Assembly (NCBI GenBank): GCA_001773575.1 | Contig: MEXB01000008.1 | Location: forward strand, 2,141 to 66,140 | Length of the DNA: 64,000 nt | Origin: Candidatus Adlerbacteria bacterium RIFOXYC1_FULL_48_26 | GTDB lineage: Bacteria > Patescibacteriota > Minisyncoccia > Phycocordibacterales > SBAW01 | Reading direction: 5' to 3' | Part shown: one piece after another, positions 1-64,000 of the stretch | How the letters are laid out: the number at the start of each line of letters is the position of its first letter | Position numbering within the stretch: the stretch's first letter is position 1 | Translations under genes and position numbers: made by a program | The notes under the pieces: generated by a model | The model's input: the letters and a program-made list of their open reading frames with translations, nothing else | Told to the model about the DNA's origin: nothing | The model's database searches: none

Positions 1-557
1 GCGTAAATAATTCTACGGCCGACTGCTCTCTTCTGCAGGCAATATGTGTTGTTGAGTCAGGTTGTAACCCACAGACCACTGGGTGCAATAGTGCCGGAGC
101 GTGCGGTCCGATGCAGATACAACCAGCAACAGCGTGTGAAGCAAACCCAAGTTTGAATGGATGCATGACATTGGGTAACCGAGGTGTCGTTCTCAATGAG
201 GATGCTGTAAAAGCATCTCTGCAGGGCATGTCAGCAAGTAGCGAAACTGCGGCAAAAATTCTCAACAATGCAACCGGTGCGTGCGGTGGGGACCTTACCT
301 GCGTTATGGCCTACTACAACGGAGGAGGTGGGGCGGTGCAGGCAAGCGCATGTTGCCCCTCAGGAACAGCTGCATGGCAATGTCAGTGGGACTGCGGCAC
401 AAGGGTAGCAGGGTCAGTCAACTGTACGGCCACCCCTCGACCCTCTTCGTGCGTGCAAAATACGGGCTATGTAGAGACCAGGAACTATGTTCCCAATATC
501 CAGGCTGCCCAAACCGCCCTCAAGACACCAACCCAAACCTCAGGCGGGGCGTTTTGA
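1..557 (+). CDS. Lytic transglycosylase (SLT-domain) family protein, C-terminal part; 5' end lies outside the window, Cys-rich
   Basis: The frame is open back to position 3. The translation contains the SLT catalytic motifs E-S (..VVESGCN..), GLMQ-like (GPMQIQP) and AYNAG-like (MAYYNGGGGAV). Confidence 0.5.
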   Translation, partial: VNNSTADCSLLQAICVVESGCNPQTTGCNSAGACGPMQIQPATACEANPSLNGCMTLGNRGVVLNEDAVKASLQGMSASSETAAKILNNATGACGGDLTCVMAYYNGGGGAVQASACCPSGTAAWQCQWDCGTRVAGSVNCTATPRPSSCVQNTGYVETRNYVPNIQAAQTALKTPTQTSGGAF

Positions 558-582
558 CCAAAGTCCCATGCTCTGCTATAGT
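554..582 (+). promoter_or_regulatory. Sigma70-like promoter: -35 TTGACC (554-559), 17-nt spacer, -10 TATAGT (577-582), upstream of rpmG
   Basis: Hexamers and spacing read directly from the sequence. Two short hairpins follow in the leader (601-618 and 620-639). Confidence 0.45.
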
Positions 583-656
583 ATCCCGCATGTCAGCAAA
601 GCCGACGCGCTGGTCGGCTCCCCGACTGAAACGTCGGGGGATAGGCACCAAAAACT

Positions 657-815
657 ATGTCTCAAGATAGATTGATCAAATTAGCCTGCAACAAGTGCAA
701 GCGCATAAACTACTGGTCCTCCAAGAATAAAAAGCTGGTGGAGCGTAAAATTGAACTCAAAAAGTACTGCAAATGGTGCCGTGCTCAAACAGTTCACAAA
801 GAGGTCAAGAAATAA
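657..815 (+). CDS. rpmG: 50S ribosomal protein L33 (52 aa, below the ORF-track cutoff)
   Basis: Manual translation gives MSQDRLIKLACNKCKRINYWSSKNKKLVERKIELKKYCKWCRAQTVHKEVKK. This has the L33 zinc-ribbon CxxC...CxxC pattern and the conserved NY..TKNK/LELKKYC segment. Confidence 0.85.
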   Translation: MSQDRLIKLACNKCKRINYWSSKNKKLVERKIELKKYCKWCRAQTVHKEVKK

Positions 816-818
816 CAA

Positions 819-843
819 AACGCTCCCACTCGGGAGCGTTTTA
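819..843 (+). terminator. Rho-independent terminator after rpmG
   Basis: Stem aacgctccc / gggagcgtt with a 4-nt loop, followed by TTTT. Confidence 0.55.
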
Positions 844-860
844 AGGTAAACTGCCGGTAA

Positions 861-934
861 GGGCGATTAGTTTAGTGGTAGAACAGCGGTCTCCAAAACC
901 GCTAGTGGGGGTTCGATTCCTCCATCGCCCGCCA
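861..934 (+). tRNA. tRNA-Trp (anticodon CCA), CCA end encoded
   Basis: Cloverleaf folded by hand. Acceptor stem gggcgat/atcgccc, anticodon loop cuCCAaa, T-loop gttcgattcc. Confidence 0.9.
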
Positions 935-950
935 AAAGAGTTTTTAAAGG

Positions 951-984
951 AAAAGGCCGCGACTTTTATGGTCGCGGCCTTGTT
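951..984 (-). terminator. 11-bp hairpin (aaggccgcgac/gtcgcggcctt) with a T-tract on the minus strand; terminator of the minus-strand gene 988-1623
   Basis: Perfect 11-bp stem. On the minus strand it is followed by TTTTCCTTT. Confidence 0.5.
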
Positions 985-987
985 CGG

Positions 988-1623
988 TCAAGGGAACTGA
1001 CCGGTATGTGCGACCTTCTTGTGGAAGATGCAGGATGCGCTGCAGTAGTCCATGACCAACCGCTCCGCATCGGCCGCGAGGGTCGACAGGAAGGAACGGC
1101 GCTGGACACCTGTCAGTTCGTTGTCCCGCACCTTGTTGAGATGGTGCAGGGTGTCGGGGAACTGGGCCGGGCTCACCAGCACGATACGTCCGCCCTTGGC
1201 AGCGGCGCGGAGCATGGTGGGGCCGCCGATGTCGGTCATCTTGATCACCGAGTCGAAGGTTGCGCCCTCCTTGCTGATTTCCTGCTGGAGGGGATACAGG
1301 TCGACGTAGACCAGGTTGATCGGGTTGATCTTGAGCCGTTCGAGTTCCTCGACCTCCTCAGGGTTGGTGAGGTCGGCGAGAATCGCCGCGTGGACTTCGC
1401 GCGACAAGGTGACAACCTTGTGTCCGAGGATGGGCGGCCCGACCATGGTCGCGACATCCGTCACTTGAATCTCCTCGACCTCTCTGAGGAACAGCGCCGT
1501 GCCACCGGAGGCCACGATATTCCATCCTTGGAAGTAGAGGGTCTTGGCGAATTCCTTCAGCTCCGGGGGTTTCGCGTACGACGAGAACAGGGCAGTCCTG
1601 GTTGCTGTGTCAGAAAGGTTCAA
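988..1623 (-). CDS. Stand-alone IMP cyclohydrolase-like protein (PurH N-terminal MGS-like domain only, no AICAR transformylase domain)
   Basis: The 211-aa product aligns by eye to the first ~200 aa of bifunctional PurH (..ALFSSYAKPP / NIVASGGTA..L.. / TLHPKV-like GHKV / VYVDLYP / DIGGPTMLRAAAKG). The gene is visibly GC-rich relative to its flanks. Confidence 0.55.
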   Translation of the reverse strand: MNLSDTATRTALFSSYAKPPELKEFAKTLYFQGWNIVASGGTALFLREVEEIQVTDVATMVGPPILGHKVVTLSREVHAAILADLTNPEEVEELERLKINPINLVYVDLYPLQQEISKEGATFDSVIKMTDIGGPTMLRAAAKGGRIVLVSPAQFPDTLHHLNKVRDNELTGVQRRSFLSTLAADAERLVMDYCSASCIFHKKVAHTGQFP

Positions 1624-1725
1624 AAGGGCCTCCTATAAGGGAACATTCCCAGAAGCGATACTAGATGATATGCACAAAAAAGCCAATATTATCGTTTTCT
1701 TATCATGGTGCGGTAAACTGTTGTG

Positions 1726-3102
1726 ATGACTCAGGACGAGGCGTTTCAAGTACTTAAAACAGGCGCCAATGTATTTCTGACGGGAGAGCCCGGCAGTGGT
1801 AAAACGCACACGGTAAACCGTTACGTTGCGTACTTACGCGAGCAGGGCATAGAGCCTGCCGTGTGCGCATCTACAGGCATTGCGGCAACGCACATTGGTG
1901 GATACACCATACACTCGTGGTGTGGCATTGGAGTTAAGTCGACGCTCACAGAATATGATCTCGATCTTATCGGACAGAAAGAAAAAGTAGTAAAGCGTGT
2001 GCGCAACGCAAAAGTTCTTATCATTGATGAGATATCTATGCTCTCAGCGCAGACGCTCGACTCTGTCGATGTTGTACTTCGCATGCTCAGAAATTCTGAC
2101 GAAGCCTTCGGTGGCTTACAGATGATTTTTGTCGGCGACTTCTTCCAGCTGCCACCTGTCGTAAAAATGCAGGAGGTAAAAAGCGATATGTTGGAAATTA
2201 ACTACGATGAGTCGCCAAATGGGCAACGCAGCTCAATGTCACCGTTTGCTTTTTATGCGCAGTCTTGGAAGCGTGCCAAGCCACTTGTGTGTTACTTGGA
2301 AGAACAGCATCGCCAAGAGGACACTAAATTTTTGGAAATTCTCTCAGGTCTCAGAAGGGGGTATCTTTCAGATTCTTTAAAGCAAACACTAAAATTGAGA
2401 ATCACTGAGCCGCCAAAGAAAAATACTCATACAAAACTTTTTCCTCATAATGCCAACGTAGATAGGCTCAATGATGCAGAGCTTGAAAAACTGCCCACAT
2501 TGCCGCGCCGTTATGATATGCGAAGCAAAGGTTCTATGCCGCTTGTCGAGGCGCTTAAACGCAGTTGCCTTTCGCCAGATGGGTTGATGCTCAAAGTTGG
2601 CGCCAAAGTTATGTTTACAAAAAACGACCCAGAGGGGGAATACTACAACGGAACACTCGGAACAGTTCTTGAATTTTCAAAATTAACAGGCCATCCAATT
2701 GTGAAATTAAATTCTGGCGGAGTGCTAGAAGTAGATACGGTTGAGTGGGCAGTGCAGGATGGTAATAAAAAACTAGCCAGCATAGAACAGCTACCACTTC
2801 GTTTAGCGTGGGCTATCACCGTGCACAAGAGCCAGGGTATGTCTCTGGACGCTGCAATTATCGACCTTTCAAACGCGTTTGAATATGGTCAAGGATACGT
2901 TGCCTTGTCGCGTGTACGCACGCTAGACGGGCTGTATTTGCTCGGGTTGAACGAGAGAGCGCTCGAGGTGCACCCAGAGGTTATGGAGCAAGATTCAATA
3001 TTCCGTGAACTCTCGGACTCTACCGCTGAAGCCTTCGGCGCAATGCCAGATACAGAACTAGCACAGATGCACGAACAATTTGTTCGTGCGGCTTTAGTGT
3101 AG
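1726..3102 (+). CDS. PIF1/RecD-like ATP-dependent DNA helicase (AAA_30 family)
   Basis: Walker A GEPGSGKT. Walker B / motif II LIIDEISM. Motifs FVGDFFQLPPV and a C-terminal ITVHKSQGMS..AL(S)RVR typical of the PIF1/RecD family. Confidence 0.75.
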   Translation: MTQDEAFQVLKTGANVFLTGEPGSGKTHTVNRYVAYLREQGIEPAVCASTGIAATHIGGYTIHSWCGIGVKSTLTEYDLDLIGQKEKVVKRVRNAKVLIIDEISMLSAQTLDSVDVVLRMLRNSDEAFGGLQMIFVGDFFQLPPVVKMQEVKSDMLEINYDESPNGQRSSMSPFAFYAQSWKRAKPLVCYLEEQHRQEDTKFLEILSGLRRGYLSDSLKQTLKLRITEPPKKNTHTKLFPHNANVDRLNDAELEKLPTLPRRYDMRSKGSMPLVEALKRSCLSPDGLMLKVGAKVMFTKNDPEGEYYNGTLGTVLEFSKLTGHPIVKLNSGGVLEVDTVEWAVQDGNKKLASIEQLPLRLAWAITVHKSQGMSLDAAIIDLSNAFEYGQGYVALSRVRTLDGLYLLGLNERALEVHPEVMEQDSIFRELSDSTAEAFGAMPDTELAQMHEQFVRAALV

Positions 3103-3972
3103 AAATGCTCGGACTTGGCGCAGTGCCTCAGTTTTGTTTTTAACCCAGCGGATATCTTCGCGACGTTTAAACCAGCGCATCTGGCGCTTTACGTATCCAA
3201 GCTCGCTACGCACGAGTTGTTCAACAAGTTCTGCCTTGGTAATTTTTTTATCCAAGTATGCGAGCAGGGGAATAAGTTCAAACCCTAATGCCGCGATATG
3301 TTTCTTTGAGAGTGATGTGCGAAGTTTTTTGGCTTCACGAAGCATCGCATTGAGACGATTTGTAACACCAGCGCGAATTGCTTTTTCATGTTTTGCCTCA
3401 GTGGGGCGGAGACCGAGCCATAGTACTTCGTAGGGAGAGTCTGAAATAAGTTCAGGTACGTTTCCGATAGCCTTTGCGATTTCTATTGCGCGAACGAGGC
3501 GTGCAGGATTTTTTGCATCAATACGTGCGGCTGTTTTCGCATCCAATTTTTTAAGCATAGAAAAGAGCTGGGCAGGAGTTTTCTTTGCCAGACTTGCTCG
3601 CAACTTTTTATTTGGCTCAACTTCAGGAAGGGAGAAACCACGAAGAAGTGAATCTGCGTAAAATCCAGTGCCCCCGACTACAATAGGCACATGCTTTTTC
3701 TTTCCAATGTCAGCAATGATTTTTTCTGCGTGTTTCTTAAACTCACCTGCGCTGTAGAGACGCTTTGGTGAGGCGAATTCTATAAGATGGTGGGGAATAC
3801 CGGCACGCTCTTTTTTATCCGGTACACGGGCAATTGCGGCCAATCCTTTGTAAATCTGCCGCGAGTCTGCGGAAATAACCTCGCCTTTCAGCTTTTGCGC
3901 AAGAAAAATCCCCAACGCCGTTTTCCCCGACGCGGTTGGGCCTACTACTGCAATAACCTTCGACTTATTCAC
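3094..3972 (-). CDS. miaA: tRNA dimethylallyltransferase
   Basis: N-terminal P-loop VIAVVGPTASGKTALG, ..ISADSRQIYKGL.., PHHLID-like motif (PHHLIE). Length 292 aa. Confidence 0.85.
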   Translation of the reverse strand: MNKSKVIAVVGPTASGKTALGIFLAQKLKGEVISADSRQIYKGLAAIARVPDKKERAGIPHHLIEFASPKRLYSAGEFKKHAEKIIADIGKKKHVPIVVGGTGFYADSLLRGFSLPEVEPNKKLRASLAKKTPAQLFSMLKKLDAKTAARIDAKNPARLVRAIEIAKAIGNVPELISDSPYEVLWLGLRPTEAKHEKAIRAGVTNRLNAMLREAKKLRTSLSKKHIAALGFELIPLLAYLDKKITKAELVEQLVRSELGYVKRQMRWFKRREDIRWVKNKTEALRQVRAFLH

Positions 3973-4005
3973 ACGCCCACTGTAGAGGAATTTTATAAAA
4001 AAGAA

Positions 4006-4030
4006 AACAGCGGCTTTTTAGGCCGCTGCG
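4006..4030 (-). terminator. Hairpin cagcggc/gccgctg with a T-tract on the minus strand, downstream of the pyrF-like gene
   Basis: Stem-loop read from the sequence. The minus strand shows TTTTCTTTTTT after the stem. Confidence 0.4.
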
Positions 4031-4036
4031 CGTTCA

Positions 4037-4750
4037 CTACAAATTACTTACCTCATCCACAATCTGCTTGTAGATTTTTTCAGGGGCACTGTCCGTCATA
4101 ATGCTTCTGCCGACGATGAGGCAGTCGGAGCCAAAGTCGACAGCTTCCTTGGGAGTCGCGGCCCATCGCTGGTCTGAAGGTTGTCCCTGGCTTGGCACGT
4201 AAATGCCAGGCGTCATAAATGGGACGCCCTTCACATACTCCTTCAGTGCGGGAACACCTGGAGCGCTGCATACAATACCCGCACGGATACCGCAGTCGAA
4301 CGCAATGCGTCCAAGATGCAGCTCCATTTCAGCGTGGGTCTTCGTATTACCGTGAATTTCCTGCAGGTCCTTCTCCTGCATGCTGGTTAGCGTAGTGACA
4401 GCAACAACAGCGTCGCCGAACTCCTTGGCCAATTCGGTTAAGGCCTCGCGTCCGCACATGGTGTGTACGGTGGTGAAACGAAAGCCCATCCGCAAATGGT
4501 TCTCGACAGCCTTAAGGACACGGCTGAGAATGTCATGTTCTTTATTGTCGAGCATCACTGTAGCCGATGTGCCTGGGTACATCGACGTGCGAAGGTAGTG
4601 TGCCGTGGCACGAAGGTCCATGCTCGGTAGAGGGTCATGGACTTTAAAGTGCGTGCACCGCTCTTTCTTAAGGCGATGGATCAGGTCGTACGGGGCCTGG
4701 GCCCAGCGGCGGTTCAGGTCGAGCGAAACCATGACGTCAGGACGTTTCAT
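4037..4750 (-). CDS. pyrF: Orotidine 5'-phosphate decarboxylase
   Basis: Catalytic D-x-K-x-x-D present as MLDNKEHD, the upstream Lys as FKVHDP, plus VTTLTSM and C-terminal LIVGRSI, matching the PyrF pattern. GC-rich relative to flanks. Confidence 0.7.
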   Translation of the reverse strand: MKRPDVMVSLDLNRRWAQAPYDLIHRLKKERCTHFKVHDPLPSMDLRATAHYLRTSMYPGTSATVMLDNKEHDILSRVLKAVENHLRMGFRFTTVHTMCGREALTELAKEFGDAVVAVTTLTSMQEKDLQEIHGNTKTHAEMELHLGRIAFDCGIRAGIVCSAPGVPALKEYVKGVPFMTPGIYVPSQGQPSDQRWAATPKEAVDFGSDCLIVGRSIMTDSAPEKIYKQIVDEVSNL

Positions 4751-4823
4751 TTTTATCCCCTTTGAGAACGTTGAAGAGCGATTCCGGCTAAGAATCGCAA
4801 AAAAATCTGTATTGTCAACTCTG

Positions 4824-4904
4824 TGCCGGAGGGGAGACTCGAACTCCCATCCCTTGCGAGACGCGATTTTGAGTCGCGCGCGTATACCATTCCGCCACTC
4901 CGGC
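4824..4904 (-). tRNA. tRNA-Leu (anticodon CAA), 81 nt with long variable arm
   Basis: The reverse complement folds with acceptor gccggag/ctccggc, anticodon loop cuCAAaa and T-loop gttcgagtc. Confidence 0.9.
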
Positions 4905-4929
4905 CTCTGTACATGCTAGAATATCTCCA

Positions 4930-5976
4930 ATGTCGGAGTTTTACAATAACGCCATCTTTTGGGTTGAGGTAGAGAAGATCAAACCAAACCCATACCAACC
5001 CCGCCGCGAGTTCGACCAAGCCAAGCTCGAAGACCTCGCAAAGTCTATCCGCCAGTACGGCGTTATCCAGCCTCTCACGGTTACTCGCCGCGAATTTGAG
5101 AAACAGGATGGTGGTATCGCAACAGAATATGAACTTATTGCAGGAGAGCGCCGTTTGCGCGCCTCACGTCTCGCAGGCATACAGCAAGTCCCAGTTATCA
5201 TCCGCGCAGACTACGACGATGACAAAACAAAACTCGAAGTAGCCATCATTGAGAACCTCCAGCGCGAGGACTTAAACCCAATGGACCGTGCAAACGCATT
5301 CGCACGTCTTGTAAACGAATTTGGTTTTAAACACAGCCAGGTTGCAGAGAAAGTAGGGAAGAGCCGTGAGTATGTGTCCAACACAATCCGCTTGCTCTCG
5401 CTCACTCCAGAAATGCAGCAAGCGCTTTCTGATGGAAAGATTGCAGAAGGCCACACACGCCCTCTCTTGATGCTTATAGACCGCCCACAGGAGCAAAGCG
5501 TGCTCTTCCGCGAGATTATGCTGAAGCGCCTCACCGTGCGCGATTCTGAATCTATTGCGCGCCGTATTGCATACGACAAAGTTCGCAAGAAAGAATATCT
5601 CTACGCGCCAGAAATATTGCAGATGGAACGAGAGCTTTCAGAAGCCCTTGGTACGCGCGTTGCTATTGAACCAAAAGAAAACGGTGGAAAGCTTTCTATC
5701 GACTTTATGAGCCAGGATGATCTCCAGACTCTCTTCGCCTCACTCGCACATAAAATTGCTCAGAACTCAGCTCCGGCATCCGCAGGACTTGCTGCTTTGG
5801 TTGCTGCAACTCCTCTAGTAGAAGTGCAGAAAACAGACATTCCGGGCGACTCTATTACTGCTTCGACTGTTGCTGAAGGTTCGGATGAATCTGTCTCTGA
5901 AGCACTTGATGACCGCTCTAAAGACGAAATTCAAAAAGACGAAAACACATTTGATCCAAATTCTTTTTCTTTATGA
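4930..5976 (+). CDS. parB: ParB/Spo0J-family partition / nucleoid-occlusion protein with an acidic C-terminal tail
   Basis: ParB box motifs: VEKIKPNPYQPRR, GVIQPLTV, GERRLRASRLAG, and the HTH region SQVAEKVGKSREYVSNTIRLL. Confidence 0.8.
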   Translation: MSEFYNNAIFWVEVEKIKPNPYQPRREFDQAKLEDLAKSIRQYGVIQPLTVTRREFEKQDGGIATEYELIAGERRLRASRLAGIQQVPVIIRADYDDDKTKLEVAIIENLQREDLNPMDRANAFARLVNEFGFKHSQVAEKVGKSREYVSNTIRLLSLTPEMQQALSDGKIAEGHTRPLLMLIDRPQEQSVLFREIMLKRLTVRDSESIARRIAYDKVRKKEYLYAPEILQMERELSEALGTRVAIEPKENGGKLSIDFMSQDDLQTLFASLAHKIAQNSAPASAGLAALVAATPLVEVQKTDIPGDSITASTVAEGSDESVSEALDDRSKDEIQKDENTFDPNSFSL

Positions 5977-6623
5977 AAAGGATCTATCTTGTTCGACATG
6001 GTGAAAGCCAGGCTAACGCTGAACGCAGACACGGTGGGGCAGAAACTCCATTAACAGAACATGGGCATCAACAAGCAGTTTTTATTGCTGAGCGTATTTC
6101 AAAACTGCCAGTCCAAAAAATTATCTCCAGCACTATGGTTCGGGCGCAACAGACCGCGCAGGCTATTTCTGAGAAAATAAACCAGCCAATACTCTCATCT
6201 GATTTATTTGTCGAAACAAGAGGCCCTGCGGAGTTTGAAGGCGCTTCATATGATGATCCAAAAACACTTGAAGCGTTCCACACACTAGGAATTAACTACG
6301 GTAAACCAGGTTTCCAATTAGACGGCGCTGAGGTATTCGAAGATCATACAAAGCGCGCTCAAGCCTGTTTGGCATTCTTAGCCGAGCAAGAAGAAGACCA
6401 CATTGTAGTAGTCACACACGGTCTATTCCTCCGTATACTAGTTGCTCATGTTTTACTCGGTCCTACTCCAAATTCAAAAGAAGTTCAAAGTATAATGAGC
6501 GCGTTAAAAACCAGAAATACTGGCCTTACTGTGTTCGACTACGGAGACACTCCGTTTGTTGATATCCCCTCAGAGCATCCTTGGAATATGTTTGTTTGGA
6601 ACGATCACGCACATCTAGGCTAG
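5973..6623 (+). CDS. Histidine phosphatase family protein (phosphoglycerate mutase-like)
   Basis: N-terminal catalytic motif LVRHGES..N (RHG signature), a His later in VVTHG. 216 aa. Confidence 0.7.
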   Translation: MKRIYLVRHGESQANAERRHGGAETPLTEHGHQQAVFIAERISKLPVQKIISSTMVRAQQTAQAISEKINQPILSSDLFVETRGPAEFEGASYDDPKTLEAFHTLGINYGKPGFQLDGAEVFEDHTKRAQACLAFLAEQEEDHIVVVTHGLFLRILVAHVLLGPTPNSKEVQSIMSALKTRNTGLTVFDYGDTPFVDIPSEHPWNMFVWNDHAHLG

Positions 6624-6624
6624 T

Positions 6625-8178
6625 TTATTTCCGTGCGACAGGAGAACCGTCTCTTTCAAGAGCGTTGCGGATATGACGGCGAGCAAGGGTAGTTTTAGCA
6701 AAGTCTAGCCATTTTTTTGAGGGCTTCGCATTTTTCTTTGTTTGGATTTCAACGATGTCGCCGTTGTTGAGTATTGTGTCGAGCGACACAAGCTTGCCGT
6801 TTACTTTCGCGCCAAAGACATGGTCGCCAATATCTGAATGGATTGCGTACGCAAAATCGAGTGGGCTTGAGCTGACAGGCAAGTCCACGACATCTCCCTT
6901 CGGAGTAAAGGCAAACACACGATGTGTAAAGATGTCTGTCTTGAGCGTCATTTCAAAATCCGGATCGCTGGTCTCATCCTCAAGTTCTGAGAGCCATGTA
7001 GGTGTTTCAGGTGCTCCATAGCGGGAGCGTGAACGGATCTCCTCTTTTTGTTCTGCGGGTGCAGTTGGGTTATTGCTTCTGCGGAAACTTGGCATCAGGC
7101 TACGGATCCAGTCAAAGCTTGTGCCACCTCGTGGAGCAGCTTTTTTAGGGCCATCTTTGTACATCACGTGCGCGGCAATACCGTACTGTGCTTCGTTATG
7201 CATAGCTTCTGTGCGGATCTGTATTTCAACAATGCCGCCGTCACCGGAAAAGATCGTCGTGTGTAAGCCCTGGTAACCGTTTGGTTTAGGGAAGGCAATA
7301 TAGTCTTTGATTTTATTTGGCAGTGGTTGCCAAAGGTTGTGTACGAGGCCAAGCACACGGTAGCAATCTGCAATATCGGGCACGATAATGCGGATAGCTG
7401 CGATGTCGAAGACATTTTCAATATCGCCACCTTTACGCTGCAGTTTCTGCCACAAACTCCACAGACCTTTTACTCGCTGCTCCACATGGAAGCGAATAAT
7501 GCCGTTGGTCGCCAACTCTTTTTTGAGTGTGCGAGACATCTTTTCCAGACGATCAGAGGTTTCCTTAGATCGTTCACTCAATAGCTTTCGTGCTTCTGCG
7601 TATTGTTCAGGATACGCGTGCTGAAATGAGAGATCCTCTAATTCACGACGAACGAGACCCATACCGAGACGGTGGGCGATTGCGGCATAAATTTCAAGTG
7701 TTTCAAGTGCGATGCGTTTACGTTTCTCTTCAGGTACATGTTCAAGCGTGCGCATATTATGCAGACGATCCATCAATTTAACGATGAGTACGCGAGCGTC
7801 TTTGCCTGTGGCGACAAGAAGTTTGCGGAGACTTTCGCGATGTCTCTCTGCGCCACGATATTTAAACTTACCGAGCTTGGTAACACCTTCTACTAAGAAA
7901 CGAACTTCTTTATCAAATTCTTTTTCGATTGTTTCAGGTTTGACCCCTACATCTTCAATAGAGTCGTGGAGTAACCCAGCGGCAATAGTCTTAGCGCTCA
8001 TGCCGATCTTGGCGAGGCTTTTCGCTGTCTCTACAAGGTGGATGATATATGGCTCGCCTGAAAGGCGTTTGTGGTCTTTGTGAGCCTCAGCGGCAAAGTT
8101 GTACGCTTTCTCAACCAGAGCCGCGTCTTTCTTCGACGGCCCGTTCATAAGGCTGAGTATGTTCTGTACATCAGGCAT
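6625..8178 (-). CDS. rel: Bifunctional (p)ppGpp synthetase/hydrolase Rel/SpoT homologue, short form ending after the TGS domain
   Basis: HD domain (HLVETA.., LHDSIEDV). Synthetase domain (YIAFPKPNGYQGLHTTI, EIQIRTEAMH). TGS domain (VFAFTPKGDVVDLP..GDIVEIQT). No ACT/RRM tail. Confidence 0.85.
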   Translation of the reverse strand: MPDVQNILSLMNGPSKKDAALVEKAYNFAAEAHKDHKRLSGEPYIIHLVETAKSLAKIGMSAKTIAAGLLHDSIEDVGVKPETIEKEFDKEVRFLVEGVTKLGKFKYRGAERHRESLRKLLVATGKDARVLIVKLMDRLHNMRTLEHVPEEKRKRIALETLEIYAAIAHRLGMGLVRRELEDLSFQHAYPEQYAEARKLLSERSKETSDRLEKMSRTLKKELATNGIIRFHVEQRVKGLWSLWQKLQRKGGDIENVFDIAAIRIIVPDIADCYRVLGLVHNLWQPLPNKIKDYIAFPKPNGYQGLHTTIFSGDGGIVEIQIRTEAMHNEAQYGIAAHVMYKDGPKKAAPRGGTSFDWIRSLMPSFRRSNNPTAPAEQKEEIRSRSRYGAPETPTWLSELEDETSDPDFEMTLKTDIFTHRVFAFTPKGDVVDLPVSSSPLDFAYAIHSDIGDHVFGAKVNGKLVSLDTILNNGDIVEIQTKKNAKPSKKWLDFAKTTLARRHIRNALERDGSPVARK

Positions 8179-8196
8179 TACTGCCAGTATATACTT

Positions 8197-10578
8197 TTAT
8201 TCCGTTTTTGCTTTAGCCCGGAATCCACGACGCTTCTTTTCTTCTTTGAGAATTTCCAGTGCTCGTTCAAAGGTAATGTCGTACGGACTTTCTTTTTTAA
8301 TCGAGCGGAAGTCAGCTTTCGGTTTAGTAAGGTGCGCAATGTATGGGCCGAAGCGGCCAGTATTCGCAACAATATCTATTCCAGTGTCAGGGTGTTGTCC
8401 GAGCAGGCGAGGAAGTGCCAAGTAATGAACAGCTTCTTCTACCGTAAGGGTTGCTGGATCTTTTTCTTTTGGAATTGAAGCGCGTTTTGGTTTTGCTTTT
8501 TTAGTCGAGCCTTTTCCTGTTGGCATTTCTCCCATCTGCACGTATGGACCGAAGCGGCCTGAAAGAATATAGATAGGCAGGCCAGTCTCTGGGTGCATAC
8601 CAATTGGTTTTGCTGGGTCGTTTGAAATGACCTCACCCAACTCTGTGCGTGCGCCCATACAGTCAGGGAAGCGCGAACAGCTCATAAACTTTCCTTGGCG
8701 GGAGAGTTTAAATACCATCGAAGAACTGCAGATAGGGCAGGTGAATTCTTCTGGAGCAGGGCCCAGGTCAGTAATCTTTCCAGCCTCTTTGTCTTTAATT
8801 TTTACTTCTTTAAGAAATGGCGTGTAGAAATCTTTAAGAGTTTTTACGTACTCGCGTTTACCTTGTGCGATATCGTCGAGCTCATCTTCCATCTCTGCAG
8901 TGAAGGTGTCGCTGATGTAGGTAGGGAAATTGTCTTCCAAAAACGTTGAGACAACATCGCCTGTGTCTGTTGGCGTAAGTGCGCGACCTTCTTTTGTTAC
9001 ATACCCGCGGACTTCAAGCGTTCGCATAATAGATGCGTATGTTGATGGGCGGCCGATACCACGTTTTTCAAGTTCTTTGATCAAACCTGCCTCGGTGTAG
9101 CGTTGAGGGGGAGTAGTCTGCTTCTCATCAGCGCGAACCTCTTTCACTTTGAGGGTCTCACCTTCTTTTACTTCGGGAAGTTCCACGTCTTCGCCGCGCG
9201 CTGCTGGGTCGGCGCGGAGCCACCCATCGAACATGACGCGTGAGCCATTGGCGACGAACAAAAAGGTCTGCGCAGAACCCTCTGCGTCGGTCTTCGGCTC
9301 CGCAGCCGGGTTCTGCTCCGACCCTCCAAACTTCAGTGCGTATGTTACAAAGTCTGACTGACCTTCAGTTTCCTGAACTTCGTCATCGCCCGTGTGCGAC
9401 TCTACGTGTGCTTTTTCGTACGCAACTATTGCAGTATCTGGTTTTGCAGTAATGCGAGTGCGTAGTATTTTTGCATCAGCCATTTGTGATGCGACTGTGC
9501 GTGCCCAGATAAGTTCATACAAACGCTTTTGTTCAGGAGTTGAGCCGAGCGATTCTTTTTCTACATGGGTAGGACGGACAGCTTCGTGTGCTTCCTGTGC
9601 GTTTTTAGATTTTGCAGTGAATACGTGCGGTACTGCATAGTCTGCTCCGTATTTCTTCTCGATCTGTTTAAGGATTGCTGCCTGTGCTGGCTTACCGAGG
9701 TTGGTCGAGTCTGTACGCATATAGGTAATATGGCCAGCTTCGTAGAGTTTCTGCGCAATACGCATAGTATTGGCAGGGGAGAAGCCAAGACGGGAGCTCG
9801 CCGCTTGTTGCAGAGTAGATGTTGTAAACGGTGCACGAGTTGAACGCTTTGCCTCAGTCTCTGTAACGCCTGCAACGGTAAGACCTTCTTTTGTGACAAG
9901 AGCAATAACCTTGTCGGCGTCTTCTTTGTCGCCAAGCTCGCGGTTTGCGGTAAGAGATAGTCCCTCTTTCTTTTTCGTGTCAGTGTCAGCGGAGACTACA
10001 TAGAACGTCTGAGGTATGAATTTTCTTATTTCGCGTTCGCGTTCCATCAGTATGCGGAGTGCGGGAGATTGCACACGGCCAGCTGAAAGGCCGTAACGGA
10101 CTTTTTTCCAAATAAGGCCGGAAAGATCGTAGCCTACGAGGCGGTCGAGTACGCGACGTGCTTCCTGTGCCTGGCGGAGGTTCTCATCTATAAGGCGTGG
10201 ATGTTCGAGCGCTTCCTGGATAGCCTCTTTGGTAATTTCATGGAACACAATACGCTCAGCTTTCTTAAGGCCCAGCTCTTCTTGTATGTGCCACGCAATA
10301 GCCTCTCCTTCACGGTCGGGGTCGGTTGCGAGAATCACCTCCTTAGCTTTTTTTGCGAGAGCCTTCAAGTCGCTGATAACTTCTTGTTTGCCCGGCACCA
10401 CTTCGTAGTGCGGAACGAAGCCCGCTTCAATATCAATAGCTTTCTTGTTGTTCTTGGGAAGGTCGCGTACGTGGCCGACAGATGCACGCACGACAAAGTC
10501 GCCAGCGGCATCTACCTCCTTTAAATACTTCTCAATCGTCTTTGCCTTTGCAGGGGACTCAACAATTACAAGCTTCAT
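8197..10578 (-). CDS. topA: DNA topoisomerase I
   Basis: MKLVIVESPAKAKTI Toprim start, GHVRDLP, and active-site Tyr region ITYMRTDS. One C4 zinc ribbon (CPICSSS...CSRFPDC). The ORF-track N-terminus is trimmed to the MKLVIV start. Confidence 0.9.
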   Translation of the reverse strand: MKLVIVESPAKAKTIEKYLKEVDAAGDFVVRASVGHVRDLPKNNKKAIDIEAGFVPHYEVVPGKQEVISDLKALAKKAKEVILATDPDREGEAIAWHIQEELGLKKAERIVFHEITKEAIQEALEHPRLIDENLRQAQEARRVLDRLVGYDLSGLIWKKVRYGLSAGRVQSPALRILMEREREIRKFIPQTFYVVSADTDTKKKEGLSLTANRELGDKEDADKVIALVTKEGLTVAGVTETEAKRSTRAPFTTSTLQQAASSRLGFSPANTMRIAQKLYEAGHITYMRTDSTNLGKPAQAAILKQIEKKYGADYAVPHVFTAKSKNAQEAHEAVRPTHVEKESLGSTPEQKRLYELIWARTVASQMADAKILRTRITAKPDTAIVAYEKAHVESHTGDDEVQETEGQSDFVTYALKFGGSEQNPAAEPKTDAEGSAQTFLFVANGSRVMFDGWLRADPAARGEDVELPEVKEGETLKVKEVRADEKQTTPPQRYTEAGLIKELEKRGIGRPSTYASIMRTLEVRGYVTKEGRALTPTDTGDVVSTFLEDNFPTYISDTFTAEMEDELDDIAQGKREYVKTLKDFYTPFLKEVKIKDKEAGKITDLGPAPEEFTCPICSSSMVFKLSRQGKFMSCSRFPDCMGARTELGEVISNDPAKPIGMHPETGLPIYILSGRFGPYVQMGEMPTGKGSTKKAKPKRASIPKEKDPATLTVEEAVHYLALPRLLGQHPDTGIDIVANTGRFGPYIAHLTKPKADFRSIKKESPYDITFERALEILKEEKKRRGFRAKAKTE

Positions 10579-10591
10579 GCAGTATCTTCTA

Positions 10592-11455
10592 TCATACACG
10601 TTCAATTTTTCCTAATCGTTCAATAATAAGTCCGCGAATTAATAGTGATGAAAGTGCGACATGTATATTGCGCGCAGACGTTCCAGATTTTTCTAAAATC
10701 TCATCATGGATTAGAGGTTCAGTAAGTATGCGAAGCACTGCCGTTTCTGCGTCCGTAAGGTCGGTGGGAATTGTTTGTTGTGTCGGTGTGTCATCGAGTT
10801 TGAATCCAAGTGCTCTCGCTACATCTGCGCTGTTTTGTACGAGCAGAGCGCCTTCGCGGATAAGACGGTTCACTCCAACTCCTGTGGGGCGTTCAAGTTC
10901 GTGCGGTACCGCAAGTACGTCGCTGTTGTATTCCAGTGCCATCTTTGCAGTGATAAGCGTCCCTGACCTCTCGCCGGCTTCTATAATAAGAGTTGCCTTA
11001 GACATTCCAGCCATCACACGGTTGCGTTCTGCAAAGGAGTGGAGCATAGCTTTAAACGGCGCCTCATTCTCACTAAGCAAACACCCTCCTTTTAAAAGAA
11101 TAGTACGAGCAAGAATTACGTTGTTGGCGGGGTAGATAGATGCTTCGTCGAGCGAAGAAGGAAGCACTGCAATGGTAGGAAGTCCGACATCAATAGCCGC
11201 TTTGTGTGCTTCGGTATCAATACCATGCGCGAGGCCTGAAACTATAGCGACAGGGTACTGTGCCAAGCCGGAGATAAGTTTGTGTGTAATTCTTCGTCCG
11301 TATGCAGTCGCGCTACGCGAACCAACGACGCACAGCAATATGCGTTCTTTGTCCGGCATCTCTCCTCTAATAAAGAGTCTCTCTGGCGCATCAGGTATTT
11401 CTCTAAGGGCCTCTGGAAAGGCCTCAAACGGAAGTTGTCCAATAGGGAAACGCAT
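10592..11455 (-). CDS. dprA: DNA-processing protein DprA (SMF family)
   Basis: Rossmann-like core VVGSRSATAYG..., GLAHGIDT, ..IIEAGERSGTLITA.. Lies immediately upstream of topA, the classic dprA-topA synteny. Confidence 0.85.
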   Translation of the reverse strand: MRFPIGQLPFEAFPEALREIPDAPERLFIRGEMPDKERILLCVVGSRSATAYGRRITHKLISGLAQYPVAIVSGLAHGIDTEAHKAAIDVGLPTIAVLPSSLDEASIYPANNVILARTILLKGGCLLSENEAPFKAMLHSFAERNRVMAGMSKATLIIEAGERSGTLITAKMALEYNSDVLAVPHELERPTGVGVNRLIREGALLVQNSADVARALGFKLDDTPTQQTIPTDLTDAETAVLRILTEPLIHDEILEKSGTSARNIHVALSSLLIRGLIIERLGKIERV

Positions 11456-11478
11456 TATAGTATTGTAGAGTCACCTTT

Positions 11479-12765
11479 ATGCTAGATATCGCTTTTATAC
11501 GGGAAAACCCAGATATTGTCCGTGCGGCAATCAAAAATAAAAACCGTGAAGGTATAGACCTGGACCGGATTTTAGTGCTTGCTGAAGAGCGCAAAAACAA
11601 CGCGAATGAAATTAGTGAAATCAACCGCCAGCGAAACGTAGCGCAAGAAGCTCGTGATGGTGAAGCAGGAAAGCGCTTAAAAGAAGAACTCAAGGCTGTT
11701 GAAGAGAAACATCAGGCGACAGAAAAAGAGCTTGTCTCTCTTTTAATAAAGATTCCAAATATTCCATCTGCCGATACTCCTATCGGTCCTGATGAATCTG
11801 GCAACGTGGTAATTCGCCAATGGGGAGAAAAACCACAGTTTCCATTTGCCCCCAAAGCTCATTGGGATTTGGGAAAAAATTTAGGAATAATTGATGGTGA
11901 AAAGGCTGCAGAAGTAAGCGGCGCTCGCTTCGTGTATTTGAAGGGCGATATGGCGTTGCTTGAAATGGCATTGATGCGTTTTGGCTTCGATACTCTTATT
12001 TCAGAAGAAACATTGAAGAAAATTATCGACGGCGCAGGACTCACAGTAAGCAGTAAACCTTTTACTCCCGTTATTCCACCGATCCTTATGCGTTCTCAGG
12101 TGATGAACCGTATGGCGCGCCTAGACCCTATAGACGAACGTTACTATTTTGAAAAAGACGACATGGTGTTTGTCGGAAGTGCAGAGCACACACTCGGACC
12201 ATTGCACATGGATGAAATTCTAAAAGAAGAAGATCTTCCTCTTCGCTATGCAGCCATGACTCCTGCATTCCGCCGTGAAGCAGGTGCGGCAGGGAAGGAT
12301 ACACGTGGCATCTTGCGTTTGCACCAGTTCGATAAGCTTGAAATGGAAACATTCTCTAAACCTGAAGATGGTTTGGCAGAACAAAACCTTATGGTCGCAA
12401 TCCAGGAATACCTCTTGCAACAGCTCAAGCTTCCATACCAAGTTGTTTCAATCTGCACAGGAGACATGGGCTTCCCAGACCAGCGACAGATCGACATCGA
12501 AACGTGGATGCCTGGCCAGGATGCCTATCGCGAAACAAATACATCAGACTATATTGGTGGCTTCCAAGCACGTCGCCTTAACTCGCGCGTACGCCGCACC
12601 GACGGAACGCTTGAACCAGTGCACATGAACGACGCAACGGCATTTTCACAGCGTCCGCTCGCAGCTATTCTTGAAAACAATCAACACGAAGACGGTACTA
12701 TCACTATCCCTGAAGTCCTTCGTCCATACATGGGTGGTCGCGAAAAAATCGAAGCAAAGAAATAG
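11479..12765 (+). CDS. serS: Serine--tRNA ligase
   Basis: N-terminal coiled-coil arm. Class II motifs (FRRE.. motif 2, GDMGF.., C-terminal DGTITIPEVLRPYMGG). Confidence 0.9.
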   Translation: MLDIAFIRENPDIVRAAIKNKNREGIDLDRILVLAEERKNNANEISEINRQRNVAQEARDGEAGKRLKEELKAVEEKHQATEKELVSLLIKIPNIPSADTPIGPDESGNVVIRQWGEKPQFPFAPKAHWDLGKNLGIIDGEKAAEVSGARFVYLKGDMALLEMALMRFGFDTLISEETLKKIIDGAGLTVSSKPFTPVIPPILMRSQVMNRMARLDPIDERYYFEKDDMVFVGSAEHTLGPLHMDEILKEEDLPLRYAAMTPAFRREAGAAGKDTRGILRLHQFDKLEMETFSKPEDGLAEQNLMVAIQEYLLQQLKLPYQVVSICTGDMGFPDQRQIDIETWMPGQDAYRETNTSDYIGGFQARRLNSRVRRTDGTLEPVHMNDATAFSQRPLAAILENNQHEDGTITIPEVLRPYMGGREKIEAKK

Positions 12766-12779
12766 GGTAAAATCAAAAG

Positions 12780-13595
12780 GTGGTTCGGATTTCATCCTCA
12801 AATTCGAGTATTAGACAGCGGCGGCGAAAGCGGTTGCTGGTGCTTCTTGGTGCCATATGTGCAGTCTTAGTACTTTTGTTTCTGCTAAGCCTGTGGTTTG
12901 CAAATACATCGTGGTTGAAAATAACGCATGTCTCTGTCTCGGGTGAAAACGTAGTTCCTCAGGCTTCAATAGAAGAAGTTGTTCAAGATGGTCTTGTGGG
13001 GAAGTACGCGGGATTATTTTCAAAAGCAAATATCTTTTTTTATCCTAAAAAGAGCATAGAGCAGGATCTGCATACGCTATATCCAACGCTTGGAACAATC
13101 AGCATTCGCGCGCTCGATTTCCATACTATTGCTGTCACGGTGTCCGAGCGCGAACCATCTGCACTCTGGTGCCCTGCCGCAGACTCAACCCAGTGTGTGC
13201 TACTTGATGAAAGCGGTTTTGCGTATGCGCATGCCCCAGAATATTCAGGCAATGTATACAAAACATATTTAGGCGCACTTCCGGACGGCCCACTGCCGAA
13301 GCAATTCTTAACGCCTGAACGCTTTCATTCACTGTCTGCATTGGTTGAAACATTCGCTAAAAAGATTGCCACTACTACTGTGACCACAGTTGCCGTTGAT
13401 GAAAATAATGACGTTCACATAGGAACTTCGGATGGTTATAAAATTTTATTTGCTCTCGAAGAAAACGGTGGCGACGTATTCCAGCATTTTGTACTTACGT
13501 TAACTGCCGCACCGTTCACAACACACGCGCTTTCTGAGTTTGAGTACATTGACCTGCGCTTTGGCGACAAGGTTTACTACAAGCTCAAAAATTAG
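12780..13595 (+). CDS. FtsQ/DivIB-like cell division protein (single N-terminal TM helix + POTRA-like domain); GTG start
   Basis: Arg/Lys-rich cytoplasmic N-terminus, one TM helix, then a region ITHVSVSGENVVPQASIEE... resembling the POTRA domain of FtsQ. Assignment by architecture only. Confidence 0.45.
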   Translation: MVRISSSNSSIRQRRRKRLLVLLGAICAVLVLLFLLSLWFANTSWLKITHVSVSGENVVPQASIEEVVQDGLVGKYAGLFSKANIFFYPKKSIEQDLHTLYPTLGTISIRALDFHTIAVTVSEREPSALWCPAADSTQCVLLDESGFAYAHAPEYSGNVYKTYLGALPDGPLPKQFLTPERFHSLSALVETFAKKIATTTVTTVAVDENNDVHIGTSDGYKILFALEENGGDVFQHFVLTLTAAPFTTHALSEFEYIDLRFGDKVYYKLKN

Positions 13596-13607
13596 TACGG
13601 TGTCTGT

Positions 13608-14573
13608 ATGAAAGGATTCTGGGCAACATTACCAAAGCCATTTTTCGTGCTTGCGCCGCTTGCAAACGTCACAGACGCGGCCTTTCGTAAACTGATAGCG
13701 AAATACGGCAAACCAGATGTGCTATGGACGGAATTCGTCTCGGCAGACGGTTTGATACTGGCGACCCCTGAGGGGAAAGAGAAACTCCTTCGCGATTTGG
13801 TATACAGCGAAGAAGAGCGCCCTATTGTTGCGCAGCTTTTTACCTCACGCCCTGAGACGATGGAACAGGCGGCTGCTCTGGCACAGGAGCTTGGCTTCGA
13901 TGGCATAGACATAAACATGGGCTGCCCCGATAAGTCTATTGAAAAGCAGGGAGCTGGTGCAAAACTTATAACAACACCAGAGCTGGCGGTTGAGCTTATC
14001 GCTGCAGCAAAACGAGGCGCACCAAACTTGCCTGTGTCAGTAAAAACACGCCTTGGGTACAACAAGGACGTTCTTGAAGAGTGGTTGCCGAAGATTCTTT
14101 CTGCAGAGCCGGTCGCGGTTACTGTCCACGCGCGTACGCGAAAAGAGATGTCTGCTGTGCCTGCGCGATGGGAGAGAGTGAAGCGTGCGGTTGAAATTCG
14201 TAATGAACTTGGCAGCAGCGCACTTATCATCGGCAACGGTGATGTGAAGGATATGGAAGACGCACGACAAAAGGTGGCAGAGACCGGCGCAGATGGTGCG
14301 ATGCTCGGCCGCGCGATCTTTGGCAACCCATGGTTATTCTCTGAAGAGAAACCTGGCCTGGAAACTCGTCTTCGTGTTGCCGCTGAACATTCGAAAATGT
14401 TTGAGACTATGCTTGGCGATATAAAAAACTTTGCCCTAATGAAAAAACATTTTAAAGCCTACGTTGAAGGGTTTACTGGTGCAAAAGAACTTCGTATGGA
14501 GTTGATGGAGACGACTAATGCACAGCAAATTGAGGAGATAATAGAAGCCTTTTTGAAAGGAGGAGTAGAATAG
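13608..14573 (+). CDS. dus: tRNA-dihydrouridine synthase
   Basis: LAPLANVTDAAFR, DINMGCP, and the K..VSVK.R.G TIM-barrel motifs of the Dus family. Confidence 0.8.
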   Translation: MKGFWATLPKPFFVLAPLANVTDAAFRKLIAKYGKPDVLWTEFVSADGLILATPEGKEKLLRDLVYSEEERPIVAQLFTSRPETMEQAAALAQELGFDGIDINMGCPDKSIEKQGAGAKLITTPELAVELIAAAKRGAPNLPVSVKTRLGYNKDVLEEWLPKILSAEPVAVTVHARTRKEMSAVPARWERVKRAVEIRNELGSSALIIGNGDVKDMEDARQKVAETGADGAMLGRAIFGNPWLFSEEKPGLETRLRVAAEHSKMFETMLGDIKNFALMKKHFKAYVEGFTGAKELRMELMETTNAQQIEEIIEAFLKGGVE

Positions 14574-14577
14574 ATGT

Positions 14578-14883
14578 ATGAATGATCTATTGCACGCGAA
14601 TATTTTCTTCTTTATTACCTCGGTAGCAACTGTTCTTATCGCGATGCTGGTATCTGTTGTACTTTTCTATATTGCACGCATTATGCGAGACATAAGCGGC
14701 ATCGTTCGTAAGATAAATAGTGTAAGTGATGACTTGGAACAGGATTTTCAGGATCTGCGCCGTGAAATAAAGAACGAAGGCACAAAAGTTCGCACTATTG
14801 TTGACGTCGCCCTCGGGTTCTTCCTCTCACGCGTACAAAAGCGCACAACTCGAAAACCTAAAACAGAAGAACCTCTTCAGTAA
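14578..14883 (+). CDS. Hypothetical small membrane protein
   Basis: One N-terminal TM helix followed by a charged tail. No recognisable domain. Confidence 0.35.
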   Translation: MNDLLHANIFFFITSVATVLIAMLVSVVLFYIARIMRDISGIVRKINSVSDDLEQDFQDLRREIKNEGTKVRTIVDVALGFFLSRVQKRTTRKPKTEEPLQ

Positions 14884-14914
14884 AATTTCACTATCTGGGG
14901 GTGTATACTTCAGT

Positions 14915-15289
14915 ATGGCTAAAAAACAAAACAATACAGGAGTGGCGCTCGGTGTCGGAGTGGCAGCAGCGGCCGCAGTTGCAGCAGCAGGAGCATACTG
15001 GTTTTACGGTTCTGACCACGCGTCTCAACATCGCAAACAAGTAAAGAGCTGGATGCTTAAAGCACGCGCTGAAGTAATGGAGGCAGTCGAAAAGGTGGAG
15101 GATATAGACAAGAAGAAATATCTTGCTATCGTCCAGCAGATTGTGTCTCGCTATTCTAAAACAGCAGGAGCTACGGTTGGTGAACTTGCACATATGAAAA
15201 AGGACCTTATTTCTACATGGGCACATATGGATGCTGGCGCAAAGAAAACTGTTAAAAAAGCAGTAAAAAAGGTTTCTAAGAAGAAATAA
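14915..15289 (+). CDS. Hypothetical membrane-anchored protein with an Ala-rich TM helix and a Lys-rich C-terminus
   Basis: ATG chosen 15 nt after a GGGGG run. MAKKQNNTGVALGVGVAAAAAVAAAGAYWFY... No recognisable domain. Confidence 0.4.
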   Translation: MAKKQNNTGVALGVGVAAAAAVAAAGAYWFYGSDHASQHRKQVKSWMLKARAEVMEAVEKVEDIDKKKYLAIVQQIVSRYSKTAGATVGELAHMKKDLISTWAHMDAGAKKTVKKAVKKVSKKK

Positions 15290-15304
15290 TATATACTGGT
15301 GTGG

Positions 15305-16360
15305 ATGGCCAAGACCTCTACACCACAGCGAACCCCGCTTGCTCTGTATCGTAAGTACAGGCCTGCGGGGTTTTCTGAATTCCGCGACCAAGATACTATC
15401 GTCGCGGTACTTACTGCTGCTGTAGAGCAAAAGAAAATTGCACACGCATATTTATTTGCGGGTGGCAGAGGAACAGGAAAGACTTCCATGGCCCGCGCCC
15501 TAGCGCACTCTGTTGATACAACGGACAACGATATTTATGAAATGGATGCAGCGAGCAACCGTGGCATTGATGAAATCCGCGAACTCCGTGAAGGCGTTGC
15601 GACGTTGCCGTTTGAATCAACATACAAGTTTTACATAATCGACGAAGCGCATGCACTTACAGGAGCTGCCTGGGGTGCGTTGCTTAAAACCCTTGAGGAG
15701 CCGCCAGAGCATGTTGTCTTTGTGTTGGCGACGACCGAACTTGATAAAGTGCCGGAAACTATCCGTTCACGTTGCCAGGTATTTCAATTTAAAAATCCAT
15801 CGCATGAAACGCTTAAGAAGTTGGTGCTTGATGTTGCAAAGAAAGAAGGCGGCTCAATAACTCCAGCGGGCGCAGAACTTGTTGCGTTGATGGGGGATGG
15901 CTCCTTCCGCGACACCCTTGGTATCCTGCAAAAAGTCCTGACTATCTCGGATGATAAAAAACTTTCAGAAGAGGAAGTTGCCCGTGTTGTCGGTGCTCCG
16001 TCATCGAAAACAGTAAATGAATTTTTAGAAGCGCTTGCTGAGAAAGATATGGCAAAAGCGCTCAAGACCTTCCATGCGGCAATTGCGGGAGGTACTGAAC
16101 CAAAAGTATTTACACTGCTTTCTCTCGCAAAAATACGCGCAGTGCTGCTCATCCGTTTTGCGCCTGATCTTAAGAAAGAGTTGGGGGAACAGTTTAGCGA
16201 AGATGATATCAAAACACTGTCTGAGTTTGCCGGCCCTAAAGGTGCGGCAATCAATGCGGCGTTGCTTTCAGAACTTATAACCGCACTTCTCGATATGAAT
16301 CGCGCACCCATACCTGCGATACCGCTGGAATTGGCACTCTACAGAGTGTTTGGAGCGTAA
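15305..16360 (+). CDS. dnaX: DNA polymerase III gamma/tau subunit, short form (domains I-III only)
   Basis: Clamp-loader AAA+ motifs: YRKYRP, Walker A GGRGTGKTS, DEAH-like IIDEAHAL, and the sensor region SRCQVFQF. Confidence 0.8.
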   Translation: MAKTSTPQRTPLALYRKYRPAGFSEFRDQDTIVAVLTAAVEQKKIAHAYLFAGGRGTGKTSMARALAHSVDTTDNDIYEMDAASNRGIDEIRELREGVATLPFESTYKFYIIDEAHALTGAAWGALLKTLEEPPEHVVFVLATTELDKVPETIRSRCQVFQFKNPSHETLKKLVLDVAKKEGGSITPAGAELVALMGDGSFRDTLGILQKVLTISDDKKLSEEEVARVVGAPSSKTVNEFLEALAEKDMAKALKTFHAAIAGGTEPKVFTLLSLAKIRAVLLIRFAPDLKKELGEQFSEDDIKTLSEFAGPKGAAINAALLSELITALLDMNRAPIPAIPLELALYRVFGA

Positions 16361-16375
16361 TGCTGGCCTGCGGGG

Positions 16376-16729
16376 TTACTGCGGACGAGTGAAAAGAGAA
16401 TAGAAAGATACACGCTTCCACCATGCAAGCAGCATGTACGGCAACACATCAAGCAGGAAGTGAAGCACAATAAGAGGGAAGAAGCGTGCGTGGTTTGCCA
16501 TGTCACGGTGGACGAGAACGTATTCGCCCTGGTCAACGCATTGGATATGTAAAAAGTAACCGTGTGAACGGAAGCTGCGGTCTGGGTGGAGAATATTAAA
16601 GTCCTTCATAAAGTAGATTTTCACTACTTCAAAATCCTCACGCTTAACCCACACCTGCTTACGGTTAAGAGGGGTAGAAAGAGAGACTTTTCTCTCTAAA
16701 AAGTAGTTCCACAACTGCTTTTGGTCCAT
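16376..16729 (-). CDS. Hypothetical protein (117 aa) downstream of the pilin gene
   Basis: ORF only; co-directional with and 24 nt downstream of the pilin gene. No recognisable domain. Confidence 0.3.
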   Translation of the reverse strand: MDQKQLWNYFLERKVSLSTPLNRKQVWVKREDFEVVKIYFMKDFNILHPDRSFRSHGYFLHIQCVDQGEYVLVHRDMANHARFFPLIVLHFLLDVLPYMLLAWWKRVSFYSLFTRPQ

Positions 16730-16753
16730 AAGATTTACTAAGTATAACCTATT

Positions 16754-17230
16754 TTAGTTTGAGACCTGGAAGTACTTTGTCGAGCCGTTCCAGCCCGCAG
16801 TAGGGGCTTGGAATACGCCTGTGCCGCCTCCGGGAGTTGGGGCTGCGATAGAGGGGAGGGTTACAGGTTCATCATTGTCTTGGAAGTTGGTATATATCGC
16901 ACAGCCTGTCGCTGTCACAACGTAACGGTAATTTGAAACACTATCCGAGCCTGTTGAGGGGTCTTTGATATTCGGAATCTGGGATGCGTACTGAGGATAC
17001 TTCGTTCGGAGTTCTTCAATAATAGGGTGGAGGTCGTAGTCGCCGACACCTGTTGTTGGTGTAAAACAGCTGGACTTCAAAAATTGCCCTATCTGAGAAA
17101 TTTCTGCTTTGCGTCTTGTGTCGAGCGCGTTTGTACGTGTGTTGCTAAGCGCAACAAACACAATTCCCGCTAGTACGCCGATAATAGCGATGACTACCAA
17201 GAGTTCAATAAGTGTGAAGCCTCGTTTCAT
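16754..17230 (-). CDS. Type IV pilin / pseudopilin (prepilin-type N-terminal cleavage/methylation domain)
   Basis: MKRGFTLIELLVVIAIIGVLA... is the canonical class III signal (G|FTLIEL) and hydrophobic alpha-helix. Confidence 0.8.
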   Translation of the reverse strand: MKRGFTLIELLVVIAIIGVLAGIVFVALSNTRTNALDTRRKAEISQIGQFLKSSCFTPTTGVGDYDLHPIIEELRTKYPQYASQIPNIKDPSTGSDSVSNYRYVVTATGCAIYTNFQDNDEPVTLPSIAAPTPGGGTGVFQAPTAGWNGSTKYFQVSN

Positions 17231-17364
17231 ACACTGATTCTTTCTCTATTTGTTTTTCTTCTTTTTAGAATCGAGAGCTTTCTTCTGGCTTCTGATCACC
17301 ATAGACTGCTTGCCTGCCGCTTTGTGCTTGTTTTCCATACTGTTAAGTATGACACGAAGTTAGG

Positions 17365-17649
17365 TTAGATAGCGGCTCCGTCGCCCAAGTTCATCTCCGC
17401 TTTGTAGCGTTCTATAACTTCTGGGTGCTTGCCTTCTTTGCATTCAGCAATAAATACCTCTGCGCTTGCAGCATCTGTGAAGGTCATATACGCAAGTGCG
17501 CCTCGGCACACAGTGTCAACGTTGATCTTTCCCTGTGCCCCTGGAGGAGTTGCTGCAGTTTTAGGATAAAAGAAAAAGTATCCTGCTAGTAAAATTACTA
17601 CTATTGCTGCCCCTATAGCCACATTCTTAGATGTCATGTGTTTTGTCAT
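17365..17649 (-). CDS. Hypothetical small membrane-anchored/secreted protein
   Basis: N-terminal TM/signal segment, two Cys, 94 aa. Confidence 0.35.
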   Translation of the reverse strand: MTKHMTSKNVAIGAAIVVILLAGYFFFYPKTAATPPGAQGKINVDTVCRGALAYMTFTDAASAEVFIAECKEGKHPEVIERYKAEMNLGDGAAI

Positions 17650-17721
17650 GTATTAAGTATATATCATCAAGACGGGAGCCTTCACGGTTTCTTACTATGT
17701 ATTGGTGCTAAAATAGTAGGC

Positions 17722-18198
17722 ATGATATCGAAAAACACCATCTGTCTTTGGTACGACAAAGACGCAGAAGAAGCAGCTAATTTTTACGCAGCTACATTTC
17801 CTGACAGCAAAGTAACTAATGTGTTTAAGGCGCCGAGTGATTTCCCGGGTGGTAAGGCGGGTGATGCACTAACAGTTGAATTCACTGTATGTGGAATCCC
17901 TTGCATAGGTCTTAATGGTGGCCCTGTGTTTAAACAAAGCGAGGCGTTTTCTTTCCAGATTTCAACGGACACTCAAGAAGAAACCGACCGTTATTGGAAT
18001 GCAATCGTCGAGAATGGTGGCCAGGAAAGCGAGTGTGGTTGGTGCAAAGATAAGTGGGGTCTCTCATGGCAGATCACACCACGCACCCTTACAGAGGCAC
18101 TTGCTGCGGGTGGGGAAGAAGGAAAGCGCGCCTTCGACGCAATGATGACAATGAAAAAGATCGACGTCGCTGCTATCGATGCAGCGCGTAAGGGTTAG
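17722..18198 (+). CDS. VOC-superfamily protein (PhnB / 3-demethylubiquinone-9 3-methyltransferase-domain family)
   Basis: ICLWYDKDAEEAANFYAATFPDS...VEF...GG.F.....SFQI..DTQEE.DRYW pattern typical of PhnB-like glyoxalase-fold proteins. Start trimmed to the internal ATG. Confidence 0.6.
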   Translation: MISKNTICLWYDKDAEEAANFYAATFPDSKVTNVFKAPSDFPGGKAGDALTVEFTVCGIPCIGLNGGPVFKQSEAFSFQISTDTQEETDRYWNAIVENGGQESECGWCKDKWGLSWQITPRTLTEALAAGGEEGKRAFDAMMTMKKIDVAAIDAARKG

Positions 18199-18210
18199 TT
18201 CGGAGCCTAG

Positions 18211-18624
18211 TTATACAAGGCGAGCCATCCGGTCTATAAACCAGAATTTTATCGTCATTACCAATAGTCCGGCTAGGATCATGGGGATCAAATTCTGTTC
18301 CCAGGCGAAATAGATAAACATAAAAAACACAGGCACGTTCAAAACATTTAGTAATGTTGGAAGATCTTTCTTAAATTTTTTTCCAGCTTTGTAATACACT
18401 TGTTCCCCGCGTACACCTCTACTCATCCAACTATCCACATTTTTCGGCTTTGGAAACAGCATAGGATTAACGATAAGCCAGATACCTGTTGCGCCAAGTA
18501 TCCACCAGTTATGTAGATATAACCCTGCGGCAAGTGCGGGCATGCTTAGAACGCGACTCCATCCGCTCCAAGGGTTTGCATGTCGTTCCCAAGTTTTTTC
18601 AGTAAGTATTGCCATATGTTTCAA
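18211..18624 (-). CDS. Hypothetical polytopic membrane protein
   Basis: Three to four predicted TM helices. No recognisable domain. Confidence 0.4.
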   Translation of the reverse strand: MKHMAILTEKTWERHANPWSGWSRVLSMPALAAGLYLHNWWILGATGIWLIVNPMLFPKPKNVDSWMSRGVRGEQVYYKAGKKFKKDLPTLLNVLNVPVFFMFIYFAWEQNLIPMILAGLLVMTIKFWFIDRMARLV

Positions 18625-18640
18625 CTTCCAGTTTCGTATA

Positions 18641-19195
18641 TTAAATACTACGAGCTAGTAATACTATGACCAGTATACCGAGAGAGTTAAGGACGAATGT
18701 AAGAGTTATAAATTGCCACAGCTTTATTCGAGACAGCCCCATAAGCGCTATACCTATCTCGTCTGGAAATGGAGACGCGATGATGATGGCTCCAATCACA
18801 GGAGCGAGCCACGCAAAGTACGGAGTTCCTAAAAGAGTAGTGATGTAGCCGCCCCCGTATCGACGGAACAGCGGTCGCAACTCTTCAAACACACCGTCTT
18901 TTAGAAAACGAAATATAAGTAAGTCTCCTATGACGGCCCCCATTCCTGCGCATATAGCTATAAGTCCGGGATTAAAATTTTGCGAAAGGTGAAACAACAC
19001 CACTGAAGCAGGTGCAACAGTAAATGTTGATACAAAAAATATTCCTGCTATCAATGCACCGAGATATCCGTAACTCCCAATTTCTTTTATAAGTGCGTGT
19101 GCTATGTCAGTATCTGAAACAAGAAAAAGAACGACGAGGCTCAGGATGAGCAGGCTCGTGTTTCTATACTTCCACTTGCGCGAAGTTTTTTTCAT
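18641..19195 (-). CDS. DedA / TVP38 (VTT-domain) family membrane protein
   Basis: Polytopic, with a G-x-x-x-G-rich re-entrant loop segment (AICAGMGAVIGDLLIF). Family-level guess. Confidence 0.45.
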   Translation of the reverse strand: MKKTSRKWKYRNTSLLILSLVVLFLVSDTDIAHALIKEIGSYGYLGALIAGIFFVSTFTVAPASVVLFHLSQNFNPGLIAICAGMGAVIGDLLIFRFLKDGVFEELRPLFRRYGGGYITTLLGTPYFAWLAPVIGAIIIASPFPDEIGIALMGLSRIKLWQFITLTFVLNSLGILVIVLLARSI

Positions 19196-19248
19196 CTCTT
19201 AAATTCTACCAGACCAAAACGAGCTGGGTGTGTGGTACGAAGTTGGAA

Positions 19249-19518
19249 CTAAGGACTTTCTAAGTAGTGTGTTAATTGCTTTTGTAAATATTTTCTACCC
19301 GAACCGCCTTTTAAAAATCTTTCTCTGCCTAGGGCGTCTTGTTTATTGAGATACGCCTCTGCATATATAAGTTTCCAAGAACCTTTTTCTTTAAGGGAAG
19401 TGGTACGCCCTCCTATTCCAGAATTATGTTCGAATAGGCGACGTTTAAGATTATTGGTTTGTCCTATGTACCAAGATTTATCATTTTGGTTTTCTAAAAG
19501 ATAAACGGTATGCATCAT
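19249..19518 (-). CDS. GIY-YIG nuclease-domain protein (stand-alone, ~89 aa)
   Basis: VYLLENQNDKSWYIGQTNNLKRRLFEHN contains GIY(-like VYL)..YIG and the R/E/N catalytic residues. The ORF-track N-terminal extension was rejected. Confidence 0.65.
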   Translation of the reverse strand: MMHTVYLLENQNDKSWYIGQTNNLKRRLFEHNSGIGGRTTSLKEKGSWKLIYAEAYLNKQDALGRERFLKGGSGRKYLQKQLTHYLESP

Positions 19519-19601
19519 GCATAAGGATACATATGTTAGATAGAGAAAAGATAAATTAGTGTGTGGCCCCGAAAAACTCGCTGCGCTCGTCTCGGGGCGC
19601 A

Positions 19602-19633
19602 CGAAAAACAAAAAGCCCTTCGGGGCTTTTTGT
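19602..19633. terminator. Bidirectional hairpin terminator (caaaaagccc ttcg gggctttttg)
   Basis: 10-bp stem with A/T tracts on both sides; lies between the GIY-YIG gene and tRNA-Gln. Confidence 0.55.
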
Positions 19634-19691
19634 GTCGTGACATGCCTATGTGGCCTGCCACGAGGAAAATAGCTTTGCTATTTTCTTTTCG

Positions 19692-19765
19692 TGGCTGCCC
19701 GACAGGGATTCGAACCCCAATTAACGGCTTCAAAGGCCGCTGTCCTACCATTAGACGATCGGGCA
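19692..19765 (-). tRNA. tRNA-Gln (anticodon TTG), CCA encoded, U1:A72, discriminator G
   Basis: The reverse complement folds with acceptor tgcccga/tcgggca, anticodon loop cuTTGaa and T-loop gttcgaatc. Confidence 0.9.
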
Positions 19766-19815
19766 ATACATCGCAAGGATAACAAATCTCTATAGTACGC
19801 GCTATACTTGAAGGT

Positions 19816-20520
19816 ATGAGTAGAACGCATTTTGAATCACACATAGGTGCTGGCTCTCGGCTCAATTGGCTACGCGCATCGGTGCTTGGCGCTCAAGACG
19901 GCGTAGTATCTGTTTCTTCTATTATTGTCGGTGTCGCTGGCGCCTCTGACTCTAGAGCTTTTATCTTAACTGCAGGTGCCGCAGGTCTTATCGCAGGCGC
20001 TCTCTCGATGGCGGCAGGGGAATATGTATCTGTTAGCACACAGCGCGACACAGAAAAAGCACTCCTTGAAAAGGAACGCGAAGAACTTGCAACACAACCA
20101 GAAGAAGAGCTCGAAGAACTCACAAAGATTTATGAATCAAAAGGTTTGAGTAGAGAAACTGCGCACAAGGTTGCAGAAGAATTAACCGCACACGATGCAT
20201 TTGCGGCGCACGTCGAAGCAGAGTTAAAAATAGATCAGCACGAGCTTGCTAACCCTCTACACGCAGCCTTTGCGTCTGCGGGCGCTTTCTTTGTGGGAGC
20301 AATCATCCCGCTTATCGTCGTGATATTCGCTCCTTCTGACTACCGCATCTCTTCTATGTTGGTGGCAGTATTCTTTGTCCTTATAATCACTGGCTTCTTG
20401 AGCGCGTATGCTGGCGGCGCCAATAAACTAAAGGCAATACTCCGTGTCTTGGCAGGAGGCGCGGTAGCGATGGCAGTTACCTTCATCGCAGGCAAGTTTT
20501 TGGGCGGACTTGGAATATAA
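19816..20520 (+). CDS. VIT1/CCC1-family iron/manganese transporter
   Basis: LRASVLGAQDGVVSVSSIIVGVAGA, a central acidic helix-rich loop (EELATQPEEELEEL) and C-terminal TM helices, as in the VIT family. Confidence 0.7.
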   Translation: MSRTHFESHIGAGSRLNWLRASVLGAQDGVVSVSSIIVGVAGASDSRAFILTAGAAGLIAGALSMAAGEYVSVSTQRDTEKALLEKEREELATQPEEELEELTKIYESKGLSRETAHKVAEELTAHDAFAAHVEAELKIDQHELANPLHAAFASAGAFFVGAIIPLIVVIFAPSDYRISSMLVAVFFVLIITGFLSAYAGGANKLKAILRVLAGGAVAMAVTFIAGKFLGGLGI

Positions 20521-20544
20521 GTTAAAGGCATTTATAATTGCGGT

Positions 20545-21120
20545 ATGGAAAACTCATTTAAAAAGTGGCTCACGTGGCCCGTCATTATTATTGTCGTCCT
20601 CGCACTCGTCCTCCTCTACGGATTGGCGAAATACAATGGTTTGGTTAAGGCAAATATTGCAGTAGACCAGCAGTGGGCGCAGGTAGAATCTCAATACCAA
20701 CGCCGCTTTGATCTTATCCCTAACCTCGTAAATTCAGTTAAGGGTGCGATGACACAAGAACAAACTGTGTTTAATGCAATAGCAGAGGCTCGCACTAAGT
20801 ATGCTGGCGCAACAACTCCAGAAGCACAGGCTCAAGCTGCTGGTCAGGTTGAAGGCTCATTGGCCCGCCTGCTTGTTGTGATGGAAAACTATCCTCAATT
20901 GAAATCTATTGATGCAGTACAGGGTTTGATGGCAGAACTTGCTGGTACAGAAAACCGCGTTGCAGTTGAGCGCATGCGTTACAACGATATGGTTGCAAGC
21001 TACAACATTGGCGTAAAGACCTTCCCAGGTTCGCTTATAGCGGGAATGTTCGGCTTCGATGCGCGTACACTCTTTGAAGCAACGGAAGGTTCAGAAACTC
21101 CTCCAACAGTAAACCTCTAA
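20545..21120 (+). CDS. LemA family protein
   Basis: N-terminal TM, YN.L......V...W..V..QY.RR.DLIPNLV, and the ENYP.LK.......L....EG.ENRI..AR..YN motif. Confidence 0.8.
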   Translation: MENSFKKWLTWPVIIIVVLALVLLYGLAKYNGLVKANIAVDQQWAQVESQYQRRFDLIPNLVNSVKGAMTQEQTVFNAIAEARTKYAGATTPEAQAQAAGQVEGSLARLLVVMENYPQLKSIDAVQGLMAELAGTENRVAVERMRYNDMVASYNIGVKTFPGSLIAGMFGFDARTLFEATEGSETPPTVNL

Positions 21121-21121
21121 T

Positions 21122-22003
21122 ATGAGAAACGGGCTCGCTATAGCGCTGGCACTAACCGCGGCGTTCTACGCTGGGCCCGTTTTTGCGTACTCGTCACCGG
21201 GTAACCCTACTGGCTATGTAAACGACTTCGCTCGTGTGCTTTCAGCAGACACGATCCAAAACCTCAATGCAGAACTGAGCGCGTTTGAAGCATCTACTTC
21301 GAACCAGATTGCTGTTGTCACCGTTCCAAATATGGGAGGCGACTATGTTGAGAACTATGCAGAAAAACTCTATCAAGAATGGGGTATAGGGCAAAAAGAT
21401 AGAGACAATGGCGTGCTTCTATTGCTCGCGATAGAAGAACATAAAATCCGAATTGAAGTCGGGTACGGCCTTGAAGGTGCACTGCCAGACAGCATTGCAC
21501 AAAGCATCATCAGTAATGATCTCACCCCAAATCTTAAAGAAGGGAAATTTGACGAAGGAGTAACGCAGGCGGTGCGCAATATCGAAGCCGCAACACAGAA
21601 TGAATATACGGCTGTAGAAAAAAAATCTAAATTTTCTTTTTCTGGTAATACAGTAGAAGTCATATTCTTCGTAGTCTTCTTTATGGTGCAGTGGATTGCT
21701 GCTGTCTTGGCTCGAAGCAAGTCATGGTGGGCCGGCGGCATTGTTGGTGGAGCTATTGCAGCGGGTATGTGGATTTTCTTCAGCATGATGCTGTTGTGGG
21801 GCGCACTATTGTTTGTTGGGCTCGCCGGCATTGGCTTCCTGCTCGACTACATAGTTTCGAAAAAATACACTGAAGCAAAAGATGCAGGTACTACCTTGCC
21901 ATGGTTTTTTGGCGGAGGAGGCGGTAGTGGAAATAGTGGCGGAGGCTTCGGAGGTTTTGGCGGCGGCTCGTCAGGTGGTGGTGGCTCATCCGGAGGTTGG
22001 TAA
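21122..22003 (+). CDS. TPM-domain protein (YgcG-like) with TM helices and a Gly-rich C-terminal tail
   Basis: Signal peptide, YV.D.A..L.........L......T..Q..VVTV, LL.....R..RIEVGYGLEG motifs of the TPM/TLP18.3 phosphatase domain. Gene pair with LemA. Confidence 0.75.
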   Translation: MRNGLAIALALTAAFYAGPVFAYSSPGNPTGYVNDFARVLSADTIQNLNAELSAFEASTSNQIAVVTVPNMGGDYVENYAEKLYQEWGIGQKDRDNGVLLLLAIEEHKIRIEVGYGLEGALPDSIAQSIISNDLTPNLKEGKFDEGVTQAVRNIEAATQNEYTAVEKKSKFSFSGNTVEVIFFVVFFMVQWIAAVLARSKSWWAGGIVGGAIAAGMWIFFSMMLLWGALLFVGLAGIGFLLDYIVSKKYTEAKDAGTTLPWFFGGGGGSGNSGGGFGGFGGGSSGGGGSSGGW

Positions 22004-22009
22004 AAAGAA

Positions 22010-22040
22010 AAGGCGATCCGAAGATCGCCTTTTGTATTTT
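22010..22040 (+). terminator. Rho-independent terminator after the LemA-TPM pair
   Basis: Stem aaggcgatc/gatcgcctt, loop cgaa, followed by TTGTATTTT. Confidence 0.55.
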
Positions 22041-22044
22041 GTCG

Positions 22045-22428
22045 TTACCGTATGGGTGAACCTGCCTGCCGCAGAACAGCTTCGTCGAGCGCCATCTTCA
22101 GCTGCAGTCTTCCCCAGGGCTTCAAAAGAAACAGGGCATTCAGTTTAAGCGTTTCTGCCTCGATGGCGCTGCCTGACTGGATGATGACAGGGATGTCCTG
22201 GATTTCTTTGTAGAAAGGATCCGTGCGGATCTTCCTTGCCACGTCCAGACCGCGCATGTCGGACCCGGTGTCGTTGTCGGTCAAAATCAGGTCGAAGGTG
22301 TTGCGACCCAATTCCACCAAAAGATCCTCTGCTTTGTCGACCGCCACCACTGTGTGGCCAAACTTGCCAAGCAGCGTAATCACTGCCTCGCGAATCTCCT
22401 GCTCGTCCTCTGCAAATAGCACGCGCAC
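22045..22428 (-). CDS. Orphan response-regulator receiver (CheY-like) domain protein
   Basis: Acidic pocket (EDE.., LILTD phospho-acceptor Asp), VIIQSG, and the conserved Lys in LLKP. No output domain and no kinase nearby. GC-rich. Confidence 0.65.
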   Translation of the reverse strand: MRVLFAEDEQEIREAVITLLGKFGHTVVAVDKAEDLLVELGRNTFDLILTDNDTGSDMRGLDVARKIRTDPFYKEIQDIPVIIQSGSAIEAETLKLNALFLLKPWGRLQLKMALDEAVLRQAGSPIR

Positions 22429-22525
22429 AGCTTTCTCCCATGTAAAGAACCGACGATAACTATCATAATAACATATTTTACTAGTTTAGTCCAGTGGTCA
22501 AAACCTTTGATATAATCGGAAACAT

Positions 22526-23170
22526 ATGTGGAAAGTTGTTTTAGGATTTTCGGGAGCAATTCTCGCACTTAGTGGTGGGTACTGGTATTTATCAGGAACA
22601 CCTCCCGTGCAACAGCCTGGCGCAGCGCAGGCAACAAGCACCGTGCGCGTCGCATCTACTACAGAGCCTAACGTTATTAAAGACCAACCTATGACTGTCA
22701 CACTACACACAAACAAGGGCAATATTTCAATAATGCTCTTCGCAACTATTGCACCTAATACTGTGGCGAACTTTACAAAACTCGCGGGCGAAGGCTTCTA
22801 TGATGGAGTAAAATTCCATCGCGTTATAGAAGGCTTTATGGACCAAGCTGGCGACCCTCTTACAAAAGATGATTCACAAAAGGCGCGATGGGGAACAGGC
22901 GGTCCTGGCTACACCATCCCTGACGAAATTTCAGCAAATATGGGTAACCTTGCAGGCACGATAGCAATGGCAAACACTGGTCAGCCAAATTCTGCTGGAA
23001 GCCAATTCTTTATCAACGTAGTCGACAACCACTTCCTTGATGGCAAATACACCGTGTTTGGCAAAGTTACAGAAGGTATGGACGTTGTTGAGGCAATCAA
23101 TAAAGTAAAGACAGCAAACGAGCGACCTTTGGAGCCTGTGATAATCAACAGTGTTAGCCTGACGCAATAG
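22526..23170 (+). CDS. Cyclophilin-type peptidyl-prolyl cis-trans isomerase with N-terminal membrane anchor
   Basis: FHRVIEGFM.QAGDP, GT.AMAN.G.PNS.GSQFFI, GKVTEGMDVV — cyclophilin signature blocks. Confidence 0.85.
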   Translation: MWKVVLGFSGAILALSGGYWYLSGTPPVQQPGAAQATSTVRVASTTEPNVIKDQPMTVTLHTNKGNISIMLFATIAPNTVANFTKLAGEGFYDGVKFHRVIEGFMDQAGDPLTKDDSQKARWGTGGPGYTIPDEISANMGNLAGTIAMANTGQPNSAGSQFFINVVDNHFLDGKYTVFGKVTEGMDVVEAINKVKTANERPLEPVIINSVSLTQ

Positions 23171-23172
23171 TT

Positions 23173-23904
23173 GTGAAGACTCTGTTTTTCGTCGTACTCA
23201 TCCTAATGCTTGCGGCAGCCCCGCTTACGTATTGGGGTTGTGTGTTTCTTCAGAAATACCAGATATCTCGTGCGTTGATAGCAAACACGACTCCGTATAC
23301 ACAGCTAAGCAATAACTACTCAAAAACACTGCTTGTCTTAGGCGACAGTACAGGGGTAGGAGTCGGTGCTATGCGCCCAGAAGACTCAGTTGCTGGCCGC
23401 CTCGCCGCTTCTGTGGGTGCAAGCTATGTAGAAAACCGGGCAGTGTCAGGCGCTGTCGTTGCAGATATAGCAGAACAATTTGCATCTGCGACATTAACGA
23501 AATACGACATTATCTTAATTCAGGTTGGAGGTAACGATATAGTGCGTTTTCATAATCCAAAAGCGATGGCTGAAAAATTATCGCCCAGTATCCATAAGGC
23601 GGTTGCGCACAGCGGTAAAACAATTTTAATGTCTGCAGGAAATGTGGGGGCTACGACAAATTTCCCAGAACCTATGCGTCCTTTCTATACAAAACTCACT
23701 TTAAAATTTCATGACGCCTTCAGTGCTATGGCAGACAAAGAGGGTGCTGTGTATGTCAATTTGTATGAATCACCCAAGAGTGATCCCTTCCGTGCCGATC
23801 CTGACACGTACCTAGCAATAGATGGTTTCCACCCCTCATCAGAAGGGTACGGGTTGTGGTTTGAGCGTCTAGAGGCTACAGTGCAAGAACATGAAGCAAA
23901 ATAA
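23173..23904 (+). CDS. SGNH/GDSL hydrolase family protein (GTG start)
   Basis: Block I LVLGDSTGVG. A block III GGND-like motif (QVGGNDI). A DGFHPS block V with catalytic His. Confidence 0.6.
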   Translation: MKTLFFVVLILMLAAAPLTYWGCVFLQKYQISRALIANTTPYTQLSNNYSKTLLVLGDSTGVGVGAMRPEDSVAGRLAASVGASYVENRAVSGAVVADIAEQFASATLTKYDIILIQVGGNDIVRFHNPKAMAEKLSPSIHKAVAHSGKTILMSAGNVGATTNFPEPMRPFYTKLTLKFHDAFSAMADKEGAVYVNLYESPKSDPFRADPDTYLAIDGFHPSSEGYGLWFERLEATVQEHEAK

Positions 23905-24616
23905 GATCTATATATATGGACGCCACGCGCTTACAGAGGCGCTTAGGAACGTTCCACTAGCTGTGCGTCACGTCTACTTTGCGAAGGAGATGAAAGACGG
24001 AACCCTAAGACGGCTTGCACAGCAAAGCGGTTTGCCTGTAGAGATACTCGACCCTCGCAAGGCAACATCATGGGTTGAACGCAATGCTCCGCATCAAGGT
24101 GCAGTGGCTCTTATCTCGCTTTCAAACATTTTGATTCCATATGAAAAATGGCAGCCTGCTGACACATCAAAACCTTTGGTGCTTCTCAATGAGGTTATAG
24201 ACCCACAAAACGTTGGGGCGGTTATTCGTTCAGCTGCTGCGTTTGGTGCAGGCGCTGTGCTTATGCCAACGGTAAAGCAAGCACCTATCAGTGGTGCGGT
24301 TATTAAAGCGTCCGCTGGTCTGGCGTTTACTGTACCGCTTGTGTCTATTTCAAACTTACAGCAAACAATTTCTGATCTAAAAAAGAAGGGCTACCGTGTC
24401 TACGGTTTGGCGGGCGAGGGTAAAAACCCACTCCACACAGAACCATTTGATAAACCAGTAGTGTTTATTATGGGTAATGAAGCTCAAGGGTTAGGAAAAG
24501 TTATGCAGCTTTGCGATAAAGTTATTTCTATTCCGATTGAACCAAACGCAGAGTCTCTCAATGTTGCAGCTGCGGCAGCTATTACGCTCTACCAATGGCA
24601 CACGAAGAATCGCTAA
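23891..24616 (+). CDS. SpoU/TrmH-family RNA 2'-O-methyltransferase (RlmB-like)
   Basis: LNEVIDPQNVGAVIRSAAAFGA, FIMGNEAQGL and the SLNVAAAAAI SPOUT knot motifs. Confidence 0.75.
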   Translation: MKQNKIYIYGRHALTEALRNVPLAVRHVYFAKEMKDGTLRRLAQQSGLPVEILDPRKATSWVERNAPHQGAVALISLSNILIPYEKWQPADTSKPLVLLNEVIDPQNVGAVIRSAAAFGAGAVLMPTVKQAPISGAVIKASAGLAFTVPLVSISNLQQTISDLKKKGYRVYGLAGEGKNPLHTEPFDKPVVFIMGNEAQGLGKVMQLCDKVISIPIEPNAESLNVAAAAAITLYQWHTKNR

Positions 24617-25263
24617 AGGTTTTAAAAAAAGATAAACGCTTTGCTGGGCTTATAAAAAAGCACGGCGCGCCGGTTTTGAATGAGAGGGGAAATCCTTTTC
24701 AATCTCTTGTGCGTTCTATTATCTATCAGCAAGTGACTGGGAAGGCTGCTGCAACCATACTTGCTCGTTTCGAGGCGCTGTTTGCAGGCCCCGCAAAAAA
24801 GAGCGGGGTAAACAAAAAATTTCCTACACCTGAGGAGGTGCTTGCCATGCCGCTACAGAAGATGCGCGATGCAGGGCTTTCGTCACAGAAGTCTTCGTAT
24901 ATAAAAGACTTGGCCGAGAAATTTGTAGACGGCACTGTCCAACACAAGAAATTTAAAAAGATGACCAACGAGGAGGTGATAGTGCATGTCACCGCCGTAA
25001 AAGGGATAGGGGTTTGGACTGCACATATGTTTTTAATGTTCACGCTCGGACGTCTCGATGTGCTTCCAACGGGAGACTTGGGCATTCAAAAAGGATTCCA
25101 AGTTCTCTATGGTCTTAAAAAACTTCCAACCCATGAACAGATGGAAAAGCTCGCTAAAGAGTGGCGACCTCATGCATCTGTTGCGTCATGGTATCTATGG
25201 CGTGTAGCTGATGAAGCAAAACCTCAAAAGAAAATTACGAAGAAGAAAAAGCTTTCAAAATAA
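24595..25263 (+). CDS. HhH-GPD family DNA glycosylase (AlkA-like 3-methyladenine glycosylase II)
   Basis: LVRSIIYQQV....A, the helix-hairpin-helix region VKGIGVWTA.MFL with the following Asp (LPTGD). Confidence 0.65.
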   Translation: MAHEESLKVLKKDKRFAGLIKKHGAPVLNERGNPFQSLVRSIIYQQVTGKAAATILARFEALFAGPAKKSGVNKKFPTPEEVLAMPLQKMRDAGLSSQKSSYIKDLAEKFVDGTVQHKKFKKMTNEEVIVHVTAVKGIGVWTAHMFLMFTLGRLDVLPTGDLGIQKGFQVLYGLKKLPTHEQMEKLAKEWRPHASVASWYLWRVADEAKPQKKITKKKKLSK

Positions 25264-25287
25264 GCAAAAATACGCTACCTTATAGCG

Positions 25288-26757
25288 ATGGCTAAGGGCG
25301 ATACTATAGTTCGGTTCGAGGAGGTGTCTTTTGACTTCGGACCAAAAAAGAAAATCCTTGATGAGGTGTCTTTCAACGTACGTCGTGGAGGCAAGATTAC
25401 ACTCATGGGGCAGAACGGTGCAGGTAAGAGCACCTTGTTCAAATTGCTTACAGGCGAACTTGATTTGGATTCATCAGATACAGCTGAAGGAGACATTATC
25501 GTCGAAGAGGGAATGAGCGTGGCAACAGCTCGCCAAGTTATCCCTCGCCCCGACCTGGAACTCACCATCCGTGATTTTTTCCAGAATATGTTTTCAGAGA
25601 AAAAGTACGATATCGACCCACGTATCGACAAGGTGCTTGATGCAGTAAATCTGAGCATTCCAGACCATGACCGTATCGTTAAATCATTCTCAGGTGGACA
25701 GCAGGCGCGCCTCCTTTTGGCATCTGCGCTTATTCAGGATCCAGACCTTCTGCTTTTGGACGAACCGACAAACAATCTCGACAAGGCTGGTATCGACCAC
25801 CTCAAGAAATTCCTCCAGGAATACAAGAAGACAGTTATTGTCATTTCTCACGATGCAGAATTCCTAAACTCATTTACACAGGGAGTTCTTTACTTGGACG
25901 TACATACACACAAGGTGGAGCAGTACGTCGGTAACTACTTTGACGTAGTGAAGGAAATCACAATACGTATTGAAAAAGAAAATCGCGCTAACGCCCTTCT
26001 TGCGAAGCAAATTCAAGATAATAAAGACAAAGCAAACTTCTTTGCAAACAAGGGAGGTCAGATGCGTATGGTGGCAAAGCGCATGCGCGAGAAAGCAGAA
26101 GAACTTGAAGAGGAAATTGTTGATGTTCGTAAAGAAGATCGCACCATTGCTCCCTTTGTCATTCCATCACAGCCAGACTTGATCGGCGACATTCTCACCG
26201 TCACCAGCTTCAAGACAATAAAGAATGGTAAGGAAACAAAGCGTAAGGCGGAGATAAAACTTAAGAGAAACCAGCACCTGCTTCTCCGAGGCCCTAACGG
26301 TATTGGTAAAACGACGCTACTTGAAAGTATTGTTAACGGCACCGCAGAAGGAACAACTATTCTTGAGGGCACTCGTGTGGGCTATTACCGCCAAGACTTT
26401 TCTAACTTGGATTTTGATAAAACTGTCTACCAAGAGCTCGGTGCAGTAATGGAGAAACTTATTGAAGAAGATCTGCGCCGTATGGCTGCACGGTTCTTAA
26501 TAACCGGCGACCTTGTCTATGCAAAGATCGGAAATCTCTCAGAAGGACAGAAGGGTCTTGTTGCCTTTGCGCGCTTGATGTTGCTCCGCCCGGGTCTTCT
26601 TATCCTCGACGAACCAACCAACCATATAAACTTCCGCCACATTCCTGTTATTGCTGAAGCTCTCAATAAATACGAGGGTGCAATGGTGCTCGTCTCCCAC
26701 GTCCCAGAATTCGTAGAGAAAATTCGTATGGACGAAGTTCTAGATTTGGATAAATAG
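25288..26757 (+). CDS. ABC-F family ATPase (two tandem ABC domains, no TM domain)
   Basis: Two Walker A motifs (GQNGAGKST; GPNGIGKTT), two signature motifs (SFSGGQQ; LSEGQKG), two Walker B motifs (LLLDEPTN; LILDEPTN) and a linker. Confidence 0.8.
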   Translation: MAKGDTIVRFEEVSFDFGPKKKILDEVSFNVRRGGKITLMGQNGAGKSTLFKLLTGELDLDSSDTAEGDIIVEEGMSVATARQVIPRPDLELTIRDFFQNMFSEKKYDIDPRIDKVLDAVNLSIPDHDRIVKSFSGGQQARLLLASALIQDPDLLLLDEPTNNLDKAGIDHLKKFLQEYKKTVIVISHDAEFLNSFTQGVLYLDVHTHKVEQYVGNYFDVVKEITIRIEKENRANALLAKQIQDNKDKANFFANKGGQMRMVAKRMREKAEELEEEIVDVRKEDRTIAPFVIPSQPDLIGDILTVTSFKTIKNGKETKRKAEIKLKRNQHLLLRGPNGIGKTTLLESIVNGTAEGTTILEGTRVGYYRQDFSNLDFDKTVYQELGAVMEKLIEEDLRRMAARFLITGDLVYAKIGNLSEGQKGLVAFARLMLLRPGLLILDEPTNHINFRHIPVIAEALNKYEGAMVLVSHVPEFVEKIRMDEVLDLDK

Positions 26758-26758
26758 A

Positions 26759-28015
26759 TTACTTCGCTGCGTGTGTGCCAGCTACGTGGCCTGTGGTCCA
26801 ACATAGTTGCAGGCTGTAGCCGCCTGAAGGTCTGTTCACGTTCAATATATCTCCTATGAGATAGAGGTTAGGGAAAAGGCGCGACTGCATCGTTTTAAAA
26901 TCTACTTCTTCGAGTACAACGCCGCCCGAGGTGATGACCGCTTTGTCCATTCCTTGTAACTTGGTTACTTCCATAGAAGCATGTTTGAGTACTTTCATAA
27001 GCAAAAGACGTACCTCGCGAGTAACGCTGTTGCATGGCGTTTCGCCGTCTATCTCTACTTCGGCCAAGAGTACGGGAACAGCGGCTGTTGGTAGTATGTC
27101 AGCCAAACTATTTTTAAGTTTCTTCTTATCGTTTGCTACAAAAATTTCTTGGAGCTTGGTGTTGAGTGCGTCGTAGGCAAGAGTTGGGCAAAAATCAATT
27201 TCCAGTACAACTTCTCCATACTTCAAAAGCTCGCCTATATCGCGGCTCATATTTAAAATAGCAGGACCACTAACGCCAACGTGGGTGAAGAGCAATTTTC
27301 CAACTTTAGAATCTTGCTTTACGTCGTTTTGGAATACACTGATTTTTACTTCTGGAACGCTCACGCCTGCGAGTTTTTTTACCCAGGCATCTTTAACTTC
27401 TACTGGCACCAGAGCAGCATTTGTTCCAGTAATGCTATGGCCGATAGCTTTGAGCCACTCATACCCATCGCCGGTTGAACCTGTTTCCGGACGCGACTTG
27501 CCTCCTGTTGCCAGGATAAACTTCTTTGCTTGGACTTCTTTTTTATTTTTAAGTATTACAGAAAGAATCTGCCCGTCTTTTGTTGTAACGCCTACGACAG
27601 GGGAATTTGAAAGTACCGTTACAGAATATTTTTTAAGGTCTGATACCAATACATCCCATACCGACTGCGCTGTATTGCTTGCTGGAAATACACGCAGAAG
27701 AGCTTCCTCTTTTGTATCCATGCCGTGGGAGTAGAAAAAGTTAAGAGTTTCTTTAGTGGCCCACTGAGAAAAGGCTGAGAAAAGGAACTTGTCACTGCCT
27801 TTGAATTTGGCTAGGAGTTTCCGCACATCCTCTTCTGCGTTGCAGACATTGCAGCGCCCGCCACCGGTTATAAGGAGCTTTTTGCCAAGGGTGGGGTTCT
27901 TCTCAATAAGAATAACCTTGGCGCCAAGTTCGGCTGCACGAATAGCTGCCATCATGCCGGCGGGGCCGCCTCCTATAACGCACACGTCCCATATCTGTTC
28001 GGCCGGGCTTTTCAT
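26759..28015 (-). CDS. HI0933-family FAD-dependent flavoprotein (BaiN / aminoacetone-oxidase-like)
   Basis: Dinucleotide-binding GGGPAG; GGGRCNV; C-terminal ..LYLIGDILNVNRPSGGYSL.. typical of the family. Confidence 0.75.
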   Translation of the reverse strand: MKSPAEQIWDVCVIGGGPAGMMAAIRAAELGAKVILIEKNPTLGKKLLITGGGRCNVCNAEEDVRKLLAKFKGSDKFLFSAFSQWATKETLNFFYSHGMDTKEEALLRVFPASNTAQSVWDVLVSDLKKYSVTVLSNSPVVGVTTKDGQILSVILKNKKEVQAKKFILATGGKSRPETGSTGDGYEWLKAIGHSITGTNAALVPVEVKDAWVKKLAGVSVPEVKISVFQNDVKQDSKVGKLLFTHVGVSGPAILNMSRDIGELLKYGEVVLEIDFCPTLAYDALNTKLQEIFVANDKKKLKNSLADILPTAAVPVLLAEVEIDGETPCNSVTREVRLLLMKVLKHASMEVTKLQGMDKAVITSGGVVLEEVDFKTMQSRLFPNLYLIGDILNVNRPSGGYSLQLCWTTGHVAGTHAAK

Positions 28016-28060
28016 GAACGCATGCTAGCACGTTAGCCTCTGACTTTATATACTCTATGA

Positions 28061-28357
28061 ATGCATATCCAAGTACCACACAAATTTGGGGCACAAGCAG
28101 CCGTAGAGCGTGTTAAACAAGCGCTTGAACAAGTTAAAGTAAATCCTCAGGTTAAAGACCAGCTCGTTATCGAAAAAGAGGAGTGGGAAGGCAACACCCT
28201 CAACTTTGCATTTACCGGCCAAGGCCAGCACATCAAGGGCACGCTTGTGGTTGAAGAGAAAGAATTTATCGTTGACGCAAAGCTCCCCCTTATGCTCCGC
28301 ATGTTCGAAGGCCGCATTGAAAAGATGATAGGGGAACAGGTAAAACAGATGTTGTAA
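28061..28357 (+). CDS. Small protein resembling the polyhydroxyalkanoic-acid-system (PHA_gran_rgn) family
   Basis: ~98 aa, with a similar hydrophobic/charged periodicity and the ..G.L.V.....V..KL..ML..F...I...I...L pattern. Weak, by-eye only. Confidence 0.35.
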   Translation: MHIQVPHKFGAQAAVERVKQALEQVKVNPQVKDQLVIEKEEWEGNTLNFAFTGQGQHIKGTLVVEEKEFIVDAKLPLMLRMFEGRIEKMIGEQVKQML

Positions 28358-28433
28358 AAACCAGTTTTTCTGGTATTATATGTGAAATCGCGGGAATCGC
28401 CCGCCTTTTTCATTAAAAAAGAGAAGTAAATTT

Positions 28434-30239
28434 ATGGAAATCCGAAACATCGCAATTATCGCTCACGTGGACCACGGCAAGACTACCTTGACCGACGCTT
28501 TGATGCGTCAGACTGGTGTTGCGGAGGAAGGAGTTTCCATGGACTCAAACGACCTCGAGCGCGAGCGCGGCATTACCATCTACTCAAAGCCTGCCGCAAT
28601 TTTCTATAAAGACGTAAAGATCAACATCGTAGACACACCGGGCCACGCAGACTTCGGTTCTGAAGTGGAGCGCGTGCTCCGCTCTATCGACTCAGTGCTT
28701 CTCGTTGTAGACGCACAGGAAGGCCCAATGCCACAGACTCGTTTCGTATTGAAGAAGTCTCTTGAGCTTGGGTTGAAGCCTATCGTTGTTATCAACAAGA
28801 TCGACAAGCCAGCTGCAGACCCTGCACGTGCAGAAGAGCAGGTACTCGAACTCTTTTTGGAACTTGGTGCCTCAGATGAACAATCTGATTTTCCAGTTAT
28901 GTACGCTATCGGCCGCCAAGGTATCGCAAAGCGCAAATTGACTGATGAGTCGAGCGACCTTACACCACTTTTGGATATGATCTTGGAGAAAGTTCCTGCA
29001 GCAGGAAAGGGCTTGGAAGATAAACCTCTCCGCGCTCAGCCATTTAACCTCGGCTACGACAACTTCCTCGGCCGTTTGGCTGTCGCTCGTGTGTACGAAG
29101 GCAAAATTAAAACAGGTCAGACAGTTACCATCAAAAAACCAACCGGCGAAGTCCGCAGTGGCAAGGTTATAAAGATGTTCAGCTTCAAAGGCTTGCAGAA
29201 AGTTGAAGCAACTGAGGCACAGGCAGGGGATATTGTCCTTATTGCAGGTCTTACTGACATTTTCATCGGAGAAACAATCTGCGACTCAGCAGAGGCTGTG
29301 CCATTGCCAGCAATTGCAATCGACGAGCCTACAATCACCCTTAACTTTTTGGTTAACAACTCACCATTCGCAGGCCGTGAAGGTAAGTTTGTTACAACTC
29401 GTCAGATCCGTGAACGTCTTGAACGCGAACTCGAAGTAAACGTTGGTTTGAAAGTTGATTTCGGCAATGAAGCAGGCGGCGCACAAGGTGGCGGCGATGT
29501 ATTTAAAGTATCTGGCCGCGGCGAATTGCACATCGCAATTCTTTTGGAAAATATGCGCCGTGAAGGGTACGAAATGCAGGTATCTCAACCTCAGGTTATC
29601 TTCCGCGAAATAGATGGGGAGAAACAAGAGCCGTTTGAAGAAGTCGTTATCGACACTCCAAGCGCATACCAAGGTGCAATTATCGAACGTTTGGGTACAC
29701 GCAAGTTCATCATGAAAGATATCAAGATGCACAGCGATACCGTGCGCCTTACGTTCGAAGGCCCAACTCGCGGTTTGCTCGGATACCGCTCTCAATTCGT
29801 TCTTGATACTAAAGGCGAAGGCATTCTCTCGTCTCGTTTCCTTGAATTCCGTCCACACGCAGGTGAAATCGTGAAGCGTGTCGTTGGTTCAATGATCTCA
29901 ATGGCATCAGGCAAAACCCTCGGCTTCTCATTGTGGAGCTTGCAGGACCGCGGCGTGCTTTACATCAAACCAGCTACTGAGGTGTATGAAGGCATGGTTA
30001 TCGGTAACACCTCAAAGGGTGAAGAAATGACCGTAAACCCAACCAAGGGTAAGGCGCTCACAAACATGAGAGCTTCAGGTACTGACGAAGCCATGAACTT
30101 GGTTCCTCCATATGAAATAACGATCGAACGCGGCTTGGAAGTTATGGTTGAAGACGAATATTTGGAAATAACTCCGCTCTCTGTACGTCTACGTAAACAA
30201 GGGCTGACGGAAATGGATCGTACGAAGGCCCGCAGATAA
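28434..30239 (+). CDS. typA: Translational GTPase TypA/BipA
   Basis: G1 [11 protein letters not shown]3 DTPGHADF, G4 NKID, followed by EF-G-like domains. 601 aa. Confidence 0.9.
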
Positions 30240-30259
30240 AGTTTGCTATAATAAAATAT

Positions 30260-31708
30260 ATGAAGTTCACAAAAGCGTTTACGCTCGCTCTATTCGTTTT
30301 CTTGTGTGTTCCAGGCCTTGCTTCTGCGCGCACGCTCATTGTTGGTACATCAGGAGATGATGTTACAAACCTTCAGAACGTTCTTATTTCACAAAAATAC
30401 CTCGCTGAAGGAAACAACATAGGATATTTTGGTCCTGCGACACTAGCTGCAGTCAAAAAATTTCAATGCGAGAAAAAAATCGTATGCTCAGGTTCTAGCT
30501 ACGGAGTTGCCGGCCCTCAGACACAAGCCGCCCTCCGCATTCAAAATATAGATACTCCAATTGCTTCGCCACCTAACACCAAGCCGTTGGAATTTGGCGG
30601 ATGGATGCCGTACTGGAGTGAAGACAAAAGCGTTGCTGATGTAACTCCGCACCTCGACCAACTGACAGTAGTTAACCCTTTCACCTACACGATGAAGTCC
30701 GACGGCACCGTTAACGATGCTGCTGGTATGGACAAAGAGCCATGGACTTCGTTTATGGCGGCAGCAAAAGCAAAAGGTGTGCGCGTTATCCCAACAATTA
30801 TGTGGGGTGATGGCGATACCCAACATGCCATTTTGAGCGATGCAAAAAAACGCGTAGCGCTTGAAGATGAAATAGCCAAGTTGGTTAAAGACAATGGGTT
30901 TGATGGAATTGACATCGACTTTGAAGCGCGAAAAGCAGAAACACGAGAATATTTTTCAACCTTTTTGAAAGGACTCTACCAGCGCATGGGAAACAAATGG
31001 GTGTACTGTTCCATCGAGACACGCATGACGCTCGACCATCGCTACGGCATAGGTGTGAAGCCTCCTCCAGAATCGACCGAATATGCTAACGACTTTGTCG
31101 CTATAAACAAATACTGTGACCGCGTTCAAATTATGGCCTACGACCAAGGTTCCATTGACGCGATTTTGAACACGTCACGAGCTCAGCCGTATGTGCCACT
31201 GGCCGACCCGTCGTGGGTGGAAAATGTTGTTACCTTGGCGGCACAAACTATCGATAGAAAGAAAATTATTATCGGCGTGCCAACCTATGGTTATGAATAT
31301 AAGGTTACGTCGTCCGGTTCTGGGTATCAATACAAACTCCAGTGGGCGTTCAACCGAAACTATGCAACACAACTCGCATCGCTTCTTGGTATAACGCCGT
31401 CTCGAAATAGTGCTAACGAGTTGTCGTTTATATACAAATCGACCGCTCAGACTCAAGCACTCTCAGACCAGGCTAGTGTTCCAGGTACTGTTGCTGCAAG
31501 TGGTAACACAGTGCTACCTCCGACCGATGTATACACACAGTTAGCTCTCGCAACGTCAATTCAACCGCCGTTCAACATCGTATGGTGGAGCGACGCTCAA
31601 GCTATTGCCGACAAAGTTGCACTCGCAAAGAAACTTGGCGTCCGCGGCATCGCAGTATTCAAACTGGATGGGTCCGAAGATCCAAACATCTGGAACGTGC
31701 TGAAGTAA
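30260..31708 (+). CDS. Secreted glycoside-hydrolase family 18 (chitinase-like) protein with N-terminal peptidoglycan-binding (PG_binding_1) domain
   Basis: Signal peptide. PG-binding repeat (GDDVTNLQNVL....GYFGPATLAAVKKFQ). GH18 catalytic motif FDGIDIDFE. Confidence 0.7.
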   Translation: MKFTKAFTLALFVFLCVPGLASARTLIVGTSGDDVTNLQNVLISQKYLAEGNNIGYFGPATLAAVKKFQCEKKIVCSGSSYGVAGPQTQAALRIQNIDTPIASPPNTKPLEFGGWMPYWSEDKSVADVTPHLDQLTVVNPFTYTMKSDGTVNDAAGMDKEPWTSFMAAAKAKGVRVIPTIMWGDGDTQHAILSDAKKRVALEDEIAKLVKDNGFDGIDIDFEARKAETREYFSTFLKGLYQRMGNKWVYCSIETRMTLDHRYGIGVKPPPESTEYANDFVAINKYCDRVQIMAYDQGSIDAILNTSRAQPYVPLADPSWVENVVTLAAQTIDRKKIIIGVPTYGYEYKVTSSGSGYQYKLQWAFNRNYATQLASLLGITPSRNSANELSFIYKSTAQTQALSDQASVPGTVAASGNTVLPPTDVYTQLALATSIQPPFNIVWWSDAQAIADKVALAKKLGVRGIAVFKLDGSEDPNIWNVLK

Positions 31709-31713
31709 TTGTT

Positions 31714-31761
31714 GGGGTCAGACCCCGCAATAACCTAAAATCCGTGTCCTAATATTTTAGG
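31714..31761 (+). repeat. REP-like element copy R1: GGGGTCAGACCCC + 7 nt + cctaaaat..attttagg hairpin module
   Basis: Perfect 13-nt palindrome plus an 8-bp inverted repeat, read directly. Shares the consensus with the copies at 32417, 33002 and 52321. Confidence 0.6.
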
Positions 31762-31816
31762 AAAAATTTGCAGTCTCTTGAACGATCTCATATGTGGTGA
31801 GTGCCATACTTCCTAA

Positions 31817-32410
31817 ATGGCACGAATGCATCGCATCGATCTCGGAGGATATATCTATCACGTAATTAACCGAGCAAACGCTCGGATACGTATATTTCAT
31901 AACGATTCGGATTACAAAGAATTCGAATATCTACTTACAGAAATTAAAGAAACGTATAACGTACGTATTCTTGCGTATGCATTGATGCCAAATCACTGGC
32001 ATCTTTTACTGTATCCACGGAATGATGGCGATATGTCTAAAGCTCTTCATTGGTTAACTACGTCTCATGCGCGTCGGCATCATATTAAAAACAAAACAAT
32101 TGGAAACGGCCATCTTTACCAAGGACGTTACAAGTCGTTCATTATCAAGGGAGACAAGCATCTTTTAACAGTGCTCAAATATATCGAGAGAAATCCAGCA
32201 CGAGCAAGATTGTGTAATGTTGCAGAGGCGTGGCGATGGGGAAGCGCGTTTAGAAGGGTGTGTGGAACAACTGCAGAGCAGCAGTTGCTTGCAGGATTGC
32301 CCCTTGATCTACCGAAAAATTACCTTGAATGGATTAATACCCCCGAACCTTCCGAAGAATTGAAAGCCATTCGTCATTCTGTAAATATGGGCGTACCATA
32401 TGGTGGGTGA
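31817..32410 (+). CDS. REP-associated tyrosine transposase (RAYT; IS200/IS605-like Y1 HUH transposase)
   Basis: HUH motif in PNHWHLLL, catalytic Tyr region GHLYQGRYKS, N-terminal YHVINR. 197 aa, which fits Y1 transposases. Confidence 0.75.
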   Translation: MARMHRIDLGGYIYHVINRANARIRIFHNDSDYKEFEYLLTEIKETYNVRILAYALMPNHWHLLLYPRNDGDMSKALHWLTTSHARRHHIKNKTIGNGHLYQGRYKSFIIKGDKHLLTVLKYIERNPARARLCNVAEAWRWGSAFRRVCGTTAEQQLLAGLPLDLPKNYLEWINTPEPSEELKAIRHSVNMGVPYGG

Positions 32411-32416
32411 GTTTCT

Positions 32417-32464
32417 GGTAAAATACTAGAACACAGTTTATTTGTTTTTATGGGGTCTGACCCC
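32417..32464 (-). repeat. REP-like element copy R2 (inverted orientation relative to R1/R3/R4)
   Basis: The reverse complement reads GGGGTCAGACCCC-ataaaaa-caaataaaCTGTGTTCtagtATTTTAcc. It shares ggaattGGGGTCAG and CTGTGTTC-agt-TTTTAC with R3. Confidence 0.55.
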
Positions 32465-32514
32465 AATTCCCCCGGCTGTTCAGAGTGTAATATCTGCCTT
32501 TACTAAGAAATAGG

Positions 32515-32988
32515 TTGTATATGAAAAATAGATTTTATTTTGATCGTTCTCTCACAAATGGAGCTATTATAATTTTAGCCATTGCTTTTACTGCAATGGC
32601 GGGACTCTCTCTTCTTGGAGGTTTTTCAGAACGACCATTCGTGTTTCTGGGAGTTGTTTATTCTATTCTCATTCTCATTTGGTTTGGATTTGCTTACGGG
32701 ATATATATAAATATTGAAGGAAACAGTCTTCAGGTCACACGTTTTTTTATAAAATGCAAGAAAGTTGATTTAGCGAAAGCAATTTCAATACAGCAAAAGC
32801 CAAAATTCGGAGGTTTAATTTATGAAGTCTCCCTGCAATTCCAAGACAATAATGGAAAAATTGATAGTACTGGTCTAATAAACAAACCCGCTCTAAAAGT
32901 AGAGGAATACGAACGACTCGTTAAACTTGTCATTGAAATAAATAAAGATGTAAGTATTGATCCTGATTTACTTAAGAAAGTTTTTTAA
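32515..32988 (+). CDS. Hypothetical membrane protein, possibly YdbS-like bacterial PH-domain (bPH_2) protein; markedly AT-rich
   Basis: Two N-terminal TM helices followed by a beta-rich ~90-aa domain. Lies between inverted REP copies R2 and R3. Confidence 0.35.
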   Translation: MYMKNRFYFDRSLTNGAIIILAIAFTAMAGLSLLGGFSERPFVFLGVVYSILILIWFGFAYGIYINIEGNSLQVTRFFIKCKKVDLAKAISIQQKPKFGGLIYEVSLQFQDNNGKIDSTGLINKPALKVEEYERLVKLVIEINKDVSIDPDLLKKVF

Positions 32989-33001
32989 TAGAATTGGAAT
33001 T

Positions 33002-33049
33002 GGGGTCAGGCACCTCAATACTCTAAAATCTGTGTTCGAGTTTTTACAG
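33002..33049 (+). repeat. REP-like element copy R3 (degenerate palindrome GGGGTCAGGCACC)
   Basis: The second module is conserved (tctaaaatCTGTGTTCgagtTTTTACag). Confidence 0.5.
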
Positions 33050-33068
33050 CACTGTATAATAACCTCAT

Positions 33069-34745
33069 ATGTCCCTCGGCAGTGACCTGCGGAAGCTTGT
33101 GCGTGGAGAAGTTGAAGACTCAAGCGAGGTGCTTGAGCGCTATTCACGCGACGCCAGCCTTTTTTATGTAAAACCGGGTGCGGTGTTTAAAGCAAAAGAC
33201 GCAACAGATCTTGGTATTGCCGTGCGCTATGCGGTGCATCAGAAAGAAATAAGCCCTGACAGCAGGGTTTCTATTACTGCACGCTCTGCCGGTACTGACA
33301 TGTCCGGTGGGCCGCTCAATACATCCATTATCGTGGATATGATGGCGCACTTTGATAAGTTGATTGAGCTTAGTGAATCACCAGACGGCGGATATGCAGT
33401 GGTTGAGCCGGGGATGTACTTCCGCGACTTCGATAAAGAAACTCAAAAGAAAAATCTAGAGCTTCCAAGCTATACAGCCTCACGGCAGATCAACACTGTG
33501 GGCGGTATGGTTGCCAACAACTCAGGCGGAGAGAAGAACCTTAAGTACGGCAAAACCGCACGCTATGTTGAGGAGCTTGATGTGGTGCTTGCCGATGGAC
33601 AGACGCACACACTTAAAAACCTTGAAGGCGATTCATTAAAGCTCAAGCTGCGCGAAGCGGGGCTTGAAGGAGATATATATCGCGGTGTTGCACGAATACT
33701 GTTGTCCCATAAAGATGTTATAGAGAAACATAAACCCACTGTAGAGAAGAATTCTTCAGGATACGCGCTATGGGATATAGGGGATGGTGTTAATTCGCTT
33801 AATCTCGCTCGGCTTATGGTTGGTTCACAGGGCACGCTTGGCATTGTGACAAAAATTAAATTCAAGCTTGTGCGGCCTAAACCATATGCCGCCATGACGG
33901 TCGCATTTCTAGACTCACTTTCAGAGCTTGGAAAGATCGTACCGGAGGTGCTTGAGAAAAAGCCGGACAGCTTTGAGTCTTACGACGACAATACATTTAA
34001 ACTTGCAGTTAAATACTTCCCAGAATTTGCGACGCAGATGAAGGCGGGGATTATTTCGCTTGGTATTTCTTTTTTGCCTGAGCTCTGGATGCTTATAACA
34101 GGCGGTGTTCCAAAGTTGGTACTTATGATTGAGTTCCATGCGGATACTCAAGAAGAGGCACTCAAGAAAGCAGAAGAGCTGGGAGAAGAAATCAAAAAGA
34201 ATAACCCTAAGGTAGGTACTCGTGTGGCTAAAGATGAGAAAGCTGCCCGAAAGTATTGGACTATCCGCCGAGAGAGTTTTAACCTGCTACGCCAGAAAGT
34301 GCGAGGGAAAAGAACCGCGCCTTTTATTGATGACTTTGTTGTGCCACCAAGTACATTGCCTGAATTTTTACCTAAGCTTGAAGCGATTCTAAAACCATAC
34401 GAAAAGAACATGATGTACACGGTTGCGGGCCACGTAGGTGACGGCAATTTCCATATCATTCCATTGGTTGACCCAACGCGTACTGAAACCGCACGCATCA
34501 TTGATGAGCTCTCACACAAAGTGTATGACCTGGTGCTGGAGTATAAGGGCTCTATAAGCGGGGAACACAACGATGGCTTTATCCGTACCCCATACGTCAA
34601 AAAGATGTTCGGTACAGACATGTACGCACTCTTCCTAGAAGTGAAGAAAATCTTCGACCCGCACAACATATTTAACCCAGGTAAAAAGGTAGGCTCTACC
34701 TTCAGCGATGCGCTCTCACACTTAGACCTTCCAAAAGGTAAGTAA
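33069..34745 (+). CDS. FAD-linked oxidase (PCMH-type FAD-binding domain; GlcD / D-lactate dehydrogenase-like)
   Basis: FAD-binding segment ITARSAGTDMSGGP, ..NTVGGMVANNSGG.., C-terminal GGSISGEHNDG. Confidence 0.75.
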   Translation: MSLGSDLRKLVRGEVEDSSEVLERYSRDASLFYVKPGAVFKAKDATDLGIAVRYAVHQKEISPDSRVSITARSAGTDMSGGPLNTSIIVDMMAHFDKLIELSESPDGGYAVVEPGMYFRDFDKETQKKNLELPSYTASRQINTVGGMVANNSGGEKNLKYGKTARYVEELDVVLADGQTHTLKNLEGDSLKLKLREAGLEGDIYRGVARILLSHKDVIEKHKPTVEKNSSGYALWDIGDGVNSLNLARLMVGSQGTLGIVTKIKFKLVRPKPYAAMTVAFLDSLSELGKIVPEVLEKKPDSFESYDDNTFKLAVKYFPEFATQMKAGIISLGISFLPELWMLITGGVPKLVLMIEFHADTQEEALKKAEELGEEIKKNNPKVGTRVAKDEKAARKYWTIRRESFNLLRQKVRGKRTAPFIDDFVVPPSTLPEFLPKLEAILKPYEKNMMYTVAGHVGDGNFHIIPLVDPTRTETARIIDELSHKVYDLVLEYKGSISGEHNDGFIRTPYVKKMFGTDMYALFLEVKKIFDPHNIFNPGKKVGSTFSDALSHLDLPKGK

Positions 34746-34752
34746 AAGAATT

Positions 34753-36234
34753 TTAGACAAACCCAGGGAAGAAGTCGATCTTGATATTGCGGCGATGGAC
34801 GCCAAGTTCGCGGAGTGTCTTTTCAAACGCGACAACCATGCCGTGTGGGCCTGAGAGATAGAAAAGTCGGTCTTTGTAGTCAGGAACTTCGCGTATAAGT
34901 TCCTCTGTCGTTATACGGTCATCGTAGTAGGTTTTTAAACCGATCTTCGCCCCCGCTTCTGCAAACACATCTTTGTACGCCAGCTCATTTTCTGACTTAG
35001 TTGAGTAGAGCAATATCGCATCACGATTTTGATTTGTATCGACCATATATTGGATCATTGAACGGAACGGTGTAACACCAATACCTCCTGCGATAAATGC
35101 CACTTTTTGTTGAGGGTTTTTTGGAAGAGTGAATTCTCCCGCAAGCTGGCCGACGGTAATCTCTTGCCCAGGCTTCATTGCAAGCAGCGCCTTTTTGAAG
35201 GTGCTCGAAGGCTCATATACTTTTATGCCAAGGCGTATATCTTCTTCTGTTGGGGAAGACCCAATCGTGAAATAGCGTCTATTTCCTCGCTGGTCTGGCT
35301 TCTCGTGCCCGAGGGTCCACTCCACATATTGTCCTGCTTTAAATGGAATTGGTTTATTGGTTGCGAATACAAATTCATACACACCCTCTGCTATTTGTTT
35401 GTATTCTTTAAGTGTAAGAACGCGGCGGATTTTTGGGCTCACGATGTATGCGTACACAGTGCCCACAAGAAGTGCTGTTTCAGGAGCGAAATAGAATGGT
35501 CCAATTTGTGTACCAGGGATAAATAAGAATGCGACGATTGCTGCATAGACCATGCGGTGCACACGCGTTACGGGAGAGGTGAGTGGCTCTGTCAGCATAA
35601 TGCTTACAAAGAAGAACAATGAAGAGTGGAGAAGCGTGTCCCACATAGAATCAAGCGGATTGTTCGGCAAGAATTTTATAGCAACCCCAGCAAGCACAAT
35701 AATAGAGAACACCCAGAATTGGTCGAAGCGTTGTACTTTGCGTATGACGAGTAACCCTCCAATAAGTACAAAAGGCAGAAGCGACAGTGTGCCGCCGACC
35801 CACCAGCTGGCATAGGTTCCAAATACAATACCTGTCACCGCTACTGCGAGTGCTGCAGGGTTAAAGATATGTTTTTTATCAATGGCAAGAATGTATTTTG
35901 ATGCCATAGCCAGAACGCCCGCAATAACCAACATTCCTGCGCCCATAAAATCAGTAAACGAGACGGGGTTGAGAATCAGCGTCAAGATAAATGACGTAAT
36001 ATAGACCGACTCTGTGTTTGGCGTAACTTTAAAAATCCATGCAAATGCCTCATTGCTTGCCCAACATGCGGCGACCATCACGAAAAACGAGAATAGAAGT
36101 GCCCAAGGGGTAAAGGAGAAGAAGCCAAAGAAGCTTAAGAAAAATGCAACGGCGATAAGTACTACGAGATGCCACAGCACGAGGCGATACATCGTTATGC
36201 GGTTTAAGAAACTGTCTACAAAAGGGATGTTCAT
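34753..36234 (-). CDS. Fusion protein: N-terminal polytopic membrane domain (~260 aa) + C-terminal FNR-like FAD/NAD(P)-binding oxidoreductase domain
   Basis: C-terminal domain shows RRYFTIGS (R-x-Y-S/T FAD motif) and GGIGVTPF (NAD(P) Gly-rich motif). The N-terminal half has ~7-8 TM helices without an obvious bis-His heme pattern. Confidence 0.6.
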   Translation of the reverse strand: MNIPFVDSFLNRITMYRLVLWHLVVLIAVAFFLSFFGFFSFTPWALLFSFFVMVAACWASNEAFAWIFKVTPNTESVYITSFILTLILNPVSFTDFMGAGMLVIAGVLAMASKYILAIDKKHIFNPAALAVAVTGIVFGTYASWWVGGTLSLLPFVLIGGLLVIRKVQRFDQFWVFSIIVLAGVAIKFLPNNPLDSMWDTLLHSSLFFFVSIMLTEPLTSPVTRVHRMVYAAIVAFLFIPGTQIGPFYFAPETALLVGTVYAYIVSPKIRRVLTLKEYKQIAEGVYEFVFATNKPIPFKAGQYVEWTLGHEKPDQRGNRRYFTIGSSPTEEDIRLGIKVYEPSSTFKKALLAMKPGQEITVGQLAGEFTLPKNPQQKVAFIAGGIGVTPFRSMIQYMVDTNQNRDAILLYSTKSENELAYKDVFAEAGAKIGLKTYYDDRITTEELIREVPDYKDRLFYLSGPHGMVVAFEKTLRELGVHRRNIKIDFFPGFV

Positions 36235-36956
36235 ATATGAGTTAATTCTCCAAAATTACTGGTCATTGTTGCGATGCCGTTCTTATCTATTGAGTATGCC
36301 TCAAAACCGGCTAGGGATTCAATAAATTCTACCCCTTTCTGTCCCATGGCAAATGCGGCGGTTGCGAACCTGTCGGCTTCCAACACGTCTGGGCCTATAA
36401 CGGTAATGCTCACGATCTCGTCCAGGGCTTTGTCGGGGGTGAGGGGATTGTAGATATGGTCGCCACGCTCGTAGGAGCCCGATGTAGCCACACCGCGCCC
36501 GCGCGGATATATAACTTTTATAATTTCTGCTTTGTTGAAGGGGTTACGAATACCTACACTCCATTCTTTGCCTTCAGCGTTTGTGCCACCTGTTTGAATA
36601 TCGCCACCGGCATCAATAAAAAAATTCTGGACACCTTTTTCTTGTAAGAGATCTGCCGCATTTTTAATTGCCCATCCCTTAACGATGCCTGATGGGTCAA
36701 TGGAACCGTCGGGTTTTCTGATATCAAAATAGCCGTTTGTTTCTTCTTTTGTTTTTTCGGCGAGCTCCAGAACTTCTTTCATGTCTTGAGATAAGGCCTC
36801 CGGCATCCGCGACACTTCGCTTTCAGGTTTGTAGGGGCTAAAGCGTTCGTCTACAGAAACGAAATATGAAAACACCGCCTCAAGGATTTCTGGTGAGACG
36901 GTGTCCACTATCTCGACCGTTATGGGAAGACCCATGATCAATCGAGTGTCTTTCAT
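36231..36956 (-). CDS. apbE: FAD:protein FMN transferase (ApbE family)
   Basis: GY.D.......GSIDPSGIVKGWA...A, FFIDAGGD, ATSGSYERG motifs of ApbE. Confidence 0.75.
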   Translation of the reverse strand: MKDTRLIMGLPITVEIVDTVSPEILEAVFSYFVSVDERFSPYKPESEVSRMPEALSQDMKEVLELAEKTKEETNGYFDIRKPDGSIDPSGIVKGWAIKNAADLLQEKGVQNFFIDAGGDIQTGGTNAEGKEWSVGIRNPFNKAEIIKVIYPRGRGVATSGSYERGDHIYNPLTPDKALDEIVSITVIGPDVLEADRFATAAFAMGQKGVEFIESLAGFEAYSIDKNGIATMTSNFGELTHI

Positions 36957-36960
36957 TAGA

Positions 36961-37470
36961 CTATATCTGCGCTTGCTGAAGCGCTGAAGAGAGTGAGGTA
37001 TTGAAACCTTCGGTGTTCTGAGTTGCGCCAGAAATTATATCAACGTGTGAGCCTTGCTTTGCAATAGCCTCTTTGATCATGACAGGGTACGAGCTTGCGC
37101 CGAGCTCGTCAGTAGTTCCAGGGCCTTCTGGCTTTTGTATTACATCTATCGCAGTTATTTTGCCGCTCGAGATAGTAACTTTTACCTGGACCTGTCCGTA
37201 TGGTGCAGCAGAACCAAGACTGCCTGTGTAGGTGCCGTTTTTGTATTGGCCAGGATCTACATCGCTAGGGGAAGAAGAATCTCCTATACCTGTATCCGTA
37301 CCTGTAGCGCTAGGGTTGTTAGTTGTTTGAGTCGAAGTTGCTTGACCTGTTTGGTCAGTAGGAACAGTCGGTTGTGTTGAGCGTGATGCAGCCCAAAGCG
37401 CGTAACCTCCCAAGAGCACAATAATAATGCCTCCAATAGCAAGTTTCTTCATATCGAGAAATTGTATCAT
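36961..37470 (-). CDS. Membrane-anchored FMN-binding domain protein (FMN_bind, NqrC/RnfG-like) with a flavinylation motif
   Basis: N-terminal TM anchor, Ser/Thr-rich linker, YKNGTYTG...FMN_bind fold, and D-I-I-S-G-A-T matching the D-x-x-(S/T)-G-A-T ApbE target motif. Confidence 0.65.
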   Translation of the reverse strand: MIQFLDMKKLAIGGIIIVLLGGYALWAASRSTQPTVPTDQTGQATSTQTTNNPSATGTDTGIGDSSSPSDVDPGQYKNGTYTGSLGSAAPYGQVQVKVTISSGKITAIDVIQKPEGPGTTDELGASSYPVMIKEAIAKQGSHVDIISGATQNTEGFNTSLSSALQQAQI

Positions 37471-38616
37471 ACTGACGGTATGGAACCGCTCGCCTCAAAA
37501 ATTCGACCCCAAGCTCTAGACGGTTTCTTTGGCCAAGAGCATTTGGTGGGTAAGGGCAAACCCTTACGCGAAGCTATTGAAGGTAAGCACCTCTTCTCCT
37601 TTCTTTTGTGGGGTCCGCCAGGCAGTGGCAAAACAACACTCGCGCGCATCTACGCGAACGCGCTTGATGCAGAGTTCTTTGAACTCTCGGCGGTTGATTC
37701 AGGAAAAGAAGACATTAAACGCGTGCTTGAATCTGGCAAGATAAATTTTTCTGGGAAGCCAAAGGTTTTGTTTATAGATGAAATTCATCGCTTCAATAAA
37801 GCACAGCAGGATTTTCTTCTGCCCTTTGTTGAGCGTGGCGACATTACCTTTATAGGTGCAACAACAGAAAACCCGTCGTTTGAAGTTATACCTGCGCTCC
37901 TTTCTCGCTCTCGTGTCTTTGTATTGAATGAGCATGGAGAGGATGATATGGAGAAGATCATCAAGAGCACAAAACTCAAAGTTCCTAAAGATGCAAAAGA
38001 TTGGCTGGTACAACTTGCGGCAGGGGATGCTAGACAGGCCATAGGAGTGCTTGAGAATACACAGAAACTATACGGAAAGATTACCGTCGAAACTCTAAAA
38101 GAAACGGTTCAGTCAAAACATCTACGCTACGACAAAAAAGGCGAGGAGCATTACAACACCATCTCGGCGTTTATAAAATCTATGCGCGCAAGCCAGGGTG
38201 ACGCCGCGCTCTACTACTTGGCGCGTATGGTAGATGCAGGAGAAGATCCACTTTTTATTGCGCGACGCATGGTTATCTTTGCCAGCGAAGATATTGGGCT
38301 GGCACAACCAACAGCGCTTGTGGTAGCAAACGAAGTATTTCGTGCCTGCGAAACTATTGGGTACCCAGAATGTCAGATTAACTTGGCGCACGGTGTCGCA
38401 TATTTAGCAGAATCTAAAAAGAGCCGTAAGAGCTACGATGCTTATTTCGAAGCGCTTGCTGATGTAAAGAAACACGGCAACCTACCTGTTCCGCTCAAAA
38501 TACGAAACGCTCCAACCAAGCTGATGAAAGACTTGGACTACCACAAGGGGTACAAACTCTACGATAAAGAGAGCTACCTACCCGAAAAACTAAAAGGGAA
38601 GAAGTATTTAAAATAA
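37462..38616 (+). CDS. rarA: Replication-associated recombination protein A (MgsA/RarA AAA+ ATPase)
   Basis: [23 protein letters not shown], Walker [12 protein letters not shown], Walker [14 protein letters not shown], sensor TTENP. Confidence 0.85.
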
Positions 38617-38624
38617 AAAGAAAA

Positions 38625-38645
38625 GCCAGCACACAAGGTGCTGGC
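38625..38645 (+). terminator. Hairpin gccagcac/gtgctggc after rarA (A-tract upstream, no T-tract downstream)
   Basis: 8-bp stem read from the sequence. Weak as an intrinsic terminator on the + strand. Confidence 0.3.
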
Positions 38646-38850
38646 TGAAGGAAATCCGGTTGCTGGTAAGAGAATATTGATCGGTCGCAAAAACCTTTGA
38701 TTGGGCGGCCATATGAGAGCCATTGCCGAAGCTACACCATTCGCAGATTTTTTTGAGTAAAATCCTTCCTCTCTTCAAGATCCGATGGATCTTCTCTCAC
38801 CGAAGAAGAACCAGCTTCCAGAAAAACGATAATAAGATATTTGGTGTAAA

Positions 38851-39390
38851 ATGCAAGATGTGGATACTGAAACAATAGTGTTTGGCGGCGGATGCTTTTG
38901 GTGCACAGAGGCAGTCTTCAAAATGCTCAAAGGTGTTCAGTCTGTGGAGCCTGGCTATGCAGGTGGCAAAGTTGCTAACCCAACGTACGAACAAGTCTCT
39001 GGCGGCAACACTGGGCACATTGAAGTTATCAAAGTTGTATACAACCCAGACGAGATTGCATTTGAAGAATTACTCCGCGTATTCTTTTCGACACACGACG
39101 CGACGACGGTAGATAGGCAGGGGAATGACGTTGGTCCTCAGTACAACTCAGCTATTTTCTACACAACCCCACGCCAGCAGGAGAAAGGGCAGCACTACAT
39201 AGACGTCATCAATAAGGCGGGGCACGTCCAACCTATAGTTACTCAAGTGAGACCTCTTGAGGCTTTTTACCCAGCAGAGGATTATCATAAAAACTATTAC
39301 GAACGAAATAAATCGGCCGGGTACTGCCAGTTGGTTATTGAACCTAAGATTGATAAAGTAGAAAAGAAGTTTAAAGATTTATTGAAATGA
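38851..39390 (+). CDS. msrA: Peptide methionine sulfoxide reductase A
   Basis: Active-site GGCFWC near the N-terminus. 179 aa. Confidence 0.9.
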   Translation: MQDVDTETIVFGGGCFWCTEAVFKMLKGVQSVEPGYAGGKVANPTYEQVSGGNTGHIEVIKVVYNPDEIAFEELLRVFFSTHDATTVDRQGNDVGPQYNSAIFYTTPRQQEKGQHYIDVINKAGHVQPIVTQVRPLEAFYPAEDYHKNYYERNKSAGYCQLVIEPKIDKVEKKFKDLLK

Positions 39391-39950
39391 AACCCACAAA
39401 AACAAAATCTAGAATCTACCTAGCCATAGCCTCAGCCGTTGTCCTTCTCTGGGCAGGGTCTCTTGTGTTTGGATTGATATTCGCCTTCTCTTATAAGTCG
39501 GATTCTCTGAACTTCAAGTCAGAAGAGATTGGGTTAGAATTTTCATATCCAAAAATCTACACGCTCACTGAGCGCCACGACTCCTATGCGGGTGCAGAAA
39601 TCCATGTATTAACACTGATTAATGCGTCGACTACTGTCCCTGACATGAGCGAAGGGCCGACAGCAATTTCTATTATTGAAATTCCAGTCGTAGATGACAT
39701 TGATGTAGAACAGTGGCTCCGCAACGCAACGATCTCTAACTTCAATCTCTCTCCTGACAAAACCTTCACTCCAAAAATTATAGATAGGGAAGACGGTTTA
39801 GCGTATCGTTACAGCGGATTATATGAGTCAGACGCTGTCGCTGTAGAACATGATGGAAAGATATTCTTGTTTGCTGTGTCGTGGATGGATCAAAACGACC
39901 CAATGCGTCATGATTTCCAGGAGCTTCTGGACAGTGTAGAATTTAAATAA
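39387..39950 (+). CDS. Hypothetical N-terminally anchored extracytoplasmic protein
   Basis: Single TM then a soluble domain. Translationally coupled to msrA and to the VKOR-like gene. Confidence 0.4.
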   Translation: MKPTKTKSRIYLAIASAVVLLWAGSLVFGLIFAFSYKSDSLNFKSEEIGLEFSYPKIYTLTERHDSYAGAEIHVLTLINASTTVPDMSEGPTAISIIEIPVVDDIDVEQWLRNATISNFNLSPDKTFTPKIIDREDGLAYRYSGLYESDAVAVEHDGKIFLFAVSWMDQNDPMRHDFQELLDSVEFK

Positions 39951-40363
39951 TGAAACTCACACCGTATTGGCTTATAGCCGCATCGTTTATTGGTATTGGT
40001 GACACGCTCTACCTTGCGTACTACCACTTCCTTGGAATTGTCCCAACCTGCGCAATTGGTGGTTGTGAAATTGTGCTTAACAGTCAGTACGCTTCAGTGC
40101 TAGGAATACCGCTTTCATACCTGGGCCTTGTCTACTATGTGTATTTCCTCGCTCTTGCGATATTGCTGGCTATAGACCCAGAGTCAAAAGGCCTTCGTTT
40201 TGGAATGCTTGCCTATGCTGCGATAGGTGTACTTTTCTCAATCGGTTTTGAACTCCTCCAGTTCTTTGTGATCGGCGCACTCTGCCTGTACTGCGGTATC
40301 TCAGCTGCCACAGCACTTCTGTTGTTTGGCCTTGCCGTGTGGCACTGGAAGATAACAAAATAG
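39950..40363 (+). CDS. Vitamin K epoxide reductase (VKOR)-like membrane thiol oxidoreductase
   Basis: Four TM helices, a loop Cys pair (CAIGGC) and C-x-x-C (CLYC) in the last helix, the VKOR arrangement. Confidence 0.55.
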   Translation: MKLTPYWLIAASFIGIGDTLYLAYYHFLGIVPTCAIGGCEIVLNSQYASVLGIPLSYLGLVYYVYFLALAILLAIDPESKGLRFGMLAYAAIGVLFSIGFELLQFFVIGALCLYCGISAATALLLFGLAVWHWKITK

Positions 40364-41155
40364 TTAGTAGCCTCGGCGATATTTACGCCACAGTCTCCAT
40401 AGAGTGTAGAGAAACCCTATTGCAAGAATAGGGTAGAAGACCCCAACGTTTGTGACTATATAGAGAAGTATTGTTACTACATAGAGCGCAACGGTTGCGA
40501 GTATTCTCCACGCTGTTTGCATAAGAGAACCTTTCTCCTCCTCCGTAGCGCCTATGCTTGCAGCCGCTTTGGATGATGTTGCTACCTGTGACTTTGACCA
40601 GTTGAGTGCGGTGTTTAGTTTTTCAGCAACAAATGTACGGCCAGAATCAATTACCTCTAATACAGGAGATGAGTATTCAGCAATTGCTGGAGAGACACTC
40701 TGAATTGATTCTTGTATGGGGGTTGATGGTTGCACATCGCCTATTTGAGCGTTTGAAACTCCAAAAGGGTTTGCCGATGAAGCCGCTGTTGCTGATGGTG
40801 CCGCTGCGATGATAAATGCTTCTTTGTCTTCTTCTATTGATTTGCCATTTGCATCTTGTAAATCAGCAACAATAGTGTGCGAACCCGCTGTCGGTTTCCA
40901 CGAGACAGATGCAGTGTCAGCTCCTCCGGCTTTCAGTGATACTGGTACGCTACCAATTTCAGATGCACCATCTTTTATAACAAGTGTTCCGTTAAAGGTC
41001 GTGGTTGCAGGGTTAGAAACTGATGCGTAAATCGTTACGGTCTGACCTTCCACTGGCGCGGAGGTTGAAAGAAAAATACTCTGCTTCGCAAACCCTACAG
41101 CCGATACAGACAAGGGGAGAGCAAAGAGTATTGCAGCAAATAACATTCGCTTCAT
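40364..41155 (-). CDS. Hypothetical secreted protein with C-terminal TM anchor (start trimmed to the MKRML signal peptide)
   Basis: Signal peptide MKRMLFAAILFALPLSVSA, Ser/Thr/Ala-rich body, C-terminal TM + basic tail. Confidence 0.4.
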   Translation of the reverse strand: MKRMLFAAILFALPLSVSAVGFAKQSIFLSTSAPVEGQTVTIYASVSNPATTTFNGTLVIKDGASEIGSVPVSLKAGGADTASVSWKPTAGSHTIVADLQDANGKSIEEDKEAFIIAAAPSATAASSANPFGVSNAQIGDVQPSTPIQESIQSVSPAIAEYSSPVLEVIDSGRTFVAEKLNTALNWSKSQVATSSKAAASIGATEEEKGSLMQTAWRILATVALYVVTILLYIVTNVGVFYPILAIGFLYTLWRLWRKYRRGY

Positions 41156-41199
41156 TGGTAAAAGTATAGCAAGGAAAAACCATGTGTTAAAATTTATGC

Positions 41200-41646
41200 A
41201 TGTCTGTTCATACGCATCTCCACCGACATTTTTTGCCGTCGCATCATAACGCCTATCGTCCACATATTTTGCGCAAAGGATGGCTACTCTTTTTTGTCGC
41301 GGTGATTATGGCAAGCGAGGGCCTGTTTGTATCAGGGCTGTATGTCCAGCAAGCAGCTCCTTCTGTGGCTGTAATTCAAGATTCACAGACTGCCTCAGTT
41401 GGTAGCGCGGCTTCGTCATTCTTAAACAGTTTTGGTAAAGACCTCGCTCGTATTGCCGTAGAGTCTGAGCCCTATATCCCATGGATTCTTGGAATGCTTG
41501 GGGCTATGCTAGTTATCGCGGTCATGTTTGCGTTCTTCGTCCATATACAGATACAGCAGTCCGAGATGTTGTTTAGCGGGGCGCTGGTTGCCATGTTTGC
41601 CTTTTCTTTGATGATTACTAACATTCATATTTTGGGTATACTGTAA
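41200..41646 (+). CDS. Hypothetical membrane protein
   Basis: Three predicted TM helices. No recognisable domain. Confidence 0.35.
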   Translation: MSVHTHLHRHFLPSHHNAYRPHILRKGWLLFFVAVIMASEGLFVSGLYVQQAAPSVAVIQDSQTASVGSAASSFLNSFGKDLARIAVESEPYIPWILGMLGAMLVIAVMFAFFVHIQIQQSEMLFSGALVAMFAFSLMITNIHILGIL

Positions 41647-41650
41647 GCAT

Positions 41651-42139
41651 ATGACTCGTAAACAATTAACGACTGGCATAGCGGTCACTACCTCGCTTGT
41701 CGTCGTCGCATTTTTCTTCGCATTACTTAATCCTTTAATGCTTGCGCGACAAGAAGCGCAGCAAACAGCAACAGCATCTATGTCAGATCAAAAACTCGTA
41801 GCCCAAGATGAAATGGTAGGTACTGGCGATGTCGCACAGGCCGGAGATTTCGTTAGTGTCCACTACACCGGCAAACTAGAAAACGGCGTAGTATTCGATT
41901 CTTCCACTGGAAGAGATCCTATCCAGTTCACTCTCGGTACAGGACGAGTTATCCAAGGATGGGACCAGGGTATCCAGGGTATGAAGGTTGGTGGTAAGCG
42001 TTTGCTTATCATCCCACCAATGCTTGCGTACGGTATGCAAGACTACGGCCCAATTCCAGGTGGCTCAACGCTTATCTTCGAAGTAACTCTTGTTGGGGTA
42101 CAGCAAACGCCTCCAACTGACGATTCGAGCGCGCAATAA
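41651..42139 (+). CDS. FKBP-type peptidyl-prolyl cis-trans isomerase with N-terminal membrane anchor
   Basis: GDFVSVHYTGKLENG.VFDSS..R..P..F.LG.G.VI.GWD.G..GMKVGG.R.L.IP. Canonical FKBP domain. Confidence 0.8.
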   Translation: MTRKQLTTGIAVTTSLVVVAFFFALLNPLMLARQEAQQTATASMSDQKLVAQDEMVGTGDVAQAGDFVSVHYTGKLENGVVFDSSTGRDPIQFTLGTGRVIQGWDQGIQGMKVGGKRLLIIPPMLAYGMQDYGPIPGGSTLIFEVTLVGVQQTPPTDDSSAQ

Positions 42140-43353
42140 TGCGACCGGTACACCTCACTATTGAAGCGAAGCACTCGTCCGCAAGGGCGGGTGTTTTGCA
42201 TACACCCCATGGTGATATTTTGACGCCTGCCTTTGTCCCGGTTGCTACCAAGGCAGACATAAAGGGAATAGAGTCAGCAAAATTCCCCGCACTCGGCGTT
42301 CAAACACTTATTGCAAATACGTACCATCTGTATCTTTCAGGACTAGAAGCGGTAGAGAAAGGTGGCGGCGTTGCCAAGTTTATGAATTGGAATGGTCCCA
42401 CGATGACGGACTCTGGCGGCTTCCAAGTCTTCTCATTAGGTAGCGGGTTCGGCAAAAAAGTTTCAAAATTTTCTGGCGAAGTTTCCCCTGAAGAAGCAGT
42501 TAGTGTTTTTGATGAGGATTTAGCGACTGCTCACGGTAAATTAGCCATCATAGATGACGAAGGGGTTTCGTTTACGTCGCACCTCGACGGCTCGCTCCAT
42601 CGTTTTACTCCAGAGCGCTCAGTGGAAATTCAACACCGCCTTGGTGCAGATATTTTCTTTGCGTTTGACCAGTGCACTGCGCCAACAGACACGTACGAAT
42701 TTCAAAAAGATGCGATGGAGAGAACTCACGCATGGGCAAAGCGTTCTTTGAGTGCACACCGACAAAACTTTGATGCCAACACAAAGCAGGGTATTTACGG
42801 TATAGGGCAGGGCGGGCAATTTGATGACCTTCGCCGCGAAAGCGCACGCACTATTGGCGACATGGGCTTTGATGGCTTCGGCCTTGGTGGTTCATTCAGT
42901 CGCAAATACGGCGACCATTCTCTGCAGTCCGCACTTGCGATGCTTACAGAGCTGCCAGAGGGTATGCCAGTGCATGGTTTGGGAGTAGGAGAGCCTGAAG
43001 ATATTTTGCTTGGCGCTGAACACGGCGTTGATACGTTTGACTGCGTTACTCCAACTCGTAATGGCCGTAATGGTGGTTTGTATACAAAGAAAGGAAAGAT
43101 TCAAATTCCGAATGCTGAGCATCAATATGATTACTCTCCAATAGATGAGGGTTGTGAATGCCCAACGTGCCAAAACCATACTCGTGCATATGTGCACCAT
43201 CTCTTCCGCACTCGTGAAATTCTTGGACCCATTCTCGCTAGCATGCACAATGTCTATTTCCTCACGAAACTTTGTAGTGATATCCGTGAATCAATTTTGA
43301 ACGGTCAATTTGAGCAATTTAAGGAGGGCTTTTTAAATAAGTATCAAGGTTAA
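42139..43353 (+). CDS. tgt: Queuine tRNA-ribosyltransferase (tRNA-guanine transglycosylase)
   Basis: TPAF.PV.T, DSGGFQ, catalytic Asp region, C-terminal zinc site CECPTC..H.RAY..HL. Confidence 0.9.
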   Translation: MRPVHLTIEAKHSSARAGVLHTPHGDILTPAFVPVATKADIKGIESAKFPALGVQTLIANTYHLYLSGLEAVEKGGGVAKFMNWNGPTMTDSGGFQVFSLGSGFGKKVSKFSGEVSPEEAVSVFDEDLATAHGKLAIIDDEGVSFTSHLDGSLHRFTPERSVEIQHRLGADIFFAFDQCTAPTDTYEFQKDAMERTHAWAKRSLSAHRQNFDANTKQGIYGIGQGGQFDDLRRESARTIGDMGFDGFGLGGSFSRKYGDHSLQSALAMLTELPEGMPVHGLGVGEPEDILLGAEHGVDTFDCVTPTRNGRNGGLYTKKGKIQIPNAEHQYDYSPIDEGCECPTCQNHTRAYVHHLFRTREILGPILASMHNVYFLTKLCSDIRESILNGQFEQFKEGFLNKYQG

Positions 43354-43364
43354 ACCTTGCTGCT

Positions 43365-43391
43365 AGTCTAAAGGCGTCGCCTTTAGACTTT
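43365..43391 (+). terminator. Hairpin agtctaaaggc/gcctttagact after tgt
   Basis: 11-bp stem; only a short T run follows. Confidence 0.4.
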
Positions 43392-43435
43392 AGGTACCGG
43401 AATAAGAATAATTATGCTATACTGTCAAGTCCGTT

Positions 43436-45475
43436 ATGGCGAAGTTTTCCCTCAAATCTGAATATAAACCAGCCGGGGACCAACCTAAGGCTATTGAAGC
43501 GTTGGTCAAAGGCATTAAGGCTGGCACTCGCGACCAGACGCTTTTGGGCGTAACTGGATCAGGCAAGACATTTACTGCTGCCAATGTCATCCAACAGATT
43601 GGTAAACCAACGCTTGTTATCGCACACAATAAAACGCTTGCGGCACAGCTGGCACAAGAGTATCGAGAATTCTTTCCAGACAATGCCGTGCACTACTTTG
43701 TTTCCTACTACGACTACTACCAACCAGAAGCCTACGTTCCGCACTCTGATACATATATAGAGAAGGAAGCGCAGATTAACGAAGAGATTGACCGTCTCCG
43801 CCATGCGTCTACTCAGGCACTGCTTACGCGCGATGATGTGATTATTGTTGCGTCAGTTTCGTGTATTTACTCACTTGGTTCTCCAGAAGAGTATCGCAAG
43901 GTTCACTTGGAGCTTGCGCCGGGAATGCAAAAGAACCGTGCAGAACTTATTCGTGAACTTATTGCAATTTACTTTGAACGCACAACAGCAGATCTAAGCC
44001 CTGGTAAATTCCGCGCACTTGGAAACAGTGTTGAGATTATGCCAACGGGCGAGCGCGTACTCTACCGTGTTGAATTTGAAGGAGAAACTATCGTAAAAGT
44101 ACGTGTGATTGATGCAATTAGCCGTGCAGAGCGCGAATCTCTCGAATCACTCTTCCTCTTTCCTGCAAAACACTATGTTACTCCAAAGGATGAACGTGAC
44201 CGCGCCATTGCAGAAATTAAACTTGAACTTAAAGAGCGTCTCGCAGTACTCGAGCGCTCAGGCAAAGTACTTGAAGCGGAGCGTTTGAAGCGCCGCACCA
44301 ACCACGACATCGCACTTATCCGCGAGATTGGTGTATGCCCAGGTATTGAAAACTACTCACGTCACTTCGATGGCCGCAAACCTGGCGAGCCGCCATTTAC
44401 CTTGCTCGACTACTTCCCACATAAAAAAGACGGCACCCCAGATTTTCTTACTATTATTGATGAAAGCCACGTTACTGTCTCACAAATTGGCGGTATGTAC
44501 GCCGGAGACCGTGCCCGCAAAGAAAATCTTATTGAATTTGGTTTCCGTCTTCCGTCGGCAGTCGACAACCGCCCGCTTCAGTTCGAAGAATTTGAAGGGG
44601 ATATCGGCCAGCGAATTTATACATCAGCAACGCCGGGAGTATACGAGAAAGAAAAATCTGGAAAGAATGTAGTTGAGCAGATTATCCGCCCAACTGGCCT
44701 TATCGACCCTGAAATTATCGTCAGACCTGTCACTGGCATCGATAAAAAGAAAGGACAGGTGCAGGATTTCTTGGACGAAGCAGAAAAAGTTATTACACAT
44801 GGTGGTCGTGTGCTCGTTACAACGCTTACCAAGAAAATGGCTGAAGATCTTTCTGAGTATTTGAAAGACAGACAATTCAAAGCGGCCTACATCCACAGTG
44901 AAGTGCTGACGCTGGACCGCATTACTATTTTGACCGACTTCAGAAAAGGTCTGTATGACGTATTGGTGGGTGTGAACCTTCTCCGCGAAGGTCTCGACCT
45001 TCCAGAAGTAGAGCTGGTGGCAATCCTCGATGCCGACAAAGAAGGCTTCCTTCGTTCTGAAACCTCTCTTATTCAAACCATTGGCCGCGCAGCACGTAAC
45101 GTACATGGCCGCGTGATTATGTATGCCGACCAGATGACAGGCTCTCTCGAGAAAGCTATGAGCGAAACAAAACGCCGCCGCGAAATTCAGCTCGCATACA
45201 ATACAAAACACGGTATCACTCCCAAGACGGTGCTCAAGGCAATTAAAGACATCACTGAACAGCTTCGTACAGAGCATGGTAAGGCGGTAGGCGTTCTTCT
45301 CGACATCGACAGAGACTTGTACAAAAAGAATCCACGTCGCTTTATTGCAGATAAAAAGAAACAGATGGCAGATGCAGTGAAAGAGCTCGACTTCGAAACT
45401 GCAGCTATCATTCGTGATGAAATTGCGGTATTGATGGGGAAACAGCCGAAAGCAAAGTTGTCGAATAAAAAATAG
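43436..45475 (+). CDS. uvrB: Excinuclease ABC subunit B
   Basis: GDQP.AI..L, Walker A GVTGSGKT, YFVSYYDYYQPEAY beta-hairpin region, helicase motifs and C-terminal UVR domain. Confidence 0.95.
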   Translation: MAKFSLKSEYKPAGDQPKAIEALVKGIKAGTRDQTLLGVTGSGKTFTAANVIQQIGKPTLVIAHNKTLAAQLAQEYREFFPDNAVHYFVSYYDYYQPEAYVPHSDTYIEKEAQINEEIDRLRHASTQALLTRDDVIIVASVSCIYSLGSPEEYRKVHLELAPGMQKNRAELIRELIAIYFERTTADLSPGKFRALGNSVEIMPTGERVLYRVEFEGETIVKVRVIDAISRAERESLESLFLFPAKHYVTPKDERDRAIAEIKLELKERLAVLERSGKVLEAERLKRRTNHDIALIREIGVCPGIENYSRHFDGRKPGEPPFTLLDYFPHKKDGTPDFLTIIDESHVTVSQIGGMYAGDRARKENLIEFGFRLPSAVDNRPLQFEEFEGDIGQRIYTSATPGVYEKEKSGKNVVEQIIRPTGLIDPEIIVRPVTGIDKKKGQVQDFLDEAEKVITHGGRVLVTTLTKKMAEDLSEYLKDRQFKAAYIHSEVLTLDRITILTDFRKGLYDVLVGVNLLREGLDLPEVELVAILDADKEGFLRSETSLIQTIGRAARNVHGRVIMYADQMTGSLEKAMSETKRRREIQLAYNTKHGITPKTVLKAIKDITEQLRTEHGKAVGVLLDIDRDLYKKNPRRFIADKKKQMADAVKELDFETAAIIRDEIAVLMGKQPKAKLSNKK

Positions 45476-45477
45476 AT

Positions 45478-48147
45478 ATGGAAGATAAAATCACAATAAA
45501 GGGCGCAAAGACACACAACTTGAAGAATGTTTCGTTGAGTATTCCGCGAAACAAGATGGTTGTATTTACGGGCTTGTCTGGGTCGGGCAAGTCGTCTTTG
45601 GCATTCGATACAATCTTTGCTGAAGGCCAGCGCCGTTATATAGAATCTCTTTCTGCCTATGCGCGCCAATTCTTGCGACAGATGCAGAAGCCCGATGTTG
45701 AAGAAATCACAGGCCTCTCGCCAGCTATTTCTATTGACCAGAAGAGCCGCTCAAACAACCCACGCTCAACGGTTGCGACTATTACTGAAATTTATGACTA
45801 CCAGCGTATTTTGTTTGCCCGTGTCGGCAAACCACACTGCCTTACCTGCGGACGTGAAATCAAAAAACTTTCTAACGAAGAAATCATCCACAGCATTGTA
45901 GATAGTGTTACCAAAGCTACACCAAAGAAGACTCGCACCGTCATGGGTGTGAATATTAATGAAGATGTGGTTCGTATCTATGCGCCAGTAGTTGTCGGCC
46001 GAAAGGGCGAGTACTACCAGCTTCTGTACGATCTACTTGGTAAGGGCTACGAACGAGTCCTTGTTGATGGCGAGCTTAAGAGCCTTCGTGAACAAATCCT
46101 TCTCGCAAAACACAAAAAGCACGATATTTCTGTGCTTGTTGATGAAATTCTCGTTTCTGAATTTGCTCGCTCAAAAGCAGCGGCTCTTGAACGTCTTTCT
46201 GAAGCAGTAGAGCGCGCTCTTGAAGAGACCGATGGGTTGGTCCAAGTAGAAGAACCAGGACCTTCTAAAGAAGAGGGAACAAAGATGCGTATGATCTCGG
46301 CAAAATTTATGTGCCCATACGACGGCTTCTCTTTCCCAGAAATTGAACCTCGTCTTTTCTCTTTCAACTCACCATACGGTGCATGTCCTGCATGTAATGG
46401 TTTGGGAACAAAGCATTTCTTTAGCGATGAGAAGTGCCCTGTCTGCCACGGTATGCGTCTGCGCCCTGAGGCACTCAATGTATTTCTTTACAAAAACTCC
46501 GTTTCTTCACCTGCAGGTCGGAGAGGGGACGGTTCAGAAACGGAAGTTTTCGTTCCGAAAGATGCAAAAAACATCGTTCAGCTCACTGATATGTCTATTC
46601 AGGATGCGTACACCTTCTTTGAAGAACTAGAGCTGTCGAAAAAAGATCAGGAAATCTCCAAAACCATCATTAAAGAAATCACAGCGCGCCTAAAGTTTAT
46701 GTTGAACGTAGGCTTGGACTACCTAACGCTCGACCGCCGTGCCAACACACTCTCTGGCGGGGAAGCACAGCGTATTCGCCTCGCCTCACAGCTTGGTTCT
46801 GGCCTTGTGGGTGCGCTCTATGTGCTCGACGAGCCGACCATCGGTCTGCACCAGCGCGACAACGAACGTTTGATCAAAACTCTTGTTGACCTTCGTGACC
46901 TTGGAAACACCATCATTGTTGTTGAACACGACGAGGATACTATTTATGCCAGCGACTACTTGGTAGACATTGGCCCTGGTGCGGGTGTGCACGGCGGCAA
47001 TGTCGTTGTTGCGGGTGACTTGGAAAAACTTCTTACTGCGAAGAAAAACGAAAGCGGTTCACTGACTCTCGCATACCTGCGTGGAGAAAAGGCAATTGAA
47101 GTTCCAGAAGAACGTCGCGAAAAAGATAAGGGTTGGATCAAAATAAAGGGAGGTAAGGCATTTAACATCCACAACCTTTCTGCAGAACTTCCGCTTGGAA
47201 AACTCGTAACGGTTACAGGAGTTTCTGGCTCAGGTAAATCAACATTTCTCTACGAAATTTTGTACGAAAACCTTCGTGCACGTTTCGACAAGCGCTATCG
47301 CACAAACAAACTCTTCAATGTCGCAAGCTTTGAAGGTGCAGAGAATCTTTCTCGTGCAATTATGATCGACCAATCACCGATTGGCCGTACTCCACGTTCA
47401 AACCCTTCAACATACACAGGCGCATTCACATTTATTCGCGATATGTTTGCTTCAACCACTGAAGCTCGTGCTCGTGGATGGAAGGCAAACCGCTTCTCCT
47501 TTAACGTACAAACTGCAAAGGGAGGTGGACGCTGTGAGGCCTGCGAAGGTAACGGCACTATCGCCGTTGAAATGTCTTTCTTGCCGACGGTGTATGTAAC
47601 CTGCGATGTCTGCGATGGTAAGCGCTTTATGAAAGAGACGCTTGAGGTGAAATACAAAAAGAAGAGCATCTACGATGTGCTTGAAATGACAGTTGAAGAG
47701 GCGCTCGAATTCTTCAACGACATTCCTGCAATCTATGACCGCCTTAAAACTCTTGGCGAAGTAGGTTTGGGATATCTCCGCCTTGGACAATCAGCAACAA
47801 CACTTTCCGGTGGTGAAGCGCAGCGTGTAAAAATCTCTGCAGAACTGTATCGCCCTCACTTGCAGAAAACTATCTATCTTCTCGATGAACCGACAGTTGG
47901 TCTCCACTACGAAGACGTGCAAAAACTTATTGATATCTTGAACCGCCTTGTTCAAGCAGGGAACTCGGTTGTTCTTATTGAACACAATATGGATATCATC
48001 AAAAGCTCTGACTACTTGTTGGACTTTGGTCCTGAAGGTGGTGTTGGTGGCGGCAAACTTATTGCAAAGGGCACGCCAGAAGATGTGGCAAACAATAAAA
48101 ATTCTCACACAGGTAAATACCTTAAGAGGGTGTTGAAGGGCCGCTAG
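45478..48147 (+). CDS. uvrA: Excinuclease ABC subunit A
   Basis: Two ABC ATPase modules (GLSGSGKSSLAFDT; GVSGSGKSTF), zinc fingers, signature LSGGEAQR twice. Confidence 0.95.
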   Translation: MEDKITIKGAKTHNLKNVSLSIPRNKMVVFTGLSGSGKSSLAFDTIFAEGQRRYIESLSAYARQFLRQMQKPDVEEITGLSPAISIDQKSRSNNPRSTVATITEIYDYQRILFARVGKPHCLTCGREIKKLSNEEIIHSIVDSVTKATPKKTRTVMGVNINEDVVRIYAPVVVGRKGEYYQLLYDLLGKGYERVLVDGELKSLREQILLAKHKKHDISVLVDEILVSEFARSKAAALERLSEAVERALEETDGLVQVEEPGPSKEEGTKMRMISAKFMCPYDGFSFPEIEPRLFSFNSPYGACPACNGLGTKHFFSDEKCPVCHGMRLRPEALNVFLYKNSVSSPAGRRGDGSETEVFVPKDAKNIVQLTDMSIQDAYTFFEELELSKKDQEISKTIIKEITARLKFMLNVGLDYLTLDRRANTLSGGEAQRIRLASQLGSGLVGALYVLDEPTIGLHQRDNERLIKTLVDLRDLGNTIIVVEHDEDTIYASDYLVDIGPGAGVHGGNVVVAGDLEKLLTAKKNESGSLTLAYLRGEKAIEVPEERREKDKGWIKIKGGKAFNIHNLSAELPLGKLVTVTGVSGSGKSTFLYEILYENLRARFDKRYRTNKLFNVASFEGAENLSRAIMIDQSPIGRTPRSNPSTYTGAFTFIRDMFASTTEARARGWKANRFSFNVQTAKGGGRCEACEGNGTIAVEMSFLPTVYVTCDVCDGKRFMKETLEVKYKKKSIYDVLEMTVEEALEFFNDIPAIYDRLKTLGEVGLGYLRLGQSATTLSGGEAQRVKISAELYRPHLQKTIYLLDEPTVGLHYEDVQKLIDILNRLVQAGNSVVLIEHNMDIIKSSDYLLDFGPEGGVGGGKLIAKGTPEDVANNKNSHTGKYLKRVLKGR

Positions 48148-48231
48148 GCCGGTTTGGAACGCATGGTATGCTTAGGCTTTAGAGCCTCTAGTACAGTGCT
48201 CAGCCCCATTTAAAACCCCTAGGAGGGTGTC

Positions 48232-48726
48232 TTGGATAAAGAAGAAATTCTCGCTATCTCGCGTTGGGCTTCTCAGCCCAGAGAAAACGTGTGGCGCAAT
48301 TGGCTTAAACTTTTGCGCGGCAAGCCGGGAGTGACAGAGCAACAATTGCTCGAGTTCAAACCGAATATTTCTTTGGTGTGTGAGCCGCTCTTCGGCCGTC
48401 GCGTCAAAGGAAGTCTTGGAATGGTAAGCGTCCGTCCATCGCTTACGCGCCGCGTCAAAATCTATCTGGAAGCTCTCGACATTGTTCGCGAGTTCAACCA
48501 ACTGGATGACCTTATGCGGCTCGGTGTCTTTCGGCGAGAAGTAACATCCATCGCTGGCCTGAAGGAAATCGACCAACCGTTCTACAGCTTGGTCGAGAGG
48601 GAATTTCATCGCCTGTCCGCGTGCCAGCTCAAGAAATTGGCGGAGCGGATGCCCCTTGGTTCTGCTATCCAACAAGCCCTATACAGGCTTGAGGAAAGCA
48701 AGACCCTCCTTTTGGCTGCAGAGTAG
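48232..48726 (+). CDS. Hypothetical protein (164 aa) inserted between uvrA and uvrC; TTG start
   Basis: AGGAGG RBS 5 nt upstream of TTG, and its own intrinsic terminator downstream. Modestly GC-rich versus uvrA. The mirror ORF on the minus strand lacks an RBS. Confidence 0.45.
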   Translation: MDKEEILAISRWASQPRENVWRNWLKLLRGKPGVTEQQLLEFKPNISLVCEPLFGRRVKGSLGMVSVRPSLTRRVKIYLEALDIVREFNQLDDLMRLGVFRREVTSIAGLKEIDQPFYSLVEREFHRLSACQLKKLAERMPLGSAIQQALYRLEESKTLLLAAE

Positions 48727-48728
48727 TG

Positions 48729-48762
48729 AACTCCGGTCTCATACCGGAGTTTTTCTTTTTTT
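48729..48762 (+). terminator. Rho-independent terminator (aactccggt/accggagtt + TTTTCTTTTTTT)
   Basis: 9-bp stem, 5-nt loop, long T-tract. Read directly. Confidence 0.6.
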
Positions 48763-48793
48763 GTTTGTAATGCTAGCTCTCAGATGATAGCGT

Positions 48794-50032
48794 TTGAATA
48801 TGACCCTCGAGCAGTTCAAAAAGAAGATGAAGAAAATCCCCGATGGGCCGGGGGTGTACTTCTTTTTGGGTGCAAAGAAAGAGGTTCTCTATATAGGCAA
48901 AGCCACTTCGCTACGCAGCCGTGTGCGAAGCTATTTTTCTCCTGACTTGGCGAAGGCTCGCGGCCCTTTGCTTGTAAAAATGCTTGAGAAAGCAACGACG
49001 ATAGATTGGCGCGAGACGGACTCCGTTCTTGAAGCTCTGTTGCTTGAGGCTAACCTTATCAAGAGCCACAAACCTAAACACAATACGGATCTTAAAGACG
49101 ATAAGAGCTGGAACTACATCGTTATTACAAAAGAAGATTTTCCAATAATCCGCTATGTTCGCGGTCGCGAGTTAGCTATGCAGGATCCAGACGACTACCT
49201 GCATACCTTTGGCCCATTTCCTCATGGGTTGCAGTTGAAGGCGGCGATGAAAATAATCCGCAAAATTTTTCCGTACCGCGACGATAAGTGCGTACCTAAT
49301 TCCGGCAAGCCCTGCTTTAACCGCCACATTGGGTTGTGTCCCGGTGTCTGCACAGGCGAAATTTCAAAAACTGACTACAGAAAAATCATTCGCCGCATTA
49401 CATTGCTGTTCCAAGGCAAAAAACTCGAACTGATTAAGAGCTTGGAGAAAGATATGAAAGTTGCAGCAAAGACAGAAGACTTTGAAGAGGCTGCGCGTTT
49501 GCGTGGGCAGATATTTGCGCTCCAGCACATTCAAGATGTTTCTTTAATCAAAGATGAATACCGTTCAACTGGCAGCGCAGTGGGGAATACACGCATCGAG
49601 GCATACGACATTGCCCACATGGGCGGCACGGCTGTGGTTGGTGTGATGGTTGTTGTTGAAGACGGCCATCCAAATAAAGATCAGTACAGAAAATTCAAAA
49701 TCAAAACAGCAAAGGGTGGCGATGATGCAGGCTCGCTCAAAGAAGTGCTTACGCGCCGCCTGAGCCATGATGAATGGCCTATGCCTCGCGTGATTGCGGT
49801 AGACGGCAGTACGGCACAAATAAATGCTGCAACCAAGGTGCTTGAAGAGCACGGCATACAAATTCCTGTGATTGGTGTAGTAAAAGATGAAAAACACCGT
49901 CCGCGTTCTATCCAAGGCAAGCGGGAAGTGATAGCTGGGCGCGAACGCGACATTCTTTTGGCTAATGCCGAGGCTCACCGCTTTGCTATTACCTATCACA
50001 AAAAACTTCGAAACCCTTTGCGCGGATTGTAG
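48794..50032 (+). CDS. uvrC: Excinuclease ABC subunit C, short form (GIY-YIG + RNase H-like endonuclease domain; no C-terminal HhH domain)
   Basis: GIY-YIG: PGVYFF..KEVLYIGKA. Endonuclease domain: IEAYDIAHMGGTAVVGVMVVVEDG.PNK.QYRKFKIK. 412 aa versus ~600 typical. Confidence 0.8.
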   Translation: MNMTLEQFKKKMKKIPDGPGVYFFLGAKKEVLYIGKATSLRSRVRSYFSPDLAKARGPLLVKMLEKATTIDWRETDSVLEALLLEANLIKSHKPKHNTDLKDDKSWNYIVITKEDFPIIRYVRGRELAMQDPDDYLHTFGPFPHGLQLKAAMKIIRKIFPYRDDKCVPNSGKPCFNRHIGLCPGVCTGEISKTDYRKIIRRITLLFQGKKLELIKSLEKDMKVAAKTEDFEEAARLRGQIFALQHIQDVSLIKDEYRSTGSAVGNTRIEAYDIAHMGGTAVVGVMVVVEDGHPNKDQYRKFKIKTAKGGDDAGSLKEVLTRRLSHDEWPMPRVIAVDGSTAQINAATKVLEEHGIQIPVIGVVKDEKHRPRSIQGKREVIAGRERDILLANAEAHRFAITYHKKLRNPLRGL

Positions 50033-50046
50033 GTTAGAATAGGGGT

Positions 50047-51045
50047 ATGAGAACCGTAGTCGGAGTACTTCGAGGCGGACCGTCGAGCGAATATGACGTA
50101 TCGCTCAAGAGCGGTGCAGCTATTCTTGAAGCGCTTGATAAAAATAAATACGAAGCGCGCGATCTTTTTATTGGCCGCGATGGTCAATGGCATTTACACG
50201 GCGCCCCAGTGCTGCCTGAAAAGGCTCTACGAGGCATTGATGTGGCCTTTAACGTTATCCACGGAGAATATGGGGAGGATGGCCAGCTACAGCGCATTCT
50301 AGACGCTGTGGCGGTGCCGTATACAGGCTCTGATGCCTTTGCATCATCTCTCGCGTTCAACAAACACAGCACAAAAGAACTGGTATCAAAGCTTGGCATC
50401 AAAACTGCGCATGCAGTGCTGCTTGATAAAGAGATGATGGGTGATGTAGAGAAGACAGCGTTCGAGCTGTTCCGAAGCTTTCCACACCCAGCCATAGTAA
50501 AACCTGCTATCGGCGGTTCATCGGTTGGCGCAACTATTGTTCATACCTTTCACGACCTAGAGCCAGCACTCCATAAAGCATTTACTATTTCTCCAAAGAT
50601 TCTTATTGAAGAATTTATCCGCGGCAAAGAAGCCACTGTTGGAGTTATAGAAAATTTCCGTGATGAGAAAACGTATGCGCTTCTCCCAGTTGAAATCGTT
50701 CCACCTAAGAAACATGGCTTCTTTTCCTACGATGCAAAATATAGTGGGGAAACTATAGAGCGTGTGCCGGGCAACTTTACCTCTGATGAGAAAGATCAGT
50801 TGATGCAACATGCTCGCGAGGTGCATGAAGCGATGGGTCTTTCGCACTATTCCCGTTCCGACTTTATCGTAAGCAAACGTGGCGTGTACTTCTTGGAGGT
50901 AAACAATGCAGCGGGTGTAGGCATGACGCAAGAATCGCTATTTCCAAAAGCTGTAGCAGCCGTCGGTTCAACCCTTACTGACTTTCTCACTCATATTGTT
51001 GAGCTTGCCCGCAGAGGCCAGAGAGGATATTCTGCATCTCTATGA
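50047..51045 (+). CDS. ddl: D-alanine--D-alanine ligase
   Basis: V.VL.GG.S.E..VSL.SG, HG..GEDG.LQ..L, ATP-grasp motifs, ..EVN...GM. at the C-terminus. Confidence 0.85.
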   Translation: MRTVVGVLRGGPSSEYDVSLKSGAAILEALDKNKYEARDLFIGRDGQWHLHGAPVLPEKALRGIDVAFNVIHGEYGEDGQLQRILDAVAVPYTGSDAFASSLAFNKHSTKELVSKLGIKTAHAVLLDKEMMGDVEKTAFELFRSFPHPAIVKPAIGGSSVGATIVHTFHDLEPALHKAFTISPKILIEEFIRGKEATVGVIENFRDEKTYALLPVEIVPPKKHGFFSYDAKYSGETIERVPGNFTSDEKDQLMQHAREVHEAMGLSHYSRSDFIVSKRGVYFLEVNNAAGVGMTQESLFPKAVAAVGSTLTDFLTHIVELARRGQRGYSASL

Positions 51046-51449
51046 TCCAATCTGAATCTTTTGAAGAACAAGACGCTTCTGAAAATTGCGACGACATTGT
51101 AACCGACAATGAAAGCCTTCCGCTTGCCCGCAAGCGCTGTATTCCATGCGAAGGGGGAGTAGACCCTCTTACAAAAGAGCAGGCAGAGGAGCTTCTCAAG
51201 CAGCTCAACCCAGAATGGACTCTCGTTGAAGGCGCCGGCCTTCTTGCACGCAGCTTCTCGTTCCCTAACTACAAAAAAACTATCATCTTTGTAAACAAAG
51301 TTGCCGCTATTGCTGAAGGGGAAAACCATCACCCAGATATGACTGTTTCCTACGACAATGTGGGCGTCGAACTCTCCACCCACGCCATAGACGGCCTCTC
51401 CGAAAACGACTTCATAGTGGCAGCGAAGATAGACGAGCTCGAGGCGTAA
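51042..51449 (+). CDS. Pterin-4a-carbinolamine dehydratase (PCD/DCoH) family protein with acidic N-terminal extension
   Basis: Signature E-G-E-N-H-H-P (EGENHHPDM) and the flanking FVNKVAAIAE. Confidence 0.75.
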   Translation: MIQSESFEEQDASENCDDIVTDNESLPLARKRCIPCEGGVDPLTKEQAEELLKQLNPEWTLVEGAGLLARSFSFPNYKKTIIFVNKVAAIAEGENHHPDMTVSYDNVGVELSTHAIDGLSENDFIVAAKIDELEA

Positions 51450-51494
51450 TCTTTCACGATTTTAGAATAATTTTATCTGCCCAAATGCTATACT

Positions 51495-51731
51495 TTGTGG
51501 CATATGAACAAGGCTTTCGAAATATTTCTGAAAGAATTTGCTGAATTTCGTAAAGAAATCTACCAACGATTTGATGGTGTTAGTCATCGCCTTGATGGCA
51601 TTGACCAGAGACTCGATGCCATTGATAGCACTTTAAAACCCTTGGCCAAGGCAGTGGATAAAGACGCAGAAACTATAATCAGTCATGGGCGCCGGATAGG
51701 CCGTATGGAGAAGCGTTTGGGTTTCAAATAG
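51495..51731 (+). CDS. Hypothetical small coiled-coil protein
   Basis: 78 aa, heptad-like R/D/L periodicity. No domain recognised. Confidence 0.3.
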   Translation: MWHMNKAFEIFLKEFAEFRKEIYQRFDGVSHRLDGIDQRLDAIDSTLKPLAKAVDKDAETIISHGRRIGRMEKRLGFK

Positions 51732-51810
51732 CCACATATCTGGACTATGATTTTTTGGGTTTCTAGTATATATTATTGACGTTCGGGACTTGTTTAGCAG
51801 AACAGAAATT

Positions 51811-51883
51811 GGGCCCTTAGCTCATTTGGTAGAGCGCCTCATTTGCAATGAGGAGGTGACCGGTTCGATCCCGGTAGGGTCCA
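51811..51883 (+). tRNA. tRNA-Ala (anticodon TGC) with the G3:U70 identity pair; CCA not encoded
   Basis: Acceptor gggccct/agggtcc (G3:U70 wobble), anticodon loop uuTGCaa, T-loop ggttcgatc. Confidence 0.9.
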
Positions 51884-51890
51884 CAAACAC

Positions 51891-51925
51891 TTGACAAAAG
51901 AACTATATATGTGTATAGTTCTTTT
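51891..51925 (+). promoter_or_regulatory. Consensus promoter (-35 TTGACA 51891-51896; 17-nt spacer; -10 TATAGT 51914-51919) overlapping a perfect 12-bp inverted repeat (aaaagaactata-N6-tatagttctttt, 51896-51925)
   Basis: Hexamers, spacer length and the palindrome read directly. The right palindrome arm contains the -10 element. Starts 8 nt after the tRNA-Ala 3' end. Confidence 0.5.
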
Positions 51926-51956
51926 GTGTTTTAGGATAGTTCCCAAGGAGGCAGTA

Positions 51957-52220
51957 ATGCAGACGAGTCAGCAAGTTATCGAGCAAGCCCTTCGCAATGC
52001 GGAGACTGCGGAACCGGGCATTCAGCCCGCGATTCTGATGAACCTGAACATCGACCACACCAAGGTCGCCGAGTACCAGCGCACGTATCTGAACGATGCC
52101 TGGGCGCCGAAGACCAAGGAGCTGATGGACAGCGGCTTCATCATCTTCCGCATCCAGACCGAGCTCGGCCTCAACGGCCACATCACCTACATCTACATGG
52201 CGAAGATGAAGGCCAACTAA
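51957..52220 (+). CDS. Hypothetical protein (87 aa), GC-rich
   Basis: AGGAGG RBS 6 nt upstream of ATG. Driven by the promoter/operator above and followed by a strong terminator. The ORF-track N-terminal extension overlaps the promoter and was rejected. Confidence 0.5.
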   Translation: MQTSQQVIEQALRNAETAEPGIQPAILMNLNIDHTKVAEYQRTYLNDAWAPKTKELMDSGFIIFRIQTELGLNGHITYIYMAKMKAN

Positions 52221-52237
52221 CGCCGAACGACGGCGAC

Positions 52238-52290
52238 AAGCCCTACGGAAGAAGCACTACGCTTCTACAACGTAGGGCTTCTTTCTTTTT
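52238..52290 (+). terminator. Rho-independent terminator (aagccctacg...cgtagggctt + CTTTCTTTTT)
   Basis: 10-bp outer stem with an internal sub-hairpin, followed by a T-tract. Confidence 0.55.
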
Positions 52291-52320
52291 CACCAGTTCA
52301 ATACTCCTATGACCAGAATC

Positions 52321-52369
52321 GGGGTCAGACCCCACAAAATCCTAAATAATGTTTTGTAATTCAGTTTGG
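52321..52369 (+). repeat. REP-like element copy R4 (GGGGTCAGACCCC-acaaaat-cctaaataatgttttgtaattcagtttgg)
   Basis: Perfect 13-nt palindrome identical to R1/R2. The second module is degenerate. Confidence 0.55.
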
Positions 52370-52428
52370 ATTTATCTAAAACAAAAAGAAAAGAGCCGCT
52401 TGTGGGCGGCTCTTGGAGAGAGGGTCTT

Positions 52429-52683
52429 TTACTCAGATTTCTCTGATTTGCTGTGGAAGCTTTCCCATCCGGCGGGGAAGCAGTACAGGTGCGCGTGTTC
52501 GATGGCGTTGCCCTGGACGTGGGCTGCGCTGACGGCAGGCCTGGGTTTGGGGCAGTGGCCGGCGGCGACGCCCATCTGGTACGTGCGCACGAGAGGCTCG
52601 TCTTTTGGGAGAAACCCTTTAGGAACACCATCGCATGCGGACAGCAGACACGCAGCGCCTGCGAGAAGAAGGATCTTGTACAA
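52429..52683 (-). CDS. Small lipoprotein (84 aa; lipobox LLSAC), TTG start, GC-rich
   Basis: Signal peptide MYKILLLAGAACLLSAC. AGGGAG RBS 6 nt upstream of TTG. Conflicting overlapping ORFs on both strands were rejected. Confidence 0.45.
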   Translation of the reverse strand: MYKILLLAGAACLLSACDGVPKGFLPKDEPLVRTYQMGVAAGHCPKPRPAVSAAHVQGNAIEHAHLYCFPAGWESFHSKSEKSE

Positions 52684-52785
52684 AAAGAACTCCCTGAGTT
52701 GGAACTAGAACTAAGAAATTGGGAACGAAGGACACCTTAACATACATCAAAAATCTGTCATACTAGTGGCAGAAAGGAGGTTCAG

Positions 52786-52974
52786 ATGAGATTTCTCATT
52801 ACATGTGTTGCTCTAGGGCTGCTGTTGAGTGCGTGTGAAAACACGCCATTCCAATCTGTTTACCCTGAGGATGAGCGGTACCAAGCTTCATGCAGGGCTC
52901 CTGGTCTGTTCGACATCATGAGTCTTCGCATGAAGGCGACCTATTGCACCAAAGGCTACACACCTCCACGCTGA
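52786..52974 (+). CDS. Small lipoprotein (62 aa; lipobox LLLSAC)
   Basis: Signal peptide MRFLITCVALGLLLSAC. AGGAGG RBS 8 nt upstream. Divergent from the 52429-52683 lipoprotein. Confidence 0.45.
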   Translation: MRFLITCVALGLLLSACENTPFQSVYPEDERYQASCRAPGLFDIMSLRMKATYCTKGYTPPR

Positions 52975-52978
52975 GTGA

Positions 52979-53161
52979 TCAGTTGGAGGTGTTTTCTTTT
53001 GAGCAGGGAAGATGAACGCTGCACAGCGCTGAGGCTACATTGTCTGTAACTCCTACCTTAAATGCATGGAGAGGGGAGCCTGGCTCTGCGCTTTCTGCCA
53101 GGCTTGCAGCAACGCCTCCCATCAAGGCAACAATTAGTAGAGAGAAGAAAATCTTTTTCAT
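52979..53161 (-). CDS. Small secreted protein (start trimmed to the MKKIFF signal peptide), low confidence
   Basis: Signal peptide MKKIFFSLLIVALMGGVAASLA. No clear RBS. Confidence 0.3.
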   Translation of the reverse strand: MKKIFFSLLIVALMGGVAASLAESAEPGSPLHAFKVGVTDNVASALCSVHLPCSKENTSN

Positions 53162-53208
53162 AACTTTTCTGTGGGTTTCCTCTATGTTATCATGCCAACT
53201 AACGATAT

Positions 53209-53991
53209 ATGGAGGAACATGCTGGTTTACACATAGCTCTCTCGGCAGAGCGTTTGGGCACATTTTTAGGTCTGCCTATCACCAACACCCTTCTTTCCGC
53301 ATGGCTGGTTATGTCAGTCCTTATTATCATCGCAATTGTTGTTGGCCGTAAACCAACGCTTATTCCTGGCAAAGTACAGAACTTCTTTGAGCTTATATTC
53401 GAGTTCGTTATCGGCTATATGAGCGATATCTTCGGCAACCGCAAGCGCGCCCTTACGTTTTTCCCATTTATCGCAACGATCTTCCTGTTTATCGCCACTT
53501 CCAACCTTTTCGACTTTATGCCTTTCGTTGGAAGCATCACCTTTACACACGAAGGGGAGACTATGTCCCTGTTCCGCCCAGTTAACACAGACTTAAACGT
53601 CACCCTCGCGCTCGCAATCATTTCTGTGATTACTATTGAAGTCGCAGGCATCGTAGCGCTCGGCTTCTGGAAATACATGAACAAGTTCTTTACCTTCAGC
53701 GGAAAGACCATCGGCCAGCGTTTCCTTAACCTTACAGTCGGCCTTATCGAGTTTGTATCTGAAATGTCGCGCTTTATCTCGTTCTCATTCCGTCTCTTCG
53801 GAAACATCTTCGCAGGCGAAGTATTGCTCGCGGTAGTGGCGTACTTTATGCCCTACCTCCTCCCAGTTCCCCTTATGGGCTTTGAAACCTTCGTCGGCGT
53901 TGTGCAAGCCGCTGTGTTTGCCATGCTCACCCTCTTTTTCCTCAAGCTCGCAATGACCCCGGCCCACGGCTCGGGCGAGGCGCACCACTAA
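53209..53991 (+). CDS. atpB: F0F1 ATP synthase subunit a
   Basis: Five TM helices with the essential Arg in SFSFRLFGNIFAGE. Confidence 0.85.
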   Translation: MEEHAGLHIALSAERLGTFLGLPITNTLLSAWLVMSVLIIIAIVVGRKPTLIPGKVQNFFELIFEFVIGYMSDIFGNRKRALTFFPFIATIFLFIATSNLFDFMPFVGSITFTHEGETMSLFRPVNTDLNVTLALAIISVITIEVAGIVALGFWKYMNKFFTFSGKTIGQRFLNLTVGLIEFVSEMSRFISFSFRLFGNIFAGEVLLAVVAYFMPYLLPVPLMGFETFVGVVQAAVFAMLTLFFLKLAMTPAHGSGEAHH

Positions 53992-54072
53992 ACGTGGAAA
54001 AAGGGGAGGTTTCGTGCTAGTGTAAGGGCATAAATTATTTAGCAGGGCGCTTAAAATATAGATAAAAGGTAT

Positions 54073-54303
54073 ATGGATGTTGAATCAACACGTTTGATAG
54101 CTATGGCAATCGCTGCAGGTTTCGGAGTTTTGGGCCCAAGTATCGGTATCGGTCTTATCGGTGGTCGCGCAATGGATGCAATCGGCCGCAATCCAGAGGC
54201 TTCTGACAAAATCGTCTCAAACATGATCTTGGCGATCGTCTTTACCGAAGCTCTCGGTATCTTGGCACTCGTTGTTTCATTTATTATCAAGTTCGTCGGC
54301 TAA
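54073..54303 (+). CDS. atpE: F0F1 ATP synthase subunit c
   Basis: Hairpin of two TM helices, GxGxGxG packing motif (GIGLIGG), loop RNPE, carboxylate E in helix 2 (FTEAL). Confidence 0.9.
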   Translation: MDVESTRLIAMAIAAGFGVLGPSIGIGLIGGRAMDAIGRNPEASDKIVSNMILAIVFTEALGILALVVSFIIKFVG

Positions 54304-54318
54304 TTCTTCGCAACAGGG

Positions 54319-54759
54319 ATGAGCGAACTATTTTCGGCATTTGGAATTGATGGGCGTTTGTTGTTGATTAACTGTATCAACTTCGGCCTTTTGCTTGCCG
54401 TACTCTGGTACTTCCTCTACGGCCCACTCACAAAGATGCTTGAAGCGCGCCGCCAGAAGATTGCGCAAGGCATGCAGGATGCAGAAGAAGCAGAAACGAA
54501 GCTTAAGGAAATCCACGGTGCTCGCGCATCTATGATCGCTGAAGCAGGTAAAGAAGCAGACACGCTTGTTGCTGATGCACGTGCCGCGGCTGCTGCAAAA
54601 GCCCGTGACCTTGTTGCCTCAGGAGAAACTGCTGCTGCAAACCTTTTGAAGCAGGCAGAAGCACAGGCACAGGAAATGAAGGCCCAGTCTATTGCAGAAA
54701 GCAAACAAGAAGTTGCTAAGTTGATCGTTCTTGGTATGGAACGCCTCGCAAAGAAATAA
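54319..54759 (+). CDS. atpF: F0F1 ATP synthase subunit b
   Basis: N-terminal TM helix then a long Ala/Glu/Lys-rich coiled coil. Operon position. Confidence 0.8.
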   Translation: MSELFSAFGIDGRLLLINCINFGLLLAVLWYFLYGPLTKMLEARRQKIAQGMQDAEEAETKLKEIHGARASMIAEAGKEADTLVADARAAAAAKARDLVASGETAAANLLKQAEAQAQEMKAQSIAESKQEVAKLIVLGMERLAKK

Positions 54760-54760
54760 T

Positions 54761-55024
54761 ATGAAGATTGCTGCTACATATGCACGGGCATTGTTTGACC
54801 TCATAGAGAATGATGGGTCAAAAAAGGCAGCAACGTATCTAAGCAACTTAGACGGCGTGCTGAAACGCCGGGGGCATCAACGGTTGCTCCCTCAAATCTT
54901 CAACCAATACCAACGCTTAGAACTTTCAAAACAGCGATCAGAGAAACAGCAGGAGGTAACACCAGAACAAGAACGAACCAGACATTTGCTTGAGCTCTAC
55001 AGGAAACTAACACAAACGGTATGA
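54761..55024 (+). CDS. atpH: F0F1 ATP synthase subunit delta, unusually short (87 aa, N-terminal domain only)
   Basis: [14 protein letters not shown] matches the delta/OSCP N-terminus. Translationally coupled (taaTAATATG after atpF; ATGA overlap with atpA). The ORF-track upstream extension was rejected. Confidence 0.55.
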
Positions 55025-56577
55025 ACAACTTCATCGAACAATTTAAAAAAGAAATAGAACACTTCACCCCAAGCCCACGCGCAAAGAACGTAGGACGGGT
55101 TATTCAAGTTGGCGACGGCGTTGCTGAAGTTGAAGGTTTGGACAAGGCGGTGATGTCTGAAATGGTCCGTTTTGTTACAACCGGTAAAAAGAAGCTCGAA
55201 GATGCGATTGAAACTCCAGATGTATTCGGTCTCGTGCTCAACCTTGAAGAAGAGTCGGTCCGCGTAATTATCTTGGGCGATGCAGGTGCCGTTTCTGAAG
55301 GTATGACGGTTGAATCAACCGGCCAGGTACTTTCTATCCCAGTCGGTGAAGGGTTGCTCGGCCGCGTGGTAAACCCACTCGGCGAAGCTGTTGATGGCCA
55401 GGGCGCTATCATTGCTCACCAGAACAATCCTATTGAACGCGAAGCCTACGGTGTTATGGATCGCTCATCTGTTAACCAGCCACTCCACACTGGTATCAAA
55501 GCTATCGACTCAATGATCCCCGTAGGTCGCGGACAGCGCGAACTTATCATCGGCGACCGCTACACCGGCAAGACCACAGTTGCGATGGATACAATTTTGA
55601 ACCAGAAGAGCGAGCCAAAAGAATCTCGCCCAATCTGTATCTACGTTTCTATTGGCCAGAAGGAATCAAAGACCGCACGCTTGGTGCAGATGCTCCGCGA
55701 ACGCGGCGCACTTGAATACACCATCATCGTTGATGCAGGTGCTTCAGCTCCAGCAGCGCTCCAGTACCTCGCACCATTTGCAGGTGCAGCTATTGGCGAA
55801 TATTTTATGGATAAAGGTCAGGATGCCCTTATCATCTACGACGATCTTTCTAAGCATGCTGTTGCATACCGTTCGCTCTCACTCTTGCTCCGCCGCCCAC
55901 CAGGCCGTGAAGCATATCCTGGCGACGTCTTCTACTTGCACTCACGCTTACTTGAACGCGCAGCAAAACTTTCTAAAGAGAAAGGCGGCGGCTCACTTAC
56001 AGCGCTTCCAATCATCGAAACTCAGGAAGGCGACGTGTCTGGATACATCCCAACCAACGTTATCTCTATCACTGACGGTCAGATCTTTTTGGAAACTGAC
56101 TTGTTCAACAAAGGTATCCGCCCAGCTATCAACGCAGGAATCTCCGTGTCTCGCGTAGGTTCATCTGCGCAGACAAAGGCAATGAAGAAAGTGTCTGGCC
56201 GCATCAAGCTTGAACTTGCACAGTTCCGCGAACTTGAGGCCTTTATGCAGTTCTCTTCAGACTTGGATGCAGAAACAAAGAAGCGCATCGACAATGGTCA
56301 GCGCCTTATGGGTGTCTTGCGCCAGAAGAATGCATCTCCACTGCCATTCCAAAACCAGGCCGTGGTTATCTACTCGGCAGTCAACGGCTACCTCTCAAAG
56401 GTTTCAGTAGAGCGCGTACCAGAGTTTGAAGAAAAGCTTATTACGTTCTTGAACTCATCGTACAAAAATCTTTTGCCAGGCATTGAAAAGGCCCGCGAGA
56501 TTACCGCTGAATTCGAAGAAGAATTGAAGAAAGCTTTGGAGAAGTTCCAGGACACTCACGCCGACTTGTTCGCATAG
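55021..56577 (+). CDS. atpA: F0F1 ATP synthase subunit alpha
   Basis: Walker [46 protein letters not shown]. 518 aa. Confidence 0.95.
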
Positions 56578-56605
56578 TTCGATCTGACTCACCACAAGTA
56601 ACCAC

Positions 56606-58882
<2,277 letters not shown>

Positions 58883-58883
<1 letters not shown>

Positions 58884-59119
58884 TGAAACTAATAATCGCA
58901 AAAGTTGATGAACGTGTGTTCGACGGCGACGCCGTCTCTGTTACTGTGCCAGGGAGCCAGGGAGAGATGACTGTGCTTGGAAGCCACGAACCTCTTATCA
59001 CTACGCTTAAAGCGGGGACTATTGTTATTAAACAACTCGCCGACGTAGAACCTATCCAGATTCCAATCCAGGGCGGCATGCTCGAGGTCCGCACGGACGG
59101 CACCACCATCCTTTTGTAG
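58883..59119 (+). CDS. atpC: F0F1 ATP synthase subunit epsilon, short form (beta-sandwich domain only, 78 aa)
   Basis: Operon position (ATGA overlap with atpD) and N-terminal beta-sandwich pattern V.V.G..GE.TVL..H.P.IT.L..G. No C-terminal helical hairpin. Confidence 0.7.
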
Positions 59120-59236
59120 GAAAACCTCCATTCCACGCTATACACAGGTTGCGCTCACGCGCATCTTTGTTATAAAGAAAAAGTAAGTATTCCTAGCGTG
59201 ATGTTTCCTAGATTTTTGTAAAAATGAAGGAGTAGC

Positions 59237-59470
59237 GTGGCGATGAGTAGGATGAGGTCTTTTTGGGAAATGCGGTTCGGTTGGAATAAGCCAGCGTGCG
59301 ACAAGTGTGGGGGAAGCTTCGGCCTTTCTCGCAGACAGGTCGGCAGTAAACAATTCTGCAGACTTGCATGCGTTGCTGCGAACACAAATGGTTCGACAGC
59401 AACTATCTCCACTTCACCTTTGAGAAAGACGGGTGAAGCGGCGATGGAAGTTTCCAACGCGGCCGACTGA
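59237..59470 (+). CDS. Hypothetical small zinc-ribbon-like protein (C-x2-C ... C-x3-C), GTG start
   Basis: AAGGAG RBS 5 nt upstream of GTG. CDKCGG...CRLAC. Confidence 0.3.
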   Translation: MAMSRMRSFWEMRFGWNKPACDKCGGSFGLSRRQVGSKQFCRLACVAANTNGSTATISTSPLRKTGEAAMEVSNAAD

Positions 59471-59528
59471 ATAATCGAAAGGGCGTTTGCGAAAGCAGAT
59501 GCCCTTTTTCTTATGTTAAAATTTTTGC

Positions 59529-60422
59529 ATGACCTTTGCGATTTTAATGTCGCTCATTACTCTCGGGTTGTACTGCGTACAACAACTGGGTGTCACTTTT
59601 GCTGTCGGTGCTGAGACAGTAATGCTTGTTGCATATCTCCAATCAGTTCGTGATGGTGTTGTTGATGAAGAAGAAAAAGGATTTGCTCGTGCCGTACGAA
59701 GCGTTAAGGATTTCGGTTTGTTTTTCATCATCCTCTCTGGAGGCGCTATTTTTGCCAATCAATTTTTTACTGGACAACTTACTGAGTTCCTTTCTATCAC
59801 AGTGCTTTTCAAATGGAGCTTGATAGGCATCGTGCTTTTTATGTCGCTTATTGTGCGCGGACCGTCTCTTGTGGCGGGATTGTTGCAAGGACTTTCTGCA
59901 GCAACGTGGTATGCGCTGTTCGCGGTGCACATTTTGGCACCTGAAGCGCCGTGGGAACAGCTCGTTACGTTCTACGCAGTATGGTTGGTTGGATTCTCTC
60001 TATGTTGGACCATTATTGTGTTTGCACTGAAAGGTAAAAAGCCTGCCTATGTTGCAAGCCCGATAAACGCTGTATCAAAAGCTGCTGTGGTCATTACTCC
60101 TGATAGGGTAAAGCCTGTATTTAAACCTGCACCTCAACCTGTTGTTGCTCCGGCACCCGTGGTGGCATTTGTTCCGCCGGTGACAGTTACTATGCCAAAG
60201 CAGGAAATACCTGTTGCGCCGAAACCTTCAATACCAACTCCTCCTGTGCCACAACCAGCACCTGTGGCAGCAACAATGCCTCCGCCACCTCCTGTGCCAC
60301 CACCACCGCCGCCAAAAGTTTCAGTACCGGCCCCCGCAGCACCTCCGCCACCAGCTTCATGGTTGCATGTAATGCCACGCACACCTCAAGAGCTCGCGGA
60401 ACGAAAAACACAAACGCCTTAA
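59529..60422 (+). CDS. Polytopic membrane protein with a ~110-aa proline-rich C-terminal tail
   Basis: Six or more TM helices, then PAPQPVVAPAPVV...PPPPPVPPPPPPKVSVPAPAAPPPP low-complexity tail. Confidence 0.5.
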   Translation: MTFAILMSLITLGLYCVQQLGVTFAVGAETVMLVAYLQSVRDGVVDEEEKGFARAVRSVKDFGLFFIILSGGAIFANQFFTGQLTEFLSITVLFKWSLIGIVLFMSLIVRGPSLVAGLLQGLSAATWYALFAVHILAPEAPWEQLVTFYAVWLVGFSLCWTIIVFALKGKKPAYVASPINAVSKAAVVITPDRVKPVFKPAPQPVVAPAPVVAFVPPVTVTMPKQEIPVAPKPSIPTPPVPQPAPVAATMPPPPPVPPPPPPKVSVPAPAAPPPPASWLHVMPRTPQELAERKTQTP

Positions 60423-60423
60423 T

Positions 60424-61038
60424 ATGTATTTCTTCAAAGACTCGCCAAAAAAGAAGATAGTTATCTTGCTCGGCCATCCCGACACGTCACAAACGCTGTG
60501 TGGCGAACTCGCGTTGTTATACGAGAGCGCTGCAAAGAAAGCTGGTCACGAAGTGCGACGCTTTAGCATTGGTGATATGAACTTTGATCCAATTTTGCAC
60601 AAAGGATATAAAGCTATTCAACAACTTGAGCCGGATCTTATAAAATTTCAAGACGCTGTTCGTTGGAGTAACCACTTTGTCGTTATCTATCCTAACTGGT
60701 GGTGCACCATGCCAGCCTTACTCAAAGGGTTGTTCGACCGTGTCTGGATGCCAGGTTTTTGTTTTCATATGATTAAGAATGCAGAAGGGAAACAAACAAT
60801 GGGTTGGCATAAATTACTGAAGGGCAGGACAGCTCGAGTGATTGTTACCTCCGGCACCCACCCAGTTCTTATCTATTTATTTTTCGGTGACTATACAAAC
60901 GAGATAAAGAGAGGGATTTTATGGTTTGCTGGGTTTAAAACCAAGCTCACTAAGTTCGGCCCTGCAGAGCATGCGCCAGAATGGAAGCTTAATGAGTGGC
61001 GACGTAAGGTCGTGCGGCTAGGGAAGTTGGGGGAATAG
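60424..61038 (+). CDS. Flavodoxin-like fold NAD(P)H-dependent oxidoreductase (Flavodoxin_2 / NQO-like, cf. KefF/MdaB family)
   Basis: KIVILLGHP....T, ..YPNWW..MPALLKG.FDRV. pattern typical of the family. Confidence 0.65.
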   Translation: MYFFKDSPKKKIVILLGHPDTSQTLCGELALLYESAAKKAGHEVRRFSIGDMNFDPILHKGYKAIQQLEPDLIKFQDAVRWSNHFVVIYPNWWCTMPALLKGLFDRVWMPGFCFHMIKNAEGKQTMGWHKLLKGRTARVIVTSGTHPVLIYLFFGDYTNEIKRGILWFAGFKTKLTKFGPAEHAPEWKLNEWRRKVVRLGKLGE

Positions 61039-61145
61039 CCACTCGACAAATCTCTTTTTCGTGTAATACTTGCCCTCGTTGTGCTCTTTCACATGTGCGC
61101 AGCGTCTGTTAACTTTTCAAAACTATTTCCCCTGAGGAGATGCTC

Positions 61146-61880
61146 ATGATTAGGGTATTAGGCGTAGCTGCCTTTGTTCTGCTGTTCTTGGCAGGATGTG
61201 TCAGCGATGGTGGTGGTCCTGTAACAAGCTCCGCCTACGGACCAGCCGTCGTGGAATCCTGCGGTGGCGATGATGAATGCGCTGTGATGGTCGCCGACCG
61301 TCCCAACGAGGTGCTCTACTTCGCGCCCGGTGCGTCGTGGGCCGCCGGCCCGCTCTACACCGTTCCGTGGGAGCCAACCTACATGCTTCCGTACCGCGTC
61401 CGCTACTACAATGGCTGGGGCGGTACTGTCGTGACCAACACGGTCTGGCGCGATGTCGCCGTTCGTCGGGGCTGGAATCGCTCCGTCGTCGTCGCGCATA
61501 ATGCTCCGAGGGGTGTCATGCCGTTCCGCGGCAACCCCTCGATACGTTTGTCGGACGGTCGTTCGATCGCCTACAACAATCGTCACAGCGCCGTCCACCA
61601 GGTTCGTTTGAACCAGGGTCGCAATTTCACGCCGCGTCCTCCGGTTCACGCTGGTGTGACGCCGCGGCACACAGCTCCGCCGCAGCACACGCGGCCGCCG
61701 CAGCATACGACCCCGTCTCGGCCGCCGACGCGTACGACGGCTCCGCCTTCGCGGCCTCCGCCGCGTGCAACGCCTCCACAACGTCCGCCGCAGCACGTCA
61801 CCACGCCACGTCCTGCTCCTCGGCCGGCCCCGCCGCCTCAGCGTCGCAACTGCGGTGGGCACAACCAGCCCAAGTGCTGA
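61146..61880 (+). CDS. Lipoprotein (lipobox LAGC) with Pro/Thr/Arg-rich repetitive C-terminal half; very GC-rich
   Basis: GAGGAG RBS 6 nt upstream of the second ATG. MIRVLGVAAFVLLFLAGC. The Arg-rich antisense ORF 61158-61862 was rejected as a GC artefact. Confidence 0.45.
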   Translation: MIRVLGVAAFVLLFLAGCVSDGGGPVTSSAYGPAVVESCGGDDECAVMVADRPNEVLYFAPGASWAAGPLYTVPWEPTYMLPYRVRYYNGWGGTVVTNTVWRDVAVRRGWNRSVVVAHNAPRGVMPFRGNPSIRLSDGRSIAYNNRHSAVHQVRLNQGRNFTPRPPVHAGVTPRHTAPPQHTRPPQHTTPSRPPTRTTAPPSRPPPRATPPQRPPQHVTTPRPAPRPAPPPQRRNCGGHNQPKC

Positions 61881-61991
61881 GCAGGCAATCTAACATCCGC
61901 TACAAAGCGCGCTCCAAAAGGGTGCGCTTTTTCTTTTCATAGACTCAACATTATCGGTATTGTATAGTGTGGCCGGAAAGGAGTTCGTCTC

Positions 61992-62264
61992 ATGAATCTC
62001 AAATCGTGTATCGCTATTGCGACTGCTGCGCTGTCTGTTGCTGCGTGCGAGGTACGGCCTCTCTACCAGCCGCCGATAGTCGAAGTCCCCGGCGACTACT
62101 ACTATCCGTACAACTGCTACGAGTTCGGGTGCGCGCGTCGTGTCGTCGTGGTCAGTGGTCGCCGAGGCTACTACATCGGACCGAGGTTCTACCCGTATGT
62201 CGGGCCGGTCTACTATCACGGCTACGGCCCCTGGCGCCGGCCCGTGCGTATCTACTACGGCTGA
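61992..62264 (+). CDS. Small lipoprotein (lipobox LSVAAC), Tyr/Pro/Gly-rich; GC-rich
   Basis: AAGGAG RBS 9 nt upstream. MNLKSCIAIATAALSVAAC... rich in YY/PY. Confidence 0.45.
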   Translation: MNLKSCIAIATAALSVAACEVRPLYQPPIVEVPGDYYYPYNCYEFGCARRVVVVSGRRGYYIGPRFYPYVGPVYYHGYGPWRRPVRIYYG

Positions 62265-62335
62265 AGTTCACTAACCGCCTGAGCCATGTGTTCGGGCGGT
62301 TTTCCTTTTGTTACATAGCTTGTTATAGTCTCTCA

Positions 62336-63436
62336 ATGGGTTTATCTATAGGAATCGTAGGGCTCCCCAACGTGGGGAAGTCCACTCTCTTTAATGCACT
62401 TACTAAGAAGAGTGTCTTGGCAGCTAACTATCCGTTTGCAACTATTGATCCTTCAGTTGGGGTTGTGTCCGTTCCTGACGAACGCGTAGACAAGCTTGCT
62501 GAATTCTCAAACTCTGAAAAGAAAGTTCCTGCTGCTATTGAGTTCGTCGATATTGCAGGGTTGGTAAAGGGCGCCTCAGAAGGTGAAGGTTTGGGTAACA
62601 AATTCCTTTCACATATCCGTGAAGTTGATGCCATCGCCCATGTGGTGCGTATTTTCGATAACACCAATATCATGCACGTAGATGGGGAAGTGAACCCTCT
62701 TCGCGATATTGAAACCATCAACCTCGAACTTATTTTGGCCGACTTGGAAACTGTACAGAAGCGCCTTGAGTCTGTGACGCGTGATGTTAAGCAGGGCAAG
62801 AAAGAGGCGATACTTGAAGAGGGGGCTATACAAAAAGCATTTGCGCTCCTCCAAGAAAGCAGAATGGCAAGTGAGGGTGAATATACACAGGAAGAGCGCA
62901 ATGCTTTGAAAGGTTTGCACTTGCTCACAATGAAGCCAATGCTCTATGTGCTAAACAAAGAAGCGGGTGGGCATAACCTCGATGAATTGAATGACGGCCG
63001 TTTCGAACGCCTCCAAGAATTTATCGACACAAGTGCCGCGTCATATGTTGTTGTTGATGCGAATGTTGAAAGCGAGCTTCGTGAACTCCACGCTGATGAC
63101 AAAACTTCGTTCCGTCAGGAATACGGAGTGTTTGATGATGGCGTAGATGCACTTATTAAAGCGGGGTACCAGTTGCTCGGTCTTATGAGCTTCTTTACTA
63201 CCGGCCCTGGCGAAACTCATGCATGGACTATTCCTGTTGGCTCCACCGCACCAGAAGCAGGGGCTGCTATCCATACAGACTTTTTCAATAAGTTTATTCG
63301 TGCAGAAGTAATCGGCTGGGATACGCTGATTGAGGCCGGTTCTTACCCCAAAGCACGCGAAAAGGGTCTTGTTCGTACAGAAGGCAAAGAATACATAGTT
63401 AAAAACGGAGACATTATCGAATTCTTACATAGCTAA
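62336..63436 (+). CDS. ychF: Ribosome-binding ATPase YchF (Obg-family GTPase-like)
   Basis: G1 GIVGLPNVGKSTLFNALT, G3 DIAGLV.GAS.GEGLGN.FL..IR, C-terminal TGS domain. The ORF-track upstream extension through the GC-rich islet was rejected. Confidence 0.9.
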   Translation: MGLSIGIVGLPNVGKSTLFNALTKKSVLAANYPFATIDPSVGVVSVPDERVDKLAEFSNSEKKVPAAIEFVDIAGLVKGASEGEGLGNKFLSHIREVDAIAHVVRIFDNTNIMHVDGEVNPLRDIETINLELILADLETVQKRLESVTRDVKQGKKEAILEEGAIQKAFALLQESRMASEGEYTQEERNALKGLHLLTMKPMLYVLNKEAGGHNLDELNDGRFERLQEFIDTSAASYVVVDANVESELRELHADDKTSFRQEYGVFDDGVDALIKAGYQLLGLMSFFTTGPGETHAWTIPVGSTAPEAGAAIHTDFFNKFIRAEVIGWDTLIEAGSYPKAREKGLVRTEGKEYIVKNGDIIEFLHS

Positions 63437-63455
63437 AAAGTGGTAGAATCTACCT

Positions 63456-64000
63456 ATGAATAAAACAACCCCAAAAGACTTCTTTCTCTGGGCGGGCGCA
63501 ATGGTCGCCCTCTTCGCAAGCATCGGTGCGTTTATAGGATTGGTGTTTGATTACATAAACTACGCCTTTCCAGATCCTCTCGCATATTACGCAAGCAACC
63601 CATATCAAAGCGGCGTGGCGTACGAAATGTCATCGCTTATTATTCTCGGCGCAGTGTGCATTATATTGATGCGCGTCATCCACAGCACTATCCAGAAAGA
63701 TCCAACTCGTGCAGACATCTGGGTTCGTCGCTGGGCACTGTTCCTTACGCTCTTCGTAGCCGGTGCAGCTATCGCAATTGACCTTATCGTTCTCCTCACT
63801 ACATTCTTGAATGGTGAAGAGCTCTCAGTTCGTTTCCTCTTAAAGGTTGCTGTTGTATTACTTGTCGCAGCGGCAGGCTTTATGCATTTCTGGGCAGACC
63901 TTCGTGGCTACTGGACCGCAAATCCAAAACTCTCAATGCGCGTAAGTATTGCTGTCGGCGTACTCGTTGTTGCAACTATCGTTTCAGGATTCTTTATCCT
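63456..64000 (+). CDS. Hypothetical polytopic membrane protein, 3' end beyond the window
   Basis: ATG at 63456 after ychF. Five or more TM helices. No stop before the window end. Confidence 0.4.
   Translation, partial: MNKTTPKDFFLWAGAMVALFASIGAFIGLVFDYINYAFPDPLAYYASNPYQSGVAYEMSSLIILGAVCIILMRVIHSTIQKDPTRADIWVRRWALFLTLFVAGAAIAIDLIVLLTTFLNGEELSVRFLLKVAVVLLVAAAGFMHFWADLRGYWTANPKLSMRVSIAVGVLVVATIVSGFFI

Follow-up and report, generated by a model that had tools for sequence, protein, structure and literature searches.

A stand-alone IMP cyclohydrolase gene of the purJ type in an Adlerbacteria genome and the evidence for its horizontal acquisition

The short gene beside tRNA-Trp in Candidatus Adlerbacteria bacterium RIFOXYC1_FULL_48_26 raises two questions: what an IMP cyclohydrolase (IMPCH) domain, which is the N-terminal domain of bifunctional PurH, does when it is encoded by itself, and how a gene so much richer in G and C than its surroundings came to lie at this position. 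A preliminary description of the locus regarded a lone IMPCH domain as unusual and proposed that the gene had been inserted at a tRNA integration hotspot, possibly as a horizontally acquired salvage or nucleotide-modifying function. These proposals are evaluated here for a stretch of 64,000 nucleotides that includes the locus (the window) and for related sequences, which are given L numbers where they must be told apart.

We designated the gene purJ. Its 211-amino-acid product is encoded on the minus strand (positions 988 to 1623 in the ORF list), with a TTG start codon at 1623. A Shine-Dalgarno sequence, AGGAGG, can be read directly from the sequence 5 nt 5' of the TTG (1629 to 1634, minus strand). 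A consensus scan also returned a putative sigma-70-like promoter on the same strand, TTTACC-18-GATAAT (1688 to 1717; 9 of 12 matches), which is a pattern match only and lies inside the 99-nt divergent intergenic region common to purJ and the PIF1 helicase gene. Seven nucleotides past the purJ stop codon is an intrinsic-terminator-like hairpin (953 to 981, minus strand) of 11 bp, 8 of them G-C pairs, with a 7-nt loop. This hairpin, which corresponds to inverted repeat I7, is 100% complementary, has a folding energy of -22.9 kcal/mol (z = -6.5 relative to shuffled sequences), and faces tRNA-Trp; its 5' part is also kept 3' of the orthologue in L005. The hairpin terminator that had been attributed to the gene is therefore present, and with its own start, stop, and signals purJ encodes the IMPCH domain independently.

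The convergent neighbor of purJ is tRNA-Trp (CCA) at 861 to 934 on the plus strand. On the same side is rpmG (657 to 815, plus strand), a 52-amino-acid ORF for ribosomal protein L33 that is 98% identical to the L005 gene carrying PF00471. The divergent neighbor, at 1723 to 3102 on the plus strand, encodes a PIF1-family helicase (Pfam PIF1, E = 3.8e-33). These coordinates agree with the earlier placement of the lone gene between tRNA-Trp and PIF1. Further neighbors in the window include miaA and pyrF. The latter gene, encoding OMP decarboxylase (4037 to 4750, minus strand), has a third-position GC content (GC3) of 0.63 compared with a window mean of 0.47, and it shows that the de novo pyrimidine pathway is at least partly represented. 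A search of Rfam at E <= 1 over positions 500 to 2200 recovered tRNA-Trp only, with no riboswitch (for example, ZTP) upstream of purJ. An antisense ORF of 210 amino acids (1006 to 1638, plus strand) spans purJ; we regarded it as a consequence of the GC-rich third positions. The purJ product is 100% identical to the Adlerbacteria RIFOXYC1_FULL_48_26 hypothetical protein A2419_01635, and the gene is intact, at 211 to 212 amino acids, in six assemblies, including L005 and L006.

The product corresponds to the N-terminal IMPCH domain of PurH only, as the preliminary description had stated. Its sole Pfam match is MGS (PF02142; E = 1.4e-11; score, 44.8 bits; cut-off, 24.1). Two NCBIfam PurH equivalogs, NF002049 and TIGR00355, were matched with E values of 1.4e-36 and 1.5e-31, but only over the N-terminal third of the models (about 172 to 187 of about 510 positions; 4 to 172 in NF002049), and the scores of 126 and 110 bits are far under the cut-offs of 402 and 528. 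Among proteins in the PDB, PurH/ATIC entries matched with E values of 9e-26 to 1e-19, and all of the strong matches were to IMPCH domains. An AlphaFold model built with 50 family members (pLDDT 94.4, pTM 0.90) covers the complete IMPCH domain with its C-terminal helix and aligns with the IMPCH domain of human ATIC (1PKX, about 1 to 200) with TM scores of 0.83 to 0.84 and an rmsd of 2.0 to 2.2 Å over 201 columns. The AICAR transformylase (AICARFT) half of PurH was found nowhere in the window, again as described previously: the purJ product has no PF01808 and its ORF ends at 211 amino acids, followed by the terminator; none of the window's called genes has a recorded PF01808 match; and the best tblastn match to five Patescibacterial AICARFT domains had an E value of 0.59. 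The gene encodes a PurH-type IMPCH domain with the IMPCH fold, and this domain is unfused.

In 300-nt windows, GC content is 0.59 to 0.63 over positions 901 to 1650, compared with 0.43 to 0.50 on the PIF1 side and 0.47 to 0.51 on the rpmG/tRNA-Trp side. This result confirms that the gene is strongly GC-rich relative to both flanks, and only the purJ ORF and its terminator have this composition. The overall GC content of purJ is 0.605. Its GC3 of 0.811 is the highest in the window, where the mean for 69 ORFs is 0.471 (sd, 0.095), and GC1 and GC2 are ordinary. All codon families are shifted to G/C endings, including codons that are rare in the host (CGG, 0.30 versus 0.04; CCC; GTC), in a pattern unlike that of atpA, atpD, atpE, or rpmG. 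Translational selection was considered as a cause of the high GC3 and was rejected because of this uniform shift, which the atp genes do not have. The purJ genes of L005 and L006 have GC3 values of 0.79 to 0.80, compared with 0.34 to 0.67, mostly about 0.45, in their flanks. A family-wide elevation of GC3 was also considered and rejected, because the excess reaches +0.32 to +0.35 only in the three-genome clade and +0.17 to +0.22 in a few other members, and is about 0 in most. Most of the other stand-alone family members have host-like GC3.

Other genes in the window also stand out in composition. A second compositional island is formed by a 246-amino-acid ORF at 61140 to 61880 (plus strand; GC 0.65; GC1 0.67, GC2 0.61, GC3 0.68), which has no Pfam match on record, has an N terminus resembling a lipoprotein signal (…LLFLAGC), and directly follows an FMN reductase gene (60424 to 61038). 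An ORF of 109 amino acids with a GC3 of 0.745 (51891 to 52220) is a small GC-rich gene located 7 nt past tRNA-Ala (51811 to 51884), and a response-regulator gene (22045 to 22428, minus strand) has a GC3 of 0.68 against the window mean of 0.47. A very AT-rich ORF of 157 amino acids (32515 to 32988; GC 0.325, GC3 0.23) follows an IS200/IS605-type Y1 transposase gene (31817 to 32410; PF01797).

The same locus is found in L005, where the purJ product has 87% amino acid identity to that of the window, and in L006 (66%), with divergent PIF1 on one flank and the tRNA-Trp and rpmG pair on the opposite one. No gene separates purJ from tRNA-Trp in the window, but L005 has a GFA gene at that point and L006 has a gene for FMN reductase. 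PIF1, which is syntenic in both genomes (89% and 77% amino acid identity, respectively), served as a yardstick of host-background divergence. When the window is compared with L005, purJ has a dS of 0.38, four times lower than the 1.59 of PIF1, and in the comparison with L006 the PIF1 dS is saturated whereas that of purJ is 0.87 to 1.06. Values of dS so far under those of the flank imply that the gene is younger than the split of its hosts. Similarity to L005 is also uneven along purJ. The 3' 145 codons have a dS of 0.21 and the 5' 65 codons a dS of 1.01; nucleotide identity is about 0.94 over 1005 to 1424 and 0.58 to 0.65 over 1425 to 1541, compared with about 0.8 in PIF1; and residues 27 to 64 of the product are strongly unlike those of the nearest relatives. 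This unevenness makes the gene a mosaic.

Synonymous changes on the two close branches, polarized with L006 as the outgroup, comprise 10 from GC to AT and 2 from AT to GC, a count of only 12 polarized sites. The ratio expected under host mutation pressure on a gene with a GC3 of 0.8 is about 5:1, and at equilibrium it is 1:1. The dN/dS of purJ is 0.19 to 0.30, which shows that the gene is functional and is kept by selection, although under a weaker constraint than PIF1, whose dN/dS is four to five times lower (0.047). Horizontal acquisition, one of the earlier proposals, is well supported by the codon usage of purJ, the discordance in dS, the mosaic pattern of similarity, and the GC-to-AT direction of the recent synonymous changes. 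The results indicate import from a GC-richer donor within the Patescibacterial purJ clade, which is where we infer the donor to belong, with later exchange among related Adlerbacteria and ongoing amelioration. The proposal of an insertion at a tRNA-Trp integration hotspot fared less well. There is no integrase among the neighbors of purJ, no tRNA-derived direct repeat was found over positions 600 to 1900, and the gene is at the same locus in three diverged genomes. Thus, the locus does not have the features of a tRNA-targeted integrative island.

A different position for purJ was observed in L087, a 506-kb contig that has an order of genes in common with positions 43000 to 64000 of the window (UvrB-UvrA-UvrC-Ddl … FMN reductase … YchF-DUF5671-LeuRS). 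In L087 purJ lies between Ddl and the FMN reductase gene; the window has the ATP synthase operon there, and its purJ is about 50 kb away. This difference fits either loss and re-acquisition of the gene or its relocation.

Contrary to the preliminary description, a lone IMPCH domain is not unusual. Unfused IMPCH genes were described as purJ by Cruz et al. (2019), in 50 bacterial genomes from 10 phyla, where purV/purJ replaces purH and purJ is usually paired with purV, which encodes AICARFT only (PMC6486802). Hunter et al. (2019) described the unfused form as PurH2 and showed that the enzyme of Archaeoglobus turns FAICAR into IMP and can complement E. coli; A. fulgidus PurH2 is the only unfused form for which this activity is shown (PMC6797443). 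A genome with an unfused IMPCH would be expected to encode a separate source of FAICAR, purV in bacteria or purP in archaea. A text search of the 2019 purJ survey did not find Patescibacteria (PMC6486802), and literature searches for IMP cyclohydrolase with Patescibacteria or candidate phyla radiation, and for Adlerbacteria with purine, returned nothing relevant. In the sequence data the gene type is abundant in Patescibacteria. A protein search with the purJ product yielded 404 relatives; among the best 120 of these, nearly all are 187 to 231 amino acids long with PF02142 only, and those that are named are Patescibacteria. In a neighbor-joining tree the window protein falls within a clade of about 119 sequences, essentially all of them stand-alone, and the sister group consists of Patescibacterial full-length PurH mixed with stand-alone forms.

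Several of the relatives are found among other genes for purine synthesis. The genes purB, purC, purM, and purE are 3 to 7 kb from the stand-alone gene in both a Nomurabacteria contig (L008), which also has purQ, and a Kaiserbacteria contig (L024), which also has a formyltransferase gene. In L089, purM, purC, and purB are within 10 kb, and in L090 purC is about 4 kb away. The stand-alone gene is directly followed by purD-purE in L162 and L163 and by purD in L158. This context of relatives elsewhere supports a canonical role for the gene. The formyltransferase gene of L024 (215 to 1105, plus strand; 296 amino acids), about 7 kb from the stand-alone purJ, has a weak match to Formyl_trans_N (E = 1.1e-8), and its product could be PurN or an alternative formyltransferase.

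AICARFT-only (purV) proteins of 333 to 356 amino acids are found in the same lineages as the stand-alone IMPCH proteins. Their genes adjoin purL/purM in L174 and purE/purC in L175 and L176. However, no AICARFT was detected with tblastn within ±8 to 10 kb of stand-alone purJ genes, and no purJ was found within ±10 kb of three purV genes. Because the two halves are unlinked, this arrangement is not a simple adjacent split; in many Paceibacteria purH is two unlinked genes.

Residues known to be important in the IMPCH domain are retained in the purJ product with one conspicuous variation. Y110, D131, and K143, the equivalents of human Tyr104, Asp125, and Lys137, are invariant in family alignments of 33 and 50 sequences, and the phosphate-binding S-x-G-T motif (S39 to T42) is also invariant in the purJ family. 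In the purJ product the loop GHKVVTLSR replaces the canonical GGRVKTLHP, so that Val71 corresponds to Lys66 and His68 to Gly63. Lys66 is described as a conserved active-site residue that flips on ligand binding (PMC9525906). The form GH[RK]VVTLSR is found throughout the stand-alone family and is absent from solved structures, as all PDB PurH proteins carry GGRVKT. The HRVVT loop is not confined to orphan domains, as it is also present (GHRVVTL for GGRVKTL) in full-length PurH, with both IMPCH and PF01808, of Acidimicrobiia (L028 and L031) and Patescibacteria (L007 to L022). Its presence there argues that the loop is compatible with activity. The "conserved" Lys66 is therefore replaced across a whole clade of presumably functional enzymes, and comparison of these sequences argues that the loop is an alternative form and does not signal loss of function.

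It is necessary to consider whether purJ might be something other than an imported and functional gene. Its GC richness could be native and held by selection, through expression-linked codon bias, RNA structure, or an antisense gene, with no transfer. A GC3 of about 0.8 has been retained in three genomes in which PIF1 is saturated at synonymous sites, and the 210-amino-acid antisense ORF does span the gene. However, long antisense ORFs are to be expected from GC-rich third positions, and the shift of every codon family, rare codons included, differs from the pattern in atpA/D/E and rpmG. Of the recent synonymous changes, 10 are towards A/T and 2 away from it, the purJ dS is far under that of the flank, and host-like GC3 is found in most family members. 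We consider native GC richness very unlikely. The sharp GC step at the borders of purJ might alternatively suggest that a fragment from a GC-rich organism had been joined to an Adlerbacteria contig during assembly or binning. The same gene and neighbors with identical junctions are present in four independent assemblies, one of them a 165.9-kb scaffold to which the other genes of the window map, and this excludes an assembly chimera. The order PIF1-purJ-tRNA-Trp is also found in two diverged genomes, and an artefact of this kind is scarcely credible. Furthermore, as the protein corresponds to no more than the N-terminal third of PurH, and as the gene is unusually far from its nearest relative over its 5' part, purJ could be taken for a decaying, non-functional remnant of a purH gene that was truncated by loss of its AICARFT half. 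Decay would be difficult to reconcile with a product that retains all of the family-invariant residues and a whole IMPCH domain through the C-terminal helix (pLDDT 94), with a gene that has its own ribosome-binding site, promoter-like site, and terminator and a dN/dS of 0.19 to 0.30, or with membership in a clade of about 119 sequences that are almost entirely stand-alone. That purJ is such a remnant is highly improbable.

A more substantial alternative is that the product is an orphan cyclohydrolase with another job, in a cell with no AICAR formyltransferase or de novo pathway. It might then act on host-derived FAICAR or an AICAR derivative, or on some other formamido-carboxamide nucleotide as ForH does in formycin biosynthesis. 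No pur gene is among the called genes of the 64-kb window or of the adjoining sequence, which extends about 8 kb on the left and about 2.6 kb on the right, so that about 75 kb around purJ is covered. The gene also appears to have arrived alone, as only the ORF and terminator are GC-rich; its active site departs from that of assayed enzymes (Lys66 to Val); its dN/dS is above that of PIF1; and the stand-alone homologue ForH (PDB 6NKO) is an example of this fold recruited to another pathway (PMC7118188). However, missing pur neighbors are uninformative, because 34 of 50 bacterial purJ genes (about two thirds) do not adjoin other pur genes (PMC6486802). Searches with purC (a Kaiserbacteria query) and with AICARFT domains gave many matches in Kaiserbacteria and Paceibacterota and none that was named Adlerbacteria, which is not evidence of absence. 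Moreover, the clade of the closest relatives has members that adjoin purE/M/C/B, the Val/His motif is also present in ordinary full-length PurH, there are no neighbors of a biosynthetic-cluster type, and ForH is a distant match. On balance an orphan role is possible but doubtful. Its more specific form, in which a genome that lacks purV and the upstream pathway maintains under purifying selection an imported purJ with the His68/Val71 loop in place of Gly63/Lys66, is unlikely. If this were true, purine rings would be finished from host-cell intermediates, or a different nucleotide substrate would be used, and the gene would represent a one-enzyme metabolic shortcut in an episymbiont. Nothing in the results points to the special salvage or nucleotide-modifying function that was suggested previously.

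The explanation that we favor, and consider reasonably probable, is that the gene is a horizontally acquired purJ (PurH2-type) IMP cyclohydrolase gene that is partnered by a separate purV, is under purifying selection, and is drifting to host GC. The purJ product would close the purine ring in the last de novo purine step, converting FAICAR to IMP and water, and would work like the N-terminal domain of bifunctional PurH/ATIC. Its substrate, FAICAR, would be supplied by an AICAR formyltransferase that is the product of another gene, purV, as in those other Patescibacteria whose purH is split. Both the activity and the presence of the partner enzyme in the genome we infer. The purJ copy presumably originated in a clade member of higher GC content within the Patescibacterial purJ group to which it belongs; related Adlerbacteria may since have exchanged it at the PIF1/tRNA-Trp locus, and purifying selection maintains it as its composition slowly drifts to the lower GC of the host.

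Finding purJ in this genome does not change the understanding of the pathway. Its significance is that the division of purH into purJ and purV is widespread in Patescibacteria, which have often been presumed to have no de novo route to nucleotides, and that annotation pipelines call such proteins "hypothetical" or, wrongly, bifunctional PurH. The gene also offers a clean, small case in which bacteria with reduced genomes have exchanged a gene at a locus that is conserved, and GH[RK]VVT is an uncharacterized active-site variant that ordinary full-length PurH of Acidimicrobiia has as well.

Comparison with known systems places the gene. Methylglyoxal synthase and the MGS-like domain of carbamoyl-phosphate synthetase have the MGS-like fold for which PF02142 is named, but their structural matches to the window protein are marginal (E = 4e-3 to 2e-2; TM, 0.34 to 0.44), and the sequence signal is specifically that of PurH. 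The archaeal-type IMP cyclohydrolase PurO catalyzes the same reaction from a separate gene (PMC6486802, PMC6797443) but belongs to another protein family that is analogous to the PurH IMPCH domain, whereas the window protein is clearly PurH-type. ForH, from the formycin cluster of Streptomyces kaniharaensis, is unfused like the purJ product, has a similar length (216 amino acids), and has the same fold (TM, 0.71 to 0.75 by query length and 0.77 to 0.82 by ForH length). However, the two proteins are only 28 to 30% identical, and the ForH match (E = 6e-10) is weaker than that of every PurH except Thermotoga maritima 1ZCZ. ForH is encoded in a C-nucleoside biosynthetic cluster (PMC7118188), and the neighbors of purJ in the window (rpmG, tRNA-Trp, PIF1, miaA, and pyrF) include no cluster of the formycin type.

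The IMPCH domains of PurH/ATIC are closer. Those of human (1PKX), M. tuberculosis (3ZZM), and avian (1G8M) proteins are like the purJ product in fold over the whole protein (TM, 0.80 to 0.84), have 33 to 37% identity to it, and have the equivalents of Tyr104, Asp125, and Lys137 and the S-x-G-T motif in common with it. The window protein differs in having no AICARFT domain, in scoring under the equivalog cut-offs, and in carrying Val for Lys66 and His for Gly63. PurJ/PurH2, represented by A. fulgidus AF1811 and bacterial purJ, is a single IMPCH (MGS-like) domain of about 200 amino acids that has its own gene, is homologous to the PurH N terminus, often does not adjoin pur genes, and in bacteria is paired with a separate purV (PMC6486802, PMC6797443). 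The window copy differs from these in being Patescibacterial, in having GH[RK]VVT instead of GGRVKT, and in being compositionally foreign. The gene is a purJ/PurH2-type stand-alone IMP cyclohydrolase gene and so belongs to a gene type that is already known.

Follow-up and report, generated by a model that had tools for sequence, protein, structure and literature searches.

Genes of the RAYT type that are flanked by terminal inverted repeats (TIRs) are known under the names TIRYT and TIRtron (Di Nocera, De Gregorio and Rocco 2013, PMC3733652). In some to most TIRtrons, not in all, the TIRs share the motif GGGGWSAS, which lies at a roughly similar distance from the gene (PMC3733652). RAYT/TnpA_REP proteins form class 2 of the Y1 transposases, which is defined by a Y---NP motif, in contrast to the Y---Q motif of IS200, and 20 of the 26 TIRYTs fall into TnpA_Y1 subclass 2.1 (Quentin 2018, PMC6006769). 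This second-largest RAYT-like subclass is listed without an associated REP-like structure and is equated with RAYT group 1 of Bertels 2017 (PMC6006769); the RAYTs of group 1 rank with the most IS-like groups, with only about 12 copies of the flanking 16-mer per replicon (Bertels 2017, PMC5581495). Characteristic motifs of subclass 2.1 are NHVH or NH[YF]H, W[EQ] or FQ, YIELNP or Y[IV]HLNP, and SS in the proximal tail. Canonical REPtrons comprise subclasses 2.2, 2.4, 2.5, 2.7 and 2.8 (Bertels groups 2 and 3) and are characterized by a 5' GT[AG]G foot and by high copy numbers, with 57–140 flanking 16-mers per replicon and usually more than 100 REPs per genome. TIRYT/TIRtron elements have been catalogued twice (2013, 2018), and no functional test was found in the literature searched.

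The locus analyzed here lies in the window, the whole 64-kb stretch of Candidatus Adlerbacteria DNA that was examined, and represents a kind of element already described in other bacteria, here in a bacterium of the candidate phyla radiation (CPR). The reading that we consider probable is that of a TIRtron-type element, in which the gene of a RAYT-like, single-strand-DNA Y1/HUH transposase is bounded by TIRs of about 55 bp and arrived in a 1.34-kb low-GC insertion.

The transposase gene (31817–32410, + strand) encodes a protein of 197 amino acids, which matches the Pfam profile Y1_Tnp (PF01797) over residues 12–126 (E 1.8e-19, 70.4 bits, cutoff 23). Together with the HUH motif NHWH (H60-W61-H62, 31994–32002, + strand) and the fold match described below, this bears out the original prediction of a Y1/HUH transposase of the RAYT type. 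In the AlphaFold model (pLDDT 88.8), Foldseek identified E. coli TnpA_REP as the closest PDB structure (4er8_A, E 9e-9, TM 0.73 normalised to the target), and all top 30 PDB matches are TnpA_REP, ISDra2, IS608 or IS200 transposases. The superposition with TnpA_REP bound to its hairpin extends over 182 columns, whereas IS200-type TnpA covers only the core of about 120 residues; sequence identity to 4er8 is only 17%. The protein contains YIERNP, corresponding to the Y---NP signature, and Y122, N126 and the motif itself are invariant in the alignment of homologs, while H60-W61-H62 and Y122 are unchanged across 34 homologs.

A profile alignment places KYIERNP opposite the DYIYINP segment of 4er8, the first tyrosine of which we take, from the class motif given above, to be the catalytic residue of TnpA_REP. 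On this basis, Y122 (32180–32182, + strand) is the predicted nucleophile; the same residue is also aligned with the KYIE segment of ISDra2 TnpA. The tyrosine had initially been sought in LYQGRYK, which turned out to be a conserved but non-catalytic RAYT motif, the counterpart of IWQPRFWEH in E. coli TnpA_REP. Checking against RAYT profiles did not place the protein within the NCBIfam family REP_Tyr_transpos (NF047646; 63.3 bits, cutoff 80), and the score for transpos_IS200 was likewise below the cutoff (22.6 bits versus 55). Since no Pfam family besides Y1_Tnp reached E 0.1, no HTH domain was detected, and the tail (residues 143–191) is modelled as four short helices devoid of detectable similarity to HTH families. 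With NHWH, YQ, YIERNP and WRWGSA (WSS in some homologs) the protein displays near, not exact, matches to subclass 2.1, and by motif alone it would be placed near TnpA_Y1 subclass 2.1 and Bertels group 1. A distant homolog from an Acidimicrobiia MAG (31% identical; motifs NHVH, YVELNP and WSS) also adjoins GGGGTCAGACCCC and has the C-terminal motif IRNSVNTG in common with the window protein. In conclusion, the protein is a RAYT-type Y1/HUH enzyme with predicted catalytic activity.

The left inverted repeat R1 (31709–31766, + strand) consists of a hairpin (31708–31731) with the core GGGGTCAGACCCC at 31714–31726, a spacer and an inner box, TGTCCTAAT, at 31745–31753. Its right-hand counterpart R2 (32412–32469, − strand) has the hairpin core at 32452–32464 and an inner box that touches the stop codon of the transposase gene. 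As had been proposed, R1 and R2 are inverted around the gene, forming a 55-nt pair that is 76% complementary, has 645 nt between the arms and contains an exact GGGGTCAGACCCC on either side. The third copy, R3 (32997–33046, + strand), is a solo repeat in the left-end orientation and indeed related, with 66% identity to R1 across 58 nt; however, the perfect palindrome ascribed to it is not present, because its core (33002–33014) reads GGGGTCAGGCACC within a degenerate hairpin (stem 32999–33019). The R3 hairpin is preceded by a duplicated arm, GAATTG followed by GAATTG. Besides these three copies, a fourth had been missed: R4 (52316–52373, + strand; core GGGGTCAGACCCC at 52321–52333) is a solo copy in an intergenic position downstream of a tRNA, about 19 kb away. 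The 13-mer GGGGTCAGACCCC occurs at three sites in the 64-kb window, compared to 0.03 expected by chance, and the relaxed core GGGGTCAGNCNCC at four sites (seven strand matches, 0.48 expected). A search of the window with a profile of the four copies added none.

GGGGTCAG, the window form of GGGGWSAS, is present in all four copies. The repeats had been regarded as a distinctive REP family, but this motif is common to most TIRYT/TIRtron flanks across phyla. A search of genome contigs with GGGGTCAGACCCCNNAANA yielded at least 120 entries, and among the matches listed most were from other phyla and the source genome was absent. In other phyla the GGGGTCAGACCCC core also occurs as inverted doublets that are REPIN- or MITE-like in appearance; the window contains no inverted doublets of the repeat. 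Searching the literature for the 13-mer returned nothing relevant, and an Rfam scan of the whole window detected four tRNAs only and nothing at the repeats. Each repeat had further been thought to contain a second, imperfect hairpin module. As a conserved structure this module was rejected, since only that of R1 folds better than shuffled sequences (8-bp stem, z = -2.8) and those of R2, R3 and R4 fold like shuffles. What is conserved is its sequence, CTAAAAT-CYGTGTYC-TAGTATTTT, including a promoter-like box. In addition, arrays of shortened hairpin arms that end at GGGGWSAS can be observed on the outer side.

For comparison, 80 orthologous metagenomic loci with 47–66% protein identity were assembled, giving 81 loci with the window. 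The motif is found upstream of the gene in + orientation in 73 of the 81 loci and downstream in − orientation in 70 of them. Upstream distances cluster at 33 or 46–49 nt before the ATG, and in the window the distance of the left repeat from the ATG exceeds the family mode by about 56 nt. An exact GGGGWSAS is found in 94 of 142 orthologous hairpins, the stems of which co-vary: pair 8–22 is UA in 70, AU in 22, GC in 5 and CG in 2 cases, and pair 11–19 is GC in 32 and UA in 22. Altogether, 68.9% of the cells are paired, a value that none of 500 shuffles (63.8 ± 0.8%) attained, and the hairpin structure scores above all slid registers. This covariation of the palindrome fits recognition of a single-stranded DNA hairpin and dimer binding to duplex DNA alike and does not separate the two. 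One ortholog, locus L025, harbors two 100% identical 776-bp copies of the complete hairpin-gene-hairpin unit, 1 kb apart. The left end of this unit is situated 6 nt before GGGG, and the left junction of the window insertion 5 nt before it. Synteny around the orthologs is not kept: TypA, GH18 and the FAD oxidase do not adjoin a RAYT gene in any of the 80 loci, so that conserved context was rejected as evidence of vertical residence.

In the window, R1, the transposase gene, R2, ORF157 and R3 together make up a block of 1,338 bp (31709–33046), with a GC content of 38.3% compared to 47.5% for the window. The block is missing from the same gene junction in three relatives, whose GH18 homologs are 93, 78 and 73% identical and whose FAD-oxidase start lies 19–21 nt after the GH18 stop. 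Blastn homology of the relatives to the window stops at 31708–31714 and restarts at 33045–33053, and no obvious target-site duplications were found at the junctions of the block. Because of these empty sites and the identical copies in L025, the element looks IS-like and recently mobile. ORF157 (32515–32988, + strand; called as 155 amino acids from the ATG at 32521) encodes a small predicted membrane protein and is called in all contigs of the source species. A word-based homolog search retrieved only the identical protein; tblastn within the RAYT loci revealed full-length homologs beside the RAYT units of L019 and L086 (36% and 26% identity by blastp). ORF157 is probably a passenger gene.

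The right junction of the insertion coincides with the inner end of R3, not with R2, and the moved unit was therefore not simply R1-RAYT-R2. This raises the possibility, which we regard as rather unlikely but the strongest of the alternatives, that the mobile unit takes in all 1,338 bp of the block, R1 through R3 and passenger included, with R2 as an internal copy. Its geometry would resemble that of IS200/IS605, with directly oriented hairpins on the same strand, the left one near the 5' terminus and the right one near the 3' terminus, and the insertion extends from 5 nt upstream of the R1 core to 32 nt downstream of the R3 core. Moreover, the order left end (+), RAYT gene, right end (−), small gene or genes, (+) hairpin is repeated in three other loci, L025, L058 and L073, and, as it seems, in two more, L047 and L084, in addition to the ORF157 homologs that adjoin the units of L019 and L086. 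However, L025, the sole unit that is demonstrably duplicated, has its end at the inverted right hairpin, before the (+) hairpin is reached, most loci carry passenger genes that are unrelated to one another, and two successive insertions would look alike.

A less probable reading, which we hold to be improbable altogether, is that of a classical REPtron, in which a resident, domesticated RAYT uses the flanking REPs as substrates and has seeded them genome-wide as a REP/REPIN population. It agrees with the RAYT-type protein, its Y---NP motif and a fold nearest to TnpA_REP, with the inverted repeats around the gene, with two copies, R3 and R4, that do not flank it, and with a single transposase locus per genome across 20 contigs of the source species. 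The term "REPtron-like" used in the original prediction is thus appropriate for the architecture, because a RAYT-type enzyme is bracketed by inverted repeat copies, but not for a classical REP system, since a GT[AG]G foot is absent and only four copies exist in 64 kb. A GTAG-like guide tetranucleotide had been suggested as a check; it precedes none of the hairpins R1–R4, the feet of which read TTGTT, GAATT, GAATT and GAATC, and GT[AG]G is found before only 6 of 142 family hairpins. Dispersal of the repeats within the genome, as originally envisaged, is likewise not supported, as R4 is the only copy in 64 kb outside the 1.34-kb block, and about 0.3 Mb of sequence surrounding the orthologs holds few copies at a distance above 250 nt from a RAYT gene. 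The score below the cutoff of REP_Tyr_transpos points in the same direction. Finally, three relatives lack the inserted block, which is IS-like behaviour and does not support a resident RAYT that seeds REPs, and in L025 the unit was duplicated as a whole.

Fifteen nucleotides upstream of the ATG of the transposase gene, an extended -10-like box, TGCCATACT, is located at 31802–31810 (+ strand), which has one mismatch to TGnTAnnnT. Of 77 orthologs, 50 have this consensus, and 41 of these have it exactly at -15; a control inside genes gave 2 of 80. A generic sigma-70/terminator scan of 31600–33200 detected nothing at R1–R3 or TGCCATACT, its sites being no more numerous than in shuffles; the case for a promoter is thus built on the comparative signal, by which TGCCATACT is the probable promoter of the transposase gene. 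A position of -15 from the ATG would imply a transcript of the leaderless type. At the other end, the loop TGA of the right hairpin serves as the stop codon in 31 of 78 orthologs. In the window, ATATGGTGGGTGA (32398–32410) at the stop of the transposase gene resembles AATGGTGGCTGACCCC and is possibly a relic of a right-end hairpin, to which little weight is given because conserved PYG codons already constrain ATATGGTGGGTGA.

These features invite the view, in our estimate slightly less probable still than a classical REPtron, that the repeats are expression signals, namely an upstream promoter or operator and a downstream RNA stem-loop or terminator, rather than transposition substrates. The fixed distance between the left hairpin and the extended -10 box, the use of the loop TGA as stop codon, and T-runs that follow some GGGGTCTGACCCC copies in other phyla like those of intrinsic terminators would fit such a role. 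The window hairpins lack a following T-run, however, and the same element of about 50 nt is inverted at both ends, occurs as solo copies R3 and R4 away from any RAYT gene, and forms the exact boundary of both the duplicated L025 unit and the window insertion; moreover, regulatory and substrate roles are compatible. A chance likeness or purely local duplication, functionally unlinked to the gene, can practically be dismissed although three of the four are crowded into 1.3 kb, being refuted by the statistics of the 13-mer, the copy 19 kb away and the same layout of gene and inverted hairpins in about 70 independent orthologous loci.

In the TIRtron-type reading, which we prefer, the protein fits the description of a TIRYT, and each TIR would have two parts: an outer imperfect hairpin with GGGGWSAS in its 5' arm and loop, and an inner TG-n-TAnnnT box, which at the left end may also act as promoter for a leaderless transcript. 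The unit would have entered between two housekeeping genes, those for GH18 and FAD oxidase, inside the low-GC insertion, together with ORF157 and the extra solo end R3, R4 being a further solo end. By analogy to IS200/IS605 TnpA and E. coli TnpA_REP, a dimer may bind the hairpins extruded on single-stranded DNA, with a metal held by His60 and His62, and Tyr122 might cut and rejoin the strand, thereby moving the whole unit, and now and then single ends, at low frequency. How the protein would bind, where it would cut and which strand it would choose are deduced from these relatives. By binding the left hairpin, which neighbours the promoter box, the transposase could in addition autoregulate its gene.

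A bolder joint reading, which we put forward tentatively and consider rather doubtful, is that the Y1 enzyme nicks in the hairpin loop directly 3' of GGGGWSAS, with corollaries for the arrays and for the lineage in CPR bacteria. IS608 TnpA and E. coli TnpA_REP cut outside the hairpin. A nick in the loop would differ from both and resemble that of rolling-circle Rep proteins. In that case, the outer-side arrays of truncated copies of arm and GGGGWSAS would be traces of abortive strand transfer or re-priming that took place repeatedly at the nick, and the family would represent an active low-copy transposon lineage, widespread in CPR bacteria and equipped with its own leaderless promoter, that ferries small passengers such as the ORF157 family and toxin-antitoxin pairs into the tight intergenic spacers that streamlined genomes have.

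With a co-varying GGGGWSAS hairpin, defined termini, empty sites, a duplicated unit and a putative built-in promoter, the locus and its about 80 orthologs provide a comparative picture that makes the question of binding and cleavage directly testable, using the 197-aa protein and 30-nt oligonucleotides. Moreover, what appears to be a recently mobile element is documented in a streamlined CPR genome, where it entered a 20-nt intergenic spacer and left the downstream promoter intact. For annotation, it follows that the labels "REP-associated" or "IS200-like transposase" on such CPR genes are no evidence for a REP population.

Among known systems, similarity to the IS200/IS605 transposases of IS608 and ISDra2 is found in the fold and predicted chemistry of the catalytic core, in the apparent mobility of the whole element, in subterminal hairpins that would be recognised on single-stranded DNA and in the lack of obvious target-site duplications. 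In contrast to the Y---NP protein of 197 residues in the window, IS200 proteins have a Y---Q motif, comprise about 130–150 residues and lack a C-terminal tail. Their end hairpins are on the same strand, whereas R1 and R2 are inverted, and many IS200/IS605 members carry tnpB and usually occur in multiple near-identical copies, compared to one locus in the source species. The Pseudomonas REPIN-RAYT system (Bertels and Rainey 2011) also has just one RAYT gene, whose flanking repeats have dispersed relatives; the window differs in the lack of doublets, in far fewer copies and in the lack of evidence for long-term vertical co-inheritance.

E. coli TnpA_REP (RayT/YafM; Nunvar 2010, Ton-Hoang 2012, Messing 2012, PDB 4er8), the closest solved structure, shares HUH and Y---NP motifs, inverted hairpin-forming repeats around the gene and one gene per genome. 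However, the REPs of E. coli number hundreds, form BIMEs and bear GTAG as a guide at the foot of the hairpin, unlike the four GTAG-less repeats in 64 kb, and the E. coli gene is resident and vertically inherited, whereas the window locus is an insertion polymorphism.

The closest likeness is to TIRtrons. In both, the gene lies within terminal inverted repeats, here R1 and R2, rather than GTAG REPs, and GGGGWSAS is placed at a near-constant distance from the gene in the TIRs, which sometimes overlap the 5' or 3' coding end. Shared as well are small to moderate TIR families with solo, dimeric or clustered copies, IS-like behaviour with duplicates and patchy distribution, a YIE-NP-like Y motif and a W-x-W-(S/G)-S/A tail motif. 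In the papers of Di Nocera, Quentin and Bertels, we found no mention of a co-varying hairpin with GGGGWSAS in its 5' arm and loop, of a fixed box of a leaderless-type promoter or of truncated-arm arrays, and no paper was found in our literature search that ties RAYT or TnpAREP to the CPR. The present element differs from described TIRYTs in its CPR host and in an HUH motif that reads NHWH instead of NH[VYF]H, and from subclass 2.1 in a protein of 197 residues, compared to a median of 238, and in the distal HTH-like domain with similarity to Bac_DnaA_C, HTH_23 and HTH_28, which Pfam did not detect here.

The 197-aa open reading frame at 31817–32410, originally predicted to be a REP-associated tyrosine transposase (RAYT), is matched by the Pfam family Y1_Tnp with an E-value of 1.8e-19; its score against the NCBIfam equivalog for these transposases (63 bits) stays under the cutoff of 80 and that against IS200 is far lower. 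An alignment of 34 homologs with 62–72% identity to the window protein revealed that His60, Trp61 and His62 (the HUH motif), Tyr101-Gln102, Tyr105 and Tyr122-x-Glu-Arg-Asn-Pro are invariant or nearly so. In a profile search of the PDB, KYIERNP pairs with DYIYINP of E. coli TnpA_REP (PDB-ID: 4er8), which we take to be the catalytic tyrosine segment on the basis of the class motif Y---NP (Quentin 2018). Because the two segments align, Tyr122 is the predicted nucleophile; LYQGRYK, initially regarded as the tyrosine region, is the counterpart of IWQPRFWEH in TnpA_REP. The AlphaFold model of the protein (pLDDT 88.8) is closest to 4er8 (182 columns, E-value 9e-9, target-normalised TM-score 0.73), and the transposases of IS200, IS608 and ISDra2 match it over a core of about 120 residues only. 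Since the match to 4er8 covers 182 columns and that to the IS200 type only the core, the model identifies the protein as a RAYT-type enzyme rather than an IS200 TnpA. An HTH-like distal domain was not detected, as no Pfam family beyond Y1_Tnp reached an E-value of 0.1.

The gene is flanked by two inverted copies of a repeat of about 50–58 nt, R1 at the left end (31709–31766, + strand) and R2 at the right end (32412–32469, − strand). R3 (32997–33046, + strand) follows, and the original prediction, which listed these three, missed a fourth copy, R4 (52316–52373, + strand). Within the 64-kb window there are three exact sites of the 13-mer GGGGTCAGACCCC (0.03 expected) and four of the relaxed core GGGGTCAGNCNCC (0.48 strand matches expected); a profile made from R1–R4 found no fifth copy in the 64 kb, and Rfam yielded no match at the repeat positions. 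The four copies, with a pairwise identity of 59–72%, have in common GGGGTCAG, followed by a short A-rich spacer and the box CTAAAAT-CYGTGTYC-TAGTATTTT. The first module forms a hairpin, the stem of which reaches 10 pairs in R1 (31708–31731). The palindrome, thought to be perfect in every copy, is degenerate in R3, where the core reads GGGGTCAGGCACC, and the second hairpin module is convincing in R1 and not in the other copies. A GC-rich inverted repeat, AAGAGCCGCTTGTGGGCGGCTCTT (52393–52417), is situated 20 nt 3' of R4. It separates the tRNA/ORF109 region from an ORF on the minus strand that has a lipoprotein-like signal (...LLSAC), and probably acts as an intrinsic terminator with no relation to the R1–R4 family.

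The identical protein is encoded on 20 contigs from the Rifle aquifer and other groundwater metagenomes, with the same context in all. A word-based protein search gave 1,712 homologs, few of them with a source name (Kaiserbacteria, Zambryskibacteria or plain 'bacterium'). From 569 relatives confirmed in a metagenome scan, 80 loci were retained, so that the architecture survey comprised 81 loci, the 80 orthologs and the window. The hairpin motif is located upstream of the gene in + orientation at 73 and downstream in − orientation at 70 of the 81 loci. Distances between the first G and the ATG peak at 33 nt and at 46–49 nt, and the downstream distances are clustered too. The motif takes different forms by lineage (GGGGTCAG 64, GGGGACAG 30, GGTGTCAG 21, GGGGATAA 10, others rarer). 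The pair directly outside the core is UA in 70, AU in 22, GC in 5 and CG in 2 cases, and the third core pair is GC in 32 and UA in 22, the remainder being a conserved G·A mismatch. Overall pairing amounts to 68.9% compared with 63.8 ± 0.8% after shuffling (none of 500 shuffles as high) and the covariation score to 0.183 compared with 0.125; both lie above every slid register. These values indicate covariation between the halves of the element. The canonical REP foot GT[AG]G was found in only 6 of 142 ortholog hairpins.

Between hairpin and gene, 50 of 77 orthologs display an extended −10 motif (TGnTAnnnT), positioned exactly at −15 from the ATG in 41 of the 50 (intragenic control: 2/80). Judged by this motif, the left end of the element probably has a built-in promoter, and the gap of 6 nt between hexamer and ATG suggests a leaderless or near-leaderless RAYT transcript. 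In the window, TGCCATACT (31802–31810) keeps the −15 position and a second box, TGTCCTAAT, lies in R1 (31745–31753), so that, relative to the family mode, R1 is displaced outward by about 56 nt. Many orthologs also possess this box at the right end, where it points inward. The RAYT frame of 31 of 78 orthologs (e.g. L048 and L058) enters the right-end hairpin and stops at the loop TGA (...PKNGG-stop), so the final residues and the stop codon are specified by the hairpin itself. The 3' end of the window gene, ATATGGTGGGTGA (32398–32410), is similar to the ortholog right-end hairpin AATGGTGGCTGACCCC and may be what remains of an earlier right end, now decayed, immediately inside R2, or the resemblance could arise because the conserved PYG motif constrains the coding sequence.

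Three other genomes encode homologs of GH18, the gene upstream of the element, with 93%, 78% and 73% identity, each with the FAD-oxidase gene only 19–21 nt after GH18, and blastn homology to the relatives breaks at 31708–31714 and resumes at 33045–33053. Since the genes adjoin in the relatives and homology is interrupted precisely at its edges, the 1,338-bp block R1-RAYT-R2-ORF157-R3 (31709–33046; GC content 38.3% vs 47.5% in the window) is an insertion. The window junctions read ...CTGAAGTAA/TTGTTGGGGTCAG ... GAGTTTTTA/CAGCACTGTATAATAACCTCAT ATG and the undisrupted junction of the closest relative ...CTGAAATAA/CGGTTGTATAATAAGGTCAT ATG; the TGTATAAT box of the downstream gene was preserved. 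None of the genes next to the window element recurs beside the RAYT at any of the 80 orthologous loci. One ortholog contig (L025) harbors two hairpin-RAYT-hairpin units of 776 bp (9054–9829 and 10840–11615), 100% identical and separated by about 1 kb; their left end lies 6 nt before GGGG (5 nt at the left junction in the window). The interval between these copies holds a pair of small ORFs plus a solo (+) hairpin array, and the right flank of the second copy has one additional 15-nt stutter unit. Two copies, diverged or partial, are present on three more contigs. Dispersed solo copies were seldom seen in 32 contexts spanning 6 kb or more, where extras mostly lie no further than 1–2 kb from a RAYT or mark a second RAYT.

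At the window site, R1 to R3 could have moved as one element that has its ends on the same strand and carries a passenger gene; the arrangement LE(+)-RAYT-RE(−)-small gene(s)-(+) hairpin is also found in L025, L058 and L073 and apparently in L047 and L084. Alternatively, R1-R2 (767 bp) could have moved, with ORF157-R3 as a separate event. ORF157 (32515–32988) encodes about 155 residues, has no family assignment and is predicted to have two membrane helices at its N terminus. Its homologs adjoin RAYT units in L019 (435–902) and L086 (3615–4079) and are full-length and 36% and 26% identical, respectively (blastp). Both loci have a second adjacent ORF in common (43% identity over 61 aa), which together with ORF157 may form a passenger cassette. 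In L073 (11201–11660), a toxin-antitoxin-like pair of 72 and 85 aa, recognized by sequence reading and not by a profile hit, sits between the RAYT right-end hairpins and another hairpin set; the arrangement resembles cargo or a hot spot of integration.

In 50 of 128 hairpins, the 5' arm plus GGGG(WSAS) is repeated in tandem on the outer side as truncated direct copies, with 82 extra copies outside as opposed to 2 inside. They share one start boundary; their ends fall anywhere from GGG to the final base of GGGGWSAS and hardly ever beyond it, as exemplified by GATAATTGGGGTCAG/ATAATTGGGGTCAG/ATAATTGGGGTCAGTCCCCATTA in L015; arrays are seen in the flanks of L015, L019, L025, L038, L046, L053, L065, L068 and L078. 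R3 shows a minimal array, GAATTG/GAATTGGGGTCAGG (32994–33010). The limit could reflect a nick in the hairpin loop after GGGGWSAS or polymerase arrest at the hairpin apex and subsequent template switching; no published mechanism explaining such arrays was found.

IS608 and ISDra2 TnpA and E. coli TnpA_REP recognize hairpins on single-stranded DNA and employ HUH/Tyr chemistry. For the present element, catalytic motifs and fold, co-varying hairpin ends, exact termini, insertion polymorphism and a duplicated unit are established, and the mechanistic steps are proposed by analogy with these enzymes. Hairpins on single-stranded DNA would be recognized by a RAYT dimer, in which the HUH histidines would hold the metal and Tyr122 would form a 5'-phosphotyrosine intermediate before resealing. 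Due to the inversion of the ends, one end displays the loop sequence (CAG) on one strand and the other end displays it on the opposite strand, an arrangement shared with REPtrons. More speculatively, protein bound at the left hairpin, 10–25 nt 5' of the −10 box, could repress the RAYT gene.

In other phyla, the GGGGTCAGACCCC core forms, among the matches listed, inverted doublets with 10–50-nt palindromic spacers and a REPIN- or MITE-like look in Lachnospiraceae and other Bacillota MAGs (L107, L130, L143, L158, L176, L203, L209–L211, L217), viral contigs (L091, L096) and Alphaproteobacteria (L142, L148, L153, L154). There are several copies per genome among these matches; some are trailed by T-runs and could act as terminators. 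A Patescibacteria MAG (L114:5554–5842) has three direct copies of a ~45-nt element with GGGGTCAGACCCC, spaced 129 and 141 nt apart. In L019 (2803–2910), a different hairpin family, AAGAATAAGGTGTCAGGTACCATTAAAT, occurs in 3–4 tandem copies at a distance of 1 kb from the first RAYT unit of this short contig, so that TIRtrons of different lineages seem to cluster.

RAYT-like genes with terminal inverted repeats in place of GTAG REPs have been described as TIRYTs, or TIRtrons (Di Nocera et al. 2013, PMC3733652); for some to most of them, though not all, the repeats are reported to have GGGGWSAS in common, at a similar distance from the coding sequence. TnpA_Y1 subclass 2.1 takes in 20 of 26 TIRYTs and is characterized by NHVH or NH[YF]H, W[EQ] or FQ, YIELNP or Y[IV]HLNP, an SS tail motif and a median length of 238 aa; a REP-like structure was not found for this subclass, which is equated with Bertels group 1 (Quentin et al. 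2018, PMC6006769). [quoted passage not shown] 2017, PMC5581495). Assigned by motif, the window protein (NHWH, YQ, YIERNP, WRWGSA) is near but not identical to subclass 2.1, and with 197 aa it is shorter than the median. A homolog from an Acidimicrobiia MAG (L151; 31% identity) combines the canonical NHVH, YVELNP and WSS with the same C-terminal IRNSVNTG and adjoins GGGGTCAGACCCC, thereby linking the CPR clade to the typical family. In the literature searched, TIRYTs are mentioned only by Di Nocera (2013) and Quentin (2018), and no link of RAYT or TnpAREP to CPR was found. The locus originally predicted to be REPtron-like is thus a real feature, correctly spotted, and its sequence marks it as probably a TIRtron-type, IS-like RAYT element and, with four repeat copies in the 64 kb, not a REP-seeding REPtron. 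It would add a CPR member to the TIRtrons, both defining features of which are present at the window locus.

Follow-up and report, generated by a model that had tools for sequence, protein, structure and literature searches.

The NQR/RNF-like flavinylation-associated system was defined by Méheust et al. 2021 (eLife, PMC8238504) and modelled by Huang et al. 2024 (PMC10979944), where its FMN_bind domain is placed outside the membrane. The sections of both papers that deal with this system give Actinobacteria and the candidate phyla radiation (CPR) as its main carriers. As described in these sections, one polypeptide joins an NqrB/RnfD-like domain with an NqrF-like one (PF00175), and its companions are ApbE and an FMN_bind protein of the NqrC/RnfG type; the flavinylated Thr of RnfD is lost, and NAD(P)H is proposed to pass its electrons one way, to a flavin outside the cytosol. 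No experimental study of any member of the system was found in the literature.

The 64-kb stretch of DNA analysed here (the window) comes from Candidatus Adlerbacteria (CPR/Patescibacteria) and carries a cluster that is likely a member of this published system, with electrons predicted to run from NAD(P)H through flavins to an outside flavoprotein. Its assignment is directly supported by the domain identities, the RnfD fold, the loss of the RnfD flavinylation loop, the riboflavin-ligand positions, the positive-inside topology and the synteny. Three co-directional ORFs occupy the minus strand at 36961..37470 (169 aa), 36231..36956 (241 aa) and 34753..36234 (493 aa) and encode, in this order, the FMN_bind protein, ApbE and the membrane-FNR fusion. 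Four nucleotides separate the FMN_bind stop from the ApbE start, and ApbE in turn ends in an ATGA overlap with the start of the fusion; the preliminary description of this DNA had given the same coordinates and noted the overlapping or close gene ends. A Ca. Adlerbacteria protein matches the fusion with 100% identity. In a promoter and terminator scan of 34400..37900, sites were no commoner than in shuffled sequence, which is uninformative on the transcription units.

The RnfD/NqrB-like domain, PF00175, and ApbE and FMN_bind genes directly upstream on the same strand, by which Méheust et al. 2021 delimit the system in the section concerned, are all present at the locus, and the flavinylated NqrB/RnfD Thr is not conserved, as in the corresponding part of Huang et al. 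2024. Against these published sections the locus has no structural difference, and the earlier view that the architecture lies outside the named systems has to be abandoned. The biological reading is already published, and the locus adds little to it as a discovery.

The 169-aa ORF matches PF04205 (FMN_bind) with 37.6 bits against a cut-off of 22 and encodes a membrane-anchored NqrC/RnfG-like flavoprotein, the predicted substrate of ApbE. Its flavinylation motif DIISGAT (37021..37041, minus strand; residues 144-150, with Thr150 as the predicted FMN attachment site) follows the C-terminal D-x-x-[ST]-G-A-[ST] pattern of FMN_bind substrates and is the sole [ST]G[AS][ST]-type motif among the ORFs of at least 100 aa in the window. 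By alignment, the [ST]G[AS][ST] site is kept in 75/75 partner FMN_bind proteins; a motif regex with an obligatory leading D/N misses 28 of the 75, while the aligned core site is present in all. The N-terminal hydrophobic anchor or signal LAIGGIIIVLLGGYALW (37393..37443, minus strand; hydropathy, KD17 = 2.19) follows an MKK and is succeeded by a linker (residues 31-82) with 38% Ser+Thr, five Pro and one Lys/Arg. The anchor, the motif and the Ser/Thr-rich linker had all been recognised in the preliminary description. The true start of the protein is probably Met7 at 37452, the one basis for this choice being that homologues align from MKK. No clear Shine-Dalgarno sequence precedes either candidate FMN_bind start or the ApbE start.

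The K+R content is higher in the N flank than in the C flank of the anchor in 53 of the 75 FMN_bind homologues and lower in 4. From the MKK with the hydrophobic anchor, the Ser/Thr/Pro linker and this charge bias, the FMN_bind domain with its motif is placed outside the membrane on an N-in anchor, where the export and anchor calls represent hydropathy and charge bias, not SignalP. Lipobox-like ...AGC ends occur in some of the actinobacterial FMN_bind partners.

The membrane half of the fusion (aa 1-268; 35431..36234, minus strand) is slightly longer than the approximately 260 aa first ascribed to the polytopic domain, whose fusion to an FNR-like domain had been correctly noted. PF03116 scores 21.2 bits here, under its cut-off of 27.7, and most fusion homologues carry a precomputed PF03116 match. 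A Pfam-threshold screen might miss the window fusion, its PF03116 score being under the cut-off. A family profile of the domain has a sole match in the PDB, RnfD 8ahx_D (E 4.3e-4), and hhalign relates the domain to E. coli RsxD with E 1.6e-5; a single-sequence phmmer search of the PDB with the domain gave no match, so that the family profile was required. Searches at full length, by profile as well as by AF2 model, listed matches to the FNR domain only, and the membrane domain was therefore excised and remodelled alone. Ten helices are predicted by AF2, the model of the excised domain has a pLDDT of 84.6, and its top 15 Foldseek matches are all RnfD/NqrB (TM up to 0.73), the next ones having E ~0.5. 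The domain is an RnfD/NqrB fold without the flavinylated loop.

The FNPA motif (aa 124-127; 35854..35865, minus strand) and the TEP motif (aa 215-217; 35584..35592, minus strand) are 91 residues apart, versus 167 in RsxD, where the span includes DGISQAT with T187. Residues 1-268 are free of [ST]G[AS][ST]. The loop with RsxD T187 is deleted, and a short outside loop GTYASWWVGGTLSL (aa 139-152; 35779..35820, minus strand) takes the place of the long loop with the flavinylated Thr. The covalent-FMN site of RnfD/NqrB (Thr187 in RsxD, Thr236 in NqrB) is accordingly absent from the fusion.

The riboflavin ligands of NqrB are T162, N200, N203 and D346 (PMC9325719). Via RsxD they map to T80, H122, N125 and E216 of the fusion, which are invariant in 40/40 sequences; this mapping is transitive and made by sequence, and the equivalence of T80 rests on motif spacing. 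H122 and N125, the latter within FNPA, correspond to N200 and N203, and E216 of the TEP motif corresponds by hhalign to the Asp of the RnfD/NqrB TDP (NqrB D346). Since these four riboflavin-binding positions are kept, electrons could plausibly cross the membrane from flavin to flavin. The means of crossing had been called unclear in the preliminary description, a question that the fold, predicted by structure, and the kept ligand positions largely answer. Conserved His in the membrane half are limited to H122 and H203, in line with the reported lack of a bis-His haem pattern. The loops that bear Lys/Arg, as located from the AF2 helices and the sequence, all face the FNR side; those on the other side have none. 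By the positive-inside rule, the fusion is placed N-in/C-in, with its FNR domain predicted inside.

The cytoplasmic FNR/NqrF-like domain (aa 271-493; 34756..35424, minus strand) binds FAD and NAD(P)H by family, matching PF00175 (NAD_binding_1) with 35.9 bits against a cut-off of 22 over residues 380-431. In a profile search of the PDB, the FNR half matched flavohaemoglobin, NqrF and other FNR-family reductases, NqrF chains being among the best matches. The full-length AF2 model (pLDDT 86.8) led Foldseek to flavohaemoglobin, NqrF and the SpNOX dehydrogenase domain. The motifs RRYFTIGS (fusion residues 319-326; 35257..35280, minus strand) and GGIGVTPF (fusion residues 383-390; 35065..35088, minus strand), already pointed out for this domain, contain the FAD/NAD(P) residues R319-R320, G383-G386, T388 and P389, which are invariant, and Y321, F322 and T323, which are nearly so (at least 90%).

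NOX/FRE ferric reductases such as SpNOX likewise combine a membrane domain with an FNR-like dehydrogenase that oxidises NAD(P)H, and the dehydrogenase domains match structurally. The membrane domain of NOX is a 6-helix bis-haem ferric reductase domain with four His. The fusion differs in its 10-helix RnfD fold with just two conserved His, and PF01794 (Ferric_reduct) gave no match on it in Pfam.

The Na+-NQR (NqrA-F) and Rnf (RnfABCDGE) complexes have in common with the cluster the NqrB/RnfD fold, both of its motifs (FNPA and T(D/E)P) and the positions of the riboflavin ligands. The partner protein is a homologue of NqrC/RnfG that bears the same flavinylation motif, and the FNR domain is similar to the part of NqrF that binds FAD and NADH. 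Unlike these complexes, the cluster has two polypeptides without NqrA/D/E, RnfA/B/C/E or Fe-S centres, the covalent FMN loop is deleted, and the FNR domain is fused straight to the RnfD-like domain; the predicted flow is one-way outward, not out and back, and ion pumping is not expected. No canonical six-subunit Rnf/Na+-NQR operon was found among the neighbouring ORFs, and the trio alone is conserved across 80 loci.

Gram-positive flavin-based extracellular electron transfer (Ndh2, EetA/B, PplA, FmnB), reportedly the subject of Light et al. 2018, is similar in that an ApbE-type enzyme flavinylates a surface FMN_bind protein thought to pass electrons outside. It differs in the membrane step, made up of Ndh2, a quinone (DMK) and EetA/B in place of an RnfD-FNR fusion, and in FmnB, a secreted lipoprotein supplied with exported FAD. 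The NCBIfam model of PplA matched with only 14.3 bits (E 0.017) against a cut-off of 325. No Ndh2-, EetA-, EetB- or PplA-type genes were found among the neighbouring ORFs run against Pfam, and none were recurrent across the loci.

At 64 of 74 loci, the FMN_bind-ApbE-fusion trio is colinear; these loci represent seven or more groups at phylum level, including Patescibacteria, Rhizobiales, Chloroflexota, Spirochaetota, Actinomycetota and others, and the order of the trio is kept also at loci with unrelated flanks. The profile matches and the cross-phylum synteny are far beyond chance, and the expectation that the three genes are conserved together is borne out. No fourth conserved gene, such as one for a terminal acceptor, emerged across 80 loci. 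Candidates for it were clade-local, namely MacB-type ABC transporters (18 loci), two-component systems (14-16 loci) and VIT1 (4 loci). The neighbouring ORFs in the window encode BipA, GH18, an IS200-like transposase, an FAD-linked oxidase, RarA, MsrA and a VKOR homologue, the last 2.5 kb from the cluster.

The cofactor content, the direction of electron flow, the acceptor and the site of flavinylation we infer as follows. NAD(P)H would be oxidised on the FAD of the cytoplasmic FNR-like domain of the fusion, and electrons would pass to a non-covalent flavin at the NqrB riboflavin position in the cytoplasmic half of the RnfD/NqrB-like domain. From there they would reach the covalent FMN at Thr150 of the membrane-anchored NqrC/RnfG-like protein, which would dock on the outer face where RnfD/NqrB would bear its own covalent FMN. 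This FMN, attached by ApbE, would reduce from the outside an acceptor encoded elsewhere than in the cluster. A minimal conduit from NAD(P)H through the membrane to an extracellular flavoprotein had been suggested for this DNA from the outset, and the literature makes the same proposal.

The 241-aa ORF (36231..36956, minus strand) encodes a short leaderless ApbE FAD:protein FMN transferase that matches PF02424 with 145.7 bits against a cut-off of 25.6. Transferases of this family move FMN from FAD onto the Thr/Ser of the target motif in a Mg2+-dependent reaction. The catalytic residues of V. cholerae ApbE are S241, H257 and D285 (PMC12052999), and their equivalents S159, H167 and D195 are invariant in 72/72 cluster ApbEs. 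The preliminary description named the family correctly, the predicted triad being intact, but overlooked the absence of an export signal. The protein begins with MKDTRLIMGLPITVEIVD at the first strand of the fold; its alignment to E. coli ApbE sets in where the mature fold begins, and the stretch matching E. coli 76-146 is missing. Hydrophobic N-termini or signal peptides, defined as a 15-residue window with mean hydropathy >1.5, were found in none of the 72 cluster-linked ApbEs. A mis-called start that hides a signal peptide was rejected: most loci allow no ORF longer than the one from the aligned Met, and in the others the extension is non-hydrophobic and overlaps the FMN_bind gene.

Extracytosolic flavinylation as known involves a secreted lipoprotein ApbE, a cytosolic ApbE failed to complement in Salmonella, and the leaderless ApbEs known so far serve cytosolic targets (PMC12052999). 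In Klebsiella pneumoniae, a cytoplasmic ApbE, also leaderless and with an intact active site, serves a fumarate reductase that is soluble and cytoplasmic (PMC12052999), whereas the substrate adjoining the ApbE here has an export-type N-terminus. The leaderless ApbE is at odds with a substrate that faces outside, unless the FMN is attached before export. The sections of Méheust et al. 2021 and Huang et al. 2024 on NQR/RNF-like clusters do not mention the leaderlessness of ApbE, and its combination with an export-type FMN_bind anchor seems to be a feature unremarked in the literature. Tat export of FMN_bind as a general way to reconcile the two was rejected, RR being present in just 4/75 n-regions. 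All 72 ApbEs are leaderless with an intact predicted triad, the partners have export-type anchors and RR is this rare; one may tentatively suppose that a dedicated cytoplasmic ApbE attaches FMN to the still unfolded C-terminal SGAT motif of the NqrC-like partner, ahead of its export or in the course of it, although this order of events is rather doubtful. ApbE is known to accept a 7-residue tag.

The same ApbEs could alternatively belong to an NQR in miniature whose flavin chemistry is confined to the cytoplasmic side. ApbE would then flavinylate an FMN_bind domain facing inside, and NAD(P)H electrons, relayed by FAD, the covalent FMN and the riboflavin site, would end up on a quinone or another membrane acceptor rather than go outside. 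Such an arrangement would suit the 72/72 ApbEs with a kept triad but no export signal, the cytosolic targets of known leaderless ApbEs (PMC12052999), the cytoplasmic-side riboflavin site of NqrB, which feeds ubiquinone (PMC9325719), and the nearby VKOR homologue, which hints at a quinone. It is nevertheless improbable in view of the MKK and hydrophobic N-terminus of FMN_bind with its flank bias, the Ser/Thr/Pro-rich linker and the lipobox-like ends of some actinobacterial partners; moreover, the homologous NqrC/RnfG domains are periplasmic (PMC9325719), and the published modelling, in the section on this system, puts the FMN_bind domain outside (PMC10979944). The passage of electrons to an outside flavoprotein remains the preferred reading. 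To our knowledge, quinone biosynthesis is generally absent from CPR genomes, which also counts against the cytoplasmic arrangement.

Architecture and flow could be those of the preferred reading and yet serve a specific job, either the reduction of extracellular ferric iron for uptake or NAD(P)+ regeneration with outside acceptors in a fermentative CPR cell. Iron is suggested by the VIT1 iron transporter in six clusters and by flavinylated FMN_bind proteins such as PplA, which reduce extracellular iron in Listeria, both from the relevant sections of Méheust et al. (PMC8238504), and by the VIT1-like gene near four of the loci examined here. As VIT1 accompanies a small minority of loci and is absent from the window, where no iron-related gene lies within ~6 kb on either side of the cluster, and as no acceptor gene is conserved, a job of this kind is unlikely to be the specific one. 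The fold that the membrane domain shares with subunits of Na+-pumping complexes might also point to a pump of the Rnf/Nqr kind, in which NAD(P)H oxidation is coupled to the movement of Na+ or H+. Such coupling is very improbable: RnfA/E and NqrD/E are absent from the cluster, Kishikawa et al. argue against a membrane-spanning channel through NqrB (PMC9325719), and a one-way, two-subunit path has no obvious coupling site.

The conserved T80, H122, N125 and E216 offer specific mutagenesis targets for the proposed membrane flavin wire. An ApbE without an export signal in every phylum examined, next to an exported-looking substrate, raises a concrete and cheaply testable question on the site of flavinylation. 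If flavinylation before export were true, a Sec-type substrate would cross the membrane already with its covalent FMN, and the cell would have no need to export FAD. It would be a new order of events in the maturation of extracytosolic flavoproteins, and one well matched to the reduced genomes of CPR bacteria. Redox enzymes are very few in CPR/Patescibacteria, and a two-protein route from NAD(P)H to the surface could be one of their few means of NAD(P)+ regeneration, or of reducing iron, flavins, host-derived acceptors or the like outside.

The three co-directional minus-strand genes proposed at 34753-37470 in the preliminary description correspond to open reading frames at exactly these positions. 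They encode an FMN_bind protein (36961..37470, 169 aa; Pfam FMN_bind, 37.6 bits), an ApbE (36231..36956, 241 aa; Pfam ApbE, 145.7 bits) and a fusion of a membrane domain with an FNR-like domain (34753..36234, 493 aa; Pfam NAD_binding_1, 35.9 bits). Each score lies above the curated cut-off, which bears out the FMN_bind, ApbE and FAD/NAD(P)-binding assignments. A gap of 4 nt lies between the FMN_bind and ApbE genes, and the ApbE and fusion genes overlap by ATGA. The motifs DIISGAT, RRYFTIGS and GGIGVTPF were all found, as was the Ser/Thr-rich linker of the FMN_bind protein (Ser and Thr form 38% of it). The 64-kb window contains a single ApbE gene, a single FMN_bind gene and a single flavinylation motif. 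The C-terminal half of the fusion is a typical FAD/NAD(P) domain of the FNR family and best matches flavohaemoglobin, NqrF and the dehydrogenase domain of SpNOX. Over its whole sequence the fusion shares 100% identity with a hypothetical protein from Candidatus Adlerbacteria bacterium RIFOXYC1_FULL_48_26, which belongs to the CPR/Patescibacteria.

This architecture had been regarded as unnamed, which is wrong. It is the NQR/RNF-like system which Méheust et al. 2021 (PMC8238504) define within a flavinylation-associated cluster, and whose protein combines an N-terminal NqrB/RnfD-like membrane domain (PF03116) with a C-terminal NqrF-like NAD-binding domain (PF00175). The proposed function, electron transfer from NAD(P)H through the membrane to an outside flavoprotein, is essentially the published hypothesis. 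The literature search returned no experimental study of the system, with descriptions coming from Méheust et al. 2021 and Huang et al. 2024 (PMC10979944) alone. The trio belongs to a known kind of system that is experimentally uncharacterised.

The membrane half of the fusion matched NQR2_RnfD_RnfE (PF03116) below threshold (21.2 bits; Pfam cut-off 27.7), and three further tests of homology were therefore made. A profile built from 18 N-terminal domains gave exactly one match in the PDB, Azotobacter vinelandii RnfD (8ahx_D, E 4.3e-4), spanning the T(D/E)P-x-T-S-P region. E. coli RsxD aligned with the membrane domain in hhalign at E 1.6e-5. For the AF2 model of residues 1-268 (pLDDT 84.6), the best 15 Foldseek PDB matches were RnfD and NqrB chains (probability 1.00, TM-score up to 0.73), followed by urea transporters at E about 0.5. 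In RsxD, FNPA (121) and TDP (288) are 167 residues apart and enclose the flavinylated DGISQAT loop (T187), whereas the counterpart motifs of the window fusion are only 91 residues apart and the loop is missing. No [ST]G[AS][ST] motif was found in the fusion membrane domain. This agrees with Huang et al. (PMC10979944), who built an AlphaFold-multimer model of the Ktedonobacter racemifer complex; the flavinylation Thr of RnfD/NqrB is not conserved in its RnfD-like subunit, and the NqrC-like flavinylation site lies near an apparent non-covalent flavin site of that subunit.

The AF2 model of the full-length fusion has 10 transmembrane helices. Lys/Arg are confined to loops on the FNR-domain side (R12/R17, K69, K120-K121, R165-K166-R169, R224/R227, K268/R270/R271), with none in the five opposite loops; the fusion is therefore predicted to be N-in/C-in with a cytoplasmic FNR domain. 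In Na+-NQR, riboflavin is held within NqrB on the cytoplasmic side by hydrogen bonds from T162, N200, N203 and D346, and on the periplasmic side the FMN of NqrB is opposite that of NqrC (Kishikawa et al. 2022, PMC9325719). By transitive sequence mapping via RsxD (printed RsxD-to-NqrB alignments plus a family-to-RsxD motif alignment), these ligands correspond to T80, H122, N125 and E216 of the window fusion, T80 being equated with T162 on the common S-x3-T-x9-P spacing. Each of these positions is invariant in all 40 family members compared, and a conserved non-covalent flavin site is inferred for the membrane domain. Electrons would then pass from the FAD of the FNR domain to the membrane flavin and on to the covalent FMN of the partner. 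Such a path would require no haem, consistent with only two conserved His in the membrane domain.

Scanning of species-representative genomes gave at least 493 relatives, and 80 loci were kept. Their hosts are Patescibacteria of many classes, Rhizobiales (Mesorhizobium, Kaistia, Phyllobacterium), Ktedonobacteria and other Chloroflexota, Spirochaetota, Microbacteriaceae, Arthrobacter, Acidobacteriota and others. Of the 74 loci whose upstream sequence is long enough, 64 keep the order FMN_bind-ApbE-fusion with the genes adjacent and on one strand, also where the flanks are unrelated. No other gene family was found to travel with the trio across the kept loci. The flavinylation core [ST]G[AS][ST] is present in 75/75 partners. 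An Acidobacteriota (Acidiferrales) locus, L036, carries two tandem FMN_bind genes (4946..5946), both with D-I-[IV]-SGAT, upstream of the fusion with no adjacent ApbE; five loci (L005, L012, L051, L052, L073) have the fusion with neither gene nearby. Fusions of Mesorhizobium, Kaistia and Phyllobacterium (L007-L011, L015, L019, L022) share 47-49% identity with the Adlerbacteria protein, and several other Patescibacteria (compared set L051-L061) 39-41%, which suggests horizontal transfer of the trio between phyla. The Rhizobiales trio often adjoins a two-component system.

Convergent with the fusion gene is a D-lactate/glycolate-oxidase-like FAD-linked oxidase (33069..34745, plus strand; FAD_binding_4 and FAD-oxidase_C). 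This gene, a GH18/PG_binding gene and BipA are near the trio in the Adlerbacteria loci L001 and L003 and not in other phyla; the placement of the oxidase is a matter of local synteny and does not make it a conserved partner. The pair formed by an IS200-like Y1 transposase (31817..32410, plus; PF01797, 70.4 bits) and, after it, an unannotated membrane ORF of 157 aa (32515..32988) is absent from the corresponding place in L001/L003. In these closest relatives FMN_bind is immediately preceded by a small gene of 135-142 aa with a weak DUF5666 match (L001 3207..3635, L003 3342..3749) and by a MacB-type ABC transporter; the window lacks both and has RarA next to FMN_bind. Genes of the ABC transporter family occur close to the trio in 18 loci. 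The longest ORF of the RarA/MgsA AAA+ ATPase (37462..38616, plus, opposite to FMN_bind; TTG 37462) shares 9 nt with the longest FMN_bind ORF. The true starts are likely ATG 37480 (MEPLASK) and Met7 at 37452, respectively, leaving a divergent gap of about 27 nt; no promoter-like site was found between these genes. A VKOR homologue (39950..40363, plus, 137 aa; PF07884, 82.6 bits; CxxxxC as CAIGGC) suggests that a membrane quinone or other oxidant is used for disulfide formation. To our knowledge, CPR genomes usually lack quinone biosynthesis. The adjacent 299-aa Ig-like (Big_3_5/CARDB) protein (40364..41263, minus), with a signal-like N-terminal segment and a hydrophobic, Arg-rich C-terminal tail, is probably a cell-surface protein.

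The alignment of the window ApbE with E. coli ApbE begins at the first strand of the mature fold; signal peptide and lipobox are absent, and the counterpart of E. coli residues 76-146 is missing. No cluster-linked ApbE in any phylum sampled has a hydrophobic N-terminus. The catalytic Ser-His-Asp residues S159/H167/D195 are invariant in 72/72 cluster ApbEs, as are T199, K93, G94, G118 and D119. In a second subgroup, Saccharibacteria-like and actinobacterial (L040, L041, L046-L050, L056, L060, L061, L064, L069-L083), ApbE is longer (282-324 aa), begins F-x-A-I-G-T and is also leaderless; the partners carry V-[SAG]-G-S-S in place of D-I-x-S-G-A-T, with an N-terminus that is sometimes lipobox-like. 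According to a 2025 review (PMC12052999), ApbE is normally a secreted lipoprotein with secreted targets, a cytosolic version did not complement in Salmonella, known cytosolic ApbEs serve cytosolic targets (Klebsiella fumarate reductase), and flavinylation needs no more than a 7-residue tag.

One remaining option is that the FMN_bind domain stays inside the cell, as in the mini-NQR reading with its all-cytoplasmic flavin chemistry. The known cytosolic ApbEs with cytosolic targets are compatible with it. The FMN_bind protein begins with MKK and a 17-residue hydrophobic stretch, and among 75 homologues Lys/Arg are more numerous on the N-terminal flank in 53 and on the C-terminal flank in 4; this anchor and bias, read from hydropathy and charge rather than a trained predictor, argue against a cytoplasmic flavinylation motif. 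In some actinobacterial partners a lipobox-like ...AGC closes the hydrophobic stretch. The other remaining options are that the partner receives its FMN in the cytoplasm, prior to Sec/YidC export or in the course of it, or that ApbE reaches the outside by unconventional export. Tat export of the partner is ruled out as a general answer, since only 4/75 n-regions contain RR.

No mention of a leaderless cluster ApbE occurs in the available parts of Méheust et al. 2021 (PMC8238504) and Huang et al. 2024 (PMC10979944). As far as those parts extend, the present analysis goes beyond the NQR/RNF-like papers in only two points, namely the question of the leaderless ApbE and the conservation of the riboflavin-site residues.

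Follow-up and report, generated by a model that had tools for sequence, protein, structure and literature searches.

A palindrome between tRNA-Ala and a small conserved gene of an Adlerbacteria genome looks more like a terminator joined to a promoter than a repressor site

In Candidatus Adlerbacteria RIFOXYC1_FULL_48_26, a member of the candidate phyla radiation (CPR), a perfect palindrome lies between tRNA-Ala and orf87, the gene of an 87-residue protein. As judged from its sequence, this palindrome looks more like a terminator of tRNA-Ala that shares its DNA with the orf87 promoter than like a repressor site. We analysed it within a 64-kb stretch of the genome, hereafter referred to as the window, and all coordinates are positions in this window. 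Between tRNA-Ala(UGC) and atpB, Adlerbacteria have a hypervariable spacer that is prone to insertions. The combined explanation that we prefer, at slightly better than even chances, is a variable spacer to which the orf87 module was relocated, with the palindrome being the tRNA-Ala terminator fused to the promoter of that module. An earlier note on this DNA had described the palindrome as the operator of a tightly repressed unit.

Results

The left anchors of the interval that are kept in relatives are Ddl, pterin dehydratase (PCD) and tRNA-Ala(UGC), and the right anchor is atpB. Across the genomes compared, the spacer from tRNA-Ala(UGC) to atpB is 1.3-5.8 kb long, and its gene content is unrelated between genomes. 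In L017, L021 and L019, where Ddl and/or PCD lead to tRNA-Ala(UGC) and atpB is also kept, it consists of unrelated genes over 4.4 kb, 5.8 kb and 2.5 kb, respectively. L116 has a homologue of the lipoprotein gene lipo84 near tRNA-Ala(UGC), with different neighbours. Since the gene content differs from that of the window in four relatives that share tRNA-Ala(UGC), and the orf87 homologues of other genomes are located elsewhere, the region is a variable, insertion-prone spot. The set of genes that the earlier note had called a tRNA-adjacent cassette is therefore not conserved between tRNA-Ala and atpB, in line with its suspicion of an insertion. The same note considered the region compositionally distinct, which is true of orf87 and lipo84 only (GC of 57% and 63%, versus about 47%), while the remaining sequence up to atpB has an ordinary composition. 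The best explanation of the spacer is that it has four parts, namely the orf87 module, a REP element, two divergent lipoprotein genes, one conserved and one orphan, and the stump of a DUF5667 gene (Table 1). Among the known RNA families of Rfam, the tRNA alone was found in 51400-53300, even at E values up to 1.

Table 1 Features of the interval from tRNA-Ala to atpB, with positions in the window.
Feature	Position	Strand	Remarks
tRNA-Ala	51811-51883/4	+	anticodon UGC, CCA not encoded; ARAGORN; Rfam tRNA 65.8 bits
Sigma-70-type promoter, TTGACA-17 nt-TATAGT	TTGACA 51891-51896, TATAGT 51914-51919	+	11/12 consensus match
Perfect 14-bp inverted repeat	51894-51927	+	arms ACAAAAGAACTATA (51894-51907) and TATAGTTCTTTTGT (51914-51927); 6-nt spacer
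Shine-Dalgarno AAGGAGG	51945-51951	+	5 nt before ATG, read from sequence
orf87	51957-52220	+	87-aa cytoplasmic protein, GenBank A2419_01925; Parcubacteria-type family without annotation
orf87 terminator	52238-52291 (hairpin 52238-52280)	+	two-helix hairpin and T-rich run; conserved with gene
REP element	52316-52358	+	core GGGGTCAGACCCC; between convergent orf87 and lipo84
lipo84 terminator	52391-52414	-	-15.7 kcal/mol; conserved in L116
lipo84	52429-52683	-	predicted 84-aa lipoprotein; TTG start, lipobox LLSAC, 3 further Cys
lipo62 promoter-like site and Shine-Dalgarno	52737-52780	+	TTAACA-16-CATACT (weak, 9/12); Shine-Dalgarno AAAGGAGG
lipo62	52786-52974	+	predicted 62-aa lipoprotein; lipobox LLLSAC; orphan
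sec60	52979-53161	-	signal peptide and about 20 residues; truncated DUF5667 secreted-protein remnant
atpB	53209-53991	+	F0 subunit a; conserved right-hand anchor

By its conservation, orf87 is a real gene of an uncharacterised family. Homologues share 62-74% identity with it, and the family reaches down to 47%. A profile search collected about 54 clusters at 50% identity, exclusively from metagenome contigs of the CPR/Parcubacteria type. Substitutions by codon position follow the order 3>1>2, and the AF2 model of the protein has a pLDDT of 90. The homologues, the profile search with its alignment, the codon-position pattern and this model together argue for a real gene family. The product is predicted to be a small soluble alpha/beta protein with the order alpha-beta-beta-alpha-beta-beta, and the confident fold is uninformative on function. 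Pfam, NCBIfam, PADLOC and PHROG gave no family match and a profile search of the PDB was empty. No relative was found among the 2.9 million viral contigs of IMG/VR. A weak match to Pfam DUF6494 (E = 0.022) was reproduced in none of 55 family members and was rejected. Foldseek placed orf87 near the beta-alpha-beta-beta core of GNAT acetyltransferases and near small DUF1737-like phage proteins, in both cases below significance (E of at least 0.07). Unlike the GNAT acetyltransferases, orf87 has no acetyl-CoA motif and no sequence similarity to them, and it is half their size.

The orf87 module is, by its sequence signals, a self-contained expression unit composed of a near-consensus promoter, a strong Shine-Dalgarno sequence, the ORF and a long terminator hairpin. 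The GC-rich ORF with its AGGAGG ribosome-binding site and the strong intrinsic terminator behind it were correctly described before. The GC content at third codon positions (GC3) is 0.86, against a window mean of 0.465. The terminator has a folding energy of -24.9 kcal/mol (z = -7.8), and over 11 loci, 91% of the cells of this 3' hairpin are paired and 7 pairs carry double changes, a result that 0 of 500 shuffles reached. In an alignment of 10 family promoters, TTGAC and the -10 TAT..T are invariant columns (the contig of L118 has no upstream sequence). These invariant columns and the covarying 3' hairpin indicate that the module is homologous across loci. The orf87 promoter has the hexamers, the 17-nt spacing and the downstream ORF with a Shine-Dalgarno sequence that define a promoter of the sigma-70 type. 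The window holds one site, this promoter, that matches at 11/12 or better, against a mean of 0.9 in random sequences. The tRNA-adjacent consensus promoter of the earlier note is therefore present, although its -35 box begins 6-7 nt past the end of tRNA-Ala and not 8.

No other short-spacer inverted repeat of the window is as long as the palindrome, and a length of 14 bp was reached in 1 of 40 Markov-random sequences of 64 kb. It had been described as a perfect 12-bp repeat that holds the -10 element in its right arm; perfection, spacer and the place of the -10 element stand, while the arms are longer. As RNA, it forms a 15-bp hairpin that has an A-tract on its 5' side, a U-tract on its 3' side (UUUUGUGUUUU, to about 51935) and an energy of -17.2 kcal/mol (z = -4.9); other terminator hairpins of the window have -15.7 to -22.8 kcal/mol. 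The hairpin starts 10 nt past the co-directional tRNA-Ala, and UUUUGUGUUUU comes directly after the stem. Its flanks, ACAAAA...UUUUGU, are common to other terminators of the window. In L017, the closest relative, a canonical terminator, ACAAAAAACCTCC-tta-GGGAGGTTTTTTGT (-19.5 kcal/mol), is located 5 nt after tRNA-Ala(UGC). A terminator scan gave no other candidate between the co-directional 78-aa ORF (cc78), the tRNA and orf87. The palindrome itself was missed by the consensus scan, which demands at least 3 G-C pairs, because its stem has only 2 among 15.

We propose that the palindrome, when transcribed from upstream, would fold as A-tract, 15-bp hairpin and U-tract, and that this hairpin would end, at least partly, the transcript of the co-directional upstream genes and tRNA-Ala. 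The orf87 promoter would have its -10 hexamer in the descending arm of the hairpin. RNA polymerase would start about 7 nt past the -10 box, and the orf87 mRNA would lack the hairpin. With the -10 box in the hairpin arm and the start beyond the hairpin, the same 34-bp stretch could thus be both terminator and promoter, and a repressor would be unnecessary.

The palindrome resembles intrinsic terminators of the bidirectional A-/U-tract type that follow tRNA genes, as it has the run of A, the hairpin and the run of U right behind a co-directional tRNA, the flanks of the other window terminators and the position of the tRNA-Ala terminator of L017. It differs from them in that the stem is AU-rich and unusually long and that the 3' arm doubles as a -10 box, termination being predicted here. 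AU-rich stems are poor terminators in model organisms, an analogy that counts against the terminator reading. A stable stem-loop and a U-tract behind a co-directional gene are present and a G+C-rich stem is not, so we limit the claim to a palindrome that may work like a terminator, as distinct from a proven member of that class.

Comparison with other promoters of the family bears on both the terminator and the operator readings. The palindrome is identical in 9 of 9 contigs of the same organism and in L117, and it is absent or unrelated at the promoters of L112, L009, L013, L098 and L111. The closest orf87 homologue, L112, whose upstream gene is divergent, has a promoter inverted repeat of just 5 bp. 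At the same promoter position, L098 has an 11-bp inverted repeat followed by TTTTT, right behind a co-oriented upstream gene, and L111 has an 8-bp repeat without a U-tract. The palindromes of the window, L098 and L111 are mutually unrelated in sequence, and the proteins are 61-68% identical. Inverted repeats of at least 8 bp, of unrelated sequences, thus occur in 3 of about 13 family promoters, which is above chance. Since the repeat of L111 lacks a U-tract, the promoter-embedded palindromes of the family may have another role, and termination does not fully explain their excess.

That role could be the one proposed earlier. A dimeric repressor, encoded elsewhere or orf87 itself, would occlude the -35 and -10 boxes and keep orf87 tightly off until induced. 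A perfect palindrome that covers the promoter spacer and the -10 box, and that is longer than any other such repeat in the 64 kb, is what such a repressor would bind, and the inverted repeats over the -10 boxes of L098 and L111 fit as well. We nevertheless regard an operator as unlikely. There is no adjacent regulator gene, and none of five small proteins matches an HTH, RHH or AbrB domain or, in PADLOC, PHROG, NCBIfam and Pfam, a toxin-antitoxin, defence or phage family. The predicted orf87 fold has no helix-turn-helix or ribbon-helix-helix. The search for other copies of the palindrome that the earlier note suggested found no second half-site in the 64-kb window. Orthologous promoters do not conserve the palindrome despite the similarity of the proteins, and L112 has essentially none. 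Furthermore, perfect 14-bp arms exceed the length needed for protein recognition. The palindrome thus shares its place on the core promoter of a small gene with the operator-overlapping promoters of toxin-antitoxin, phage-repressor and bacteriocin units, and it differs from them in having no cognate regulator, partner gene, conservation at orthologous promoters or domain match. Neither tight repressor control nor membership in such units is borne out, and the viral contigs contained no homologue of orf87 either. A type II toxin-antitoxin pair was rejected, as orf87, between its own promoter and terminator, is monocistronic both here and at the majority of homologous loci. A bidirectional promoter was also rejected, as the minus-strand -35 position fits about 3 of 6 bases by eye.

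The location of orf87 homologues was compared at the 15 family loci that have upstream sequence. Five lie just downstream of tmRNA and two downstream of tRNA-Ala(UGC), which places 7 of the 15 within 4 kb 3' of one of these genes on the same strand. A same-strand tmRNA is found upstream in L103 (at 85 nt), L099, L104, L105 and L009, and tRNA-Ala(UGC) in L109. L099 and L104 have copies of the tmRNA 3' end some 150 nt ahead of the orf87 homologue. The usual home of the family would be directly downstream of ssrA (tmRNA), and in the window the module appears to have been relocated, bringing its -35 box close to the end of tRNA-Ala.

Genes of tRNA and tmRNA are integration hot spots at their 3' ends, owing to the target preference of integrases. 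The orf87 module, alone or together with the lipoprotein genes, could be cargo of a decayed integrative element directed at the 3' end of tRNA-Ala or tmRNA genes, and its GC-rich codons would then point to foreign DNA. The 7 of 15 loci, the GC3 of orf87, the variability of the locus among relatives and an rve-family integrase/transposase next to the gene in L112 speak for this, and the interval resembles tRNA/tmRNA-flanking islets in its variable content beside a conserved tRNA, its two genes of atypical composition and the place of the family beside tmRNA where tmRNA-end duplicates occur. It differs from them in its length of 1.3 kb only, in having no integrase ORF in 51885-53208 and in having no att-like direct repeat, as the 22-mer at the tRNA 3' end occurs once in the window even when up to 3 mismatches are allowed. 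In L099 and L104, moreover, the distal copy of the tmRNA 3' end separates the gene from the insertions and leaves it on their chromosomal side. The absence of relatives from the viral contigs also weighs against an element, and the GC3 enrichment, which persists in homologues of 62-74% identity, argues against a single recent transfer. We consider this origin doubtful. The REP element contains the 7-bp sequence CCACAAA that is also present at the tRNA end; we judged this repeat coincidental because the other REP copies differ at that position.

A leaky hairpin is an improbable variant of the terminator reading. orf87 transcripts would then arise both at the promoter of the gene and from read-through of the strongly transcribed tRNA or tmRNA gene upstream, and the palindrome would tune this coupling via transcriptional interference or promoter occlusion, as the AU-rich stem, the recurrent placement behind stable-RNA genes and L103, where no promoter is recognisable behind tmRNA, could suggest; at most family loci, however, a canonical terminator separates the promoter from the upstream gene.

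The other parts of the spacer are of different origin. The lipoprotein genes were recognised before as two divergent small ORFs, and they are separated by 102 nt. Their lipoboxes lie at residues 13-17 (lipo84) and 12-17 (lipo62), and the match to the LPAM_1 profile is marginal. lipo84 has a homologue, P0078, with 73% amino acid identity, and its locus is 78% identical to that of L116 along 405 nt that take in the 5' region and the terminator; the lipo84/lipo62 intergenic region is conserved there too. GenBank annotates a gene on the opposite strand, which is probably a wrong call that the conservation of lipo84 corrects. lipo62 forms a cluster of one sequence, found in this organism only. A hairpin with a T-run overlaps its stop codon. 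The small secreted protein of the earlier note is present as an ORF with a signal peptide, sec60, but it is a truncated remnant. Its residues 1-42 alone align, in tblastn, with proteins of 161 and 172 aa from L017 and L021. These proteins match DUF5667, and their genes are divergent to atpB in the relatives; the body of the domain is missing from sec60.

REP elements and their REP-associated tyrosine transposases (RAYTs) are known as systems (PMC2817692, PMC3337134), whose hallmark is short extragenic palindromic repeats together with a Y1 transposase gene that has inverted REPs on either side (PMC2817692). Both are found in the window. Four related REP copies could be aligned in the 64 kb, and a Y1_Tnp gene of the RAYT type (31817-32410, E = 1.8e-19) has inverted copies on both sides, at 31712-31766 and 32412-32466. 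The copy after orf87, which is one of the four, is thus genuine, as the earlier note had it, and is best explained as derived from the RAYT transposase of this genome. It resembles known systems as a short extragenic palindrome between convergent genes, and the Y1 gene does so by its inverted flanks. The system differs in having only four copies in 64 kb and in its CPR host. Among the papers searched, none pairs RAYTs with Patescibacteria.

Discussion

The findings at the tRNA-Ala-atpB locus leave current understanding standing. They document a REP/RAYT system in an Adlerbacteria genome, and they bear on how signals may be packed in the ultra-small genomes of the CPR, where 34 bp plausibly suffice to stop one transcript and begin another. 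What looks like a textbook operator in raw sequence can thus be a terminator.

The role of the orf87 family may be connected with its neighbours. It is a long shot, in our estimate, that the family is a Parcubacteria-specific, abundantly expressed partner of the alanine-accepting RNAs, tmRNA and tRNA-Ala, perhaps with a part in trans-translation or ribosome rescue in their reduced genomes. If true, this would explain why orf87 is the native first gene after ssrA, down to 47% identity, and why it is placed at tRNA-Ala(UGC) in two independent lineages. It would also explain the conserved expression signals and the strong constraint on synonymous sites, and the promoter-embedded hairpins would couple orf87 expression to the transcription of the upstream stable-RNA gene. 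As a conserved and apparently highly expressed family that is found repeatedly behind tmRNA and tRNA-Ala, orf87 lends itself to inexpensive work by metaproteomics, structure determination and pull-downs.

Results

The host of the window belongs to the candidate phyla radiation (CPR), and each of the elements that the earlier note had listed between tRNA-Ala(UGC) and atpB was found there. The promoter of the 87-aa gene, hereafter orf87, agrees with the consensus at 11 of 12 positions, the sole match of that quality in the window, but such a match is by itself no proof, since about 0.9 are expected by chance in random sequence. The inverted repeat that overlaps it, described earlier as shorter, has 14-bp arms; no other short-spacer inverted repeat of the window is as long, and its length was reached in only 1 of 40 Markov-random 64-kb sequences. 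The distinct composition that had been ascribed to the whole interval is confined to orf87 (GC3 0.86) and lipo84 (63% GC), which codes for an 84-aa lipoprotein; the window mean GC3 is 0.465.

Positions of the features at the tRNA-Ala locus and of the REP system
Feature	Position	Remark
tRNA-Ala(UGC)	51811-51884	
Promoter TTGACA, 17 nt, TATAGT	51891-51919	11/12 consensus positions
Palindrome, perfect 14-bp arms	51894-51907 and 51914-51927	
orf87, 87-aa ORF	51957-52220	AAGGAGG upstream
Long hairpin and T-run 3' of orf87	52238-52291	-24.9 kcal/mol
REP copy	52316-52358	
Two divergent lipobox ORFs, lipo84 and lipo62	52683->52429 and 52786-52974	
Small signal-peptide ORF, sec60	53161->52979	
Y1 transposase ORF	31817-32410	IS200-like Y1 transposase family (Y1_Tnp), E = 1.8e-19
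Inverted REP copies flanking the Y1_Tnp gene	31712-31766 and 32412-32466	
Additional REP copy	32996-33045	

A second strongly GC3-rich gene adjoining a tRNA is a 211-aa ORF (988-1623, minus strand; GC3 0.84) whose product has an MGS-like domain (E = 1.4e-11). It comes directly after tRNA-Trp (861-934) and a hairpin (953-981); the antisense ORF 1006-1638 is probably spurious. Long ORFs occupy both strands of the GC-rich segment 61140-61880, without a Pfam match.

For comparison, 80 related loci were retrieved via AtpB. The three nearest that keep the tRNA, L017, L021 and L019, retain Ddl and/or pterin dehydratase followed by tRNA-Ala(UGC), and atpB, at tRNA-to-atpB distances of 4.4, 5.8 and 2.5 kb, respectively. 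Their intervals hold genes for unrelated secreted, membrane or PAS-domain proteins and additional tRNAs, and orf87, lipo84 and lipo62 are absent from every locus retrieved around AtpB. Because of this different content and this absence, the interval is a hypervariable spot, and in that sense the insertion suspected earlier was right. A 78-aa coiled-coil ORF, cc78 (51495-51731, plus strand), separates the pterin dehydratase gene from tRNA-Ala. It is matched solely by same-organism contigs among the loci fetched here and, weakly, by PHROG families without a known function (best E = 3e-4).

The small secreted protein is present as an ORF, sec60 (60 aa), but not as an intact protein. Its residues 1-42 alone align with 161- and 172-aa proteins of L017 and L021, which are divergent to atpB and carry DUF5667, and sec60 is a truncated remnant of such a DUF5667-bearing protein. 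A homologue of lipo84 in another locus, L116, again less than 2 kb from a tRNA-Ala(UGC), has 73% amino acid identity and 78% nucleotide identity in a 405-nt stretch that takes in the 5' region and the terminator as well. Because protein, 5' region and terminator are shared, lipo84 is, on comparative grounds, a real gene, and for the same reason the GenBank gene A2419_01930 (95 aa, 52453-52740, plus strand), on the opposite strand, was probably called on the wrong one. The lipo62 gene, which has no annotation in GenBank, is an orphan, the sole sequence of its cluster, yet it has a Shine-Dalgarno sequence and, at the stop codon, a hairpin and T-run.

The four repeats that contain GGGGTCAGACCCC can be aligned across about 45 nt. 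The REP copy beside orf87 is located between convergent genes, the usual habitat of REPs, and sits where the orf87 module meets the lipo84 block common to L116. REP-associated tyrosine transposases (RAYTs) are defined by a Y1 transposase gene between inverted REPs (PMC2817692), and by its layout segment 31712-33045 of this Adlerbacteria (CPR) genome is a RAYT/REP system; no mention of RAYT together with Patescibacteria was found in the literature searched. A 155-aa ORF (32521-32988, plus strand) of very low GC3 (0.23), without a Pfam match, lies between two REP copies.

Homologues of orf87 have identities of 62-74%, and searching 1.84 billion representatives with a profile gave a family of 54 clusters, nearly all of 80-125 aa. 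Against four homologues, substitutions were most frequent at third, then first, then second codon positions, the pattern of coding sequence. Neither orf87 nor 55 aligned family members had sequence matches in Pfam, NCBIfam, PHROG, PADLOC or PDB. The AlphaFold model (55-sequence alignment, pLDDT 90) has the topology alpha-beta-beta-alpha-beta-beta. Foldseek against viral models gave only non-significant, DUF1737-like matches, and the function is therefore not readable from the fold. The conserved polar residues R65, Q67, T68, E69, H75, T77, Y80 and K83, which map to beta3 and beta4 in the model, could mark a binding or catalytic site.

In 15 further loci, the homologues are monocistronic or almost so. 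Upstream of them is TTGAC(A/T), 17 nt, TAT..T, and an alignment of 10 loci shows no variation in TTGAC or at the -10 positions. The motif TGAACCATTACG, a possible UP element or activator site, occurs about 10-25 nt 5' of the -35 box in L009, L112, L113 and L109, and partially in L099, L104 and L013; it is not in the window, where the tRNA 3' end fills its position. Downstream, a long hairpin of two helices that ends in a U-rich tail is retained even at about 30-45% protein identity. Over 11 loci, 91% of its cells are paired and 7 pairs are changed on both sides, a covariation seen in 0 of 500 shuffles. In most loci the homologues are GC-richer than their flanks. Together, such features suggest a unit geared to strong and stable expression; the extreme GC3 of orf87 could reflect selection on synonymous sites or foreign origin. 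The 5' UTRs of L112, L009, L013, L111, L098 and L103 have a small hairpin of variable sequence 15-25 nt before the Shine-Dalgarno sequence, often preceded by AACC (GCGCA..TGCGC, GCTCA..TGAGC, GCCC..GGGC, GCACCA..TGGTGC); the window has merely a 3-bp version.

In L103, L099, L104, L105 and L009, the homologue is preceded, at a distance of 85 nt to 3.8 kb, by a tmRNA gene (ssrA) of the same orientation, and in L109 (protein 43% identical) a tRNA-Ala(UGC) lies about 780 nt upstream. In all, 7 of 15 loci with enough upstream sequence have the family gene just downstream of an alanine-accepting RNA gene. L099 and L104 carry tmRNA 3'-end copies (CACCATCTCCAC) about 150 nt upstream of it, which fits insertions between ssrA and its original downstream neighbour. 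We regard the place beside ssrA as native and the copy in the window as one that has moved to tRNA-Ala. One or two short elements of about 170-270 nt lie between ssrA and the homologue in L104 (3372-3855), L099 (about 3700-3853) and L009 (2174-2274), each bounded by inverted tmRNA 3'-end copies (GTGGAGATGG...CACCATCTCCAC) with common CACTTAGTG motifs inside; they resemble insertions of a MITE-like or tRNA-like kind. A LOOT RNA match below threshold (37.6 bits, gathering score 46.4) immediately follows the tmRNA of L009, on the opposite strand.

Discussion

We lean slightly towards the palindrome being a putative terminator and promoter in one. Folded as RNA, it gives a hairpin of 15 bp (-17.2 kcal/mol, z = -4.9) with ACAAAA before and UUUUGUGUUUU after it, and further terminators in the window, such as ACAAAAAGCCC-ttcg-GGGCTTTTTGT at 19608, 58 nt 3' of tRNA-Gln, have the same architecture and comparable energies. 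A terminator scan found no alternative candidate between the co-directional cc78, the tRNA and orf87. In L017, the closest relative, a canonical terminator, ACAAAAAACCTCC-tta-GGGAGGTTTTTTGT (-19.5 kcal/mol), starts 5 nt after the same tRNA-Ala, while L021 has at that offset a promoter (TTGATT, 16 nt, TATAGT) without a hairpin; the window arrangement looks like a fusion of the two. L098, directly 3' of a co-oriented gene, has an 11-bp inverted repeat and TTTTT at the same promoter position, and L112, the closest orf87 homologue, with a divergent upstream gene, has a repeat of just 5 bp. Against a pure terminator count the stem, which fails the consensus terminator scan because it has only 2 G-C pairs, and the promoter-embedded 8-bp repeat of L111, which has no U-tract.

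That the palindrome is instead a repressor binding site is unlikely: neither regulator nor partner gene is present, the half-site has no second copy in the 64 kb, and the palindromes of the family promoters are unrelated although the protein is conserved. The toxin-antitoxin, phage-repressor and bacteriocin memberships proposed with this operator failed their defining tests. Placement after alanine-accepting RNAs may reflect either function or a recombination/integration bias at tRNA-like 3' ends; that the orf87 module is cargo of an integrative element is likewise unlikely, and coupling of orf87 to the upstream RNA gene through a leaky terminator is quite improbable.

The sigma-70-type promoter, hairpin terminator, REP/RAYT, lipoproteins and tRNA-flanking variable region are of known kinds. 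Less usual are the terminator-like hairpin that completely overlaps a promoter, the strongly conserved 3' hairpin, a GC3 of 0.86 within a 48% GC genome, and an uncharacterised small-protein family recurrently placed after tmRNA or tRNA-Ala. The locus is real yet largely ordinary, with one modestly interesting unknown protein family.
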